Positions 1 to 64,000 of a stretch of 64,000 bases of DNA are shown here, piece by piece. Below the pieces are notes generated by a model that worked only from the letters and a program-made list of their open reading frames with translations, searched no databases and was not told the origin of the DNA. Every line of letters starts with the position of its first letter. Within the stretch, counting starts at the first letter, position 1. The position numbers were made by a program, and so were the translations under genes. The DNA is from a virus (lineage: Duplodnaviria; Caudoviricetes): IMG/VR virus record IMGVR_UViG_2799112742_000018, positions 1 through 64,000 of that record, one strand, 5' to 3'.

Positions 1-9
1 ATGAAAAAA

Positions 10-41
10 TTTGGTGGTTTCAGAAAAATGTTGTACCTTTG
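10..41 (+). promoter_or_regulatory. Bacteroidetes sigma-70 type promoter for tRNA-Ser
   Basis: TTTG at 10-13 (-33) and TACCTTTG at 34-41 (-7 consensus TAnnTTTG) upstream of the tRNA. Confidence 0.75.
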
Positions 42-90
42 CATCGCATTTGACAAAAGAGGTTCGGCTAAGAACTTTTCAAAGGCTTTT

Positions 91-177
91 GGAAGGTTGG
101 GTGAGTGGCTGAAACCACCAGTTTGCTAAACTGACGTACGGGTTACCGTACCGGGGGTTCGAATCCCCCACCTTCCG
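91..177 (+). tRNA. tRNA-Ser(GCT), probable prophage integration site (attL)
   Basis: Acceptor GGAAGGT/ACCTTCC, anticodon arm CAGTTT-GCT-AAACTG, long variable arm GTACGG..CCGTAC, T arm GGGGG-TTCGAAT-CCCCC, discriminator G. Confidence 0.95.
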
Positions 178-178
178 C

Positions 179-223
179 AAGACGATAAAATAGGTGAAAC
201 ATCTTCATTTGTTTTATCGTCTT
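179..223 (+). terminator. Hairpin immediately after the tRNA
   Basis: AAGACGATAAAA ... TTTTATCGTCTT inverted repeat. Confidence 0.55.
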
Positions 224-381
224 AACTATCTGAAAAACAGTGAATTTTAACTTGTTTAGCTGTCCACGAATTTAGGTGAAGTATCGTGGTTTATTAATTT
301 CTACAAGTAACCTTCATGTGCAAGCATGTGTAAATCGTTAAGCTCGTAAAGTATTAATCGAGTTTTAACTTTGCTAAACAA

Positions 382-1647
382 ATGTTTAAGGTTTTTACAA
401 ATTTTCAAATGTACGGAAGTTCTGGCTTCCAGTTACGTTTTCGTATGTATCGTGCAGGAGAGGTACGTTACATCTCAGTTAATAATCTTCTTCAGGGAAA
501 TCTCATTAAGAAACACTGGAACCAGAAGAAGCAGTATTTCATCCCATCAGCACCATTCAGTACCGAGAACAATGATGCACTCGTTAAATTCAAGAAGAAA
601 TACGATGATGCTCTTAGGGACTGGGAAGGATCTCTATTCAGCTTCAACATATCAGCCAGAAGGGACGGAATTGATAATGTCCAGGCTGATGGTGAGAGAC
701 TATGGTGGGTGCTTGATTGGTGTATTGAGAATGCTAAGAAAAAGAAACATTCCGATGGTACTATGTGTGGAACATTTGAGGTCTATGAGAAAGTAACAAG
801 AAGGCTTCAGGAATATTGTGTATCAAGACACCTGAGATATGAGGCTATAAAAATGGATGATGTTGATACACACATGGTAAATGACTTTCTTTCATGGGTA
901 GAGAAGAATGGTAAGGGACAATATGTTTCCTGTATGTTCAGATCTGTCCTGAATAAGGCAGATAAGCAGGGATGGTTTGATTTTAACAAGGTTGAGAGGT
1001 GCAACTGGATAAAACGTGTCAGGAACTCAAAGAAGAAGTATGAGACACTTACTGCCGAGCAATGCAATAAGTTTATCCACATGACTGTTTCAGAGCTTCC
1101 TAAAGGCCAGAAAAGGCTATTGTATCATGATTTCTGTGTATTTATCCTATATACTTGTCAGTCACCATGTGATGCAATAAGCCTGAAGATGTCGGATATT
1201 AAGCAGATCAATGGGGTGGATCATCTTATATTCAAGCGCCGTAAGATTGAGAGCAAGCAGTCGGTTGATTGTACTGTTCCCATCAACCCAGTAATGAGAA
1301 GAATAATAGATCACTGGTCTAAATATGCTGAGGATGGTTATATATTCCCTATCAGGAGCAAAAAGAAGATTGCTACCCAGAGAGTGAATAACTTTGACAT
1401 AAAGAGCTTTGTAAAGAAATGTAATGTGTGGCTGAAGAAGGTTGGTGTATTGTTGGGGTGTGATTTCCCCTTACATAACTATACTTTCAGACATACGGCC
1501 ATTACCCATTACATAAGCAAGGGTGTTCCAGTAATCTATGTTGCCAATCTTGCTGGAACGTCAGTTGAGAATTGTGAGAGTATCTACTATAACAATCATG
1601 GAGATACTACAAGTAGGGATAAGGTTTTGGCTGCGGTTGAATTTTAG
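382..1647 (+). CDS. int: Tyrosine integrase (Bacteroidetes arm-binding + SAM-like + catalytic domains)
   Basis: N-terminal arm-binding-like region, KRRK, HNYTFRHTAITH (HxxRH), LAGTS..IYY C-terminus; directly after tRNA. Confidence 0.9.
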   Translation: MFKVFTNFQMYGSSGFQLRFRMYRAGEVRYISVNNLLQGNLIKKHWNQKKQYFIPSAPFSTENNDALVKFKKKYDDALRDWEGSLFSFNISARRDGIDNVQADGERLWWVLDWCIENAKKKKHSDGTMCGTFEVYEKVTRRLQEYCVSRHLRYEAIKMDDVDTHMVNDFLSWVEKNGKGQYVSCMFRSVLNKADKQGWFDFNKVERCNWIKRVRNSKKKYETLTAEQCNKFIHMTVSELPKGQKRLLYHDFCVFILYTCQSPCDAISLKMSDIKQINGVDHLIFKRRKIESKQSVDCTVPINPVMRRIIDHWSKYAEDGYIFPIRSKKKIATQRVNNFDIKSFVKKCNVWLKKVGVLLGCDFPLHNYTFRHTAITHYISKGVPVIYVANLAGTSVENCESIYYNNHGDTTSRDKVLAAVEF

Positions 1648-1651
1648 GCAT

Positions 1652-1682
1652 GAAAAAGCCCCTGTCTTCACAGATGGGGGCT
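1652..1682 (-). terminator. Terminator between convergent int and the leftward arm (GUGA loop on minus strand)
   Basis: AGCCCC-TGTCT-TCAC-AGATG-GGGGCT flanked by A tracts. Confidence 0.75.
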
Positions 1683-1746
1683 AAAATGAATATCAACGAA
1701 AAAATAGTCGTGATTGTGTTTGTGAAAAATAACTAAGAAACATTTA

Positions 1747-2181
1747 TTACCTTATAACTATAAAAACCTCTTCTTTCTTAGACCATGCTTTTTGCATTTC
1801 GGCAATCAGCAAGTTTGTCCAATAACGAGAATTATTGATACATCCTACCGTATCGTTCTTACCGATGAGGATACATCCCAAAGAGTCCCTTGCCGTATTA
1901 CCTGAATGTATCCTGACACCAGTAAAGCCTTTGGTGTTGTTGATGTATGGGAGATACTTTTTGAAATGGTTGGAATATGTATAAGTTACCAGATACCTTC
2001 CAGTAGGAATAGCGGTCTGGCCGTACACCTTCAGCTTGGCAATCTCAGCTATTGACATGTTCTGATTAAGGCCTCTGTCCTTGTCCTCAAGAGCGTTGCA
2101 TCCAAAGTCCTTACCATTGACGTACACCTTACTGATAGTGTACTTGTCTTTCTTCCACTTTCTATCAATTAGTATTTCCAT
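1747..2181 (-). CDS. DUF5675-family protein (putative cell-wall/lysis enzyme)
   Basis: TAIPTGRY, GVRIHSGNT..DSLGCILIG motifs; start reassigned to MEILIDRKWKK at 2181. Confidence 0.75.
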   Translation of the reverse strand: MEILIDRKWKKDKYTISKVYVNGKDFGCNALEDKDRGLNQNMSIAEIAKLKVYGQTAIPTGRYLVTYTYSNHFKKYLPYINNTKGFTGVRIHSGNTARDSLGCILIGKNDTVGCINNSRYWTNLLIAEMQKAWSKKEEVFIVIR

Positions 2182-2447
2182 TATATGTTTGTTGTTATTA
2201 GTCGTTTTAATACATCGGCGCTTCTCAGCCTGTTTATCGTCTCTTTTGTCTGGAGGCTTCTGAGAGGAACAAACCATTCCTCGCCCTTATTGACTCCTTT
2301 GGTAATAATAACAAAAGCGCCAGGGGTTTTGATATTCTTAAACCTTGCCTCAGTTATGACTGCGGTCTGTCCCACGAGAAACACAAGGTTAAGTTCCTGG
2401 AGTTTCTTACAATAGGCTATCTTGACTGTCGATCCGTTACTAATCAT
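2181..2447 (-). CDS. Small SH3/KOW-like hypothetical protein
   Basis: Coupled to neighbours; likely start MISNGSTVKI at 2447. Confidence 0.55.
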   Translation of the reverse strand: MISNGSTVKIAYCKKLQELNLVFLVGQTAVITEARFKNIKTPGAFVIITKGVNKGEEWFVPLRSLQTKETINRLRSADVLKRLITTNI

Positions 2448-2931
2448 TAAATTCCTCTTCCTCCTTATTGGTTTGTGTAGGAACATTGATATTGAATACA
2501 ATGCCGTTGCCATCCCCACCTTCCAGAGTAACCTTGTGTGCGATGTCCTCCTTGATACCATACATATCATTAAGAGTCTTTACAGCATTGACAGCCACAG
2601 CCCTCAATGGTGCAGGAGAAACCTCATGTCCGAATCTGTCAATAGTTATGCAATCAGCACACTCATCAGTAATCTTCAGAAGTGTTGCTGTCAGTTTATG
2701 CTTCAATGACACTGTATCAAAAGTGTTCTTTGCAATAAGCTCGTCAAGTCTTGCCTTGATGTGTTCTTGAGACATCAATTCCAATGCCCTTGCCTGAGCT
2801 TCAGCATCGTCTATATTGGAACCATAGACAGCCTTATAGCATCGTCTTGGATCTCCAGACATAGGAGCTGGAGCGTTTACATATAAGAGGCAAAACTTAG
2901 CCTCTTCTGGGGTTATAACATTATCTGCCAT
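2440..2931 (-). CDS. terS: Terminase small subunit
   Basis: EEAKFCLLYV..CYKAVYG..A.ELM...HIKARLDEL HTH pattern, LNDMYGI; adjacent to TerL. Confidence 0.75.
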   Translation of the reverse strand: MADNVITPEEAKFCLLYVNAPAPMSGDPRRCYKAVYGSNIDDAEAQARALELMSQEHIKARLDELIAKNTFDTVSLKHKLTATLLKITDECADCITIDRFGHEVSPAPLRAVAVNAVKTLNDMYGIKEDIAHKVTLEGGDGNGIVFNINVPTQTNKEEEEFND

Positions 2932-2973
2932 TGTCTTATCTTTTCTATATAATAGACAATGGCAGATAGGAGA

Positions 2974-5610
2974 TTAGTAACTGAAGCTGTCATACATATC
3001 CCCAGTATCTGAGGTGGTTACAATTTCAGCTTCGCCGTTGATGAACTTATTATATTCTTCATTGAGATAGTAGCATAGGGCATAGTCAAGACAGTCTGAA
3101 AGGTGTCCGTATTGTTCTGCCCTGACACCATTATCCATCAGCACTTTCTTTTTCTCCTTTGTGCCATCGGGATTTCTTTTTTGATATACAAGGTCAGCAG
3201 TCAGCTTACGGCAGTTAAGGTCAATCATTATTTTCCACCCATTATATCCGTTCAGTAGTTCATTAATAAAGTCGAGTCTTAGACCTTGCGATGGCTGGGT
3301 ATTGAATATCTGTAATGATGTCCTAAAGACAGGTTTCAATGTCTTTTCAATGATAGTAAAATTGTTAGTTCCCGCTTCGGTCTGTGTTGATCTTGCAGCG
3401 CCAGAAGGATCTCCTGTAATCAACACCCTGTCCATTTGATTCTTTCCTTTCAGATATTTTAGGATATATCTTGAGAATGCTGGAGTGTTGTTAAGACCGT
3501 CTTCTGGCTTACCTACAATTTCTTTGAAAATATATACTTCTTTTTTGTCGTAGTCTATTTGAATAGGCAATGCTGACATTTGAGGATTAATATTAAAGTC
3601 GATTGACAAGATAAGCGTTTTCATTGGATTGAAGTATTTATCAGTTAAACCGCATATAAGATGTTTTTCACCATCAAAAGCATGATATGCAGCCATTTTA
3701 TTAGAGTCGGTAAACTCCCAGTTTCCATAAAGAAGCCTATCTCTGGTGGCCTTGTCTCTAATTTTTCTTAGTCTATTAAAATAGATTATTCTGAATTGTT
3801 CGTTAGGATTGTCAAACAGACTGAAAGGCAAATACCTTAATCCTTTTGGCAATTTTACAGGATTTCCATCATCATCCATAACAAAGGTGCTACGAACCCA
3901 ATTCAAACATGGATTTGTGGACATGAGCATTTTTCCCACAATAAAGGATTCTGCTATTTTGTAACGAATACGAGATTGCAAAACTTCTATTGCTTTTTCT
4001 GATATTTCCGATACCTCATCGCAGAATGCTCCGCTAATCTCCAAACTTCCTAACCTATTGAAATCCAAGTCGTTAGGAGAGGGGGAGAGTTCTAATCCAA
4101 TAATTGTACTTCCATTCCAGAAAGTAAGAACAATGCGTTGATTGTTTATATGATAATTGACATCTTGTACCAATCCCCACTCATTAAGAATATTCAACAT
4201 GGTTGACCAAGTTGTAGCAATGAGGTTCTTTAACTCTTTTCTGGCAAGAACCATGCGGATTCCAGGATATTTTAGGCAGCTTGAGACAACCCAGGCACAA
4301 CCCAAATAAGAATTATGAGTAACTGTAAAATTATCAGCAACATACAATCCTGAAGGATCATCAACGGTGATACACCTTCCTATTTTTTTACCAATAGGTT
4401 CACAACTTATTATTCTTTTGCCAAGAATAGAAGCACCACCATTAAATTCATTTCTTGCATACTGTCTTTTGCGTTCCAGCCATACAATATCACGATTACA
4501 TTTAGTCATGATCCAGACATTATAAGCCAATTTGCCAGCTTTTTTATTTCCATTTCTATCCTTAAAATAAGGTTGTTTAGTTGTAATAGTTGCCTTCCCC
4601 CCTAAACTACGGACAACAAAGGCTACATCTTCTGCAAGTTGTTTGCTGACGGTGCAATAACTTATATGTCCACGATTATCAACGTAGCCATCAGTATCAA
4701 TAAGTCCCTGCAATAGCATCTTTCTATCTTCAATAGAAAAATACTTATATTGCTCTGGAATGAATTTTGTTTCTGCCTTATGGTTGCCTATCCCAGTTTG
4801 AGCTATTCTATTAATAAAGTCTTTATTGTAATACATGTATGATGAAGCTTGATTGCCCCCTTTGACACTTATACTTGAATAAGGACAATCAAGTTCTGCA
4901 ATTCGGTCAATAACTTCTTTATCTTTTGAAGTTATGGATGTTTTTTCCTGACTAAATAGTGACTCTGCTAAGCATCCATTACCAATTAATACCCCTAAAG
5001 TGTAAGGATGAATTGGTTTTGGGGCTTTTTGAAATTCTTTAGAAAATTCAACAGGCTCTGTCAATGGGATTATAAGATTTGATGGCTTAGGGTTGTTATG
5101 TAAATATTCGTATATTTGTTTTGCAGTCCAAATATTTTCCTTTGCACCACTTCTTGCTTTATGTAATCGCCATAAATGCTCTTCAGAACACTCAGAATAT
5201 GTTCTGTCAATAAATTCAATTCTATAATATTCACATTCTGTAATTGGATGTAAATAAATAATCTTTTGTTCTTTTCCTGTGTTTGGATTAGTAATGGTAT
5301 CACCTACTTTCAAATCTCTAACTGCGCAAAACCCATTGGGAGTACATACATGAGAATCTAATGACATCTGCTTTCCCCCGCCCGCAGAACCACCTGCTAA
5401 TATTAGTTCTGGTATGTCGGTATTACCACATTTCGCGCAAATAGGTTCGTGTATAGGGTGTCCTTCTTTGTCATAACCTGTAACTCTTAATTCAAGCGGG
5501 CCTCCACATTTATCACAAACACCCCCTTGTAATGCTTTCCAAACCTTGTACTGTTTTGGCGAAGGACTGAAGTTTATAACCAGTCCTCTTGGTTGTTCTA
5601 ATTTTTTCAT
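2974..5610 (-). CDS. terL: Terminase large subunit with N-terminal zinc ribbon and a LAGLIDADG intein
   Basis: Walker A GGSAGGGK|S split by intein, Walker B AFCDEVSE, MSTNP, nuclease IDFN, GDPSG, HLSDCLDY. Confidence 0.92.
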   Translation of the reverse strand: MKKLEQPRGLVINFSPSPKQYKVWKALQGGVCDKCGGPLELRVTGYDKEGHPIHEPICAKCGNTDIPELILAGGSAGGGKQMSLDSHVCTPNGFCAVRDLKVGDTITNPNTGKEQKIIYLHPITECEYYRIEFIDRTYSECSEEHLWRLHKARSGAKENIWTAKQIYEYLHNNPKPSNLIIPLTEPVEFSKEFQKAPKPIHPYTLGVLIGNGCLAESLFSQEKTSITSKDKEVIDRIAELDCPYSSISVKGGNQASSYMYYNKDFINRIAQTGIGNHKAETKFIPEQYKYFSIEDRKMLLQGLIDTDGYVDNRGHISYCTVSKQLAEDVAFVVRSLGGKATITTKQPYFKDRNGNKKAGKLAYNVWIMTKCNRDIVWLERKRQYARNEFNGGASILGKRIISCEPIGKKIGRCITVDDPSGLYVADNFTVTHNSYLGCAWVVSSCLKYPGIRMVLARKELKNLIATTWSTMLNILNEWGLVQDVNYHINNQRIVLTFWNGSTIIGLELSPSPNDLDFNRLGSLEISGAFCDEVSEISEKAIEVLQSRIRYKIAESFIVGKMLMSTNPCLNWVRSTFVMDDDGNPVKLPKGLRYLPFSLFDNPNEQFRIIYFNRLRKIRDKATRDRLLYGNWEFTDSNKMAAYHAFDGEKHLICGLTDKYFNPMKTLILSIDFNINPQMSALPIQIDYDKKEVYIFKEIVGKPEDGLNNTPAFSRYILKYLKGKNQMDRVLITGDPSGAARSTQTEAGTNNFTIIEKTLKPVFRTSLQIFNTQPSQGLRLDFINELLNGYNGWKIMIDLNCRKLTADLVYQKRNPDGTKEKKKVLMDNGVRAEQYGHLSDCLDYALCYYLNEEYNKFINGEAEIVTTSDTGDMYDSFSY
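4312..5370 (-). mobile_element. Class 3 intein (353 aa) with LAGLIDADG homing endonuclease
   Basis: Starts QMSLDSHVCTP after GGGK, ends VTHN|S; HLW (block B), CITV (block F), THN (block G); LGVLIGNG and LQGLIDTDG motifs. Confidence 0.88.
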
Positions 5611-5749
5611 AATTATTAATGATTTATGTTTTTCTTAGTAATAGTTTTCTCCCACCAGATTATCTGTACTTTATTATTATGTATTTTGTAAATATTTGAT
5701 AATTACATATTTACAAAATAATTATTTTTACTACTTTCTGCCTCTTAAA

Positions 5750-6155
5750 ACAAAAACCACCCTACTTTCGCAAGCAAGGTGGTGTCAAACTCTCAAAACA
5801 TGAATAAAAACAGAATCCGTTTTATAACGAAACGGTGAATTTATATATAATAGTGTCGTAACTCTTACATTCAGTGGGAATTTAAGTTAAAAAATAAAAA
5901 CCGACCTATCTTCACAGACCAGTCGGAAAGAGTCGTGATATATGTATAACTATAAACAGAATTTTCAAACAAAAACCTGTCCGACCTTCACAGGCAAGAC
6001 AGGGTGAAAGCGTGAATATAAATATATATAGACTACTTTTTGGAAAATAGTACGTGTTTTCTTAAAAACTGACCGATTCTCACGAACCAGTCAGGATAAA
6101 GTTTTATGTATTATCAAAATCGAGATTATCTTAATCAGCCCTCGCGGGTAGCTAA
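5750..6155 (-). ncRNA. Tandem cluster of 4-5 putative small RNAs, each ending in a GNRA-loop terminator
   Basis: Hairpins at 5756-5783, 5901-5926, 5976-6003, 6069-6094 (weaker 6131-6155), each with GUGA/GCGA loop and U tract on minus; CTATTAT promoter motif at 5847-5853. Confidence 0.55.
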
Positions 6156-6358
6156 GACGAAACGGAAAAGATTAATTCACTTTTGCCTTTACCTAAATCA
6201 ATGTTATATATTAAACCCTAAATCAAATTACCATTGTTTCATTAAACTTGGCAGACATCTCAAATTGAGTCATCCGCTTCCTTCTCAGCCTTCTTTCCTT
6301 AGCCTTTCTTATCTCCTGGATCTTACTGGCTAACTGATAGGCTATTCTGAAGTTGTCC

Positions 6359-6649
6359 TTATTTTTTATAATGCCCATTGTTCACTGCATTTATAAATGA
6401 ATCGTATGGACGGAACTTAGGGTATCTGCATTCCTGCTTAGAGTAGTTCTCTTCAGTCCTGAAGTTCCTTACTGACTTTGGTTTTCTTGTTACTGGGAAG
6501 AATTTTCCAAATCCTCTCAGATATACTGTATCACCTTCAATCACAGCCTGGGAAATCGTCTTCATGATGCTTTCAACAGCCGCAGAGACTGCAATCTTGG
6601 GCAATCCTGTTTCACCCATTATTCTCTCAATAATCTGATGTTTTGTCAT
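6359..6649 (-). CDS. hup: HU/IHF-family DNA-binding protein
   Basis: MTKHQIIERI..., VYLRGFGKF, RNFRT, PKFRP. Confidence 0.9.
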   Translation of the reverse strand: MTKHQIIERIMGETGLPKIAVSAAVESIMKTISQAVIEGDTVYLRGFGKFFPVTRKPKSVRNFRTEENYSKQECRYPKFRPYDSFINAVNNGHYKK

Positions 6650-6906
6650 TATCGTAAGCTATATTGGTTGTCTTTTAGGAAATTTACCACCTCTTCAGGC
6701 AGCTTATCAGACTTGTAATATTTCAGTGACTGCGTTACCGAGTCAAGCTTTCTTACTCTTGCACAGAAGATCTTGCGCTTACCCATAGTGGCCACACATG
6801 GAACCTTCTCTATGCTTTTAGGGTTTATTGTCCCAATCATATAGTATTGGGACTTTTCACATACGTAACCCTGTTTTACGATAGGTAGATTAACTTTTTC
6901 TTGCAT
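6649..6906 (-). CDS. Hypothetical protein
   Basis: ORF coupled to HU, preceded by CTATTAT motif at 6931-6937. Confidence 0.65.
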   Translation of the reverse strand: MQEKVNLPIVKQGYVCEKSQYYMIGTINPKSIEKVPCVATMGKRKIFCARVRKLDSVTQSLKYYKSDKLPEEVVNFLKDNQYSLR

Positions 6907-6974
6907 TGTTTTTAACTTATTACTTTTATGATAATAGTAACATTAACCCCTATTGTTAGTGGGATTTAGCGTTA

Positions 6975-7068
6975 AAAAAAATTAAGGGGATGTTTCACAA
7001 CACCCCCCTCAACCAAAACAATGAAAAAAATATGCGACTTATTAGACTAAATTACAAATTTATCTTTA
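6975..7068 (-). ncRNA. Putative ~90 nt small RNA
   Basis: CTATTAT motif at 7072-7078 upstream; GGGG-GTGTT-GTGA-AACA-TCCCC hairpin and U tract; no ORF. Confidence 0.5.
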
Positions 7069-7128
7069 TGAATAATAGATATTGCCAATGATTAGTTGGC
7101 TGATTTTTAGTTAAAAATGCTTAACACA

Positions 7129-7332
7129 TTAATAATTCCAATCTTCAATATCCCTTATATGGTTCTTTTCCTTCAGGTGATTTATTATGACTTCCAATAT
7201 AACGGCCATTGAACCCGAAGCAATAGCGATCATCCAGCTCTTTGCAAAAAGACTGAATACAAGCGTTATCAGACATACAAAGGAACATACTATCAGAGAC
7301 ATGATAGTCAGTTTTATCTTTACTCTTTTCAT
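7129..7332 (-). CDS. Small two-TM membrane protein
   Basis: Two hydrophobic segments. Confidence 0.6.
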   Translation of the reverse strand: MKRVKIKLTIMSLIVCSFVCLITLVFSLFAKSWMIAIASGSMAVILEVIINHLKEKNHIRDIEDWNY

Positions 7333-7493
7333 ATTAGCACTTTGGTCTTATTTGTGAATATTCATCGCAGACATCATACTTAAAGACAGGTTTTGCCCAC
7401 CCCTTTGAGTCCTGGCACACACCCCACCCATCAGTTCTGAGACCACGCATCCTACAACATGTATTGCAACATGTGTTTCTGTCTTCCGCTTCT

Positions 7494-8108
7494 CTATAAT
7501 TTCTTCTCTCCATTTTCGCAGTCCTCATTGGTTAAGAAGCCCTTTCTATATTCCTTCAGGCTCTCGGCAAATCTTTTTGTCAGTACATACTTACAGCTCT
7601 TGTCTGGTGCTTCAGGACAGAAACCATATCTGATACACTGAGGAACCATGAAACGTGCTACGATAGGATCTACTTTCTTCATCTCAACATATACCGCATT
7701 CCAGACCATTCTTGTGGCAGTAGCAGCCATACCACATAGTCTGAGATATGATATAGACTGAAGGGAGTCTGCATTTACAGCCATCCATAGGTTTACTGGC
7801 TGGTCTTGTGGAAGCTTTGTTCTGTCACTTATTTCCTTGTTTCTGTCATCTCTGAGAGTACACTGGAATTTCTCTACCCCTACATGATGTCTTACGAAAT
7901 GAACTGCCACATAGTAAGGTATTCCCTTGATGAGTATGTCGTATTCCACCATGCGCTTAGGAGAATGACAGCTCATCATCATCTCAGTCTTGAACTTATC
8001 TGAAGGCTCCTTCCATCCATCAGGAAGAAGCTCGTCTTTTCCTACTGTCCATCGGGCGGCATTTAATGCTCTGTCCCAGTTTGTTACTTGTTTGATTGTT
8101 ACGTTCAT
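7494..8108 (-). CDS. thyX: ThyX-like flavin-dependent thymidylate synthase family protein (divergent)
   Basis: AARWTVGK, HSP, HFVRHH..(RHR-like), LRLC..A...TR, VPQCIRYGFCPE. Confidence 0.7.
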   Translation of the reverse strand: MNVTIKQVTNWDRALNAARWTVGKDELLPDGWKEPSDKFKTEMMMSCHSPKRMVEYDILIKGIPYYVAVHFVRHHVGVEKFQCTLRDDRNKEISDRTKLPQDQPVNLWMAVNADSLQSISYLRLCGMAATATRMVWNAVYVEMKKVDPIVARFMVPQCIRYGFCPEAPDKSCKYVLTKRFAESLKEYRKGFLTNEDCENGEKKL

Positions 8109-8131
8109 AATTGATTGCTTGATTTGATTGG

Positions 8132-8515
8132 TTAATTGATTATTTTTACTTTTACGTTCTTTTTCATTATTCTCTTGGAATCTTTAGGATGTATGAGAAT
8201 GTCGATCCTGTGGTTATGCCTTTTGTGCATGACATCCCTGACTTCAAATTCTCCATATCCTTCAATCCAGACTTTCTTAGGCTTATTCTTTGGGAACAGC
8301 CAGAGAAGATCCCTACTTATCGCACACCATTTCACCTTTCCGCTTTTGAGGTGTTTCAGGTTTATCCTGCTTCCGTCAGAGGTTACTAATGGTTCACTAT
8401 TGCATTGTTCCTTGACTGGCTGGTAACAGGTAAGTGTGACATGAGTTGTCTGTGCAGATAGAGTGCATAGATAACCCGATAGTAGAAATAAAGTTATCAG
8501 TATTCTCATAAGCAT
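8132..8515 (-). CDS. Signal-peptide 3D-domain (peptidoglycan lytic-like) protein
   Basis: Signal peptide, TCYQPV, CAISRD, VRDVM..R...RIDIL. Confidence 0.65.
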   Translation of the reverse strand: MLMRILITLFLLSGYLCTLSAQTTHVTLTCYQPVKEQCNSEPLVTSDGSRINLKHLKSGKVKWCAISRDLLWLFPKNKPKKVWIEGYGEFEVRDVMHKRHNHRIDILIHPKDSKRIMKKNVKVKIIN

Positions 8516-8516
8516 T

Positions 8517-9098
8517 TTACGTTGAGTTAAGCTTGCGCCTCATGTTCCTATGCCTTGTGATCCAGGCCTTCTTCATTTGCGCAGAGTGTTGTTCTGGTGA
8601 TAGTTTATCGTTACCCACACCCTTCTTGAAACGATACTTCTTAGTACGTTCAATCAGGGCGGTATAGTCTCGATTAGGGTTGCGGTACGTGAGCTTTCGG
8701 TTGACCTCCCAATTAGCGGCTACCCATTCAGGATCTTTTTCAAGTCCCAGTTTCCTTGCTCTTCTGATAATAGTTCTTTCTGAGCATAGAAACTCAATGG
8801 CAAGCTCTTCATTGGTGGTAGTAGGGAAGAGTCTCTTGAATTTCTTGATGGCTTCCTCACCCCAGTAGATTCTGAGAACACGCCCTTCGCGTTCCATAGT
8901 CCTGCCGTTAATGGAATACAGGCCATCAGGTTTCTTTCTGTGCCTTTCTCGGCCTTCCTTACGCCTACATTCCTTGCATCGGCAATCATAGCCATCTGGA
9001 AAGTTCTTGTGGTTACTCATACGATAGAACTCACTCTTGAACTTTATTTGACCGCATCCAGTACATGTTTTGCGGTTTTTGGTACGAATGATTTCCAT
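8517..9098 (-). CDS. Zinc-finger + HTH DNA-binding protein
   Basis: CTGC...CRCKEC then NEELAIEFLCSERTIIRRARKLGL. Confidence 0.65.
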   Translation of the reverse strand: MEIIRTKNRKTCTGCGQIKFKSEFYRMSNHKNFPDGYDCRCKECRRKEGRERHRKKPDGLYSINGRTMEREGRVLRIYWGEEAIKKFKRLFPTTTNEELAIEFLCSERTIIRRARKLGLEKDPEWVAANWEVNRKLTYRNPNRDYTALIERTKKYRFKKGVGNDKLSPEQHSAQMKKAWITRHRNMRRKLNST

Positions 9099-9102
9099 AT
9101 TG

Positions 9103-12100
9103 TTAATAATCCTTGATGTCTAAGAACATATCGCATTTATCACCCAGTATCTTCTTAGGTGATGGATAATAGTAACTGGCAAGTCTGTGTTGGGTATTTC
9201 TTATCTCTTTACCCAGCCAGTAGCGATAACATTTATCTTTCTTTGTGCATCGTTCCTGAGAACAATGAACTAAATCATGAAAATATGTCGGCATAATAGG
9301 TTTTGTATTTATCAGGATGAACATCTATATCCTTTAGAATGTATTCAGCTTCTCCCTTGAGATACCAACAAGCATGAAACTTGTCAGTTACGGAGAATAT
9401 AACTTTAGATATATCGCTGGCTGGGGTTGTTATAATTGAAGCAACTGGTGTATTTTCGCGGTATCCCTGGAATGATATGTATTTTCTCTTAAACCATTTC
9501 CAGAAATAGAAATAATACCTGTCTTCAGTCTCTATGGGTTGTCCCTTGATGTTATAAGCGATAACACGTTTCTCGTGCTTGATACGTATTTTCATATTCT
9601 TTCCTCCTTGTCTGTTATGTTTGAATTATTATAGGTGGTATCGGTGCAATTCTCTTGCCTCTTATTCTCAATTACCACCAGAGCTTTCGGTATTGCGCAA
9701 GCAACCAAAAACAAAACTACCACCAATCCAGCCCAATGCCAGAAATTAGTGAAGAAAAACTCACAGAGATACGTTATTATTTCCATATTATTTACTGTTT
9801 TTATGTTTAACTTTCCAGCGTTTCCAACATCCGATTACAATCATTATCAGTAACATTATTTCAAGCAATATTAATGATATGATTAGTAACTGGTAGAATA
9901 TACACGCTATGATATGTGGAGTATCCATATTATTACTTGATTGAATTTATACCATACATTTCATCCATCTTCTTCCTACGTTCCTCTTGGGAGATATACT
10001 GAATGTTGATGTTGAACTCCTCTATCATCTTCTCAGCAACTTCACGAGCGATTTGATACTTCAGATTTTCAACACTTGAACAGCATCCAGATTTAACCTG
10101 ATGGTTCTCAAACAGATACTCGTCAAGCTCATCATCGAAATCACCCTCGTAAGTCTTACTTTCGTATTTTTCACAATCTCGCCAATGAGAATAAACTTTG
10201 GCATGAAAAACAGAACACTTACCTAATTGATAATCAGGCTTGAAATATTCACATTTACTACATTGTGCCATATTCTTACTTGTTTTGCATAAATGAAAGT
10301 ATCATTGCCTGCCTTTGCTTGCGCTCCTGTTCATACTGGAGTAGTTGCTCATAGCGGTCTTTTGATATTGTAACTGTATCAGTAATTATTTCAATATCGT
10401 GTACCCAATCATAATGATTAGGCTCATCCTCTATCTTATACCATGTAATTCCACATGATACCTTAGTTTCGAGGACATTGTATATATTTCCAGCGAATAC
10501 TATCTGCATATTTTTATTTATTTACTTTGTTTTTATTCTAATATTATCGGCTTACTTTCTTCCACAATGCCAACTTTCAGTTTTTTGCAGAATGCTATGA
10601 TCTCATCTAATTGCGACAAGAAGAAAACTGTTTCATTTTTTTCTTCCATTACCTTAACTATGCCAACAAATGCCATAGTCTCTGCGCTGTTAGTATTGTT
10701 ATATACCCTCTGCAAAAGTTTGGATGCGGTTTTTATTGCTGTCTGTTCCATAGTTACTCTTCTTTTAATTTTTCTACGAGTGTATCAGCAAGTTTGACAG
10801 CCAAATCTGTAATTTCTTCTACACTGGGGTTAGGATTGACACCTTCTATCAGTGGCGCAGAAAGTAGCCCTTGCATAGCAGCAATAGCCGCCCTTTCCCT
10901 TACATCTTGCCAATGGTCTGAGGTTGATTCTTGCTGTGTTTTCTCTTGCTCAAACTCAATTCTGCTTGCATCATATACAACGTATGGTTTATTTGCCAAT
11001 GACACCTCTGTGATTTCAACAAAGGGGTCTTTTGTTCCGTTTAGTCTTGCTTTCATTCGGATATTATTTTATCTGCGTATTTAATAAATTTACGATTAAC
11101 TTCCCACATATCGTTATAACTAATGTTCGTTATCACCCTTGCAATAAGGGCAGATATGGATGCTAAAAAAACAAACAATAGCATTAATATGAATAAGGGC
11201 AGGCATATAAAATTCTTAATTGCTTTCATATCTACTTCCTTTATAATTTTAAGTCTTGATTATACTTGATATAATAATTATCAGCCTCTTTTTCAAAACA
11301 CAAGTTAGCGTAAGTACATTCCTTACAATTTCTTGTGCATGGCTTATTCAACTCAGGTGTATAACTCATACTCATTCCTCTGGTTTTAATAATCTCATCC
11401 AATACATAGGTGTTATATTATTACCCACCCAAGTACCATAGAAATAATCATAATAAGCCTTTTCAAAATCAAACCCATCCGATACTATTACCACAAGGGA
11501 TTGATGTGAATCTTCGCTTTTTCTTGGAGGTAGCTCATCCTCTGCCTTGTGCCATTGGTTTACTGGGTGAGAGTCAGCCCATTGAGCGCCATGTTTGAAT
11601 GGAATAGTATAATCATCATCAACAAAATCCCACATAGCCTTTGAGGTTTCCTCTGCGGCTTTTATTATTTCTTCTTCTCTATTCATGTCCAAATGATTTA
11701 TATAAGTCCTCAATATAAGCCCATTTTTTCAATCCATAACAAGGATAATCGACTTCGTTAATTAACACCAAGACAAGGGCCATATTATTTGGCATTATTG
11801 CCAAGAAAGTCTTGCCGACTTTAGGTTGTTCAGATGGTTTATGCCATACATTATCAAGATACCAGTCAATAGCATCCAGCTTCATCTGGTTGAGTAGAGA
11901 TTTATGAACACGAGCATAATCCTCTACTTTTGTTTGCATTTCTTTTGTCATAGCTTCTTATTTTCTAATAACCAACATATCATTTCAAAGGCTGCATCCA
12001 TTAGAGTGCTACCCTCAGTACATGGTGCATCGTGACCGCTATAATAGATAGAATTACCTTCTAAATCTATCATAGGTTTCAGATTGTCTATTGGTGACAT

Positions 12101-14534
12101 CAACTCTAACAATGCAGACAAACTCCATGCTGAAATGTCAGTATCTTTATCTTGTGCTTTATAACCTCCTATTCTAAGGTCTGTTCCACACCAGTAAAAC
12201 ATATCTGACGTTTCCCTACTCAGTCCCAACTCAATGAGTTTCTTACTCTGTTCAATTGTAGTACATATCTTTGTCATATTTACCTCCTTTGTTATTGCTA
12301 TTCGTTCTGCCAACCTATTTTGTCAGACCAATACACTTTATGCTCACCATACAAAAGGTTGTATATGTATTTCTGAGCATCGGCAATCTTTTTATTTGCC
12401 TTGCGCGTCTTCTTATCCATTAGCGTACACTTTTTATTCTGAAAGATGATTGCACATGGCTTATACCTTGTATATCAAAGTACGATGCAACCTCCCTCTT
12501 ACGATTACAATGCAGTCTGTCACTTTTTACGTATGGATCTTGCGTGTCTGGGTTGTGACTGAAGTCACATAGACAATACCAACCATTTCTTCGCAAACAT
12601 CTATTGCTATATGGCTTACGATGTTCCTTACCGTAATATATTGCTTTGAATAACATATCTATTCCTTCTTATTTAGAAAATTATCCATTGACAAAGTTAT
12701 ATCTACTGCAACAGGGCTATTTTTCCAAGTCACATCAGAAAATCTTGCTTTCATTTCTCTATTCCAAATTGGGTATCCGTAATCACAATTCTTTACTGCC
12801 CATGATATTTTGCTGTGATTGATTGTCGGCTTGTCATTGAACAGACTAAGACAGCCATTTTTGTTTCTTGCTAACCACATCATACTTATCCCTCCATTGC
12901 TTTTCTGAAACCTTTTATCATTTGATCACTATCAAAATAGAGACTTAAATCATAATCACCATAGTCATCAGCATTTTCTTTTAACCACTTACAAGCCTTG
13001 TCAATCATCTGCTTTCTTGTTTCCTTGATAGCATCTGAGAAAGTAGGTGTACGATGATGTTCTTTGACGAATGGCACAACAAATTCGGATTCCCTCCAAG
13101 CCTCTTGTGGTGTTTGATTATCACAAGCCTTTAGCCTGTTTTGTTCAAAATAGTCAAAGCAATCAAGAATACCTATTCTGTACCAATTTGCTTCTCGGTT
13201 ACTATTATATAGTCGGCTACCATCTTCTCGGTAATAATCTCTATACTCGTATGATGGTATGATTTTATTTCTATCTTCCTTGATTATGTCTTTTACTTCC
13301 ATAGTCTTTTATTTTTTCTTCTCTTTCTATAAAAACAAATAATATAATACCAACAGCCAACTGAATTGCTATATCTGCATCTGGAAGTGCATTAAAGCCA
13401 TTTAATATCCAAGAAGTCATCAAAAGTGCTACTATAAAAAGTATGGCTTTTCCTATTCCGACAAATATTTTTTTCATATCAAACTCCTTTCTTTCAAATG
13501 TAATATCATTTTTACACAAGCATCAATAAGATTTTCTGCTGAATAAGCAATACGTGTTATTCTTCCGAAATCAGCGCCATCCCTGTTTTCTCTAAATCTG
13601 TAATAGCGCACCTCATTAGGCTTAGAAACATCGCCCATCTTTGATATTTCAAGAAAATAACGATTATCAACAATACTTGCTGGTAATATATTAATTAATG
13701 CAGCCAAAGACCAACAAGGAATATCATAATCCTTATCTTGGGCTTTATAACCACCAAATCTAATATCCTCACCACACCAATAATACATATCGGAAGTTTT
13801 GTTGGATAGTATCTCAGCAAGTTTCTTGCTTTGATTTATGTCGGTAAATGCTTTCATATTCTTATTTTTACTGATTATTATAACAATTCATCTGTGAAAT
13901 GTTTTATCTTCACTTCACAACAGCCATCTGGACATTTGAACACACTTTCGTATTCATTACGTTGTCTTGTCTGATAACCCACAAATGGTGGTGACATTGG
14001 TCTTCTGTATAATTCACTATCTCCAAAAGAAAATTCACCATTATGTAACGTCATCCGTTCACCACAAATCGGACATTTTATATCTTCAATGCGAATCTTA
14101 CGTCTGTTCTTCAATATAAGTAATGGTTCCATATCTGTTCCTCCATAAGTTATTTATGTCTGTTTTTCTTACAATACGAAAAACGATGACGTGTTGTTGT
14201 GTCTCTTCCAAGCCCATCACATAACTCGTATGCGCCACATTGTTGACATAATGTAAGCGGAGGGTATTCGGGAGGTAACAAATCGTAATGTTCCATAGTC
14301 TTATTGGTTTAGAAAACGTTGTTGCATATAATACTCTTCCCGAATCCTTGCCTGTCGCATATTCTCGTGGCACTCAACATACCCATGTGTTTGTCCGTTT
14401 TTGAAACCAGCAAGGTAAGCTTCTTCTATCATGTCAAGAACAACCTTATCTTGAGCATCAACATCTACAAGCTTAAACTTGCGCTTGCCATAAGTACGTC
14501 CCAACTTCTTTATATCTTTTGTCTTGTATTTCAT
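9103..14534 (-). other. AT-rich block of ~20 small hypothetical accessory genes
   Basis: Tightly packed minus-strand ORFs of 64-138 aa (e.g. 9275-9595, 9933-10271, 10754-11056, 11372-11713, 11948-12313, 12886-13302, 13474-13857). Confidence 0.7.
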
Positions 14535-14544
14535 ATCGTTTTAG

Positions 14545-14961
14545 TTATTTTCTACAAAAATCAGCAGGAATTTCACCCCAGGCCTTATTGTCCCATTTGA
14601 CAATCTCAACCTCGTCAACATATATTGCACAAGTCCTGAGATAGATTACCGCCTTGTCTATATCTTTATTCTTTTTGTTTGATGATGTAGCCTTATGTTT
14701 AACCCAGGATATAGCAGTTACACTATCAGAGAAAACCCTGGGTGGATCAACCTTATGTTCTATTACATACTTGATACCCTCAACCAGTGCAAGGAACTCG
14801 CCTATATTTATGGTCTGGTTTCCCAAGTCCCGATAGAATATTATCTCTCCAGTCTCAAGATCCACCCCCTGATATTCAGTCTTGCCATTCTTCATTGAGT
14901 GGGCAGCATCAACTGCGATACCTTTATTTAAGCTCACCATAGCCATACATATTTGTTTCAT
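14545..14961 (-). CDS. rnhA: Ribonuclease HI (Bacteroides/Bacillus halodurans type catalytic domain)
   Basis: VDAAHS, TINIGEFLAL, FSDSVTAISWV, WGEIPADF.RK. Confidence 0.85.
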   Translation of the reverse strand: MKQICMAMVSLNKGIAVDAAHSMKNGKTEYQGVDLETGEIIFYRDLGNQTINIGEFLALVEGIKYVIEHKVDPPRVFSDSVTAISWVKHKATSSNKKNKDIDKAVIYLRTCAIYVDEVEIVKWDNKAWGEIPADFCRK

Positions 14962-15628
14962 ATACCAGCTTTGCCTTTCTGAGACATTCCTTTATCCAGT
15001 CCCTATCATCCATAGTGGCAATAAGCTCACCAGAGATCTTCTGACATGTAGATGTATTGTTGTTTATAGTTACATTAGGTTCTGTATGGAAGGACTTTAC
15101 CTTACCCCATATCTGATCGTAAAGGTTGTCCATCATCTTTCGGCAAGCACTGAAATCATACTTGTTATATCCAGTCCTTACATCTACTCCATACGCCTCC
15201 TTGACACTATCCATAGACTTACTGAAGAAGAGATCGGAATACTGAATGAAGTAACCGATAAGCTGAGTCCATCCAAGAAGCTCGTAATAGTTCATTGTGG
15301 CTTTCTTGTAATTGTCCTCAAAGTTCTTCCTCAGTTCTTCTATCTGTTTCTTCAGGTCTTCATAATAATAGTCTGACATAGCGTAGTAGAAACCATTAGA
15401 CATATCTCCAGCCCACTCTTTGTTATGTTTCTCAAACCACTTGTTAATGTCCTTAGCGGTTGTTCTTACAGTGAACTTGAATATGTTCTTATGCTTATGT
15501 AGAACACTATAGAAATCAACCCATACAGAATATGACAAGGCTCCAGACATAGATAGTCTCAGGATTATCTCTCTTGAAAGATGAGTCATCTTCTTCAGGG
15601 CTTGCTGGTCTTTTTCTTTGTTATACAT
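14924..15628 (-). CDS. Hypothetical protein
   Basis: 234 aa ORF in operon. Confidence 0.7.
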   Translation of the reverse strand: MYNKEKDQQALKKMTHLSREIILRLSMSGALSYSVWVDFYSVLHKHKNIFKFTVRTTAKDINKWFEKHNKEWAGDMSNGFYYAMSDYYYEDLKKQIEELRKNFEDNYKKATMNYYELLGWTQLIGYFIQYSDLFFSKSMDSVKEAYGVDVRTGYNKYDFSACRKMMDNLYDQIWGKVKSFHTEPNVTINNNTSTCQKISGELIATMDDRDWIKECLRKAKLVYETNMYGYGELK

Positions 15629-16151
15629 ACTGGGCAGTCATTACGTTAATATTCTTTCTCAAATCCTCAATCACATCACCGATATTTCTTATCTGCTGAG
15701 TAGATATAAGATACTGAACGATTGTATCGAAATCATTATATCTTTTATCCTTGCTTTTGGGATCATAGAATATTGTCTGATTGCCGAAATGTACTTTGAT
15801 CTTAAATGTCTTGGGAAGAAACTCAGGCTCCACCCATCCATCAAACATAAGAGGTGAGGCTGAGACAGCAACATAACCCTTCTTGTGTGACATAGGTATA
15901 AGCTTGCAACTATATACTACTTTCTCTTGTATCTTCTTGGCAAGCTCAGTGTCAAGAACTACAATGAGTTTCTTTAATGGGGAGAGTTCACTTACCCCCC
16001 TCCAGTTATCTCCTACCTTTGAGATGAAGCTTACGATCTGCCCAGTCTGTGAATGTGGGGCGAATTTCAGGTTTGTTGTAATAATTCTTTTGTTCATAAA
16101 AATTGATTGATTGATTTGAAAAATTATAAATCCAATGTATCGACAAGGCAC
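15621..16151 (-). CDS. Hypothetical protein (likely start MNKRII)
   Basis: Operonic ORF. Confidence 0.65.
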   Translation of the reverse strand: MPCRYIGFIIFQINQSIFMNKRIITTNLKFAPHSQTGQIVSFISKVGDNWRGVSELSPLKKLIVVLDTELAKKIQEKVVYSCKLIPMSHKKGYVAVSASPLMFDGWVEPEFLPKTFKIKVHFGNQTIFYDPKSKDKRYNDFDTIVQYLISTQQIRNIGDVIEDLRKNINVMTAQYV

Positions 16152-16525
16152 TCAGAACATAGTCCGTTTGTTCTCTGATATTGCTTGCCAGTTATTCTCT
16201 TCCCACACTTTGTACAGAAGTGCATCGTTCCATTGTTCTTTCCCTGGATACTTGCATTGATTTCATTCTCAGGCATCTTATAGGCTTTTGCCAATGCCTT
16301 CTTAATCTCACTGTAATTATAAGATTTCTTTAATGTCTGGAGATATTCTATTCCCTTTGTCAGTTCATGGTAATCATGCTGGATGAGAATATCCCTTATG
16401 TACTCAGCATTAAGGCATCTGAGAGCATTAAGTTGCTCCACATTAGCCTGGTCAACCCCCATAATGTCGCAGAACTTCTCGATCTGCTGCTGGGTTAGGA
16501 TGTACTTTATTTTTGCAGCCTCCAT
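16124..16525 (-). CDS. Protein with C-terminal C4 zinc finger
   Basis: FCTKCG...GLCSEC; CTATTAT motif at 16590-16596 upstream. Confidence 0.7.
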   Translation of the reverse strand: MEAAKIKYILTQQQIEKFCDIMGVDQANVEQLNALRCLNAEYIRDILIQHDYHELTKGIEYLQTLKKSYNYSEIKKALAKAYKMPENEINASIQGKNNGTMHFCTKCGKRITGKQYQRTNGLCSECLVDTLDL

Positions 16526-16720
16526 AATTTGTGGTTTATTAAATTAAATTGAATATTGTATTTAAGAAATTGAAATTCAAGGTTTATGAATAATAGGGTA
16601 GGGCACAAAACAATTTCGGCAAGACTTTCGTTAAAAAATCTTGCCGAAACAGTTAAAATTGTTAATAAAATAAAAGATGCCCAGTCAGAGGTAACTCCTA
16701 CATATAATAAGAGTTATATT

Positions 16721-17224
16721 TTATTTTCCAAGTATGGCTTTTACAAGTGTAGCAAACATTCCCAGCGTTATTATTACGGCAGCAATTCCGAATATATAAC
16801 CTAAAACCGATCCTTCAGAAGCAAATAAATCAAACCCAACAAAACAAATACCCCCAACAAATTTTAAGATAGGCCATCCAATAACAGCTACAATAATTAT
16901 TATAGGACTTAAAATAGCCCAATCTTTTATTTCTTTTTTTCTTTTTTGTTTTTTTAGCCATTGAAGATATTTTTGATATTTTTCTTTTTCATCAGGCGCA
17001 AGAATGCTCTCTCCTTTCTCCCAAAAAGGACTGCCAATAAGGATTTGTCGATACATCTCATTATATCTCCCTGGCCTTTTATCTGTTTTAAGAAGCCTTA
17101 CAACTTCTGTTTTTTCTATTTTTGACAAATTATTAAATCTCATAATAAAACTTTCATAACTACATCCAAAACGAGACAAATCAGTAGTATGACTTAGCAT
17201 AATAAACCATTTCTCATTCTCCAT
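16721..17224 (-). CDS. AT-rich membrane protein (moron-like)
   Basis: Two C-terminal hydrophobic segments; visibly lower GC than flanks. Confidence 0.65.
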   Translation of the reverse strand: MENEKWFIMLSHTTDLSRFGCSYESFIMRFNNLSKIEKTEVVRLLKTDKRPGRYNEMYRQILIGSPFWEKGESILAPDEKEKYQKYLQWLKKQKRKKEIKDWAILSPIIIIVAVIGWPILKFVGGICFVGFDLFASEGSVLGYIFGIAAVIITLGMFATLVKAILGK

Positions 17225-17252
17225 AAGTTTCTTTATTTAAGTTAATAAATAT

Positions 17253-17300
17253 AGTAGGCAGGGGCGGAGTCGAACCACCCGAACACCATGTATCCTATGG
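17253..17300 (-). other. tRNA 3'-half-like element
   Basis: GGTGG-TTCGACT-CCGCC T arm followed by CCTGCCTA on minus. Confidence 0.45.
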
Positions 17301-17708
17301 CTATATATTGATAATATCCAACTTACACTTGAAATACCCCAACACCTTCAGCAAGGTATCAATAGACAACGCCTTAGAAGTATAAGTCACCTGAATGGTG
17401 CTATTCATATCACTCAGTCTTCTTCTACTCTTGTCAAGCAACTTACCTATCATATCATGCAGATCCTGAGTATTCGTAGCTCTCCATGTCTCACCCATCC
17501 AGTCGGTAATCTCCAGTTGCTTTTCACATGCAGTCAGGTACTCCATCATGTTATGTACTGAGAAATTCCTTTCTGTTGACAAGAGGGAAGCAATGGCATT
17601 TACAGTCAAGTTATTCTCTCTTCTAAGAGTCAGCCTACCCAGTTCATCTCTTAATGTCAGTCTGTGTAAATCTTTCATATTATATAAGTTATAAATGCAA
17701 AGATACAT
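17301..17708 (-). CDS. Tandem HTH (XRE-like) regulator (likely start MKDLHR)
   Basis: LRRENNLTVNAIASL, SIDTLLKVLGYFKCKL; own TATCTTTG promoter at 17698-17705. Confidence 0.6.
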   Translation of the reverse strand: MYLCIYNLYNMKDLHRLTLRDELGRLTLRRENNLTVNAIASLLSTERNFSVHNMMEYLTACEKQLEITDWMGETWRATNTQDLHDMIGKLLDKSRRRLSDMNSTIQVTYTSKALSIDTLLKVLGYFKCKLDIINI

Positions 17709-17730
17709 ATTTTACTATATATCTTTGCAT
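17695..17730. promoter_or_regulatory. 11-bp-arm palindrome containing two TATCTTTG boxes in opposite orientation
   Basis: ATGCAAAGATA-N14-TATCTTTGCAT. Confidence 0.55.
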
Positions 17731-17753
17731 TTTGTCTCACTTTTTAAGATTTA

Positions 17754-20700
17754 TTAATCAACCAGGTCATAGATAAGGTTGATGGCTTTCTTGGCAGACT
17801 TCTTGGTTTCCTTCATATCCTCAGCCTCGGAAGCCTCACGCAGCTCATCCATGATTTCCTCCAGATTATCCACATTGTCCTGATACTCATCGGCCCTGGA
17901 ACTGAACATGAGATTTTCTGGGAGGCTGTCAATCTTGCCATTCTCCTCATCAATCATCATCTCCACATCATCAGCAGCCTTTGATGTCTCAGTTTGCAAG
18001 TCCTCGATCTTCAGGTCATCATTATCAAGCATTGTTTCAAGATACCTGGCTGTCATTCTCAGTTCATTTCTTTGTCTTCTGTTCATTGTTCGTTTTGTTT
18101 TGTTTGTTAATAACTATATAATAAACCCCATTGCCGTATCCGTCCTGGCAATAGTCATATCCGATAGCTCTGAGATCATTCCTTATTTCCCTGAACTGGT
18201 CTGATATAGGTCTTCCCGAAGACATCTCAATCAACCAGTAACCACGCTTTGAACATGGGGAGAGTATCCATTTCTTACTCTTGCAATACTGTCTCAGTTT
18301 ATCTGCTTCACTCATACCTAATCCTCCATCTTTAATTGTTCAAATCAGTAATATCCTTACCATTAACAGGATCATAAATCGCACCAGTATTGCCCCATAT
18401 TCTGAGGAGATTGTCTTCATCGTTACGCAGCCCTCTTCTTTTTATGAAATTGAGACAAGCCCTGATGGATTTATACATGGCAATATAACAAGCGTTATAT
18501 TCCACATAAAATAATGTAGGCTTATTCATCTTCTTCCTCCTCAGTCTCTTTCTCTTCCAGTTCAAGTCCGAAATGATCTGCAAGCTCTTCAATAGAATCT
18601 GAATAAAACATCTCTTCAACCTCGTCAATATCCATATCATCAGTTTGGTCATCCAAGATGTCAATCGCAATACGTTCACCCTCAGAAGAACGCTCAATAA
18701 GTTCTTCCAAGGTCTCATACGCTTGATCTCTGAAGAAAAAGCCTCCTAATGAATGCTTGTTCCAATAAATCTGACTGATTGATATATATGCTGTCATAAT
18801 CTTACCTCCTGTTTTTAATGTTAAACTTATTCTGGCTTCTCATAATAACACACCACTTCATATCCGTCCTTTGTGAGGAACGGCAGCATCTTCAAGCACT
18901 CCTTGAAATAGGTGTTGAGACGGATTTCTATAACCGCATCACGTCTTCTAAACAAGTGGTGCATTCCATCCTCATCTGCAAGATTTGGATCTTTCATCAT
19001 ATTCTTTATATGCTCAACATCATTGAAGAAGCTGTAAAGTTGATGATACCACTGTCCATTCTCCTCATAGGCATAGATAAACACAGCAAGACAGTTACCT
19101 CTTCTTATCTGTATCTCATACTTATTATATAACTGAAGGCCTCGGCTGTCCTTGACCAACTTTCCATCTTTGTACTTAGGCTGCTCGATTTTCATTGTAC
19201 CAAGCTTAACCTCTGAATATTGTATTGCCATAATTGTTATTGTTTTATATTAAATTTTTCTTTTCTTTGAGCATTCGTGACGGAAATTCTCATATATCTC
19301 CTTCAACTGACTCTCCACCCAGTCCATGTCAGCAAGGCAGTCTCTCAATGAAGGCGCTCCGTTCTTCCCCTGTCCATCAAAATCTACCCTTAACATAGTT
19401 TCCTCTTCTGGATCGAAATTATGCCACAAAATATAAAGAGAGTATTCAATCAGATCCACATCGTTCCACATCTGAATATAAAACTCCTGTTCTACATCCT
19501 GACCTTTTGGGCTTGTTGTACTGAGGTAATAGTGGTACCCCTCGCTTTCCTTCTCAGCACTTACGCTCCAGTTGTTGTTATTGCAAACTTTCTGGAGCAA
19601 TTGGTTTACCTTTGCTTTCATATTTAGTTCTCCTTGAAATTATATATAACAACATTCTGTCTCTTCAACAATACGCTGATATTCCTTTACGGCGCTCATG
19701 TCAACTCCTCTGCGAATACACTCAGCCTTAATCATCCCATCTTGCAAGGTTTCATCCATCAGCTCATGGGTATTTAAGTGTATCAAACCGACATCCCAGC
19801 TATTAGCGGAAACACCAGCACTCCATGAGAAAACATCTTTCAAGCCTTCAATCTGCATTGCCAGATCATCGAATGCGTTTTGTACACAGAGATAATCCCC
19901 TGAGACCAACTCATCATCTGCAAATTTTCTTGCACTCTCTTCTGAGAAGAACTCCTTATCATCCTCATGCTTGTCTATTAGATCGCTAAACATTTTGTTT
20001 AACTCTGTGTAAGTCAAATCTTCAACTTTCTTCATAATGTATTCTCCTATATTTTGTTATTGATTAAATTTCGGGTATCTTGTACTCTCTTTAATCATTT
20101 CTTGGAACGGAGCAGGCAAACAATGTTTTTCAACAGTTACCTTATATCCATGCAATTTGTTTGCGACACCCTGTGCTTCTTCCTTTGTCTCGTAGTACCA
20201 AAATCGTTCACAATCATGTAATACTTTAGACCTTTGAAGTCGTATAACATAAGCAAAATAATTGTTTGCCATAATTTAATCCTCCGTTTTTTCAATTCGC
20301 AAAATAATTTGAATTTTCATCACACTCGATTTCATCCTCTATGAGATCGAAATTAATGCTATCGCAAACATATTTAAGACTACATCCAGTACAATGATTG
20401 TGGTAACTTGCTGAAGCTGCGGTTAAGGTATGCCGAACATCATTATAAATAATATCCTTTGCCATAACTAATCCTCCTCTCTGTTCACAAAAAACAACCA
20501 AGAAAACTCAGTTGAAATCCTATCATTGTTCACCATGTTGGAAAACTCTTCAAGAGTTAATACGCTTGCATCTCCATCGTCAAAAGTCGAGGCTGTCCAG
20601 GCAAGGTCAAAAAGTTCCTCACTGCTCATCTTCTTTAGCTCATCCAACTGAGGATAAGTATCAATGCTGAATAATAATGCGTAAGTTTTCATATCTAATC

Positions 20701-23601
20701 CTCCTCACCTATCTCATACTCGGCAATAACCCGATGATATGAATTATAAACATTGACCGCAGTAATCTCTTCATCGAAAGAATCACCAGTGTCATTACTG
20801 AACTCTATTGAATCGCCAGCGCTGATAGGAAAGCTGGAGCCAATATACTCCAGACATTCCTTTACTGACTTGAACCTTCTATCTGCACTCATACACTTAA
20901 TCTCCATTGTTTAGTAAGTACCATGCCTCATTCAGCATATCAAGGAAGATCTTCAGTTCATCCTTAGTAGGTGCAAATGGCTTCTCGAATATGTACCAGC
21001 ATGACTCAGACAAGCCAGTACAATCGTCATTGCTGATGGATATATAAGAACCATTCTTGCTGTTCTTTATCTTTGTAATGTACTCATAGTTCTCTCCGAT
21101 ACGCTGAACCTTTATTGAGAATACCATAGGGAGAACAGCCATCACGTATTTCTGAATGACAGCTACCGAGAACTCATCCATCATGTCATAGCATTCATCC
21201 TCGATTATCTCCTCAACCCACTTCTTGTATTTCTTTGCCTCTTTTGGTGTCATAGTTATTTACCCTTTAGTTTGTTGTTGTATTCGTTGATAATTTCTTC
21301 AACCACATCAAATGAAACGAGCCTTGTAAATCGCTCATTCTTTTTTGTGTCCGAATAAACTACACACATTGCCTTATTGGAATTTGCAACCCACATGAAT
21401 CTGATGTATGGATTCTTATACATCTTGGTAAGTTTTTCAATAACCTCCTCAAGTTTCTTCTCATCAACCTTATGGGCAGCCATTCCCTTAACCAACATGT
21501 AAGCATTATAGTTTGTGTACTTTGCAATTTTGTTTGTCATAATTACAATGCTTTAATCGTTTAACTTATGCCAACATGTGATACACACTCCTCCATATCT
21601 AATGTATTGTACATCACCGATTGGCTTTCCACATTCCATGCAGGATGATTTTTTACGAATATCTGATAGTTTTGTCATAATCACTCCTCCTCATTATCGG
21701 TTTCCTCTTCCTCATCATCCTCATCGTCTTCTCCGATTTCATCTACCCAGATGTTCCAGAGGTCATCAGTGTCTTCCCATTCTTCATCCCAGTCGAAATC
21801 ATCTTCAACCCACTTAACGAATGTCTCATCGAACCCCTTGTCTCTCAATGTATCAACGAGGAAATCCTTGAAACCATCCTTGTACCAGTCACTTGTTACA
21901 AAGTAATTGGTCATGTCTGATGGGTAGATATTTTCAGTCGGATCATTGTATGAATCAACATACCCATATCCATTAAGCTGACAATAACTGTCCTGTTCAC
22001 GATAGCTTGAACTGAAGCTGTTCCATATCTCCAATGCTGTCCTTCCTTCAGTTGGGACAAGCATATCAATATTGTCTTCAGTATTCTCAAGTATCTTCTC
22101 GTAACCATTTTCTTCAGCATACTCATTATAAAGCTGGACAAGTTCTTCCTCATCCATATTCTCCATGAACTCAATCATGAGATCGTCTCTGTTCATTGCT
22201 TCCATATTTATTCCTCCATGTTTTAGTTATTATTACTCTTCTACAAAGAAAAATGACTGCTTCAACATCAGTTCCTTACTCAGGCTATCATCATACTTGA
22301 CAACAATATATGGAACCACGTCTTGCTCTTTCAGTCTATTTACAAGCTCATTGTATATCTTATCATTTCCACCGAAGAACTTATGTATTTCCCAGTAGAT
22401 ATGATTTCTCTGATATGTACAAGTACATGCAGCTCCATTTATGAAGCCAGTAAGTGTGTTTCCTGAGCAAGTGCAATTGCAGTCATCGAAAATCTCTTCA
22501 ATCCAATCTGATGTAATATTCTTTTCATCAATTGGAGCTGGAACAAGCTTCTTTTCCATAGCTATTCCTCCTCATCTTCAAAGCCAAACTTCATCTCATC
22601 TGAGTAGTTCTCCATAACCCAGGAGATAAGCTTCATCCTATTGGCTGTTCCCAGTCTGCTATAGAAACGAGACATATAACTGTGTGGATCTTCAGTCATG
22701 GTTGCTTCCACCCACTTATCTACCATGTGTTGAGTAGGACAATCCCACTCAACCTCCAGTACGAACCTCGGTATGATTACATTCTTACCATCCACCTTAA
22801 CAGGCTTCTGTGAAAGCTGATAGTTCCATGAATGGTATATGAAACGATTGACACCAATCATCATCAACTCCATATCAGTATATTTCTTCATAGTTATCTC
22901 CTCCATATTTAGTAGTTACCGATTTCTTCCAATGTTCTCTCATCCAGGCCTTCCGATACTCTTTCCCAGCGTTCAGCCTCACTCTTGCAAGCTTTATAGA
23001 TCTTCATAGCTCTCATGCTATCGTCACTATATCCAAGCTCAGCACAGAAATCACTGAAATCTATTGAACATTTATAGCATGATGAGTCCAGATGGATTGA
23101 GCTGAGAATTGAACGTGCCATACCCTCATCTATATCAGTCTTACCTTTCCAAAAGTCATTCTGAGAGCCATACCATGTGACACTCATCTTACGGCCATTC
23201 TGAGGATTAGATACTGTGCATCTAAACTTGTTATGCACTCCAGCATGTTTCTTCTCCGCGTTTGGAAAAGGAACACCACTCTCTACCAATGTGGCTGTAA
23301 CATTCAGATACTCACCACTTTCAAATTTAATTTTCATAATTGTTTTGTTTTGATTGTTTGATTGTTATTGTTTTGATTATTTGCTTTTTAATGCAAAATA
23401 CTCAGAAACTTTTATAGGAGAATTTTCAAAAGTAATGTCAAGATAGCACTCGTCATATAGACAAAGTGGCTCATATCCGTTTTCACTTTCAAGGTCTTCC
23501 CATTCACCATATTCGTCACAAGTTGGTTTGGCAACAAAAACATATAAAAAATTGTTTTCAATATTACGAGCAAACCACATTTCCATATTTTTATAATCCA
23601 T
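17754..23601 (-). other. Block of small early genes, several highly acidic
   Basis: Coupled minus-strand ORFs (17754-18086, 18522-18797, 18827-19231, 19250-19621, 19640-20035, 20897-21253, 22233-22559, 22562-22906, 22909-23337 etc.). Confidence 0.7.
21681..22205 (-). CDS. Very acidic protein, candidate DNA mimic/anti-restriction
   Basis: Very high D/E content, aromatic residues, acidic tail EDDEDDEEEETDNEEE. Confidence 0.6.
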   Translation of the reverse strand: MEAMNRDDLMIEFMENMDEEELVQLYNEYAEENGYEKILENTEDNIDMLVPTEGRTALEIWNSFSSSYREQDSYCQLNGYGYVDSYNDPTENIYPSDMTNYFVTSDWYKDGFKDFLVDTLRDKGFDETFVKWVEDDFDWDEEWEDTDDLWNIWVDEIGEDDEDDEEEETDNEEE

Positions 23602-23611
23602 AACATTTTCT

Positions 23612-25378
23612 TTATGCGTTAATAATTTTGTTCATAACTCTCTCCATCTCCACATAAGGTATCTGATGACAACCCGATGTTAAGATGTCATTCTCATAAG
23701 ATGAAATCGTATATTTACCGCTACTCAGTGTGTTAATCTCACATGATTTGAAAGACGATGGATCATTGTGCCATTTCTGAACAATCTTCCACATCTTCTT
23801 GCATTTCTCCACAGGAATACTGATGTGCTTACTTGTCTCAATAGCATTACCACTCAGACTGAGACGTAGCAATACATTACCGCCAAAGAAGAAGTCTGCA
23901 TCGTTATTGCTTTTATCCTCAGCAGTGCCAATTTCCATGAAATGATTGCGCCACAAGTCTCGACATCCTTCCAGTCCACGAGAAAGACATTCATTAATCT
24001 GTTCCTGCTTTATCTTCTGTCTGTACTCGATTTCACGCTTTCTTTCTTCCTCACGCTTGATTCTTGCAATCTCCTCAGCACGTATTCTTGCCTCACGATC
24101 AGCAAAATACTTTTCTTGGCGCTTAATGAAATCCGCACATAATGCGTACTCATCTTCAGTAGTATTCTCTACGAGGAAATCATCATCAACATACCGAACA
24201 CCATAATAATGGCTTGATGTTTCATTTGTATGTGCATTGATATTGCTCATTATCTCCATTGCCTTGAGATTATTTGCTACCTCACTACATTTGGCATAGA
24301 AGTTTACAAGCCACTCATTCTTATCCTTCGCATGTCTGAAATCTGTATAATCAAATTTTACATGATCATCACACCAATACACCCTTGTATATCCCTTATA
24401 TCTGAGGTTGTATTCTTCACCTGTAAACATGTTACGGACTACAAAAGGATTTCTCAGGGATTTGTCCCAAACTGAATGTTGCTGAGCATCACATCCAGTC
24501 ACCCACTTGAAGGCATTACACTCATTCTTGTAACGCTTGTCTTCCACCGCTTTTCGATTCTTTTCACTCTCCTGATAAACAAGTGCATTGAAGTGTAAGT
24601 CAAGTCGTTCCTTTGCTGAGAGCTTGCGAATGTCTCCAGCCTTGAATGGGGTAGGCATATACTTTGTCCCCCATTCTGACTCATAAGGAGATTGAATACC
24701 AATGCGATGGGCAAGCATGGTTATCTGCATTCTCTTCATTTCAGCCTTACGGAACCTCTCAGAATAAGCCATATAAGTTTTGAATGTGCCTACTCCGAAC
24801 AGATAATCAACAAGAGTCTCTACGTCACGCTCACCATTATAGAGCCTTACTGCAAGGTCTGCGTAGTACTCATGTCTGGGAAGCCACTTGATATACTTCT
24901 CAATTGTAGTGTCTTTGTAGAGACTACAAAGCTCCTCAACATACCTCCAAGCTGAGAAATCTACATTCTCCAGACCTTTACATTTGCCTCCATTGATGGC
25001 AGCAAGCTGATCATAAATACGTCCAATATAATGATTAATCATCACCATGCGATGCTCAAACTTAAAGTCTGAATCCTTATTAGCGTACTTACCAATAAGA
25101 TTACAATGACTCCAGTTATATCCATCACCAAGGTCAAGAGGAAATACATGGACATCTCCTGGGAATACTCCGCTATACAACTTATGCTTGTTTGAAGATT
25201 TACTTGTGCTACCATCAAAGATAGCGACAACTTTTTTCTCCACATCAAGCCACTGGCCGAACACTGTATAGTATGAGTAATAACATCTACCCTCATAACT
25301 TACATTGCCAGCCTTGATACTTCCATTCTTTCCTTCAAGTCGGTTAGCAAATCTATGCTTAATATCATCTCTATTCAT
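23612..25378 (-). CDS. Large hypothetical early protein (588 aa)
   Basis: Long ORF; YSYYTVF N-terminus, coiled coil, ETSKH..IP and GCHQIPY C-terminus. Confidence 0.8.
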   Translation of the reverse strand: MNRDDIKHRFANRLEGKNGSIKAGNVSYEGRCYYSYYTVFGQWLDVEKKVVAIFDGSTSKSSNKHKLYSGVFPGDVHVFPLDLGDGYNWSHCNLIGKYANKDSDFKFEHRMVMINHYIGRIYDQLAAINGGKCKGLENVDFSAWRYVEELCSLYKDTTIEKYIKWLPRHEYYADLAVRLYNGERDVETLVDYLFGVGTFKTYMAYSERFRKAEMKRMQITMLAHRIGIQSPYESEWGTKYMPTPFKAGDIRKLSAKERLDLHFNALVYQESEKNRKAVEDKRYKNECNAFKWVTGCDAQQHSVWDKSLRNPFVVRNMFTGEEYNLRYKGYTRVYWCDDHVKFDYTDFRHAKDKNEWLVNFYAKCSEVANNLKAMEIMSNINAHTNETSSHYYGVRYVDDDFLVENTTEDEYALCADFIKRQEKYFADREARIRAEEIARIKREEERKREIEYRQKIKQEQINECLSRGLEGCRDLWRNHFMEIGTAEDKSNNDADFFFGGNVLLRLSLSGNAIETSKHISIPVEKCKKMWKIVQKWHNDPSSFKSCEINTLSSGKYTISSYENDILTSGCHQIPYVEMERVMNKIINA

Positions 25379-25403
25379 AGTTTTATCTTTTTATTTGTTA
25401 GTA

Positions 25404-25757
25404 CTACTTTATCTTGTTTATTTTCTTATATGCTTGATATAACTTGCCGAGCGTGGACCACTTAACGTCAGTTCCGTTGCGTTTCAAAACATCTCCGTCT
25501 AAAACGTAAATATCTTTTACAGTTGTGCTGTATTCTCCTTTGCGAGACACAACAAACTTGTCCAATTTCTTGCGTGTTATGTGATCGGTGATTACGTCAA
25601 TGCAAATTTGTCTTGTGTATTTTTCGAGAATAGATCTTTGTCTATTATCTACTGCAAGGTCTTTCATGCAATCAATGATTGCGGGGACATCCTGCATTCT
25701 TACCGCATCTTCGAGACGCTTAATAAGGGCAATAATTCTATTGTATATTTCATCCAT
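25404..25757 (-). CDS. Hypothetical protein
   Basis: ORF with A-rich TIR. Confidence 0.6.
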   Translation of the reverse strand: MDEIYNRIIALIKRLEDAVRMQDVPAIIDCMKDLAVDNRQRSILEKYTRQICIDVITDHITRKKLDKFVVSRKGEYSTTVKDIYVLDGDVLKRNGTDVKWSTLGKLYQAYKKINKIK

Positions 25758-25851
25758 ATTTTTATATGTTTAATTGTCGGTTATTTTTTCAGTTCTGAAA
25801 GGGTGGGGTAGAGTCTTACAACTCCACCCCTATCAAACAAAACAATTACGA

Positions 25852-26193
25852 TTAATCCTTAACTGCGTAACGAACCATGTCATCAGCTATCTCTATTGTC
25901 TGTCCCATTTCAAGCTTTGTAATGGCTATGTCATAGTCAATACAATCATCAGATGGAACAACATTAAGCATGACGATATTCTCATCATTCACCCATATTC
26001 TCCCTACATTTACATACTGAAGAATACCTCCAAGTGTGGCACTTACACAGGGTTCATACCCCTTTTGCCACTCATACTTACCACCGACACTATCAAGCAC
26101 CTCTCTCAAGAGGTTTCTTGATTTTTCCTCAAGCTCCTTCTGAGCTATCTGAATGTCAGTTACTTCGCAAATAAAATCACATTGCTTACTCAT
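25852..26193 (-). CDS. Hypothetical protein
   Basis: ORF with A-rich TIR. Confidence 0.65.
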   Translation of the reverse strand: MSKQCDFICEVTDIQIAQKELEEKSRNLLREVLDSVGGKYEWQKGYEPCVSATLGGILQYVNVGRIWVNDENIVMLNVVPSDDCIDYDIAITKLEMGQTIEIADDMVRYAVKD

Positions 26194-26216
26194 ATATTTT
26201 AGTTTTTAGTTGTTAG

Positions 26217-27242
26217 TTACATTATTGCTTTCTCCATATTCATCAGAACATCTCCTGGAATGTCTCTTACATTTACATCTTCGCAAAAACAATCCACCCA
26301 TCCGAGACTGCTGTCACACTTTCTAATAACGGTCTGTCCGAATATATCATCCGTTACCTTAAAACAGTGAGGATGCCCGATGAATATCTTGCCTTTCAGC
26401 TTATCTATGTTGGTTTTTACTTTTTCGAGACGTTCCTCATACTCCTCTTCACGTCTTGCAATATATGAATCAATATTGTTCTTGGCCTCGGAAATCATGT
26501 AGTCAATTTCCTCATATCCATAATATCCCCAGCATGAATCAATCTGATCATCTTCCTCATCCTCAACAACCCAGCCATAGACATCGCCCCACAACCATGC
26601 TCCAATATACTTAGAACCAGCATCCATAGCTTCTTTTGCCACTTCCTTCCAGTCCTTTTCTTTCTCTACGCATAGGTTCTTGTCAGCCATTTTTTTGGTC
26701 ATGAAGGCAATACCCTTAACATAGTCACCCTGACAATATCCAGTAGAAGACCACTCATAAATAGCTATGTTATCAGCACACTTGTCAAGAATATCAATAA
26801 GTTCATCCCTATCCCTACTCTCAAGCATCTCCCAAAGATAATCGCCACTCTTGTATTCATCTGAAGTACAGGTGAATACCTCAATATATTTTTTACGATA
26901 CTCGCTCCACTCCTCAAATACCCATCTTCTGAGACTACGGTCATAATAAAGTTTCACATTTGAAATTTCATTCTTGAAATATTTATATACCTTGTCAAGA
27001 TTGGCATTGTTATTTATGAGGTTCATTATGGCATCATCAAGAGAATGGTTGTTGTCTCCATATTTACCATACACTTGCTTCCAATGACAATCATCACTCA
27101 GTCTGTGTACATCTGAATATTCCCACAGAAAAGCCCCACACATATCCCAACATTTAGTAGGGCAGTCTGGGTAATCCTCATACATGATTTTGATAGAGTA
27201 GCCTTTGTAAGACTCCTCTTTGTAAATTCTTTCTTCACTCAT
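26217..27242 (-). CDS. Acidic hypothetical phage protein
   Basis: DCPTKCWD, STGYCQGD, WLWGDVYG, DSCWGYYG motifs typical of phage/ICE early proteins. Confidence 0.75.
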   Translation of the reverse strand: MSEERIYKEESYKGYSIKIMYEDYPDCPTKCWDMCGAFLWEYSDVHRLSDDCHWKQVYGKYGDNNHSLDDAIMNLINNNANLDKVYKYFKNEISNVKLYYDRSLRRWVFEEWSEYRKKYIEVFTCTSDEYKSGDYLWEMLESRDRDELIDILDKCADNIAIYEWSSTGYCQGDYVKGIAFMTKKMADKNLCVEKEKDWKEVAKEAMDAGSKYIGAWLWGDVYGWVVEDEEDDQIDSCWGYYGYEEIDYMISEAKNNIDSYIARREEEYEERLEKVKTNIDKLKGKIFIGHPHCFKVTDDIFGQTVIRKCDSSLGWVDCFCEDVNVRDIPGDVLMNMEKAIM

Positions 27243-27275
27243 AGTTGTTAATTGTTTGTTTGATTGATAAATGAT

Positions 27276-27700
27276 AATCTGATTACTGATTAGTGTCTCA
27301 CTGTATCAAACAGATTTCACCATCTGACTCTGCGGCGTTATACGGGCTTATTGTAGCCAGTGAAACGCCGCACTCTCAGATGATATAATAAATATCATCA
27401 GTCCATCAGATTTATTTGACTCAGTTATTCAATTATTGGCTGGATTTTGCTTTAGTTGTCAGATTTCCAAGCTGGAGAATGAACCTGCCTTATGGCATGA
27501 TAAGGCTTGAGGCAGGTTCCTTTATCCAGCTTGATAAAGATTGCCAATCCATTGTTTTTAGTCCGATTATTGATTGGTGTCTTGCTTTAAGATTATGATT
27601 TAAGGAGATCAGAAGCACCTGTTCGCTTCAGGTGGAATATCCCCTGAAGTCGCACAGGTATCTTGTGATCTGCTTATAAAACTGTCATATCAATCCATCG
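27276..27700 (-). ncRNA. RT-associated structured ncRNA array, distal block (3 units: 27564-27700, 27430-27554, 27276-27412)
   Basis: Each unit has a terminal stem with GG/A bulge, a long variable hairpin and AAATCW-N6-TAMAG. Confidence 0.8.
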
Positions 27701-27725
27701 AACTGAAACTGACTGCTTGCTCAGT

Positions 27726-28829
27726 TTAGGCTCTTCTTGCTCTCTTTGCCTCAGCCCACTCAGCCATCTTCTTGTCAGGATCAATGTCGTTGTCATCAAG
27801 GAACTTCTTCAGCAACCCGAAGAGCCTCCACCCCTCTTCCTTGTACTCCTCAGCCTTAACATAGAGATACTTGATTGAATCTTCCTTACTCAGCTTGCGG
27901 CCATTGTCATCCCAAAGGAAGCAGCCTGAGAAGAGGATGAAATTCTCCATAGTGAAGAATGCTCCAGTGAACTTGTAGGAATTGATAAAGGCAGCGCTCA
28001 TCTTCTCGTCCCATCTTGGCTGATACTTCTTCACCAGCTTGTAGAACTCCGCAGCAGCCTTATATAGTCCTTGGGCATCGGTCTGCTTCTTGATATTTGC
28101 ATGAGCCAAAAGCATCGGCCTCATAACCTTGCTGTTGATTTCGTCACAGAAGACATTATTGCCGCGAATCTTTTTGTACTCCCTTCCCTTGCACTTGTGA
28201 ACCTCAACGTCCTTGATATACTCAGAAAGAGATGTAATGAAATCCTTAGCCATCTCAGCCACCGTAATCTTGTTATAGCCTCTGTTGTACTTGATATAGT
28301 TCTCCATATCAAGCCTTGCCAACTTAGCCTGGACACGAAGCTCCTCAACAGCGACCTTCCATGAATACATATAACCATGAGCTTGTATTCTGGCAGTAAA
28401 GTCGTAGTTGTACCTCTCATAGTAGTTGTTCTTGCTCATCATGTGCATGATCTGAGAGGCAATCCATCTGCGGAACAACCTACGCTCAGGGATAGCACCG
28501 TACTCAATGATAGCCTTGAAGATAGGATCGTCATCTGCTACTGGCTGAATGACTCCGTTCTCAAGCCTTACCACTGTATCACCACCATTTGCCCCATTCA
28601 TGGCAAACAGATTGTCCACGTTCACACCAGCAGCCTTCAGAGCTGCAATCTTCTCACTTGCTGTCTTCTTCATCTTGTTTGGTTTGTTACTTGTTTCTGC
28701 GGCTGGAAGGATGATTGTTCCCATTCCAGAGTCCTTGCCGATACACATTCCTGCTGCAAAATGCTCATGCTCAGGGATTGCGATTTCAGCTCCACAGTTA
28801 GGACACACCACTTTTGTCTCGTTCTTCAT
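27726..28829 (-). CDS. Hypothetical 367 aa protein embedded in the RT ncRNA array (N-terminal zinc ribbon)
   Basis: CPNCG..IPEHEH...C N-terminus; lies between the two array blocks. Confidence 0.8.
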   Translation of the reverse strand: MKNETKVVCPNCGAEIAIPEHEHFAAGMCIGKDSGMGTIILPAAETSNKPNKMKKTASEKIAALKAAGVNVDNLFAMNGANGGDTVVRLENGVIQPVADDDPIFKAIIEYGAIPERRLFRRWIASQIMHMMSKNNYYERYNYDFTARIQAHGYMYSWKVAVEELRVQAKLARLDMENYIKYNRGYNKITVAEMAKDFITSLSEYIKDVEVHKCKGREYKKIRGNNVFCDEINSKVMRPMLLAHANIKKQTDAQGLYKAAAEFYKLVKKYQPRWDEKMSAAFINSYKFTGAFFTMENFILFSGCFLWDDNGRKLSKEDSIKYLYVKAEEYKEEGWRLFGLLKKFLDDNDIDPDKKMAEWAEAKRARRA

Positions 28830-28856
28830 AATTGCTTTGTTTTTTAAGTTAATTGA

Positions 28857-29333
28857 TTATTGTTGTCTCGTAACCCATTCCTTCAGGATTACTAAATCTT
28901 TGTCTTCTTCACTCTGCCAGAACCACTTGCCCATATCCCACTCATCCCAGTATTTATCAAAAACTCCTGTGACAGCGTAATATAGAACAGTAAATTCAAG
29001 ACAGGCTTGCGCTTTGTCTCTCGGAATACCGAAAAGCATATCTTCTTCTGACAGTTCATGCTCCTTCAGTGCCTTGAAATAGTTTTTTCTCCTACTATTT
29101 GTCCGTTCTGAGGGGATGGAATACTTGTAATATGAGTAGGCTTCGTTGATATGCTTCAAGACTTGCTCCTTTGTTATCTCGCAATCTTCATAGCATCCCA
29201 ACTCACCCTCATACTTGCCATTATCCACCAACTTCTTGCCGTTGATTGTCAATGTTCTGTCTTTCAGTGAGATATGCCATTTTACTCCCGTAGAAGCTGC
29301 ATCCCATACTTGCTCAAAGATTGATTTTTCCAT
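28857..29333 (-). CDS. Hypothetical 158 aa protein embedded in the RT ncRNA array
   Basis: YKYSIPSER, KWFWQSEEDKDLVILKEW; lies between the two array blocks. Confidence 0.8.
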   Translation of the reverse strand: MEKSIFEQVWDAASTGVKWHISLKDRTLTINGKKLVDNGKYEGELGCYEDCEITKEQVLKHINEAYSYYKYSIPSERTNSRRKNYFKALKEHELSEEDMLFGIPRDKAQACLEFTVLYYAVTGVFDKYWDEWDMGKWFWQSEEDKDLVILKEWVTRQQ

Positions 29334-29349
29334 TTTATTTCAAAATTAA

Positions 29350-29933
29350 GGACACTCATAGTCTTGGCTGAGGCTTTATTTATCAGATCTTACCCTGGTG
29401 CATTGAAGGTTCCAGTGTATTTCACACTGGCCCCTTCCAATTGAGGAAACCAGGGGTGTGAATCCTATGACTCCTTGTGTCCGTTTACCATTCAGCTATG
29501 GCTCTGTATTGTCAGGTAGATTTAACTATATTTGATAGATTTAGACTGTATTATCCAGACTTAGAAGGATGTATTCACATACTCTTGAGTCTGGTATCAC
29601 ACAGTCTGTTAAACATATTGCTGACTCCATACGTTTTTGTATTGCTGGGTAGGCTTTTACTTTACTTACTTGATTTCATTGGATATTTCTCAGATGCTCA
29701 TCTCGTATTAATGAGATGAGCATCAGATTACAATATGTAATGAATAAATGCACCCAACTCCATACTAAAATGACTCTCAAAACATTGGCTAAAGCTTTAT
29801 CAATCAGATCTCTCCAGCTTACAAGATGACTTTCTTAGAGGCTGGCCTGCTCCGCGTCTTTGACGCGGGTGGCCGTCATCTGAAGAAGTCATATTTGAAG
29901 CGGGATTGTGAATGTCTTGTTTCTTGAGTCATT
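29350..29933 (-). ncRNA. RT-associated structured ncRNA array, proximal block (4 units: 29769-29933, 29639-29765, 29506-29632, 29350-29482)
   Basis: Terminal stems, long variable hairpins (e.g. perfect 12 bp GATGCTCATCTC/GAGATGAGCATC at 29693-29724), shared ARATCW-N6-TAWAG. Confidence 0.8.
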
Positions 29934-29954
29934 ACGTTTAGCTCCGTCCATTCA

Positions 29955-31214
29955 TCAGAGCATGGCAACCAAGGCATTATATACAGCTCTTCTCGTCAGT
30001 AATGCTTTCTGCATACATACCAACGTCAGATAACCTTCAATTTTCTCCTCAGTCTTTGCTCTGTTCGCCTTGACATTCTTTCCCTTGCCTCGGACAATAC
30101 ATCGTTTGAGGTCAGGCACATAGCCCAGTCCACCAATCTTATGGCGGTCAGTCTTACATCCTCTCAGTCTGTCCATGACGAAGTTATTCAATGTCATCAG
30201 GTCATCAGCCACATTCACCACTCTCAGAACTGAAGTAGCCCATGAGTATTCGCCTTTGTAGAGAAACCTGTTCACTTTGTTTATGGCAGACTCATAGCTC
30301 ACTCCATGCTTGGTGCGCTCCTCAATCTCTTTCTGAAACTTCTTCAGCCTTGTCTTGCTCAGGGTTCGCTCACCCCCTCTTATTGAAAAGCCAAGGAACT
30401 TGAACCACTTGTCCTTTCTGATTTCCTCAACTTTCTTCGGATTGAGTTTCATGTCCATATTCTGAAGCATACTACTCAGCACACCCATAGCCTTTTTGTA
30501 GCTCTTACCGATGTAGAGGATGTCATCAGAATACCTGATATACATTCCATTGTCTCGGTCTGCAACAAGAGTGATTGCCGTATCAATATGTCTCAGAACC
30601 ACGTCAGCCAGCCACGCCGCAACCGCACAGCCTTGCTTCAGTGATTGGTAATTGCTCTTTAGAACTCCATCCAAATCAAAGTACCAGTCAGAGTGATAAT
30701 AACTCCTGAGAACATCAATCACTTTCGACTTGCCCCATTTGTCCTCCACCTTGTCAAAGGCATTGTCAATAAACTCCAAGGGAACAGAATCAAAATACTT
30801 GCTCAGGTCAGCCTTGAAGCCAATCACCTCGCCCTCAGCCTCCGCAATAGTCTTGCTGATACCGATTACCACGTCACCACATCCAGTTCCAGTCAGATAG
30901 CTCTTGCAATTCTTATGCACCATCTCTGGCATCAGCTCGAAAAGCAAGTCATTTGCAATACTGAGGAAGATACGGTCAATAGGCTCATTCACATAGACCG
31001 TCCTAAACTCACCCTTCTCCTCCTTTGGTATCTGAGCAGTATGGGGTGGGGTAATGGTGTATGTTCCATTCTTCACAGCCTGATAGAGCCTTACTCTCGT
31101 AGCCTCTTTGGTCAGTTGATAAAGGTCAGCCTTGCGAATGTCCTTGTCCACTCCTTTGGCTAACGCATACCTCCAGCGCTCTGGCTCCATGAATTTTTGC
31201 AGAATTACGTCCAT
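29955..31214 (-). CDS. Reverse transcriptase, stand-alone 'unknown group' type
   Basis: IPKEEKGEFRTVYVNEPIDRI, KADLSKYFDSV, LKQGCAVAAWLADV, YIRYSDDILYIG, FKFLGFSI. Confidence 0.93.
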   Translation of the reverse strand: MDVILQKFMEPERWRYALAKGVDKDIRKADLYQLTKEATRVRLYQAVKNGTYTITPPHTAQIPKEEKGEFRTVYVNEPIDRIFLSIANDLLFELMPEMVHKNCKSYLTGTGCGDVVIGISKTIAEAEGEVIGFKADLSKYFDSVPLEFIDNAFDKVEDKWGKSKVIDVLRSYYHSDWYFDLDGVLKSNYQSLKQGCAVAAWLADVVLRHIDTAITLVADRDNGMYIRYSDDILYIGKSYKKAMGVLSSMLQNMDMKLNPKKVEEIRKDKWFKFLGFSIRGGERTLSKTRLKKFQKEIEERTKHGVSYESAINKVNRFLYKGEYSWATSVLRVVNVADDLMTLNNFVMDRLRGCKTDRHKIGGLGYVPDLKRCIVRGKGKNVKANRAKTEEKIEGYLTLVCMQKALLTRRAVYNALVAML

Positions 31215-34200
31215 CTAAGTTCTTTTTTATTTTCTTTATCTCCCAGTTATGAATGGTCAGCATGTCATCCTGGTCGGGATTTGCACCAGGATACGGCCAT
31301 TTACACACCCACTCAGGCGGCTCTTTCTTCTGTTTCTTGAAGTATGCCTCCTGAGCTTCCTTGACTTCTTTACATTTGTACCAGTCAGCACATTTACTGC
31401 CAATACACTCTGTTGTCTCTATCTGATTTGTCATTGTATAATTCCTCCAACATTTCTTCATAGTTCTCAATCTGAGAACTCATGGGCTTCTTGTCTTTGT
31501 TTGCATCCATTTTCTCTCCTCCTAAAAGTTATTAACTATTTTGGTTATCTCCTGCTCCAACAGTAGGTAATACTCCAACCCACCATTAACTTCCATTCCA
31601 ATCAGACGAAGCTTTCTGATACGTCTGATAGCTCTTTCAGTCACATTAAATGCTCCGCAAATCGGCCATTTATTTGAGTCATCATGCTTACGAAAGTAAC
31701 TATTTATCTTTCGTATTGACCACTCATTTACATCTTTTGGTTGTTCCATATTCCTGTTCTTTAAGTATGTGTACTCCAGTCTTTTATGTGTTCATGGTAG
31801 ATTATGCCACCATTCAGCCCACCACACTCATAGTCACGCTCAGTCCAGAAAGTAAATGATTTGGGAGCAAAATCAATTCCAATCATCACTCTTTCGCTCA
31901 TTCCAGTAATCATCCAATTCCTAAACTTTCTGACACACTTCAGCAGTTTCTCGCCCTCCTCACTCCTTGCGATTTGCATGAACTTACTGAAGGCTTGAGG
32001 CGTATTGAAACGTATCGGAACATGTTTACCCCAGTATTTGATTTCATCAGGAAACAACTCACGAATTTTGTCCTTCACATTTGCCTCAATCACAGTTAGA
32101 AGTGCGTTCAATGGGGTTGCACTAATTGGCTTCAATGAAACTCCATCATACAGATAGATGTCACTCTTAAAGCACTCAGCATCCTGATTTACAGCATACC
32201 CGATTGAGAGAGAGTTTGAACCCATGAAGATAAATCTTCGGGTTTCATTCTTCTTCAGCTTCTCCACAATATCGAATATGTCAATCAGCTCCAGATGTGT
32301 ATGGCTTTGTGTAACGCTCCATACGAAACAGCCATCGTAGTCTTTGAGTGTCTCCATGTCAAACTTGTAAAAGTCAGACTTGAACTGCTCCATTTTCTCC
32401 TCCACAATATCTGTCATTGCATTAATTATTTTCTTATTCATATTACTCCTCCTATGTTAGAAATAAACCTGTAGTGTCTGTTCACCCATTGTACAGAACA
32501 CATCATCTCCTTGTGCGCAGCCTTTGTGTATAGAGTACTGATTGCCTGCAAAAACTCGCTTTATTCCAAAGCAGTCAACAAACAGCCACTCAATACGAAG
32601 AAAGTGTCCATCTATCCAAATCTCATGCAGTTTTAATGAGTCCAATGCAACATGGTGTCTTCCATTGTCTTCCTGAGCCGCATACATTTCGTTTTGCTTA
32701 CGAAGTGTATTAATATCGCTTATAACTGCGATGGAAAAATCAAGCTTGTATGCTTGCTCCCCACGCCGCATTGCATCTTCCCTCGGAATGAGAACCAATG
32801 CCTTAACTCCGTCTCTCCATGTTCCTTTGTCACCACGAAGAAACTTCTCACTCATATAAAAGTCAACATCTGACTTTATGGGAACACAACCAACAATCGT
32901 GCTGAAAGTTACTATAACTTTGTCCATACTCAGTCCTCCTATTCTTCTGGTGTATCATCAACAATTATCAGATTGTTTGGGTTAAATCGCTCATCAGCAA
33001 GATGAATGTAGGCATTGATAAAATCCTCAAGTGAATAAAACATCACTCTTGGCATATAGCCTCCAATTTGCTTGACAGAGAATGCGCTACTCCATACCAT
33101 ATTTCGCTCATGTCCATTTTCTTCTGTTATTTTGCAGAAATCAAAGGTGGTTAATAATCTGTAGAAATTGCGGCCTACCTCTTTGTGTCTCAGGGCAAAG
33201 CATGAGTGTTCATTTGAAAGCTGGCTATCCACCTCCACTCCATAGATGCTCACAACTCTCAACTCACCATTCACCTCATCAACTCTGATATGTCTTTTAA
33301 TCCAATCACCATTGTCATTCTTCACTCTTAGCATGTCAAGAGATGGGAATTGTCCGAATGTATTGTTGATTGCCTCCAACGTCTTCTTTTTAATTTCAGA
33401 AATTTCTTTCATTTTCAGTCCTCCTATCCTAAACTAAATTGCCAACTATATTCGTAATAATGTCCTTCACACTCCAGGAAAACCCTATTGTGTTTGAAGT
33501 CCCTGTCTATCACTTTGTATTTTATAACCATGTCTTCCAAATCTCCTGAGTAGAATCTCACACATCTTTCTTCAAGAAGATGAGGCTCATCAAATGAACA
33601 TCTCAACTCTGGGCGATGCTTCAATGGCTCATCGTACTCTTCTTTGGTTATAATTCTCATTTCACCAAGATGCTCATGCTTGCGGTCAACTCGCAAGTAG
33701 AACTGCTTAGTGTGTTTATATCCAAAACGTGCCTCCCATCTTTCAAAGTGGGCACATGGATTTGGAAAACCCATCCAATACAGATTATACACCGCAGCCA
33801 CCGCATATCTCGCATCTGAGTCCATTATTCTCCAACATTCAAATGGGAAATTATATATCATAGTGAAATTATGAGATGGACTCCATGACATTGCATTTGC
33901 CCCATACACATTCTTGCTCACAATGTTCAACAATGTCTTGTATGCGGTCTCGTAATCTCCAGCCATTTCTGCTTTATGGCATTTTATTACTTCCCTCATC
34001 CTTGACTTCTTGTTGTACTTGTCAGTCCTGCGTGATCCAAACAATTTGGTCACACATTGCATCAGATTATAGTTCATACTCACTCCTCCTTGATTGTTGT
34101 ATCATTTGCAAACTCCTTGTGTTCATCCATCTCAGAAATAAGATGTCTGTATGCCTCAGTAGTCTCAAAGACCTCAGCCGCTTTCAAGTCAGTTATCTCA

Positions 34201-34785
34201 GTCTGAGCGAGAGCCGCACGATACAGATGCAGTCTTTGTTCAGCATCAATGTGCATAGACTCCAGTCTGTCAATTCTGTCTTTAAGCTGGTCATTCTCAA
34301 AACTCAGTTCACAGATGCCACTCACTACCCATACAGCAGCAAAGAATGCCACTACACATATTGTTGCGAATTGTTTCATTGTCTGTCCTCCAGTTATATT
34401 CTCTTATGCAATTCACACCACTCATTCGCCTTAGTGATAGACTTGAAATGCTTGTCAATCACCTTTCCGTCAGCCTCCACTCGGAAATCACCCTTACCCA
34501 TCTTGACAATAGTAAGATTATCATACACCTCACCCTTTGGCTTGAAAACCGTTGGTGTTACAACTGCCTTTGGCTTCTCTATTGCAGACAACACAACTAC
34601 CTTTGTAGCATTCTTTACGTTTGTAGCTACTGACTTGCAGAAATTCAAAGCCTCAGCGAGTGCCTTGTCTGCCTTACGCATTTTCTTGTTGTTCATATTT
34701 TGCTCAGTTTAGTTTTAATTTCTACATTCAGTAATAGTTACGCTTTCAGTCAAATCCTTCAGCATTAACTTACTTTAACTAAAAA

Positions 34786-34812
34786 GCGCTGACAGATTAC
34801 TCCGTCAGCGCC
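34786..34812 (-). terminator. Rho-independent terminator
   Basis: GCGCTGAC..GTCAGCGC stem with U tract on minus. Confidence 0.65.
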
Positions 34813-36076
34813 CAATTAACAACTACAACTAAATGACCTTTCTTGTCCCGAATAAGCGCTCATATAACTCAGCACTCTTTTCAAGTGCAAGCGCTTTCAA
34901 CTCCCTCAGATGTTCCTCACTCATGCGCTGTTCCTCACGCTCATGACGAGCCTTAAAACGTGCAGCATACCAATTCTTGCCTCTAAATGGGCGCTTAGGC
35001 TGCTCTGGTGAAGCGCTCATTACGCGCTCCACCATACGACAGCTATGCTTACTTGTGTGGTACTCCACCTCAACAAGGCGGTGTCCTTCGATTATCAATT
35101 CTTTTCTCATGGCTTATTTCTTTATCAGGTTCTCACGTTCTGTCTTCAGTGCCATAAGGCGGTCATTTAGTATGTCGAATACCACTCCCTTGTCAGCACC
35201 CATCATCTCCTTGAGGACAATGATGATTTTCTCATTCAGCTTTTCAGCCTCCTCATTTGTCTTCTCCACTGCCATTGGTACAGGATGGATAGCTACTGGG
35301 ATTGTGTCAGGACATACACCGCCCTTGATAAGATTGTTTGATTTTGACTCAGCATTAGCGCTCATGCTAACAAGTGCAACCATTGTTGCGAGAATAAGTT
35401 TCTTCATAATTGTTTGTTTTTGATTAATTAATTGATTGATTTGAAATTATCCCTCAGAAATTAGTTGAGGGTGTGTAAAAGAATGCACTCAGAACCAATA
35501 CAGCCACGAATATGACTGCGATTACCAGTGTCTCATAGTCGTTTCTGTCCATAGCTCAGTTCTTGTAGAAATACTGACCTTGAGTAGTTGTACAACCACC
35601 ACTCCAGCCTTGTTTGCTGTATATCTCACGCATAGGGTTCTTGAAACCCTTGATGAACACTAATTTGCTACTTATTTTACGTACTCCCATGATTTAGTCC
35701 TCCTTAATTTTGATGTTTAGTTCCTTGCAAATCTGTGCTTTTATGTCTTTGTTCAAATACTGGCGGTAAAACTTATTGTTCTTGCTCAGCTTGCATACAT
35801 AACACGCTCCAGACTTCTTATTTACGATAATAGGATAGGAATTACCCCTTGAGTCCTCGTACTTGTACTGAGTAACCAATGTGTCACGCACATAGGTCTT
35901 CCTCTCAGCCTTAAATACGTTTCCACTCCTTGAAACACTCTGGGCACTCATGCTACATACTGCTAACAAAAGTGCGAAAATGATATATAATTTTTTCATC
36001 GTTTTGCTCAGTTTTGATATAAAATGAGTGACCTACTCTCACGAGCAAGTCACCCCGAATAACAATTCTATGTTGC

Positions 36077-36514
36077 TTATGCTGCTTTTATTCCTGTCAG
36101 CTTAACGAACTCCTTGAGGTTCTTCTCAGGCACCTTGTACCCATGAACATAACCCCAGTACTTGCAGAGCTTGCTCAGCTTGCCATTCGTCAGGAGGTCA
36201 TGGAGATGCTTGGTAGCCTTCTCGTCCTTGCCTGTGAGGATGTAGAGGGTTGACTCCGTACCATCCAACTTGACGTACTTCTTGAGCTTCAGTCCGAGCT
36301 TCTTGATGATCTTTGCATCAATAGTCATGAACTGCTCGACTCCCTGGAATGTACGTGCGACTGCCTCCTTTGCCTCAGCGCTCACCTTTGTCTTGATAGT
36401 CACTTTCTTCTTGATTGTGACGTTCTTCTTTGTTGACTCACTTGCAGCCTTAGCCACGTTCTTCACACTCTTCTTCTCAGCTTTAGGTGCTGTAACCTTC
36501 TTTGTCTGTTTCAT
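36077..36514 (-). CDS. Basic protein with Lys/Ala-rich histone-H1-like N-terminus
   Basis: MKQTKKVTAPKAEKKSVKNVAKAAS... Confidence 0.7.
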   Translation of the reverse strand: MKQTKKVTAPKAEKKSVKNVAKAASESTKKNVTIKKKVTIKTKVSAEAKEAVARTFQGVEQFMTIDAKIIKKLGLKLKKYVKLDGTESTLYILTGKDEKATKHLHDLLTNGKLSKLCKYWGYVHGYKVPEKNLKEFVKLTGIKAA

Positions 36515-38654
36515 AATTGTAGTTTGTTTGATTGATTGTTATATTAAGTTTAATAACTCACTCAGCATTTTGTCTGACAGAACCAAAACTCCATGCTTGC
36601 TCTTCTCTGCAAAGAAAAACTCAATTCTGCTCCTTGCGTCACGTTTAGCCTCCTCCAATTTGGCTTGGATATGCTCAGAACATGACTCTTGCTTTGCATA
36701 ATTGTAGCCCTCATGGATGCCAACTTTGTAGCAGTCCATTGCATGTGCCCCGAATATGCCCTCGACTTCTGGCATTCCCTCAGCTAATATTTTCTTTATG
36801 TCAGCCATATTTTTATCTCCTATGTTTTTATGCCCAGTCATCTGGAATTGTACTTTCAGTTTGCTCCTCAAAAACTTGCATCATGTTAGTCAGTTCACCC
36901 CACTCCCATTCGCCAGTCCTCTTAATCATTTTCCACTTGTCTCTGACAGGAAAAATATACGTACACAACACTCCTCCGAATGTACCATAGTGATAGCGAC
37001 TCTCGATGTCATTGAGGTCACTTGGACTTGACTCAGGTGTTATGAACTCAGTCCCGACAGCATTCAGTAAAAATGACTGAATAGCCTCTTCCGAGAGTTT
37101 TCCACTCACAATGACTGCGGGTTCATTATCATCGCTCACACTCAGTAAGTGATTGTTACTTATGCCTTTCTTGGCAAGGTTCTCCAACAATGTCTGAAGG
37201 ATGTAGCAAGCATCTGCAAGCTCACTCCATTGCCATGCCGTATTGTCTTTACAAAGTCTCATTTTAAGCCCTCCCATTTCTTGATTTTCTTGTATATTTT
37301 AGTACTCCCGATAGCTGCTGCGGCAGTATCCACAACTCCAGCAAGCCACAGGATTATCATTACCATGTACACTCCAGCATCTGCCCATTTGAATCTGAAC
37401 ATCGGACTGCTCACTTCTTCCACAATTGTCTCGTAGAATGATATGGTCATCATGACTGTGAATATTCCGAATAAGATGCTCAGAGTAGCCATAAAGGCAA
37501 CTCCCCAATATTTCTTTATCTGTTTCATTTTTAGTCCTCCAATTTACTTGATAAAACACTCATCTTTCATGTCAGCAAAAGCTGCTCCATAACACTCTCT
37601 CATGCTCTGCACAGACTCCTTTGAGTCCATCGCATAGGCAGATGCTACTATCGCAGCAAGTGCCACCATTTCTCTTTTACTCATATCGTTTTGTATTTGA
37701 TTTTGTTGCACATGGGTTTGACTTGTAGATTACTCCGTACATGCCAGCCTTGATTGTATTTGTGAAATTCTCATCTTTCAGAGTCTGTGTCATATTCTTG
37801 CGATTAAAGGCTCTGTAATGATTTTTTTCTCCACGCTTCCACTCACGATGTTCAGCATGGTCAGGTGTAGAATATATGCCTGATAGAATGTCAAATGTCA
37901 CTCCTCCACGCTTTCCATGCTTTCTTGAACTATGTCCAAGACACTCCATAAAGATGTCCTGTGTCCTTGACTTACTCAATGGCTTACCAACAGACTCCCT
38001 ATTGTACCATTTGATACACTCTTCCATGTTATTTCCATGTGTATGATACAATGGGATACATTTCTTACCCTTGATGACATATCCATGACTCCTTGCAAGG
38101 GCAATATTCCTCTCTGTTGCATCCATTACTTGCCATTTCAGACCAAAACGTGCCACCACAATATGTTTTCTGTTGATAGAACACGCTCCAATATATGCAA
38201 TCTCACTCAGCTTGAAATTATCTGATGATATGCACATTTTTGATAGACACAATTTGCCTATCTCCATTCTGCTAAGTTGCTCACGTCTTGTCTTGACGTG
38301 TGCTGACTCACCTTTTCTCATTTTCAATTCCTCCTACTTCCAAGCTGTTATGAATTGATAATCCCTCCACAAAAGTGCATCAAAATCATCTTCGCACACC
38401 TTCTGAAGGTCTTCGATAAACTGCTCCACATCATGAGCGAGTACAGGGTTTTGCTCCTTCTTCGCTCCACACATCAGGGCAAACAAGTCCTCATAGTTTT
38501 TGCCTGTGCCGTACTTGTCATAAAAGTCTTGTACAGTCATACTGTCTCGCTCACTCAGGTAGAGCGCTCTCCATTTTTAATCCAACATTAGGGGAGTGGT
38601 GGGGCAGACGAACCCCACTCCATTTTACGTCCCAATCACTCCGATATAGTCCGC

Positions 38655-39314
38655 TTAGAACACCACGTCAGCCTTGTTAATCTTGTATGCGCGGCGCACC
38701 TTCTCCTTGCCGACTACCTTGCCGTCCCTGTCCTTGAGTTCGATGTCCACATACTTAGCGATGTAACACTCAGTCACAGACTCCCAAGACTTTGCAGCCT
38801 TGTCAGCCTTTTCCTGCTCCTTGGCATAGCTCTTGCTCTGTACGAGTCCACGCTTGATAGTCACCCAATTCCAACGGCATGGATCCACTTGGGTGAGTAC
38901 GTACATGCTGAATGACTCACCCTCTGGATCCTCAGCAGCCTCTTTAGATGTGTACACTCTGTACTTCTTCTCCTTACCATCTTCTTCGCTTGCCACATAA
39001 GTAGCTGGTACGTTCTTGAACACACATGAGCCAAGCACCTTGCCCTCGTCACTCTTCAGAGTCATGGCATCATGCCAACCCTTTGCGAGTGTAGCAGGAG
39101 TGTAGCCCATTTTCTTGCCCTTTGCGGACACGTAGCGGTTCACTCCATAGGTGGCAAGGAATGCCTCTACGGTGAGTCCGTCTGTGTCTGCCAAGACATC
39201 ATGATAACGTCCTGAGAGCTGATTGAGTACTGAAGAGAGCTGTCCTGTAATCTCAAGGAGAGCCTTCCAACCTTTGTTCTCTTGCTTACGTGTGATAGTT
39301 GTCTGCTTAGTCAT
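38655..39314 (-). CDS. First gene of the leftward early transcript, hypothetical
   Basis: Start reassigned to MTKQTT (ATG at 39314); codon usage resembles the other early genes. Confidence 0.75.
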   Translation of the reverse strand: MTKQTTITRKQENKGWKALLEITGQLSSVLNQLSGRYHDVLADTDGLTVEAFLATYGVNRYVSAKGKKMGYTPATLAKGWHDAMTLKSDEGKVLGSCVFKNVPATYVASEEDGKEKKYRVYTSKEAAEDPEGESFSMYVLTQVDPCRWNWVTIKRGLVQSKSYAKEQEKADKAAKSWESVTECYIAKYVDIELKDRDGKVVGKEKVRRAYKINKADVVF

Positions 39315-39815
39315 AGCTGTAGATTTAGCGTGTTGCCACGCATGGAGCATCCTGTAGCCCCGCTTAATGAAACATTTAGTGAATGAATAAGTGGAAAAGG
39401 GCGCAGTCAGTACTACGTACCAATACCCACACCATGCAAGTGCATTTAGTGTGAGTCCCTTTTCCGAACACCACTATATGTCAAGCAATCTGCGACAATT
39501 CGGAAAACTAAGAGTTCTATTGCGACAATAACGCACCCTGTGCTTGTACGTTTTGCGTGAACCACCCACCCAGGGGGCGCTATGCTTATTGTATCAGAGC
39601 CAAACCTGATACGCATATTGCGATTTTGCTGCTATTCACGCATCTTTCGCTTGAGTTGTTTTTCGGGTAAATATTAACTCGCCCTATGGTGCAACCACCA
39701 TGCACCCCACTACAACCATTTACGAGGGTGACTAAATATGCCCACACATGTACATATCATCGGTATTTATTGACTACATACCTAACTATACACACTATCT
39801 AAAAGCATATAATTG

Positions 39816-39970
39816 TAGCATTCCACTACATAACGTTATAGCATTCCACTATTAACGTGCCACTACAAAGGTAGTGCGTATTGTGTGACAATAAAACAAG
39901 AGAACACTTTGTCATGTTAGCAACACATGACCACTACAAAGGTAGTGCGAAAATTAAGTAAGTACCACTA
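39816..39970. repeat. CCACTA repeats including two CCACTACAAAGGTAGTGCG palindromic copies
   Basis: 19-mer at 39860-39878 and 39931-39949; TAGCATTCCACTA at 39816-39828 and 39839-39851. Confidence 0.8.
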
Positions 39971-40072
39971 TAACAAGTGCAAAACAAAAGCACATTATCA
40001 TAATATCATATCAAGTATTGAAAGCGTCGGTACCTCGTTACAAGTGAGGTGTTATCCTTAACTTTCTGAGAG

Positions 40073-40101
40073 CAAATATACGACATGAAAAGTTTCTCGC
40101 A
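40073..40101 (-). promoter_or_regulatory. Host-type promoter driving the leftward early arm
   Basis: TATATTTG (-7) at 40073-40080 and TTGC (-33) at 40098-40101 on minus. Confidence 0.6.
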
Positions 40102-41106
40102 ATAGTTTAGGGTAACTTTTTTCAAAAAAAATTTTATATGAATGATTTTTCTTTATAAAGCATATAGGAATAGCGTGTACGCGCGAGGGTAACTAATTGA
40201 AAATAAGTGAGTTATAAGAAAATGAAAATTTTTTGCATTTTGATTGATTTTGATAGCGAAATTTTTGGAGAAAAAGCCGTTTTTGATAGTGAGTGAAGAC
40301 GATTTTGATACTTGATTTTTGTAGTTTGTGAAAATTGAGGTAGAAATAAGGGTTTTTAATATCAAAAACGATCAAAATAGGAAAAGAAAAGTTGAGGTAT
40401 GAAAACGAGATAACACACATATAAGCATAGCTTATTAAAGGGTATTTAAGGAAATAGAGGACAAAATTGATATTTTAGGGTATAGTGAAAAGCACTAAAA
40501 GCACCGAAAGACTAAAAAGTGGAAAAATAGAACAAAAGATACAGAAAAATAGAAAAGTTTCACTTATTGCAAAAGTGAAACAAGACAAGACTAAAAACCT
40601 TAATAGAATATACTGAGAGGCACATTTAACCAAAAAAAGAGGGGAGGGTGTCCCCGAAAACTGGAAGGGCACACGTAAAATTTTCCAAATTTTCAAGTCC
40701 CATTTTTCTAACCCCATCCGCACCCATCCTCACTTATAGAACCCCTCAAAAACCCACATTTTCACCATTTTTCACCCATCCGCACCTGACCACACACGCC
40801 CGATTCCCTATAAATTAGCCTCTCTGTGACGTTTTCTCGTCCTAACCCTTACAACCTCCCACCTCACCCTTAAAAAACGCCTCAAAACGCCTAATTTTTA
40901 AGCCTTTCATTTTTAGTCAATTATTAAGAAACGTTCCCGAAGGGAACAGGCACGAAGTGCATTACCAAATAAACCCCATAAAACCACCTTATTTTCCCCA
41001 AAAATCTTTTCCGAATTATAAAAAACCTTAAAAAACACACCCCAAAAATTTTTTCGGCCTCATTTTCAAGTCCGATTTTCCTATTATTTATCGGTAATAC
41101 TCATAA

Positions 41107-41199
41107 GCCAGCCCCATCCCAGACTGATGACCTAATGGTACGGTGATACATATATAGCGATGTAGGTTCGAGTCCTTCCTTTCTGGGATCGGGACTGGC
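41107..41199 (+). ncRNA. tRNA-like structured RNA (pseudo-tRNA)
   Basis: D-loop-like ACCTAATGGTACGGT, T arm AGG-TTCGAGT-CCT, extended closing stem ATCCCAGA/TCTGGGAT and GCCAG/CTGGC; no proper anticodon arm. Confidence 0.55.
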
Positions 41200-41522
41200 A
41201 ATAAGAGACAATTCTTTCTTTACAACTCCATATTCAATCAGTGCGCTGCTCACTCACATACTGATACCCAAGCTTTATGAGAGAAACGTAAGGGCGCACT
41301 TTTCTTTTCGACATTATGCAAAAAAGACTTATAATATCAATACTCTTCATTCCAGCCATTCTTATAACAATATGCTGGGAATTTCTCAGTTTCCTGTCAT
41401 ACCCGATTATAGCATGGATATACTGGATAAGAACAGGCAAGACAGATATAAGCCACATCTTCGACAAGATAGTACGTATCCCAATAGACACCTGGAAATC
41501 AATCTTATAAAACAACAATAAT

Positions 41523-41963
41523 ATGGAACAAAGTCATTGCGAATTGCTAATCAATATCCTGATGGATAAGATAGCAGCCCTCGACTGTGAGAATAAGAAA
41601 CTCATAGAACAAAAACTGGAGTTAGAAGAAAGGATCGGCAAACCATTTGTCTTCAAAACACAAGAAGAAGAACTAACCGATCCCCAAGAAGTCCAGGAAC
41701 GCCTTATCAAGTATGAACGTAGGATCATGGAGCTTGTCAATATCGCCAACAAAGAGACCGCAAGGGCAAATAAGGCTGAAGCTGCTAACCAGTTTACAAT
41801 CGACAACAAACATACCTGTGACCACCAATACATTCAAGAGTATATCCTTGAACTGGAAAATCATGTGAAGGAACAACATACTATGCTTAACAGTAAGCAA
41901 AACCTTATCGACAAACTCGAAAGGAAAATCAACGACCTACAACAAAAACCAGAAGAAGAATGA
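41523..41963 (+). CDS. Coiled-coil hypothetical protein
   Basis: Heptad-rich ORF in a short rightward operon. Confidence 0.7.
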   Translation: MEQSHCELLINILMDKIAALDCENKKLIEQKLELEERIGKPFVFKTQEEELTDPQEVQERLIKYERRIMELVNIANKETARANKAEAANQFTIDNKHTCDHQYIQEYILELENHVKEQHTMLNSKQNLIDKLERKINDLQQKPEEE

Positions 41964-42140
41964 CAAAAGATGAATTTAACGCAATCTCATGGAACAGAAA
42001 GTCAGTAGTCTCAGATGACTACGGACATACTGGACATATACTTTCAGTGAACTTTGAGTATGGTATCATCCACTATGATGATGATATTAAGAAATGTTCA
42101 TTCGGCAGACATTACAGGGATTTAAGATACATGGGAGAAC

Positions 42141-42593
42141 ATGACAGATAGGGATAAGGCAATAAGGCTTGTGAACGCCTATTTCGATGGTGAGGAAATA
42201 CAGATGTTTGATCCCATACATGGAGTGGAGGAATGGGTATCAGCAGTAAACAACCCACACTACTGGAGCTATCTGGAGTCATTCTGTCAGAACGTCAACC
42301 GCTACAGGATCATCAGGGACTGCCCACCGCATAAGAAGAGATCACCGATTGTCAAACAATTAATAAAACTTACGACTATGAGCAAGAATCAGAAGAACAT
42401 GGTAAAGTTCCTAATAGCGGCAGCAGCTACAGGACTGTTACTCTATTGTGTTTCACGAGAGCCTATGAAAGTACAACACTTCATAGGAGCTGTGCTTTCA
42501 TTAATAACCTGGGGATGGTATGCCGTTCAGGTCTTCAAAGGCGATAAGGGAAACAATGAAATCTCAGAGAACAAAACGGAGGACAAGAAATGA
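42141..42593 (+). CDS. Hypothetical membrane protein
   Basis: Two C-terminal TM segments; overlaps neighbours 41960-42151 and 42590-42805. Confidence 0.65.
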   Translation: MTDRDKAIRLVNAYFDGEEIQMFDPIHGVEEWVSAVNNPHYWSYLESFCQNVNRYRIIRDCPPHKKRSPIVKQLIKLTTMSKNQKNMVKFLIAAAATGLLLYCVSREPMKVQHFIGAVLSLITWGWYAVQVFKGDKGNNEISENKTEDKK

Positions 42594-42898
42594 ATACATG
42601 TGAGAAATGCAAGCATTGTAGTAGTATCCCGACCTACGATGGCAAGGATTTTGTCTATGAATGTCAGAAAGCATGTACCAGGGAAGTACTGAAAGGCTTT
42701 CGGGTTCCGACACCATGCAGAGAGATCAGAAATGTAGTTGGGGATAATTGTCCTGAATATGACAAAAGCCTGTGGAAAACTTTCCTACATTGGCTATTTG
42801 ATTAGTGTTTTTTGACTTTGTATAGTTAATAAGAGTTAAATTAACACATAAAATCAAAGAAAGTTGCAAAATTATTTTGTCGTTGTAAAAATAATACT

Positions 42899-43036
42899 TA
42901 CCTTTGCAATGCTTGATGATTGAGCCGCAGCTTTCTGATAGTAACGACATAGAATAGTCCCCGTAAGGGAATTAGAATACAAGAAGACTAAACGGCACTG
43001 TCTGCGACTTTTAGGTGCCTGTTTAGTCTCTTTTTT
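42899..43036 (+). promoter_or_regulatory. Promoter plus structured leader ending in a terminator-like hairpin before the ATG
   Basis: TACCTTTG at 42899-42906; AGACTAAAC-GGCAC...GTGCC-T-GTTTAGTCT followed by U tract directly before ATG 43037. Confidence 0.6.
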
Positions 43037-44098
43037 ATGTCTATGATAAGACTTCGCATATCAAGATATTACCTCAATGGTATCTGTTATGGCATGGATA
43101 ATATTCTCAATGCCGTAACAGCTTCTTGTATTGCAAAAGCCGCACACTCATCATCAAGCATCCATTCCATCAGCATCAACAACCTTCAGGGCTTGCTTCA
43201 CACCAGCTTCAATACGGCTAAAAGCGTTTATGCCTCATTATTGAAACTGAGGTTTGCAAGACTGGAGGAAGTTGGTACTGATAAAAATATGATATTTTCC
43301 AGTCTTCAGAGAAAAGATAATAACGGATATGTCTATGTGTACGCACATGTAGATCATAATGGTGTGCATCTTTTCAACTATTCTGGAGAATACCCAGTTT
43401 TCGAGAATTGTCCGCAGACCTTCAAAGAAGCTAAGAATGTAATCCTTGAGCTTGCCATGTGCATGAAGACAGCCCTTTATAATCAGGCTGCTGATTCCGA
43501 AGAAGAGTGCAATGGTGAGGATCATGAAGAGGTGTCTCTGTCCGATATGGCACAGCGAGAGGGAATATATTGGAAGTTTTATGCTGGATGGTCTGAATTT
43601 TTCATAAATAAGGGATATAACCCAGATATTAAATGGAATATCTCAACCAAGACGAAAGATGATAAGGTTAAGAATGAGGAACAGAAGAACACCAGACCTA
43701 TAGCCCTGACGTTTATAGAAAAATCTTTCTTCAACAAAACTCAATCTCTCAGTACCATTAAGAGACTTATGAAGCAGGCTATTGATAATGGCTTGCTGAA
43801 GAAGTATGACAATGGCAGAATCCTTATCTACTACGAGGACACAGACACATTTACAAAACACCACGATCCTAAGACATCCTACCTCTTTGACAAGGAAGGA
43901 AAGCCAACGAAGCTTTTCTTCAGGATCAACAAGAGGGAAATGAAAATCAATGGTGATTTGAAAAAGGCACGTTCTACCCAGCCAAAAGTGACTGATGCGT
44001 GGAAGCAGCCTGGAATGAACTCGTATGCTGTCAAAGCGGTTGGAGTGCTGGACGGACTGGCCAAGCACTCTAAGTCTGCCACATTCTTCTTGTGTTGA
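43037..44098 (+). CDS. Hypothetical protein, possible winged-HTH replication initiator
   Basis: Two HTH-like segments (LQGLLHTSFNTAKSV; SLSTIKRLMKQAIDNGLLKK); followed by a very AT-rich intergenic stretch. Confidence 0.55.
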   Translation: MSMIRLRISRYYLNGICYGMDNILNAVTASCIAKAAHSSSSIHSISINNLQGLLHTSFNTAKSVYASLLKLRFARLEEVGTDKNMIFSSLQRKDNNGYVYVYAHVDHNGVHLFNYSGEYPVFENCPQTFKEAKNVILELAMCMKTALYNQAADSEEECNGEDHEEVSLSDMAQREGIYWKFYAGWSEFFINKGYNPDIKWNISTKTKDDKVKNEEQKNTRPIALTFIEKSFFNKTQSLSTIKRLMKQAIDNGLLKKYDNGRILIYYEDTDTFTKHHDPKTSYLFDKEGKPTKLFFRINKREMKINGDLKKARSTQPKVTDAWKQPGMNSYAVKAVGVLDGLAKHSKSATFFLC

Positions 44099-44278
44099 TT
44101 TGTACCATTTTTCTTGGTTCTTCCATTTTGAGCTATATGTAAATGATTATATCTTACGATATATTTACTGAGGATTAATGTTTATTTATAAAGTTCTTTA
44201 ATAATATTTTAAGAGTTATTTAAGGGTTTTTTAAGTTTTATTTTAATTCTCTTCAATTATAGCCAATAATAACATATA

Positions 44279-44692
44279 ATGGACAAATATTATATCTATA
44301 CTGACATCAGTAGCTGTAAATATGGAGGTTATATAGCCACATACGCAATAGCTTATAATGGCAATATGGTATATTCTGAAGGTGCATATCTTCCAAATTA
44401 CACAAGCCCTCGTAGCAGATTAGCAGTTATTGGTAGAGCAATGCAGCAAATTCCCAGTAATTCTGATGTTGTTCTTCAGACCACAGATGAATATGCAGTC
44501 TTTGCGTTTAACTTTAAGGGGTTCTTTAAGGAAAACATGAAGAATGCTGAAGAATTAAAGGTTATTTTGGAGAATAAGAGACGTATGAGGTCTTGTTATG
44601 TTCAAAAGTTAAAATTCCAGTATCTTCATGAATATTGTCAGAAGCAATGCAAAAAGATAAAGCATGATCTAAAGAAGAAAGGCTATTATTAA
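44279..44692 (+). CDS. Degenerate RNase H-like protein
   Basis: YIYTDISS..G..YAI, TSPRSRL.VI..A, LQTTDEY (catalytic Glu/Asp not fully conserved). Confidence 0.55.
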   Translation: MDKYYIYTDISSCKYGGYIATYAIAYNGNMVYSEGAYLPNYTSPRSRLAVIGRAMQQIPSNSDVVLQTTDEYAVFAFNFKGFFKENMKNAEELKVILENKRRMRSCYVQKLKFQYLHEYCQKQCKKIKHDLKKKGYY

Positions 44693-44700
44693 TAAAAACT

Positions 44701-45246
44701 ATGGCAACAATAGATGAAATGACCACAACCATGAACAGGCTCATAGATTCTGAAGGATCTGTAAGTATTCCAGGTCTTGATTTCTCTTCAGTGGTTGACA
44801 ATCTGGTTGAGAAGAAATATGCTGATTCACTTTCAGCATGTGAAACGTCAACCGAGCGCATGGAGATGAAAGACAGGCTTTCCAAGTATTATACTGAAGG
44901 TGAAGGAAAACTGACAGTACAGACAGAGATAGCTTCTATCAAGTCTAATTTTTTAGCAGCTAAGGATCAGCTTTCCTTTGTAAGTGAGGCTGTGGTGGCT
45001 AATACGGCAAGCAATCTTCTACCCCCAATGATAGGTACGGCCTCACCTAACCCAGCTTATATTTTTGCTGAGAATAAAGTCAAGCTTAATCAGATGAAGG
45101 CGATGCTGAAGAATATCAGTGCTTGTATTGTTAATCTCCTGAAGTCTGCAATCAATCTGATGTTCCAGCTTCCAAGCTCTGTGATGGCTGTGATTGATAC
45201 TTTTGCAACGGTCAAATCAGCAGTAGAATCAATTCCAGTAGCATAG
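44701..45246 (+). CDS. Hypothetical late protein
   Basis: CTATTAT motif at 44683-44689 upstream. Confidence 0.7.
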   Translation: MATIDEMTTTMNRLIDSEGSVSIPGLDFSSVVDNLVEKKYADSLSACETSTERMEMKDRLSKYYTEGEGKLTVQTEIASIKSNFLAAKDQLSFVSEAVVANTASNLLPPMIGTASPNPAYIFAENKVKLNQMKAMLKNISACIVNLLKSAINLMFQLPSSVMAVIDTFATVKSAVESIPVA

Positions 45247-45277
45247 GTGTCTATTATTAAGAAAACATCATTGTGCA

Positions 45278-45667
45278 ATGGATTACACAACTATTATATC
45301 ATTCATCACTTCTGCCGCATTGATCGGCAGTCTGATATTAAATTGGGTTCAGTTTCGTGCCAGTAAAAGGGGCACACAGTTAGACAATTATGCCAAGCAG
45401 CTTGATCTGATAGTCAACCTTCAGAAGACCAAGGATCAGAAGTATCAGGAAGCCTTGAAAAATAAGGATCTTGAAATAGAGTCGTTGCGAAAGGATATGG
45501 TTAATATGCAGGAAAAGTTGGATCGTTATTCGGAACGATTAAACGTTCTGCAAAATGCAGTCAACAGACTCATAGGTGATGGATGTAAGGATTCTCAATG
45601 TCCAGCTAAGAAGCCATATACTATTGAGGATCTAACAGGAATATTGAATATAGAGCAAGGGAAATAA
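45278..45667 (+). CDS. Holin/spanin-like membrane-anchored coiled-coil protein
   Basis: N-terminal TM, coiled coil, C-terminal CxxxxC; CTATTAT motif at 45251-45257. Confidence 0.55.
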   Translation: MDYTTIISFITSAALIGSLILNWVQFRASKRGTQLDNYAKQLDLIVNLQKTKDQKYQEALKNKDLEIESLRKDMVNMQEKLDRYSERLNVLQNAVNRLIGDGCKDSQCPAKKPYTIEDLTGILNIEQGK

Positions 45668-45916
45668 GTGTAAGGTTTTTATAAGGTAGAAAAGAAATTA
45701 GGTTTTTTATTGACCAGCCGCCCATACGTGATGTACAGGCGGCTGTTTTATTGTTCCTTTTTCTTGAACCAGATACATGCTAAGTCATTCTCCTGAGCAT
45801 ACCCCTTAAAGGCTGCTGCATAGGGGCATTCATGGAAGACTTTCTTGCGTACCTTCTTGACTACATTACCCAGCCTGTCACATCTGCCACATCTTCTGAT
45901 GATTTGTTTTTCCATA

Positions 45917-46468
45917 TTACACATATTCTTCTGCTTCCACCCCAGTCTTCTCAGTATATTTTATATCAAGAAGCTCAAGGGCTATTTCTTTAGGGTTGTT
46001 AATGTTCTGATCTTCCATTTCATTTCTGAAAGCTCGTGCTGCACCAGGGAGTCTGTCTTTCAGGATGTCGTTGAGTTTCTGAATGGTGTTGAAGTTAATC
46101 TTCTTCAACTTCCTTCTTCCCTCGTGATCCTGAGTTATAATACCCATGCTTTCAAGTGAATTGAGTACCGTTGTAATTGTGGTCTCAGATACCCCAAGTT
46201 CCTTTGCCAGTGTCTTTCTTCTTATCTGACAAGTAGAGTGGTTCTTTAACTGACTGAGGATTCTTGCGAATACCCTGATTTCTGAAGCAGAGAGATAATC
46301 TATCAGGACTAAGGGGATGGGTACTAAGTCACCTATAAACTGCTGCTTCTGATATATTGCTACATCAACGCAGTATTTTCTCTTAACCTGGATCTCTGAT
46401 AACGTAAGCTGCTGGTCGGTGCCGATTATATCCACCTCTCCCAGATTGATTTTATGTCTTTTTTCCAT
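45917..46468 (-). CDS. Winged-HTH DNA-binding protein
   Basis: RKTLAKELGVSETTITTVLNSLESMGII. Confidence 0.8.
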   Translation of the reverse strand: MEKRHKINLGEVDIIGTDQQLTLSEIQVKRKYCVDVAIYQKQQFIGDLVPIPLVLIDYLSASEIRVFARILSQLKNHSTCQIRRKTLAKELGVSETTITTVLNSLESMGIITQDHEGRRKLKKINFNTIQKLNDILKDRLPGAARAFRNEMEDQNINNPKEIALELLDIKYTEKTGVEAEEYV

Positions 46469-46565
46469 AACTTGTTTTACCTATTTTACCAATAATAGAA
46501 AGTTTATTTGACTTTTTAGTGGGAAATAGGTAAAATTTTTGTATTTTTGTCGAAAATTTCACATT

Positions 46566-47456
46566 ATGAAGACAAAAGAACAAATAATAAGGCAGATAAA
46601 GCTATATAAGTTTACGGATGAGGAATGGCAGAAAGTCTATGCTTTTTGTAGGGATAACTATGGTACAGGCTTCAACAAACCTTTCAGGGGTAAATATGAA
46701 TGTGACTATCTCAAATTCATGGACTGGATGGATAATGGCTTTGGTTCTGGGGATCTCGTAAGGTGTGGCGATGATAGTGCCGCCATCATATCCTATGTCA
46801 TTGATGATAACGTGTACTATTGTGCGTATTTCGATATGGACGATAATCTTATAATCATGGAGGATAAACTATATAAGGCAAGGAATTTCAGTAGAGAATT
46901 GTTACCTGAGAATGAAGCCCATAAATTCTACGACATCATCAACCAGGCTGGGTATCGCATCTCGGTTATCAATGGGGTGATTTGCAAGAAATCACCTCTT
47001 AGGATAGGCGAGGCAAGGTTCTTCAGCTATCAGGGAAAATCCTTGTATGGAGTAGTTAAGGGTTATGATGATAATGGTGCTGTGTTTGGTTTCGGATATT
47101 CTGATGATACATTCATAAATAAGGAAATCAAGGTGCCAATGGAAGATGTGCATGATATTGTGAGTAGTACTGCGGAAGATAAGATGGATGAAGAGATAGC
47201 TGCCAAGTATCATGTAAGATGGCATCAGGCATTGAAGCGGCTATGCTATCTTTCTGCAAGAGCGCCTAAAGGTGGAAGGTACTATTATCTTACCGACAAA
47301 TTTACTTTTGCCGTTACAAAGGAGAATTACAGCAAAGTGTCGGATATGAGATATGAAATGGGGAACTATTTCAATTCATGGGAGGATATTACGGCATTTT
47401 TCATGAAGCTGAAGGCACTGAGAAGCGACATGATAGACAAGGGGGAAATAAAATAG
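46566..47456 (+). CDS. Hypothetical protein
   Basis: Likely start MKTKEQ at 46566 downstream of TATTTTTG promoter box (46542-46549). Confidence 0.7.
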   Translation: MKTKEQIIRQIKLYKFTDEEWQKVYAFCRDNYGTGFNKPFRGKYECDYLKFMDWMDNGFGSGDLVRCGDDSAAIISYVIDDNVYYCAYFDMDDNLIIMEDKLYKARNFSRELLPENEAHKFYDIINQAGYRISVINGVICKKSPLRIGEARFFSYQGKSLYGVVKGYDDNGAVFGFGYSDDTFINKEIKVPMEDVHDIVSSTAEDKMDEEIAAKYHVRWHQALKRLCYLSARAPKGGRYYYLTDKFTFAVTKENYSKVSDMRYEMGNYFNSWEDITAFFMKLKALRSDMIDKGEIK

Positions 47457-47518
47457 GTAGGACTATCATCACTGACGATCCTACCCTACACAGTTAATTA
47501 ATGAAATTAAAACTAAAT

Positions 47519-48325
47519 CTATTGTTTCCTAACGAAGCATTTACTCAGTGTGTTGTACCAGTTGTCGTATGCTTCCATATCAGACAACTTTTCAGCCTCT
47601 GACTTTACGTTGTGGCTGTTGTTCCATTCCTTTACTTTATAATAGTCGAAAGCAAAGTATGTATTGAGCTTATTGGAATCATAAAGTTCGGTGGCAAAGC
47701 ACCCCTTAATCTCATCCAGTGGCAGCTCAAAGTATTCATATTCATGTTCCCACCATTCCTGGATCATATCATCATTGACAACGGCAGAGTAGGGGAGCTT
47801 CTTTATCCACATAGCCCAGCAGAACATGGCTATTTCCATATCCGTAAGCTTATCCCATTGTTCATCTGTACCTTTGGCATAAGTCATGACTTTCCAGAAA
47901 TAGAAGCGGTTTATCTTATATGAGTCGCTTTGTTCCTGATGGGTTTGTGCTACTTTCTTCCTGACATCAAAGACACCTTCAGCACATATTACAGAATAAT
48001 CATCCTCAGTTGGAAAACTGAACATCTGCCTTGCCTTTTCGATACTGAGGTCTTTGATTTTGCGGACTCTGTAGCCATTATCTTCAATCTTTATTGTCGT
48101 TCCCATATAGGCTGCGTTCATAAAGTCATCGTAACAGCTATCTATGTAGCGGTCTAAGATCTCCGTAGGCACCTTAGCACCCCATAGATCTTCATCCTCA
48201 TCCAGCAGTTCCTTGATACTGGAGAGAACGTATGCTATAAGGAGAGCGTGGGGATCACCAGCGTATTTTCTGGTGTTCTTCAGCATATCCTTTACTACGT
48301 CTGATGGATAATTGGGATATGTCAT
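47519..48325 (-). CDS. Hypothetical protein
   Basis: Operonic ORF. Confidence 0.7.
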   Translation of the reverse strand: MTYPNYPSDVVKDMLKNTRKYAGDPHALLIAYVLSSIKELLDEDEDLWGAKVPTEILDRYIDSCYDDFMNAAYMGTTIKIEDNGYRVRKIKDLSIEKARQMFSFPTEDDYSVICAEGVFDVRKKVAQTHQEQSDSYKINRFYFWKVMTYAKGTDEQWDKLTDMEIAMFCWAMWIKKLPYSAVVNDDMIQEWWEHEYEYFELPLDEIKGCFATELYDSNKLNTYFAFDYYKVKEWNNSHNVKSEAEKLSDMEAYDNWYNTLSKCFVRKQ

Positions 48326-48645
48326 TTTTTAATGGGGTTAAGTTGAACGTATTTGGGTTTGTTGTCATTCCCATCTCCAAGTATTGCCTGATTAAGCATT
48401 GAGAAGAATTTCTGCATATCATCCTTGTTTACTATCATCAGACCTATGACAGATGAGAACAGAATTGTTTTTGTTAGCTCATTTTGTTCCTCATTGTTGG
48501 CAGTGGCTGATGATATAATGGCTTCTATGACATCTCTGTCACCGCCATATTTTATCATGCTTACCTCATCGTTATCATCCAACATGAAACTGACACCAGC
48601 CAAATATTGTCCCATTGCCTCTTTTAATTTTTGATCCTTGCTCAT
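48322..48645 (-). CDS. Hypothetical protein
   Basis: 4-bp overlaps with neighbours. Confidence 0.65.
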   Translation of the reverse strand: MSKDQKLKEAMGQYLAGVSFMLDDNDEVSMIKYGGDRDVIEAIISSATANNEEQNELTKTILFSSVIGLMIVNKDDMQKFFSMLNQAILGDGNDNKPKYVQLNPIKK

Positions 48646-48956
48646 GACTTTAAGATTTTGTTAAGTTTCTTTATTTCTGTTATTAATGTTTCTTTCTTAC
48701 CGCCCACGCAGTTTTCCAGAAGCTTCTGCATGGTTTTGATTTCACCTATTGCCCATTCGATAACTTCTTGCTTAGTATCAAATGGAACAGCTTGAGCTTC
48801 CAGGGCTTCTATTGGAATCCACTTGTTATTGATTATATATCCCTGGTCGCTGTATAGGGTGTTCTTGATTTTTACACCAAGAGTCTCTTCTGCTTCAGAT
48901 TTCGTGGCTGGAATAGCCTCTACTATCTTGTTTACTTTGAACTTTTTATAGCGCAT
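48642..48956 (-). CDS. Hypothetical protein
   Basis: Coupled ORF. Confidence 0.65.
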   Translation of the reverse strand: MRYKKFKVNKIVEAIPATKSEAEETLGVKIKNTLYSDQGYIINNKWIPIEALEAQAVPFDTKQEVIEWAIGEIKTMQKLLENCVGGKKETLITEIKKLNKILKS

Positions 48957-49527
48957 CTTCTATGTTGAAATAGGGATAGTTTGTTATGTCTCGTATATCA
49001 ATAAATTCTTTGCAATTTTCAGAACCAGCCACATGGTCTTTAGGAAGAATATTGTAGGGGCCAATACCATATTCCTGCTTGTAATCATATCTGAAGCAGT
49101 GGTATCTGTCATAGCACATCTTTCCCTTACAATGTAGGACACCCCTTTTAAGTCTGCATAGATATTTGATGTCTATCCACCAGCCTGTATTGGGAAGAAT
49201 ATCCCGAAAGCGTTCTGGGATAGTTCCTATTGTCCATATATCATTGGAGAAACGATATGTGCCATCAGGGTGGATTATAAGTCTTTCCTTACCTTCACCG
49301 CCCAAGTGCATGCCATATTCTTTCCGAATATGTGGTAGGCATTTGTAGGCAACACCATCTATGATTTCCAGATCCTCTGGTCTGTTTCCTGATAGTTGTG
49401 CCCATTTTGCACATTCCAGACAAAGGGAATGATCCTTTGCATAGGAACCGAGTTTGGTTTTCTGCAATCCCATTGCCAGGAATTTCCTACCACATATCTG
49501 ACATTTTATGCCGTTTCTGAATAACAT
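48946..49527 (-). CDS. Cys-rich hypothetical protein
   Basis: CQICG..CLEC, CYDRYHCFRY. Confidence 0.7.
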   Translation of the reverse strand: MLFRNGIKCQICGRKFLAMGLQKTKLGSYAKDHSLCLECAKWAQLSGNRPEDLEIIDGVAYKCLPHIRKEYGMHLGGEGKERLIIHPDGTYRFSNDIWTIGTIPERFRDILPNTGWWIDIKYLCRLKRGVLHCKGKMCYDRYHCFRYDYKQEYGIGPYNILPKDHVAGSENCKEFIDIRDITNYPYFNIEDAL

Positions 49528-49530
49528 ACG

Positions 49531-50112
49531 CTAACCTATGCAGTTGAATATATTGCCAATCTCATCATCACGCAATCCGAGATACACCATAGTTATTTCA
49601 GTATTGCTGTGTCTGAATATACGACAGAGAAGGATAAGAGCCTCATCAGTTCTCCCCATTTTGTCATAGATATATCTTCCGAGGGTTTTTCTGAATGTAT
49701 GGGAACTGAAGTTCTGTATCTTCAGGTCATATTTTTCCTTACATTGCTTCAACCATCTGTTGATATACTGGCGAGATATGGGCTTCCCATATTTATTAAG
49801 TGCAATTTCCTTATTGTAGTTTGGACTGCCAGCTTCATGATATAGGCGGCGTAACCTCTCTTCGGTATTCGGGCCTATGGTGATACGTTTTGTCTTCTTT
49901 GTCTTATGCTCTGTGATTACCAGATTGCGCTGCCCAAGTAGCTGACACCACCTAATAGTAAGCACATCGTGTATGCGAAGACCGAATGAGAATGAAGCTA
50001 TACAATAGGCTGCGCCTCGATAGTCACCATCTCTTTCCAAAGAATCTACCAGTCTGAGATATTCCTCGTATGGCAGATAGTCGCTTGTTGTTACTGATCC
50101 TTTCTTGCTCAT
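49531..50112 (-). CDS. Second, minimal tyrosine recombinase (catalytic domain only)
   Basis: GLRIHD, EHKTKK, HTFRKTLG, FRHSN...TMVYLG. Confidence 0.9.
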   Translation of the reverse strand: MSKKGSVTTSDYLPYEEYLRLVDSLERDGDYRGAAYCIASFSFGLRIHDVLTIRWCQLLGQRNLVITEHKTKKTKRITIGPNTEERLRRLYHEAGSPNYNKEIALNKYGKPISRQYINRWLKQCKEKYDLKIQNFSSHTFRKTLGRYIYDKMGRTDEALILLCRIFRHSNTEITMVYLGLRDDEIGNIFNCIG

Positions 50113-50328
50113 ACTCCTTTAGTTTTAATTTCGGTTGCAAAGATAATATGTTTTTTCTTAACCTCCAAATAATTTGTTGAATAAATAGGTTAAGAAAAGT
50201 TAATCAATACATAAAAGCTTCTTTCTGAATAAATTAAAGTATGTGCGTACATTATACATAATAAGAAAAAGCGCAGCTTATTCACATAAACTACGCTTCA
50301 CAATGAAGAAAAATGTACTTGCTGTATA

Positions 50329-50772
50329 TTACTTTGTGCCAGAATGTCCGAAGCCACCCCCACCACGCTCTGTATCATCCAGAGACTCGACCAAGCTCCA
50401 TTGAATTTGCTCGTGACGTGCAATAATCATCTGAGCTATGCGTTCTCCAGGTTTGATTTCAAATGCCTGGTCTGAGAGGTTGATGAGTAGTACCATTACT
50501 TCCCCACGATAGTCAGCATCCACCGTACCTGGAGAGTTGAGTACGGTGATACCATGCTTCAGAGCAAGACCACTACGAGGACGTATTTGTGCCTCGAAAC
50601 CTACTGGGAGAGCTATATGGAGGCCTGTTGGTACAAGCTTGCGTTCCATAGGGAACAAAATGATAGGACTTTCAATGTTAGCGCGGAGATCCATACCAGC
50701 GCTCTGAGGTGTTGCGTACATTGGCAATTCCTGATTGCCATTGTTTACTACTTTTACTAATGTTGTACTCAT
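50329..50772 (-). CDS. dut: dUTPase
   Basis: [36 protein letters not shown]. Confidence 0.97.
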
Positions 50773-51101
50773 CTTTTGTATTTACTTTCTAAAATTATTT
50801 CATTCTTTTTCATATTTCTTGTGGCATAGATACGTCTGTCAATCCCCTGTTCTCTGTCAAAGTCAAGCAAGGTCAGAGTTCCCAGGTCATCACAATCCAT
50901 GATGTATTCCTTGGTATCCACTTCACGCCAATACATACCCTTTGCCGCTATAATCTTGCCGCTACACGCCTTAGCAATCATCTGATGAGAAACACCAGTT
51001 GTCTTTGCTGCCGTATAGTAGGAGCTGAACATTCCCACCAATTTAAGATTTGAGTCAAAGACTATAACGCTTTTGATATGGTCATTCTTCTTTTTGCTCA
51101 T
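50769..51101 (-). CDS. NUMOD1-like DNA-binding protein
   Basis: [25 protein letters not shown]...KGMYWR. Confidence 0.65.
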
Positions 51102-51546
51102 GACGAGATTTGATTATTTCCTGAAGAGCCTCATCTGGTAGTTGAAGCGATGCCATTTGCATAACAAAGCCTTCACTAAACGCTATACCATTGGTAAGGC
51201 AAGTGATTACCATGTTGTTGAAATAGAAGCATGTTTCAGGGTTTACATACTGAATGAATATCAATGCCAACGAAACATCTATCAGTAGATGCTTGTCTGT
51301 ATTTACATAGAATAGTTCAGAGCTTTTCTTTTCTGTATTCTTGCAAATAGCATCAATATATCTATAACACTGAGTGTAGAACGCTGAGTATGGTGGTAGT
51401 TCTGCATCGACAGCTTCACAATATACCGTAGCATCGAAGACTATCTTTTCAGGATTGATATTCCCGACAAAAATATCTGGGATGTCAGGAAATATATTCT
51501 CCTGACATTCCACTATTTTTGTAAGTTGATTAAGCTTAGGCTTCAT
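51082..51546 (-). CDS. Hypothetical (KilA-N-like) protein
   Basis: VFDATVY ... HLLIDVSLALIFIQYVNP. Confidence 0.55.
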   Translation of the reverse strand: MKPKLNQLTKIVECQENIFPDIPDIFVGNINPEKIVFDATVYCEAVDAELPPYSAFYTQCYRYIDAICKNTEKKSSELFYVNTDKHLLIDVSLALIFIQYVNPETCFYFNNMVITCLTNGIAFSEGFVMQMASLQLPDEALQEIIKSRHEQKEE

Positions 51547-52072
51547 ATCGTTCTACTATTGATGTATAAGACTCAGGGAACAGATAGATATTTTCTGCTG
51601 GATCAAGCTTAGAATCTACAATGACAAAATCAGTCATAGAACGTCTAAGATAGTTTCTTAGGGTAACAATGGCTGAATTGATAGACTCTTCAGCAACAAC
51701 AAATGCCTGAGAGGTGTACTTTTCCTTGCCAGTCTTCTCATCAATGTGTACGAACTTAACTTTGATAACAAAGAAACCATCGTTGTCCTTACTGAAATAG
51801 CACTCTACTCTTCCTTCCAGATCGTTCCCATACGTATCTTCGCATGTAACCTTGTTATCTATGAAATCCTTGACCTTGTACTTTGTCTTGATGATTTCAT
51901 ACTCAGGTAATCCAAACTGGCCCCATCCATTCTGTTCTACGATAGCATAGACAAGTTTTTCTGCATCTGTGTAGGTTTCACACTCAGCAAAGGCCTCAGT
52001 CTTGGCCTTCTTTACCTCGCCATTATCATTCTGATATTTGTAGGCGAACTTCAATCTAAAAATTGTACTCAT
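51536..52072 (-). CDS. DUF4494-like protein
   Basis: ENGEVKK..E...E.ETYTDAE; KVKFVHIDEKTGKEK. Confidence 0.7.
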   Translation of the reverse strand: MSTIFRLKFAYKYQNDNGEVKKAKTEAFAECETYTDAEKLVYAIVEQNGWGQFGLPEYEIIKTKYKVKDFIDNKVTCEDTYGNDLEGRVECYFSKDNDGFFVIKVKFVHIDEKTGKEKYTSQAFVVAEESINSAIVTLRNYLRRSMTDFVIVDSKLDPAENIYLFPESYTSIVERYEA

Positions 52073-52296
52073 ATTAAATAATTTGTTTTGCTGTTTTAAG
52101 GATAATAGGGTTTATGCACATCATCTTGACTGTTAAAGAAAAGTTAAAATCTATAATTGTCTTATATACAGGTGTTTATATTTGAAGAAAAATTTCATGT
52201 AATAGGTGAAATATCTTTTAAGATTGGAATTATATAAGTTGGTGCTGGATGGATGTAAAAAGAAATAAGACCTATTATTAAGAAAATTACATAGTA

Positions 52297-53565
52297 ATGA
52301 AAAAGAGAAATTCAGTAGAATCGGGAGGTCAGTACTTTACAAGCAATGACCTTGTATCATACTACAACGAGACCAAGAAGACCATTCAGGACTACGTTGA
52401 TGAAATAAGAAGGCATTGTGGATACAAGACAGTCGTATCTCAAACTGCCGATGGAACTATCCTTGATGATCGAGGAAGACTGATGGATCTTTATGATTCA
52501 TGTCTCATGCAGGATGCACATCTCAGGTCTTGTATGGAAACATTGTATTCATACATTACTGGTGAAAGATATGCTCTCGGCACTATTGACGAAAGGGGTG
52601 AATTTGTCATTGATGTTGAAGAAACAAAGAAAGTACAGACACTTGATTTTGAGAAATTCATAATCGGTATTCAGGATGCTACGGCATACGGATATACATT
52701 GTTCGATATTTCCTCAAAAAGAAACCCCGCTACTGGACTTCCAGATTATATAGGTACGGTTGAGCGCCGTAATGTTCTTCCAAGTCAGAGACGAGTAGTC
52801 AAGACACAGGGACAATGGATGCCTGGTTGGGATCTTGATAGTGAGAGATATAAACACAACTATATCCTTATTGATACTTGTGGACTCGGTATGTTTGCCA
52901 CCAGTACACCTCTTGTATTGGCTAAGAAATATACCGTTTCAAACTGGGTAAATTTCAGCCATACATACGGACAGCCTATCATTCATGGCAAGACAACCGC
53001 AACCGATAATGAGAGTAGAAAGAGATTGGCGCAGAGTATTGTAAATGCAGCCCAGAATAAGGTTGTTGTTACTGGTACTGATGATGCTATTGACATCAAG
53101 ACATTTACAATGTCAAACTCTGAGAAAATATTCCAGAGCCTTATTGAGAATTATGCTAATGCCGAGATTTCAAACCTTATTCTTGGCTCTGAGTCTATGG
53201 CTGGCGCTACCCAGTCTTATGTGGGATCAACTAAGGCGCATGAGGATATTCTTAGGAGTAGAGTACGTAGGTATCGCCGTTTTATTGAGCAGACTATCAA
53301 TGAAAGAATACTTCCAGAATTGGTTTACTGGGGTTTCATCAAGCCTGGCCTTGTATTCAAGTATTCTAAGCAGCTTGATATGTCTGTTGAGGCAAAAACC
53401 GAGGTATTCAAAATGCTTACCGCAGCTTATGATGTGCCAAAGGAAACTATCAGAAATGAGTTTGGCGTTGAGGTAGGAGAGCAGATGAACCATAAGCAGC
53501 AGTTGGTAAGTAAAACCACTGGTAACGCAAATGCAAGGGTAAATTTTCTGAGGGGAAAGCAATAG
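52297..53565 (+). CDS. Portal protein (DUF935 / Mu gp29-like)
   Basis: DLYDSCLMQDAHL, YGYTL, W..F...YGQP, NAEISNLILG, first gene of head module. Confidence 0.85.
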   Translation: MKKRNSVESGGQYFTSNDLVSYYNETKKTIQDYVDEIRRHCGYKTVVSQTADGTILDDRGRLMDLYDSCLMQDAHLRSCMETLYSYITGERYALGTIDERGEFVIDVEETKKVQTLDFEKFIIGIQDATAYGYTLFDISSKRNPATGLPDYIGTVERRNVLPSQRRVVKTQGQWMPGWDLDSERYKHNYILIDTCGLGMFATSTPLVLAKKYTVSNWVNFSHTYGQPIIHGKTTATDNESRKRLAQSIVNAAQNKVVVTGTDDAIDIKTFTMSNSEKIFQSLIENYANAEISNLILGSESMAGATQSYVGSTKAHEDILRSRVRRYRRFIEQTINERILPELVYWGFIKPGLVFKYSKQLDMSVEAKTEVFKMLTAAYDVPKETIRNEFGVEVGEQMNHKQQLVSKTTGNANARVNFLRGKQ

Positions 53566-53597
53566 GCGGTACTGTTTTCCCAGACATAAAAGCCGCA
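53541..53597 (+). promoter_or_regulatory. -1 programmed ribosomal frameshift signal (portal to MuF)
   Basis: A_AAT_TTT heptamer 53541-53547; stem GGGAAAGC/GTTTTCCC; loop GCGGT pairs with GCCGC. Confidence 0.75.
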
Positions 53598-54449
53598 TTG
53601 TCCGAAGATGAGGATGAGGAGAATAAGAAGAAAATGCTTGATCTTTTTATTGCCCTTATCAGATCTATGGGCAATGCAGATTCCCGCGAGGAAGCCCTGT
53701 ATCAATTAGCTGAATTGCGTACTGAGATTGCTGTGAATAGAGCTTTTGATGGATTTAATATTGAACCTGAAGATGCTCTTAGCTTGATACGTGAAATGGA
53801 TGTTACCAAGCTTTCAGAAGAAGATATTGAAAAGCGTAATGTTCTTATTGCGGCTATCAGTAATCTTATTGAATTTGCAACTTGTGAGGAATATCATCTT
53901 TATAAAGATGTAGAAGAGCAAGGCAAGGATTATACCGATGAGGACTGGATAGATGAAAATCTTGACGATCCTCTTTCGCCATTCCTCAATATTAACCATA
54001 AGTACAACGAGGTATATGCCGATGTGGAGGATTCTGATATAGAATACTCTATGGCTATGGCTTGGCTATGGGTAGTTGAGTGGGATAAGCATACTACTCT
54101 TACCTATATGACACAGAATGATGATCGTGTACGTCCCTGGCACTATGCGCTTCAGGGGTTTACGGCAAGGAGAGACGAGTTCCCAGAATGGATGATACCA
54201 CCTATTGAATGGGCTTGTCGTTGCTATCTTGTTGCTGAAACTGGAGTAAGTGCGAAGCTTGATCTTAATGTGATGGCAAAACAAAAGACACCTAAGAAAC
54301 CAAAGGAACTTGATGGTATTTTTAAGGAGTCTGTTTGTAAGTGTGGGCGTATTTTCTCTGATGAGCATCCTTATTTTCAGATTGATGATAAGGATGAAGA
54401 TATGCTGAAGGGGTTTGTTGAACGTTTAAGGCAGAAGTATTATGGCTAA
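53598..54449 (+). CDS. MuF / SPP1 gp7-like head morphogenesis protein (probably translated as a portal fusion)
   Basis: YMTQNDDRVRPWH, PPIEWACRC, FSDEHPYF. Confidence 0.88.
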   Translation: MSEDEDEENKKKMLDLFIALIRSMGNADSREEALYQLAELRTEIAVNRAFDGFNIEPEDALSLIREMDVTKLSEEDIEKRNVLIAAISNLIEFATCEEYHLYKDVEEQGKDYTDEDWIDENLDDPLSPFLNINHKYNEVYADVEDSDIEYSMAMAWLWVVEWDKHTTLTYMTQNDDRVRPWHYALQGFTARRDEFPEWMIPPIEWACRCYLVAETGVSAKLDLNVMAKQKTPKKPKELDGIFKESVCKCGRIFSDEHPYFQIDDKDEDMLKGFVERLRQKYYG

Positions 54450-55257
54450 GAAAATATTAGGATTTAGAAGTTCTGGCCCTAATAAAAGCCCATATCTCGG
54501 ATTCTTTTCTCAGAGTAAAAACGCTATTATTAGGAGTGCTTCTTATGGGATTCATCATCCTGTTGGTAATCTGAAAATTTCAAATCAGCTTAAAGATTTT
54601 AATAGGGGTAAGCTGAGAGATGTGGGTTATATTCCTGAAAAAGGCCCAGGTAAGGGGCTTACTCAAATTAAGGGTGATCAGTTTGCGCAACATCTTAATA
54701 TACTTTCTAATCAATTTGATATTGCTACTTGGATGTTTATTCAAGCTTTAGGTTCCCACATGCTTCAATGGTTTCAAAGTAGCTTTAAGAATAAGGGGCT
54801 TACTACTGATAGATGGAAAGCGTTGTCTGATACAACAAGAAGAAAAAGAGTAAAACTCGGATTTAGTGCAATTGATACACTTGTTAGGACTGGAAGGTTA
54901 AGAGATTCATTGGAAATGTATCCGCTTCCAGGAGGAAAAAGTGTAAAAATATTAACCAAACCAAATGCGTTTAGAGGTGCATATCCTGAATTTATAGGAT
55001 CTCATAGACGTAAAACAATATATAATGGTAATGTTGGTAGATCTGGATTCTCAGTAAATGGTAGGCAATTATGGGGGCGTTTAGGAAGAATATATGCTGG
55101 ATGTCACCTTAATAAGGATAATGAGCGAATGTATCGACCATTTATGACCGAGGATATTAGAGGTAATGAAAAAAAGAAGATAATAATCCTTATGGATGAT
55201 ATTCTCTTCTATGGTGTGTTTAACAGGGTAATGGGATTCTCAATATATAAAGGTTAG
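54442..55257 (+). CDS. Virion morphogenesis protein (Mu gpG-like)
   Basis: WKALSDTT..., LVRTGRLRDSL, RPFM. Confidence 0.7.
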   Translation: MAKKILGFRSSGPNKSPYLGFFSQSKNAIIRSASYGIHHPVGNLKISNQLKDFNRGKLRDVGYIPEKGPGKGLTQIKGDQFAQHLNILSNQFDIATWMFIQALGSHMLQWFQSSFKNKGLTTDRWKALSDTTRRKRVKLGFSAIDTLVRTGRLRDSLEMYPLPGGKSVKILTKPNAFRGAYPEFIGSHRRKTIYNGNVGRSGFSVNGRQLWGRLGRIYAGCHLNKDNERMYRPFMTEDIRGNEKKKIIILMDDILFYGVFNRVMGFSIYKG

Positions 55258-55259
55258 AT

Positions 55260-56015
55260 ATGATAGTTGATAAGAAAAGCAAAAATGTGATTAGTAACAA
55301 TCAGGCTAATTCACAGCACATAGAGCCATTGGGAACTGGTGACAATCTGCCACCAGAAATGCCTTATAATGGTATAATTGAGGTATTTAAGGCTATCAAG
55401 ACTATCTTGAAAGAGACAAGATGGTATTATAATGATCCTAATAGTGATTTTATATTTAAGACCGTCCAACACAATACTGGTCAGTATGAATATGAAATTA
55501 CTGGCCACATGAACACTATGGCCGAAATAGCGTACCCAGCCGCATTTATCAGCTTTATTAATATGAGGTGGATAAATGGTCAGAATACGGTTAATGAGGG
55601 TTCTGCCGAGTTACGTATCCAGTATGTTATGAACACATTGAATAATCATGATGACGATAAGGATACTGAACTTTATTATGTAGGACAGCGTATTATTCAG
55701 ACAATACAGGAAAGAAGAGGAGAGTTCCCATGTCTTCAGAAAGAATGTAAGTTGACATTCATGGATACCGCCACTTATATGCACAATGGACTTCAGGCTT
55801 GCTGGCTTACTTATTCTATCAAGTTTACCGAGGTTAGTGTGTGGGCTGAACGCAATAGGATTAGTAGGTTTATCATCACACCACCATTTACTAACCATTC
55901 AGACCAGAAAGATCCTGAATTGCAGAATCCGATGCACCATAGCGATGCTCATCATCCACGTGCCTATGATGAAGCTACGCATTTTGATAATTTGGAGGAT
56001 AAATTCAAATCATAA
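55260..56015 (+). CDS. Putative tail-completion/neck protein
   Basis: HNTGQYE, YPAAFISF; position in head-tail module. Confidence 0.55.
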   Translation: MIVDKKSKNVISNNQANSQHIEPLGTGDNLPPEMPYNGIIEVFKAIKTILKETRWYYNDPNSDFIFKTVQHNTGQYEYEITGHMNTMAEIAYPAAFISFINMRWINGQNTVNEGSAELRIQYVMNTLNNHDDDKDTELYYVGQRIIQTIQERRGEFPCLQKECKLTFMDTATYMHNGLQACWLTYSIKFTEVSVWAERNRISRFIITPPFTNHSDQKDPELQNPMHHSDAHHPRAYDEATHFDNLEDKFKS

Positions 56016-56050
56016 GTAATTGTGTTACTATTAATTATAAACAAATCAAT

Positions 56051-57313
56051 ATGAAACAAGAAGATTTGAAATTCGTAAAAGGAAGCGTTGAGCGTGGTAA
56101 GCCAGCTACAATATGCTTCTTCTCTGAGGTAGAGAAATGGAATGTCCAGGACTTTATCTGGGAGTTCAATTGGATTAAGGATCGCCAGCCTTCTGAGATT
56201 AAGGTTCTCATTAATTCTGTTGGCGGTAACTGCGTTGATGGTATCAGTGCTTTCTCTACTATCATCAATTGTGAAATTCCTGTTACCTGTGTCATCGAGG
56301 GTATTGCGGCTTCTATGGCTTCTATTATCTGGGCTGCTGGTAACAAGTGTCTCATGCGTGATTATGCTCTTCTTATGATCCATAATCCCTGGTCTGAGAA
56401 ATCAGATGATCCAGAAACACAGCGCACAATCGAGAATTTCACAACCCAGTTGAAGACTATTTATACCAAGCGATTCAAGATGGATGAGGAAAAAATTACA
56501 GCCATTATGAATGGTGAGGATAATTATGATGGAACATTCTTTACTGCTCAACAGGCAGTGGAGGCTGGCTTCATTACTGCTGACCAAATCATTGAGACTG
56601 GGAGTGTTAGCGCATCTATTGCAGCTAAGCTTGAAGGTGTCAGCAATTCTTCCGCTATCGTTTCTATCATGCAGGGTGCGATTGATCAAAATCTAAAAAG
56701 TATTGAGAGTCGCACTATTATGAAGAAAGAAGATAATTTGTTAAACAATAAAACAAACAACATGAATCAGGAATTTCTTACAGTAGCCGCACTTCTCGGT
56801 TTGACAGGTGAAAAGGCTAATGAGAGCGCAGTATCTGCAAAGATCCAGGATCTTGTTAAGGCTTCTAAGGAGCTTGAGACTCTGAAGGCTGAGAAGAAGG
56901 CTCTGGATGAAAAGGTATCTGCCCTCAACACTGAGCTTGCTGGTAGCAAGGCTTCAGTAGAGAATCTTACTAAGAATCTTAACGATGCTCAGGCAGCTCT
57001 TGACAAGTACAAGCAGGCTGAAGAGGCAGCACGTACAGCTTCTATCAACGCTATGATTGATGATGCTATCGCTGCTGGTAAGATCGGCAAGGATGCAAAG
57101 GACACATGGGTAGCAATGGCTGAGGAAAACTTTGACCTCGCAAAGCAGACTCTTGACTCTATCCCAGTACGTGAGGACATCTCTGCTCAGATTGCACAGG
57201 ATCCAACTAACAAACAGAAGACTGCCGAGCAGATGGCCGATGAAGAGGCTAAGGTAAAGGCACAGGTTGACGAGGTTGTTGGTAAGGATTTTGCGTTCCG
57301 TTCTCTCAAGTAA
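56051..57313 (+). CDS. ClpP-type prohead protease with C-terminal scaffold
   Basis: INSVGG, GIAASMAS, LMIHNP, coiled-coil C-terminus. Confidence 0.9.
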   Translation: MKQEDLKFVKGSVERGKPATICFFSEVEKWNVQDFIWEFNWIKDRQPSEIKVLINSVGGNCVDGISAFSTIINCEIPVTCVIEGIAASMASIIWAAGNKCLMRDYALLMIHNPWSEKSDDPETQRTIENFTTQLKTIYTKRFKMDEEKITAIMNGEDNYDGTFFTAQQAVEAGFITADQIIETGSVSASIAAKLEGVSNSSAIVSIMQGAIDQNLKSIESRTIMKKEDNLLNNKTNNMNQEFLTVAALLGLTGEKANESAVSAKIQDLVKASKELETLKAEKKALDEKVSALNTELAGSKASVENLTKNLNDAQAALDKYKQAEEAARTASINAMIDDAIAAGKIGKDAKDTWVAMAEENFDLAKQTLDSIPVREDISAQIAQDPTNKQKTAEQMADEEAKVKAQVDEVVGKDFAFRSLK

Positions 57314-57342
57314 TATTGAACAACTAAAAAATTATCAATAAT

Positions 57343-58443
57343 ATGGCAACAACATCATTTTCTTTCGGTGCAGGTCAGTCTAACTACACTGGTGAGGTAC
57401 TTAACGATCTGCTATCATACACAGCTCAGGAGAATGAGACCTACAAGAATGGTCTGATCCACGTTGAATCTGGCATTCAGAAGAAGCTTGCTCTTCCTCT
57501 TATTCAGCGCCAGCCATTCATTCAGTCTCGCACCCCTACACCACGCCAGGCTTCTCAGAACAATCTTTCTGCTGATAGCTACGGTGGCTTTACATTCACC
57601 GAGCGTTATCTTGAGCCACAGGACTTCATGATCTATCTTGAGTTCAATCCTCGTGACTTCGAGAGCTACTACAAGCAGTTCCAGCCAAAGGGCAACCTCG
57701 TATTCCGCGAGCTTGATCCACGTGTACAGGCAACTATGCTTCGCCTTCTCATGGAGGGTAAGGAGTCTTATATTAACAACGCTATTTGGCGTTCAGCTAA
57801 GGCTACTGATGCAGCTCATGTAAAGGACAATGCTTCTACTCCTGCTGCTCAGACAATCATCGGTGGTGACGATGCTGCTGGTCCAATGAGCTTCTTCGGT
57901 GGCGCTCTCTATCGCATTATCGCTAATGCTAATGCTACTGCTGGCTCTGAGGAGGCTAATGGTGGTAAGGTTACTGTCACTGGCAACGCAAGCTTCACAG
58001 GTAATGTGGCTACTGCTGGTGCAGCTATCGAGACTGAGATGTACAACATGTGGCAGCATCTTCCAAAGGAGCTTCGTTCTGATCCAAAGCTTGAGTTCCT
58101 TATGGACTACAACACATGGGACATCTACGATCAGTATCTTTCATCTAAGGATGTTAAGTACACTGACAACCGCGAGGAGAACCAGCGCCGCTTCAGAGGT
58201 CGCCGCGTAATCCCAATGGTTGCTCTCCCAGACAATACTATCATCCTCGGTAGGTTCACAACAGGACGCGACTCTAACCTCTGGATGGGTGTTGACTATG
58301 CTGATGCAGAGAACACAATCCAGGTTGATCGTCTTCAGAACAACTCTGAGCTTTACTTCTTCAAGGCTCTTCTCAAGATGGATGTTAATATCGTCCGTCC
58401 AAAGGAGATTGTTGCTCACCTTCCATTCACATGGTCTGCGTAA
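57343..58443 (+). CDS. Major capsid protein
   Basis: Follows protease/scaffold, strong codon bias, 366 aa, followed by terminator. Confidence 0.8.
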   Translation: MATTSFSFGAGQSNYTGEVLNDLLSYTAQENETYKNGLIHVESGIQKKLALPLIQRQPFIQSRTPTPRQASQNNLSADSYGGFTFTERYLEPQDFMIYLEFNPRDFESYYKQFQPKGNLVFRELDPRVQATMLRLLMEGKESYINNAIWRSAKATDAAHVKDNASTPAAQTIIGGDDAAGPMSFFGGALYRIIANANATAGSEEANGGKVTVTGNASFTGNVATAGAAIETEMYNMWQHLPKELRSDPKLEFLMDYNTWDIYDQYLSSKDVKYTDNREENQRRFRGRRVIPMVALPDNTIILGRFTTGRDSNLWMGVDYADAENTIQVDRLQNNSELYFFKALLKMDVNIVRPKEIVAHLPFTWSA

Positions 58444-58465
58444 CTTTTTCTGCATAATAAAAATT

Positions 58466-58500
58466 GAGGGGTGGCGGTTCTATTCCACCACCCCTTTTTC
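58466..58500 (+). terminator. Terminator after capsid gene
   Basis: GAGGGGTGG..CCACCACCCCTTTTT. Confidence 0.7.
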
Positions 58501-58514
58501 AAAACTAATACACT

Positions 58515-58901
58515 ATGGCAAGACGTATCACAAAAGAAGAAACCGAAGAGGTTGTAAAGACACAGGGAGTACAGGAAACACAGGAAACCGAGTCAAGTAC
58601 TGAAACACAGCAGGAACAGGAAACTGAGCAGAAGACCGAGACACAGGAAACTGAGCAGGAGCCTGAGACACAGGAGCCAAATCCTGATGTTGAAAAACAG
58701 GAGGAACAGGAGGATAAGCCTAAGACTGAAACCAAGAAGGGTGATAAGATCCCTGAGAATGTGGAGGCTCTTATGAAGCTTTATCCTCACATGAAGGAGA
58801 TGATCATCAACTCAAAGGGTTTCCTCTTCACACCTGGAACACCTCAGTCAATGCACAATGACGGTATTCTTTACAAGAACAAGTTTTTCAATAACAATTA
58901 A
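58515..58901 (+). CDS. Small structural-module protein with E/Q/T low-complexity repeats
   Basis: ETQETE/QEQETE repeats (CAGGAAAC units). Confidence 0.7.
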   Translation: MARRITKEETEEVVKTQGVQETQETESSTETQQEQETEQKTETQETEQEPETQEPNPDVEKQEEQEDKPKTETKKGDKIPENVEALMKLYPHMKEMIINSKGFLFTPGTPQSMHNDGILYKNKFFNNN

Positions 58902-58913
58902 AAATAAAATCAA

Positions 58914-60278
58914 ATGGCAACAACAAGACTTGGTGGTGTCTTCATGAATGACACCGATGGTAATATTGCAAAAGGCGCTGCTGTCAGCACTGAGAATGTG
59001 TGTGGTCTGATTTTTGATACTAAGGGATTTTCCAATCCTCTCGGTTCAGGAACTGCTGCTACCACATTTGCTAATGGCAATGTTGTGGAGCTGAATACCT
59101 CAAAGGATATTGCGGCTGCTGGTATTGATGAGAACGTAATGTGTGGTCTTCCTTACTACCACCTCAAGATGTTCTTTGAGCTTGCTGGCGAGAATCAGCG
59201 TATCTTCGTTTCCTTCATGGACTCTCAGGCAGATGCTAACTTCGATGCAATTCAGGTTATGCAGGCTGCTGCTGATGGTGTTATCTATCAGATTGGCGTA
59301 TGGACTGCTGAGCCAGTAGCAACAAAGAATGGTGAGAACTTCACATTCACCACTCTCTACACAAAGCTTCAGACTGCTGCCGAGGCTCTTGGTGGTAAGA
59401 TCGGTGTTCCTAACCTTGATGGTAACTCTCCAATCAACATCATCCTCAATGCACCAGTAGTTACAGACCTCGTGGTTGACTACACAAAGCTTCCTGAGAT
59501 CAGTTCTCTCAACTTGCCAAAGGTAACTCATATCCTTGGCCAGGAGGCTAACGAGACTGAGGTTCGTCCTATCCAGCTTGCCCTCATCAATGCTCTTGGT
59601 GACACTAAGGCTGTTCAGGTAGGTAACGTAGGTGCAGCTCTCGCTGTCCTCGCAGTAGCACCAGCAGACGTAAGCATCGCTTATGTTCGTGACTACAACC
59701 TCTCTGGCGCTATGCAGTCATGTGAGCTTGGTTTCGGTAGTATCATTCTTGATGGTGAGACAGCAGGCGAAAAGACATTCGCAGCAGCTTGCTCTTTCAA
59801 TAACATGAAGAGCATCACCTATCAGAAGCGTAACGAGAAGCTTCACCAGAAGGGGTATGTATTCCTCACACCAGTTGAGGGTATCCAGAATGGCGTATTC
59901 TTCAGCTCTGACATGACAATGAGTGAAGGTGATTATCGTAGCATCTCTCGCTGTCGCGTAATGCACAAGAGCCGCCGCGTTGTACGTCAGGCTCTTCTCA
60001 ACAAGATCAATGCTCCTGTAATGCTTGATGCTTCTACAGGTCAGATGAGTTCTGCTGACATCACAGAGTATCAGAACACTGTTCTTTCAGCTCTTGATCT
60101 CAACATGGTACAGCCAGGTACAGGTAACTCACAGATCAGTGGCCGTAGCTGCGCAATTGATCCTGAGCAGAACATCATCGCTAATGATGAGCTTCTGATT
60201 GAGTACTCTCTCGTACCAATCGGTTGTACAAGCGTTATCACTGTGACTGAGGGCTTCGTAGGTGCTGTTTCTGAGTAA
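58914..60278 (+). CDS. Tail sheath protein (DUF2586-like)
   Basis: PYYH..FF, QIGVWT, KGYVF, DY.SI...RV..K..R.VR.ALL. Confidence 0.8.
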   Translation: MATTRLGGVFMNDTDGNIAKGAAVSTENVCGLIFDTKGFSNPLGSGTAATTFANGNVVELNTSKDIAAAGIDENVMCGLPYYHLKMFFELAGENQRIFVSFMDSQADANFDAIQVMQAAADGVIYQIGVWTAEPVATKNGENFTFTTLYTKLQTAAEALGGKIGVPNLDGNSPINIILNAPVVTDLVVDYTKLPEISSLNLPKVTHILGQEANETEVRPIQLALINALGDTKAVQVGNVGAALAVLAVAPADVSIAYVRDYNLSGAMQSCELGFGSIILDGETAGEKTFAAACSFNNMKSITYQKRNEKLHQKGYVFLTPVEGIQNGVFFSSDMTMSEGDYRSISRCRVMHKSRRVVRQALLNKINAPVMLDASTGQMSSADITEYQNTVLSALDLNMVQPGTGNSQISGRSCAIDPEQNIIANDELLIEYSLVPIGCTSVITVTEGFVGAVSE

Positions 60279-60300
60279 TAACAATTAAAAGAATAAAGAC

Positions 60301-60816
60301 ATGGCAACAGTAATCAATAATGTAGTCGCAAGCTGGTCAATGATCCAGCTCAAGATGAGCAACGCCTCAAACTCTTCATTCCCAATCTCAGATCAGGGCG
60401 GTGAGAACGGTATCCTCGTTGATGCAACAAGTATCAAGTGGAATTGCTCTCGTAAGATTGAGGACATCTATGGTCTTGGTGGTCAGAGTCGCGGACGTGG
60501 TTTCGGTAATGTTACCTACACTGCCTCTATCACTCTTCCTTACCAGACACAGGCAGAACTTCAGGCTAAGGGTGGTGGTACTCTTATGGGACTCGGTGAA
60601 TTTGACATCATCGTTTCTTGGCAGAATGACCTCGCACAGAACATCTCTATGGACACAGTTACCCTCAAGGGCTGTATCTTCTCAGAGTCTGCTATGGAGG
60701 CTAACCAGGATGATACAAGCATTACCCACGAGTATGACCTTCATCCATATCGTATCTATACTTCTACGGCAGCATCTAACAATGTTAGCTGGAGTATGGA
60801 AATGTACAACAAGTAA
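60301..60816 (+). CDS. Tail tube protein
   Basis: SWSMI, YGLGGQSRGRGFGN, ASITL, VTLKGC.F; follows sheath. Confidence 0.8.
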   Translation: MATVINNVVASWSMIQLKMSNASNSSFPISDQGGENGILVDATSIKWNCSRKIEDIYGLGGQSRGRGFGNVTYTASITLPYQTQAELQAKGGGTLMGLGEFDIIVSWQNDLAQNISMDTVTLKGCIFSESAMEANQDDTSITHEYDLHPYRIYTSTAASNNVSWSMEMYNK

Positions 60817-60849
60817 GCAACGCCGTTTTGCTATACTGAACATAATTTT

Positions 60850-60880
60850 CAGGGAGGAATCGCAAGGTTCCTCTCTTTTT
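60850..60880 (+). terminator. Terminator after tail tube
   Basis: GAGGAA-TCGCAAGG-TTCCTC followed by U tract. Confidence 0.65.
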
Positions 60881-60967
60881 GTCTATAATCGTTACTAATT
60901 GTATATGTTGCTGAAACTATTATCTATAAAGTAAACCATTTAGTTTTTATTTTTAATTTGTTTAATT

Positions 60968-61363
60968 ATGGCAAAACAGAAAGAAGAAGAGACACCAGTA
61001 GTAGAGACTATTGATGTAAACAACCTCTCAGAGGAACAGCTAAATGCTATCAAGGCAAAGATTGCCGAGATCAGGGAGAAGCAGCATATCAAGCGTGTAT
61101 TCGCTATCGTAGTTGAGGGCGATGAGTTTGACGAAAAGCCTATGTTTATTGGCTACTTCCGCAACCCAAGCATCATGCACTTCAGTAACTATATGGCATT
61201 CGTAACAAAGGATGCTGTACAGGCAGCTCTCAATCTCGCTAAGGCAACCTTCATTGAAGGTGATCGTGAGCTGGTTGATGATGATGACATCTTCCTTCGC
61301 GGCACATTTGATCGTTTCAGTGCGATCATGGAGCGTAGAAACTCTGAAATGGTAAAAGCATAG
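60968..61363 (+). CDS. Tail assembly chaperone (gpG-like)
   Basis: Position after tube; ends ATG GTA AAA GCA TAG with open -1 frame. Confidence 0.7.
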   Translation: MAKQKEEETPVVETIDVNNLSEEQLNAIKAKIAEIREKQHIKRVFAIVVEGDEFDEKPMFIGYFRNPSIMHFSNYMAFVTKDAVQAALNLAKATFIEGDRELVDDDDIFLRGTFDRFSAIMERRNSEMVKA

Positions 61364-61569
61364 AGCGTTGTCGGATTGATAAGAAGGGATTATTCCAACA
61401 ACGCATAGCCTTAACGTTCCACTATTACCCGCAGTTCAAACTTCAGGATATGACAGACGAGGAGTTTGCATTCTGGAGTGAAAATGCCCTTTGGTTACAT
61501 GAGCAAATGTCATTACTGAAACAAGGTAATACACTCGCAGCTATGGGTGGTGCTGGAGCCAATAGATAG
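61357..61569 (+). CDS. Unlisted -1 frame extension of the chaperone (gpT-like)
   Basis: SIERCRIDKKGLFQQRIALTFHYYPQFKLQDMTDEEFAFWSENALWL...; 70 open codons with no start codon at its 5' end. Confidence 0.65.
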   Translation, partial: SIERCRIDKKGLFQQRIALTFHYYPQFKLQDMTDEEFAFWSENALWLHEQMSLLKQGNTLAAMGGAGANR

Positions 61570-61656
61570 ATTTTCTTTCCAAAGGGTGACTTTTGAGGCA
61601 AAAACCTCATCAGTCACCCTTTTATTTTTGTCTATTATTAAGAAAAACATTACGTA

Positions 61657-62940
61657 ATGGCAACAAAGTTAGGCGGTTTTAGTACTGGCACTATGGTCAG
61701 CAAGCCAGAGATAAGGGTTCCAATAGATGAATCTGTCTGTGGCATGATATTCGACATAGCAACAAGGGATAATATATTCTCAGGATATTCTAAGGCAAAA
61801 GTATATTTTGAGGATAATCAGGTTCAATGTATCAATAATGTAGATGAAGCCATCAGTCTCGGAATTGCGAAATTCGGAGTACTGAGTGGTGTGCCTTACT
61901 ATCATATTGAGCAGTTCTATAACTATGTCGGACATGATGCTAAACTCTATATTATGTTTGCCGACATAACAAATTCAAGTGTTGAAAATTCACCACTTGA
62001 GATAATGCTTACAGAAAGTAATTGCGAGGTGTTTCAGATTGGTATCTGGACTGAAAGTAACATATTCAATAAGCAAGATGACAATATTGTGTTTTCTGAC
62101 ATAATATCAAATATCCATGCTCAATCTCAGCAAATCAAAGGTACAAGCGAAGCACCGACATCATATCCATCAGCAGTTAATGTAATTGTCTGTGGAGGTC
62201 TCGGTGCTGGGGATCTTCATAAGAGTGACATCAATTATAAGAATCTACCAGATTGTACAGATATGAACTATGAGCTTCTATCTATCATCATCGGTGAATG
62301 CACAAATACTTCTGTCTTACCAATTGCTGATGATGCACAAGTAGGCATGATTGGTCTTGTAATGGGATGTCTTGCCACATGTGGTGCTGAGAATAGTATT
62401 GCCTGTGTAAAGGACTTTAATCTTAACAGAGATGATACATTTGCCAGTGCTAAATTGGGACTGGGAAGTGACGGAACTAATATAACAAATATTAATCGTA
62501 TTCAAGCTTCCATTCTTGCTCTGAAGGGATACATATTCCCAACAACATACGACTCTAAAGAAGGAGCTATATATCTATGCAGTGATAGCACAATGTCTAT
62601 GGGCGATTATGGATCTATTAGCAGTAATCGTATAATTGACAGACTGAGAAGGATCATGCGTAGAGCATTAGTTCCTATGATTAATGGTAGAATCGTTTTT
62701 GAAAAGAGAATGGATACCATATCTCAGGCTTCAATTACTGAGATAAAAAATAACATGAAGGATGCTATTGATACATATATGATAAATACCGAGGGACAGT
62801 CTCAGTTATCTGCTTATGAAATCAATATCAATAGTTATCAGCCAAAGGCTAAGGATGATCAAATTGAAATAGAAATTGCCTTTGCATATCTTGAGAGTGA
62901 AAATGTAATTAGTTTTATTGAACGCTACAATACTAAGTAA
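61657..62940 (+). CDS. Second, divergent tail sheath-like protein
   Basis: Collinear motif matches to 58914-60278 (VCGMIFD, GVPYYH, FQIGIWT, KGYIF, GDYGSISSNRII). Confidence 0.8.
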   Translation: MATKLGGFSTGTMVSKPEIRVPIDESVCGMIFDIATRDNIFSGYSKAKVYFEDNQVQCINNVDEAISLGIAKFGVLSGVPYYHIEQFYNYVGHDAKLYIMFADITNSSVENSPLEIMLTESNCEVFQIGIWTESNIFNKQDDNIVFSDIISNIHAQSQQIKGTSEAPTSYPSAVNVIVCGGLGAGDLHKSDINYKNLPDCTDMNYELLSIIIGECTNTSVLPIADDAQVGMIGLVMGCLATCGAENSIACVKDFNLNRDDTFASAKLGLGSDGTNITNINRIQASILALKGYIFPTTYDSKEGAIYLCSDSTMSMGDYGSISSNRIIDRLRRIMRRALVPMINGRIVFEKRMDTISQASITEIKNNMKDAIDTYMINTEGQSQLSAYEININSYQPKAKDDQIEIEIAFAYLESENVISFIERYNTK

Positions 62941-62942
62941 TT

Positions 62943-64000
62943 ATGGCTGGAATATCACAGACAAAAACATACGGAGTAAGCTATGTTATTAATGGTGATG
63001 CTTCAAAACTTACAAGCGCCTTAACAGGAGCTAAAGAACAGGCTTCCCTTCTCAGTGATGCTCTTAGTGGTGCCCGCACAAACATGCAGGCTTTGTTTGG
63101 ACATGGATCTAATTTAACTGAGTCTTTTGAAAAACTAAATAAATTTTATAGTGAGGCTATAAAAGCGCAGAAGTCAGGACAAAGTAATGCTCTTTCAACC
63201 AGCGCTAAATTATCAGAAGATTTAACTAAAAAAACAAAAGCATTACGAAAGCAACTTGAAAGTAATCCGATAATTTCAGAAAAGGGACTAATTGGTGCTA
63301 ATATTGTTAAGAGTATTCAGAGCCAATTAAATGCTCATAAGTTTGGAATAACGGTAAGTCCAATATTGTCCGCTAATGCACAGGTAACACTTCAGGAACA
63401 ACTAAGCAAGTTGAGCCTAACCGTTAATGTTCAGCCAAACTTTAATAAAGCTAAGGATACTAAAAAAGGCGCTAACGCAGTATCCCCATCTCAGAAGAGA
63501 ACCTACACGTCTCCAACAGCTAAGGCTTCCGCTAATTCTTTGGCTCAAATTAGACAGGAACTTACTCAGCTTCAGAACTACATAAAGGCAAATCCTCTTA
63601 CTGGTAACTTCCGCGTAAACTACGGAGAAAGCCGCACTCAGGTTCAGCGTATTATCGGCAATCTGAGACAATATGCTATGACCAAACCTATCAGGGTTCC
63701 TGTAGAGGTTGTATGGGGTAATGCTGGAGGTCAACTTCAGAATATATTATCAGGTCTTCAGAGTTTTGCTAATGGACATGGCATAAAGACAACGGCAAAA
63801 GTATCAGGAACTGCTACAGGAGGCAGTACAGGTACTGGATCAACACTTACTGATGAACAGAAAAAAGAGTCTGCAATAAGGTCTGCTGCCAGATCTAAAT
63901 GGTCTTCTATGTTGGATAAGCAATTGGGTAATTACTATCCAGGATGGAAAGAAGAGCAGATGGCTAAATATGATAAGTGGGCGGCAAAATTTCCAGGAAT
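62943..64000 (+). CDS. Tape measure protein, N-terminal part (truncated by window end)
   Basis: ATG at 62943, MAGISQTKTYGVSYVINGDASKLTSAL..., helical, position after chaperone/sheath. Confidence 0.65.
   Translation, partial: MAGISQTKTYGVSYVINGDASKLTSALTGAKEQASLLSDALSGARTNMQALFGHGSNLTESFEKLNKFYSEAIKAQKSGQSNALSTSAKLSEDLTKKTKALRKQLESNPIISEKGLIGANIVKSIQSQLNAHKFGITVSPILSANAQVTLQEQLSKLSLTVNVQPNFNKAKDTKKGANAVSPSQKRTYTSPTAKASANSLAQIRQELTQLQNYIKANPLTGNFRVNYGESRTQVQRIIGNLRQYAMTKPIRVPVEVVWGNAGGQLQNILSGLQSFANGHGIKTTAKVSGTATGGSTGTGSTLTDEQKKESAIRSAARSKWSSMLDKQLGNYYPGWKEEQMAKYDKWAAKFPG

Follow-up and report, generated by a model that had tools for sequence, protein, structure and literature searches.

The locus lies in a 64,000-nt stretch of Caudoviricetes DNA (IMG/VR record IMGVR_UViG_2799112742_000018, positions 1 to 64,000; hereafter the window) that comes from a ~112.7-kb prophage with a Mu-type portal, integrated in a tRNA-Ser gene of a rumen-type Prevotellaceae bacterium. 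The genes and units described here are read from the minus strand. A small operon encodes p85 (6649-6906), an HU-like protein (6359-6649) and a 51-aa ORF (p51; 6223-6378), and is followed by terL (2974-5610), which encodes a large terminase with an intein (PHROG terminase families; Hom_end, LAGLIDADG_3 and Terminase_3). The HU-like protein matches the DNA-binding protein family PHROG 379 (E = 1e-19) and appears as Pfam Bac_DNA_binding in the gene tables of relatives. Unit E (7078-6974) precedes the operon, and units D (6064-6222), A (5971-6045), B (5895-5970) and C (5853-5746) lie between p51 and terL, as does an imperfect 39-bp palindrome (TTTGTAAATAT..ATATTTACAAA, 5682-5720) located between the unit C terminator and the terL promoter-like motif. 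Nothing similar to 5500-7200 was found in public phage records, and a search of GTDB genomes returned no TerL relatives. Across the whole window, tRNA-Ser alone reaches an Rfam gathering threshold; within 5550-7200, the best sub-threshold match is BTnc231 (17.9 bits against a cut-off of 80.4, E = 0.96).

The sequence CTATTAT, which an earlier note on this DNA placed at 5853-5847 and 7078-7072, ~70 nt 5' of hairpins, is indeed present there and forms the core of a genome-wide, 15-nt phage promoter-like motif, CTATTATTAAGAAAA. The related string CTATTAYTA occurs 7 times in the window (1.8 expected), a count reached by no shuffle. A position weight matrix (PWM) for the motif gives 26 matches of at least 14 bits, most of them 6-70 nt 5' of a co-oriented ATG, and the genes behind it include those for the Mu-type portal, DUF2586 and terL. 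A same-strand terminator lies at most 110 nt upstream of 8 of the 24 strong copies, and in 12 of 13 distant relatives (55-63% TerL identity) terL is preceded by a CTATTA-type motif with a terminator-like hairpin ahead of it. Judged by its sequence and placement, CTATTATTAAGAAAA may function as a phage-specific promoter. No host-type sigma-ABfr promoter (TTTG..TAnnTTTG) was found within normal spacing for units A and B, or elsewhere in the region. The only candidate for a phage sigma factor recognizing the motif, a sub-threshold Sigma70_r2 match in a 216-aa ORF, was rejected.

The nine minus-strand hairpins with GUGA/GCGA four-nucleotide loops and U tails described in the earlier note were all recovered at their sites: 1682-1657, 5783-5756 (C), 5926-5901 (B), 6005-5974 (A), 6094-6069 (D), 7009-6984 (E), 36055-36026, 47486-47455 and 50301-50266. 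Their stems comprise 11-16 pairs, the loops are of 4 nt, and the T tract of every hairpin is on the transcribed strand. Folding z-scores against shuffles range from -2.1 to -3.7: unit C folds at -25.1 kcal/mol (z -2.8), unit E at -21.4 (z -3.7), hairpin A at -17.1 (z -3.7), hairpin B at -13.0 (z -2.1), and the D region at -35.0 (z -2.1). GTGA is the most frequent tetraloop (8) among the intergenic terminator-like hairpins of the phage, in which GCGA, GCAA and GTAA also occur; in the closest host genome (390 kb scanned), only 2 of 84 terminator-like hairpins have it. The loop preference of the phage hairpins exceeds chance. Hairpins B, D and 36055 share 80-83% mutual identity (D and B 80%, D and 36055 83%). 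Pairing is maintained despite sequence change, with two compensatory pairs in the E terminator of variant L261 and mostly wobble changes in the arms of hairpin A (3' arm).

These properties are those of Rho-independent terminators of a Prevotellaceae prophage, and we predict that the hairpins terminate transcription. The four hairpins that stand singly, which the earlier note had counted as small RNA (sRNA) units, are instead ordinary terminators of protein-coding genes: 1657-1682 lies 65 nt past the stop of a 176-aa gene, and 36026-36055, 47455-47486 and 50266-50301 lie 22, 33 and ~30 nt past stop codons, respectively. Elsewhere in the genome, most intergenic terminator-like hairpins likewise occur 3-70 nt past a stop codon.

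The hairpins between the HU operon and terL divide in a similar manner. Unit D comprises ~130 nt of 3' trailer behind the HU operon, together with the terminator 6094-6069 (GUGA loop), with no promoter motif between the p51 stop and the hairpin; hairpin D thus ends the p85-HU-p51 operon. Units A and B each contain a decayed motif matching 8 of 15 positions (CTATATATATTTATA in A) and a predicted orphan terminator (6005-5974 and 5926-5901, respectively), and neither hairpin has a transcription unit of its own. Only E and C are complete units running from a promoter-like motif to a predicted terminator without an ORF. The array of antisense sRNA genes proposed earlier therefore does not hold, since D is the HU operon terminator and A and B have 8/15 motifs and no host-type promoter. 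What survives of the proposed sRNA family is a set of related, phage-typical hairpins and, for E and C, a promoter-like motif of their own, the absence of an ORF and a terminator. As had been claimed, the segment from motif to hairpin is free of ORFs longer than 9-12 codons on both strands of both units.

Unit E begins with the motif CTATTATTCATAAAG (7064-7078; PWM 22.2), which is among the best copies genome-wide and is conserved in close relatives save at two variable positions. Its body (6974-7063) contains a weak 5' hairpin, a stretch predicted to be unpaired (U7-CAU-UGUUUUGG, 7034-7013) and a terminator stem-loop (7010-6984; GUGA loop 6998-6995) with a U tract (6981-6974). The loop is GUGA, GCAA or GCGA in most variants and CAAUU in L261. 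Unit E is conserved in every relative found. The unpaired stretch, which varies by indels in the U run and in L263 contains CAUUUG and UUUUAG, is conserved no more strongly than its surroundings, the 5' part of the unit being unchanged. A 9-codon ORF on the opposite strand is frameshifted in variants. A covariance model of unit E applied to 151 Prevotellaceae genomes returned four weak matches; the two best were rejected as E homologues because they are conserved GNRA-terminator trailers ~110 nt behind a tRNA gene. In JGI metagenomes, a unit E anchor recovered only one additional, near-identical copy.

Unit C has a lower-scoring motif (CTATTATATATAAAT, 5839-5853; PWM 15.4) and a body (5746-5838) that comprises a 5' hairpin (5835-5817), a predicted single-stranded segment (5816-5784) with a CAU at 5802-5800, and a terminator (5783-5756) with a GCGA loop and a U tract. 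Among relatives, taken as contigs with a close p85 homologue or the identical HU protein, unit C is variable: the window, L016, L017, L019, L020, L024, L262 and L263 carry it, and L018, L023 and L261 lack it. Its CAU is AAG in the natural variant L262, and in L263 GAGAGUUUG is replaced by GAAAAUCUG. By eye, L262 also appeared to have a compensatory C-G to U-A change in the 5' hairpin; this was not counted because RNAalifold chose a different register, in which no compensatory pair exists. The sequence ATGTTTTGAGA is common to unit C and the distant relative G004, and in both it follows a CTATTAT motif and precedes a hairpin. The viral contigs searched contained neither relatives of the HU-like protein nor an exact match to part of unit C.

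Terminator and motif recur together as a cassette. The segment 5847-5894 consists of a terminator tail, a spacer (TTTTTTAAC..TAAAT.CCCACT) and CTATTAT, the first seven bases of the motif, and 5894-5847 is paralogous to 6979-6931 (71% identity over 49 nt, without long identical patches). The E terminator lies 45 nt before the HU operon motif CTATTATCATAAAAG (6923-6937), and the B terminator lies 46-48 nt before motif 5853. Directly ahead of terL, the motif CTATTACTAAGAAAA (5630-5644; PWM 17.8) is 19 nt 5' of the ATG at 5610. Near-identical relatives differ in the presence of unit C, in the insertion of a gene pair (HNH and 93 aa) after unit C, and in the presence of the intein, and L263 has lost the D trailer by deletion. 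The junctions of unit C and of the HNH insertion fall inside the terminator-tail/spacer/promoter repeat. The distant relative G004 has its own ORF-poor array, with three GUGA terminators and CTATTAT motifs.

Based on these observations, we consider it probable that composite terminator and promoter modules make up the interval from the HU operon to terL and that this interval is a hyperplastic junction. Terminators of this phage lineage would share a style, with a GNRA loop (mostly GUGA) on a GC-rich stem and a U tail behind it, and would often be joined via a short spacer to CTATTATTAAGAAAA. Each module would halt upstream transcription and then restart it, so that the HU operon and terL would be separately controlled and their promoters protected from read-through. 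The similarity of the modules could allow recombination to add, delete or swap whole units, leaving behind orphan terminators (A and B) and two complete ORF-free units (E and C). Hairpins would cluster before the terminase gene because the interval is a shuffling hotspot of repeated terminator-plus-promoter modules. Four terminators within ~350 bp, which the earlier note found hard to explain by termination alone, would be accounted for by such shuffling, since close relatives differ here by whole modules. The small number of repeats and their identity of only ~70% weigh against this reading, and recombination between cassettes is inferred from the positions of the junctions. Should the motif be active as a promoter, E and C would yield RNAs of ~85-90 nt; we regard these chiefly as side products of the cassette architecture, or as empty slots in it, and not as a dedicated family of anti-start-codon sRNAs. 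Against their being scars, both units retain intact, high-scoring motifs and strong terminators, and E occurs in every relative; against their being by-products, the E stretch is significantly complementary to start regions in several tests, as described below, and unit C has ATGTTTTGAGA in common with the distant G004.

The closest parallel is found in T4-type phages, whose hyperplastic regions undergo indels through composite terminator/promoter motifs, the promoter-early stem-loops or PeSLs (Arbiol et al. 2010, PMC2839356; Comeau et al. 2014, PMC4122927). Both systems consist of repeated composites of a terminator stem-loop and a promoter, both occupy a hyperplastic region rich in small orphan genes, and in both, modules have been inserted, deleted or replaced between close relatives, the junctions lying in the motifs. 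However, the promoter-like element here is a phage-specific 15-nt motif before virion and packaging genes instead of a sigma-70-like early promoter, the stems carry GNRA loops instead of poly-G/poly-C, and the phage, which is temperate and integrated in a Prevotellaceae host, has a Mu-type portal and is no T4-type myovirus. The copies here are also few and ~70% alike, and recombination is read from junction positions.

The sequences just 5' of the hairpins had been described as reverse complements of translation starts. Such start-like sequences do occur, but in the loose form of a CAT within 30 nt upstream they are not specific to the set, being found at 8 of the 9 hairpins and at 14 of 17 other terminators of the same genome, several as ..CA/TAA or ..CA/TAG; CAT was therefore rejected as a signal. 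The longer word TTCAT is upstream of 5/9 hairpins and 1/17 other terminators (composition-matched shuffle P = 0.0008, a value inflated because the word was picked after the data were seen). The 25-nt stretches 5' of the nine hairpins were compared with 282 host and 160 phage start regions, using composition-matched shuffles as controls. Eight of nine paired no better than shuffles, the outcome that the earlier note had itself named as speaking against its proposal, while the stretch of unit E exceeded them. Unit C likewise had no excess of contiguous pairing; in a separate test, the mean energy of a longer stretch of it against phage starts was shifted only slightly (nominal P 0.02).

The E stretch forms at least 13 contiguous pairs with 20 of 282 host start regions, compared to 3.6-5.7 in shuffles (P = 0.018 with full shuffles; 0/500 CAT-fixed shuffles), a count reached by none of 1,766 natural intergenic 25-mers. 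In the two closest host genomes, the start of a gene for a secreted protein (MKKVATS...) agrees with a 20-mer of the E complement at 19 of 20 positions; because the single mismatch is a G-U wobble, the duplex would be 20 bp long (20-21 bp; -25.2 kcal/mol). The best match within the phage, 16 bp, is to the gene at 35999-35694, which encodes a secreted protein of 101 aa and is the next gene after the 36055 terminator. Nominal P values for E complementarity are ~0.004-0.09, depending on the test and on whether host or phage starts are used, and are not robust to multiple testing; nine stretches were tested, and the host sample was picked to include the contig with the E match. Scaled to the whole genome, the best E-host duplex has a P of ~0.04.

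On these data we consider it unlikely that unit E, and less likely still that unit C, is a genuine trans-acting sRNA that blocks ribosome loading at start regions. Such an RNA would be transcribed from the phage motif and end at the GNRA terminator, and its U7-CAU-UGUUUUGG would pair across A-rich starts of the AUGAAAAAA type, the proposed targets being signal-peptide genes of host and phage. The RNA strand would be the conserved strand of E, because the opposite-strand micro-ORF is frameshifted in variants. The layout of E is canonical for an sRNA (promoter-like motif, no ORF, unpaired stretch, intrinsic terminator), and its excess of contiguous pairing and its duplexes with the MKKVATS start and gene 35999 are as expected of one. 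However, an exact 16-mer of the E stretch finds, as 47 of its 80 matches in viral contigs, the reverse complement at the start of ORFs of at least 60 aa, and a hairpin and T tract lie behind only one match (L217). The reverse complement of E is thus a common real gene start, and high complementarity to some gene is therefore expected. Furthermore, the stretch shows no better conservation than its surroundings, the CAUUUG and UUUUAG of L263 break register with the host site, the covariance model performs weakly, and Rfam has no match. The complementarity of the E stretch to A-rich AUG start regions is nevertheless unusual, and of the two units only E has the look of an RNA that could act antisense to gene starts; unit C lacks the contiguous-pairing excess and loses its CAU in L262.

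A precedent for targeting start regions does exist in the Bacteroidota: GibS of Bacteroides thetaiotaomicron pairs across start codons (Ryan et al. 2020, PMC7366714), as the E stretch would. Like the intergenic sRNAs of that species (PMC7366714), E and C lack an ORF, begin at a presumed start site and combine an AT-rich unpaired stretch with an intrinsic terminator, but they are phage-encoded, would be driven by a phage motif, and have no sequence or Rfam relationship to them (BTnc231 being the best match). The units also resemble, as short non-coding elements carried by prophages, a further group of regulators. DicF and IpeX, base-pairing sRNAs of enterobacterial prophages, depend on Hfq and silence host mRNAs in or close to the start region. 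These belong to a different phylum, however, and are not built into terminator/promoter cassettes; Bacteroidota are not known to have Hfq or Shine-Dalgarno-led initiation. The strongest version of the proposal, which we find quite unlikely, is that E would be a 'generic anti-start' sRNA, antisense to the consensus starts of Prevotellaceae secreted and lipoprotein genes and damping the translation of envelope proteins, with C as its paralogue acting on other targets.

A late promoter followed by a close terminator, giving a short RNA upstream of late genes, is also known from lambda PR'-tR' (6S), where Q mediates antitermination. E and C could by analogy be promoter-proximal attenuators at which a phage antiterminator allows read-through into the HU operon and terL, a reading that we consider improbable. 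A late-type promoter-like motif with a strong predicted terminator within ~90 nt occurs twice, each time ahead of an operon, and the series of terminators before terL would tie read-through to a processive factor. However, unlike in lambda, a second copy of the motif follows each terminator; because this intact copy lies directly before the gene (6937 for p85; 5644 for terL), read-through would not be needed. Unit C is moreover dispensable in natural relatives, our own reading of the sequence and fold revealed no alternative pairing partner for the E terminator arm, and a search for the NusG family found no member in the prophage.

The position of the repeats, directly upstream of terL and beside an HU-family gene, together with the 39-bp palindrome (5720-5682), could also indicate pac/cos-like DNA sites for terminase, the HU-like protein or a recombinase, with the hairpin potential incidental. 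This is very improbable given that structure and not sequence is kept, through compensatory and wobble changes in the stems, that T tracts are always on the transcribed strand and the same hairpin type ends ordinary operons elsewhere, and that phages nearly identical in other respects have gained or lost units. Plus-strand micropeptides starting in the A-rich, Bacteroidota-style contexts at 7021 (MKKICDLLD) and 5800 (MNKNRIRFITKR) are extremely improbable, as one-base indels in variants shift both frames after a few codons, no plus-strand motif lies upstream, and the ORFs oppose all neighbouring genes.

If E does act as a generic anti-start RNA, made from a late-type promoter, its targets would include a large secreted host protein and the secreted 101-aa protein of the phage itself, and no base-pairing sRNA of a Bacteroidota phage would have been described before it; as an sRNA, E would open phage riboregulation in the Bacteroidota. 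If the terminator-promoter cassette reading is correct, modular shuffling would not be limited to T4-type phages, occurring also in large temperate Bacteroidota phages of the gut and rumen. The cassettes would also provide a transcription map for this lineage, composed of the 15-nt promoter-like motif and the GUGA-loop terminators, which may help annotate operons and accessory-gene slots in uncultured Prevotellaceae prophages.

We consider it moderately likely that the hairpins are terminators and that they cluster ahead of the large terminase gene, terL, because composite terminator/promoter cassettes form a shuffling hotspot there. All nine minus-strand hairpins claimed in the earlier note were found; in each the tetraloop is GUGA or GCGA and a T tract is present, and folding is better than that of shuffles. 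Among the intergenic terminator-like hairpins of this phage, the most frequent tetraloop is GTGA, which is also present in three relatives; in 390 kb of the closest host genome, just 2 of 84 hairpins of this kind have it. The nine hairpins are a phage-typical set, with 80–83% mutual identity among B, D, and 36055. The four single hairpins (1682-1657, 36055-36026, 47486-47455, and 50301-50266) are found 22–65 nt downstream of stop codons and are ordinary operon terminators without their own promoter; that of unit D is likewise an operon terminator, while A and B are orphan terminators.

The provirus record spans 114,064 bp, the window being its first 64 kb. A tRNA-Ser gene (91–178) marks the left prophage end, and the repetition of its 14-nt 3' end, cccccaccttccgc (165–178), at the right end (112,841–112,854 of the record) indicates that the element is a ~112.7-kb prophage integrated in tRNA-Ser. 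Two copies of a tRNA-3'-end-like repeat also occur beyond the right prophage end, at ~112,925–113,090 of the record. The flanking host gene shares 95–97% identity with genes in MAGs of uncultured, rumen-type Prevotellaceae/Bacteroidales. Nearly all genes between 1.7 and 52 kb are on the minus strand, and the hairpin-rich region sits between the intein-containing terL (2974–5610, minus) and a small minus-strand operon encoding an 85-aa protein (p85, 6649–6906), an HU-family protein (6359–6649), and a 51-aa ORF (p51, 6223–6378).

Followed along the minus strand, the junction begins with unit E, comprising a promoter-like motif (7078–7064), an unpaired stretch, U7-CAU-UGUUUUGG (7034–7013), preceded by a weak 5' hairpin, and a GUGA terminator (7010–6984). 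The HU operon motif (6937–6923) lies 45 nt past this terminator and is followed by p85-HU-p51, a 130-nt trailer, and the unit D terminator (6094–6069). Then come the orphan hairpins A (6005–5974) and B (5926–5901), the spacer of a repeated cassette (5894–5854), and unit C, with its motif (5853–5839), 5' hairpin (5835–5817), 33-nt unpaired stretch containing CAU at 5802–5800, and GCGA terminator (5783–5756). The terL motif occupies 5644–5630, ahead of the ATG at 5610. A and B have just 8 of 15 motif positions left, yet the TCACG following the motif of C is present in both; thus the only complete ORF-free promoter-to-terminator units are E and C. At the level of sequence, the layout of a putative promoter and a terminator with no intervening ORF is seen in these two and not in A, B, D, or the four single hairpins. 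If the motif does act as a promoter, short RNAs are probably made from both E and C. A 12-mer of unit C, ATGTTTTGAGAG, recurs in the same orientation at 29774–29785 (minus), within one of the repeat units beside the reverse transcriptase gene, probably by chance. Between the C terminator and the terL motif is a 39-bp imperfect palindrome, TTTGTAAATAT..ATATTTACAAA (5720–5682), which is 87% self-complementary, is absent from relatives bearing a structured leader in its place, and looks like a candidate operator or other protein-binding site.

CTATTAT forms the core of the promoter-like motif, whose full consensus is CTATTATTAAGAAAA. CTATTAYTA occurs in 7 copies in the window versus 1.8 expected, and a weight matrix run over the whole record gives 26 matches scoring 14 bits or more, most of them with a co-oriented ATG 6–70 nt downstream. 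Among the genes so preceded are those for a Mu-type portal and a DUF2586 protein, along with terL, the HU operon, and many genes of the virion region. A terminator-like hairpin followed by a CTATTA-type motif precedes terL in 12 of 13 relatives with 55–63% TerL identity. The host consensus TTTG..TAnnTTTG is absent from this region, with only a few sites elsewhere in the record. From its position, we take CTATTATTAAGAAAA to be a putative phage-specific promoter, mainly of virion and packaging operons. A 216-aa ORF (record 100,389–101,039; L268:1405-2055) has a sub-threshold Sigma70_r2 match (16.8–18.6 bits; cut-off 24) and, as a candidate phage sigma factor for this motif, is only a lead. Two motif copies, at 41081 and 40918, share one 516-nt ORF-free gap; downstream of the former is a plus-strand tRNA-like T-arm sequence, GGTTCGAGTCC (window ~41080–41210), which drew no call from ARAGORN or Rfam.

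Searching with the exact HU protein and close p85 homologues yielded 13 further contigs, three of them identical to the window. Unit C is missing from L018, L023, and L261; L019, L024, and L262 carry it ahead of a gene pair, HNH (NUMOD4) and a 93-aa gene, and a terL that has no intein; the D trailer is missing from L263. In the forms lacking C, the B terminator runs straight into the tail/spacer/motif segment found after the C terminator in L019, and the sequences after the B (5894–5847) and E (6979–6931) terminators are 71% identical. Both observations indicate that the units are bounded by a repeated terminator-tail/spacer/promoter cassette, and that whole units are gained and lost at these cassettes. 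The terL intein (Hom_end/LAGLIDADG) is present in the window, L016-L018, and L020; in L019 and L024, terL has no intein (426 aa; L019:4909-6189) and is closely preceded by a gene for an HNH/NUMOD4 homing-type endonuclease, and the two selfish elements found at this gene are different ones. The motif preceding terL or the HNH gene takes the form CTATTATTG-AGTGTAGGATAGAAC...CCCTTCCTAC in many relatives (L018:4240-4380, L019:3720-3868, and upstream of terL in L008 and L011), and pairing of its ends (GTAGGA.AG with CT.TCCTAC) could form a conserved structured 5' leader of ~90–130 nt; the terL leader of the window is plain by comparison. The distant relative G004 (record 39550–39950; L032, last 450 bases) has three GUGA terminators in ~260 nt plus an upstream hairpin, with two CTATTAT motifs and no convincing ORF, on the strand opposite to the neighbouring genes. 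One of its units has the 11-mer ATGTTTTGAGA in common with unit C; by our estimate ~0.5 such matches are expected by chance in the sequence searched, so that its possible relevance, which lies in its position, is suggestive, no more.

The earlier note had proposed an array of trans-acting antisense sRNAs with seeds against start codons. The 25 nt 5' of each hairpin were compared with 282 host start regions (390 kb of the closest host genome) and 160 phage start regions, scoring contiguous pairing with G-U allowed against composition-matched shuffles. By this comparison, which that note had itself put forward, the long-match count of eight of the nine stretches is no better than shuffles, the exception being unit E; with the four single hairpins being ordinary terminators, a family-wide array is not supported. 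For unit C, the best energy against phage starts is unremarkable (P 0.31) and the mean shows a nominal improvement of ~1 kcal/mol over shuffles (P 0.02); across three host genomes, the best match of C leaves 3 of 20 positions mismatched, and the natural variant L262 replaces its CAU by AAG. In the whole record, 22 of the 26 terminator-like hairpins have CAT in the 30 nt upstream (background 0.32–0.39), several times as a stop context (..CA|TAA or ..CA|TAG); since 14 of the 17 other terminators share it, CAT is non-specific. TTCAT is enriched (5/9 hairpins versus 1/17 other terminators; P 0.0008 for a word picked after seeing the data). It also recurs in G004 terminator U tails and after hairpin 1682.

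Only E gives any sign of an anti-start regulator. In both closest host genomes, 19 positions of a 20-mer from its complement match the beginning of a gene whose product is a large secreted protein (MKKVATSLLLMLIAIGSWAQ...), the sole mismatch being a G-U wobble in a 20–21-bp duplex of -25.2 kcal/mol, with a best-duplex probability of ~0.04 when scaled to the whole genome, the host sample having been picked to include the hit contig. Sixteen bp are paired with the start of phage gene 35999, encoding a secreted 101-aa protein. Twenty host start regions show at least 13 contiguous pairs, versus 3.6–5.7 in shuffles (P = 0.018 with full shuffles and 0/500 with CAT-fixed shuffles, for one of nine stretches put through the test), a count matched by 0 of 1,766 natural intergenic 25-mers. 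The reverse complement of the stretch is no more than a genuine gene start of a very common type: of its 80 exact matches in other viral contigs, 47 mark the beginning of ORFs. The stretch is conserved no better than the remainder of the unit, and its register is shifted in L263. Units E and C have no Rfam match, and a covariance model of E found nothing but tRNA trailers and weak matches in 151 Prevotellaceae genomes. Judged from sequence, that E is an sRNA seems doubtful, and the fuller reading, in which it would act as a "generic anti-start" regulator, more doubtful still. Two Prevotellaceae genomes conserve an element, AATAATACTAACCATAAGTTTGATTTTTGTTTTGG (L264:1501-1581 and L265:1501-1586, minus), which lies, with a GNRA-loop terminator after it, ~110 nt past a tRNA gene and could be a conserved tRNA trailer or host small RNA.

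An antitermination leader is unlikely, since a further promoter copy follows each terminator and unit C is dispensable. A DNA-level role, as pac or cos, is also unlikely because variants keep pairing rather than sequence and ordinary operons end in the same hairpins. Plus-strand micropeptides are excluded, their reading frames being broken by indels in variants.

The preferred reading, terminators gathered at a shuffling hotspot, has a parallel in the promoter-early stem-loops (PeSLs) of T4-type phages, composite promoter and stem-loop motifs in hyperplastic regions, recombination between which leads to indels (PMC2839356, PMC4122927). As with PeSLs, whole units here come and go at composite terminator/promoter cassettes; because the promoter class and phage type differ, we call the junction PeSL-like rather than a member of the PeSL family.
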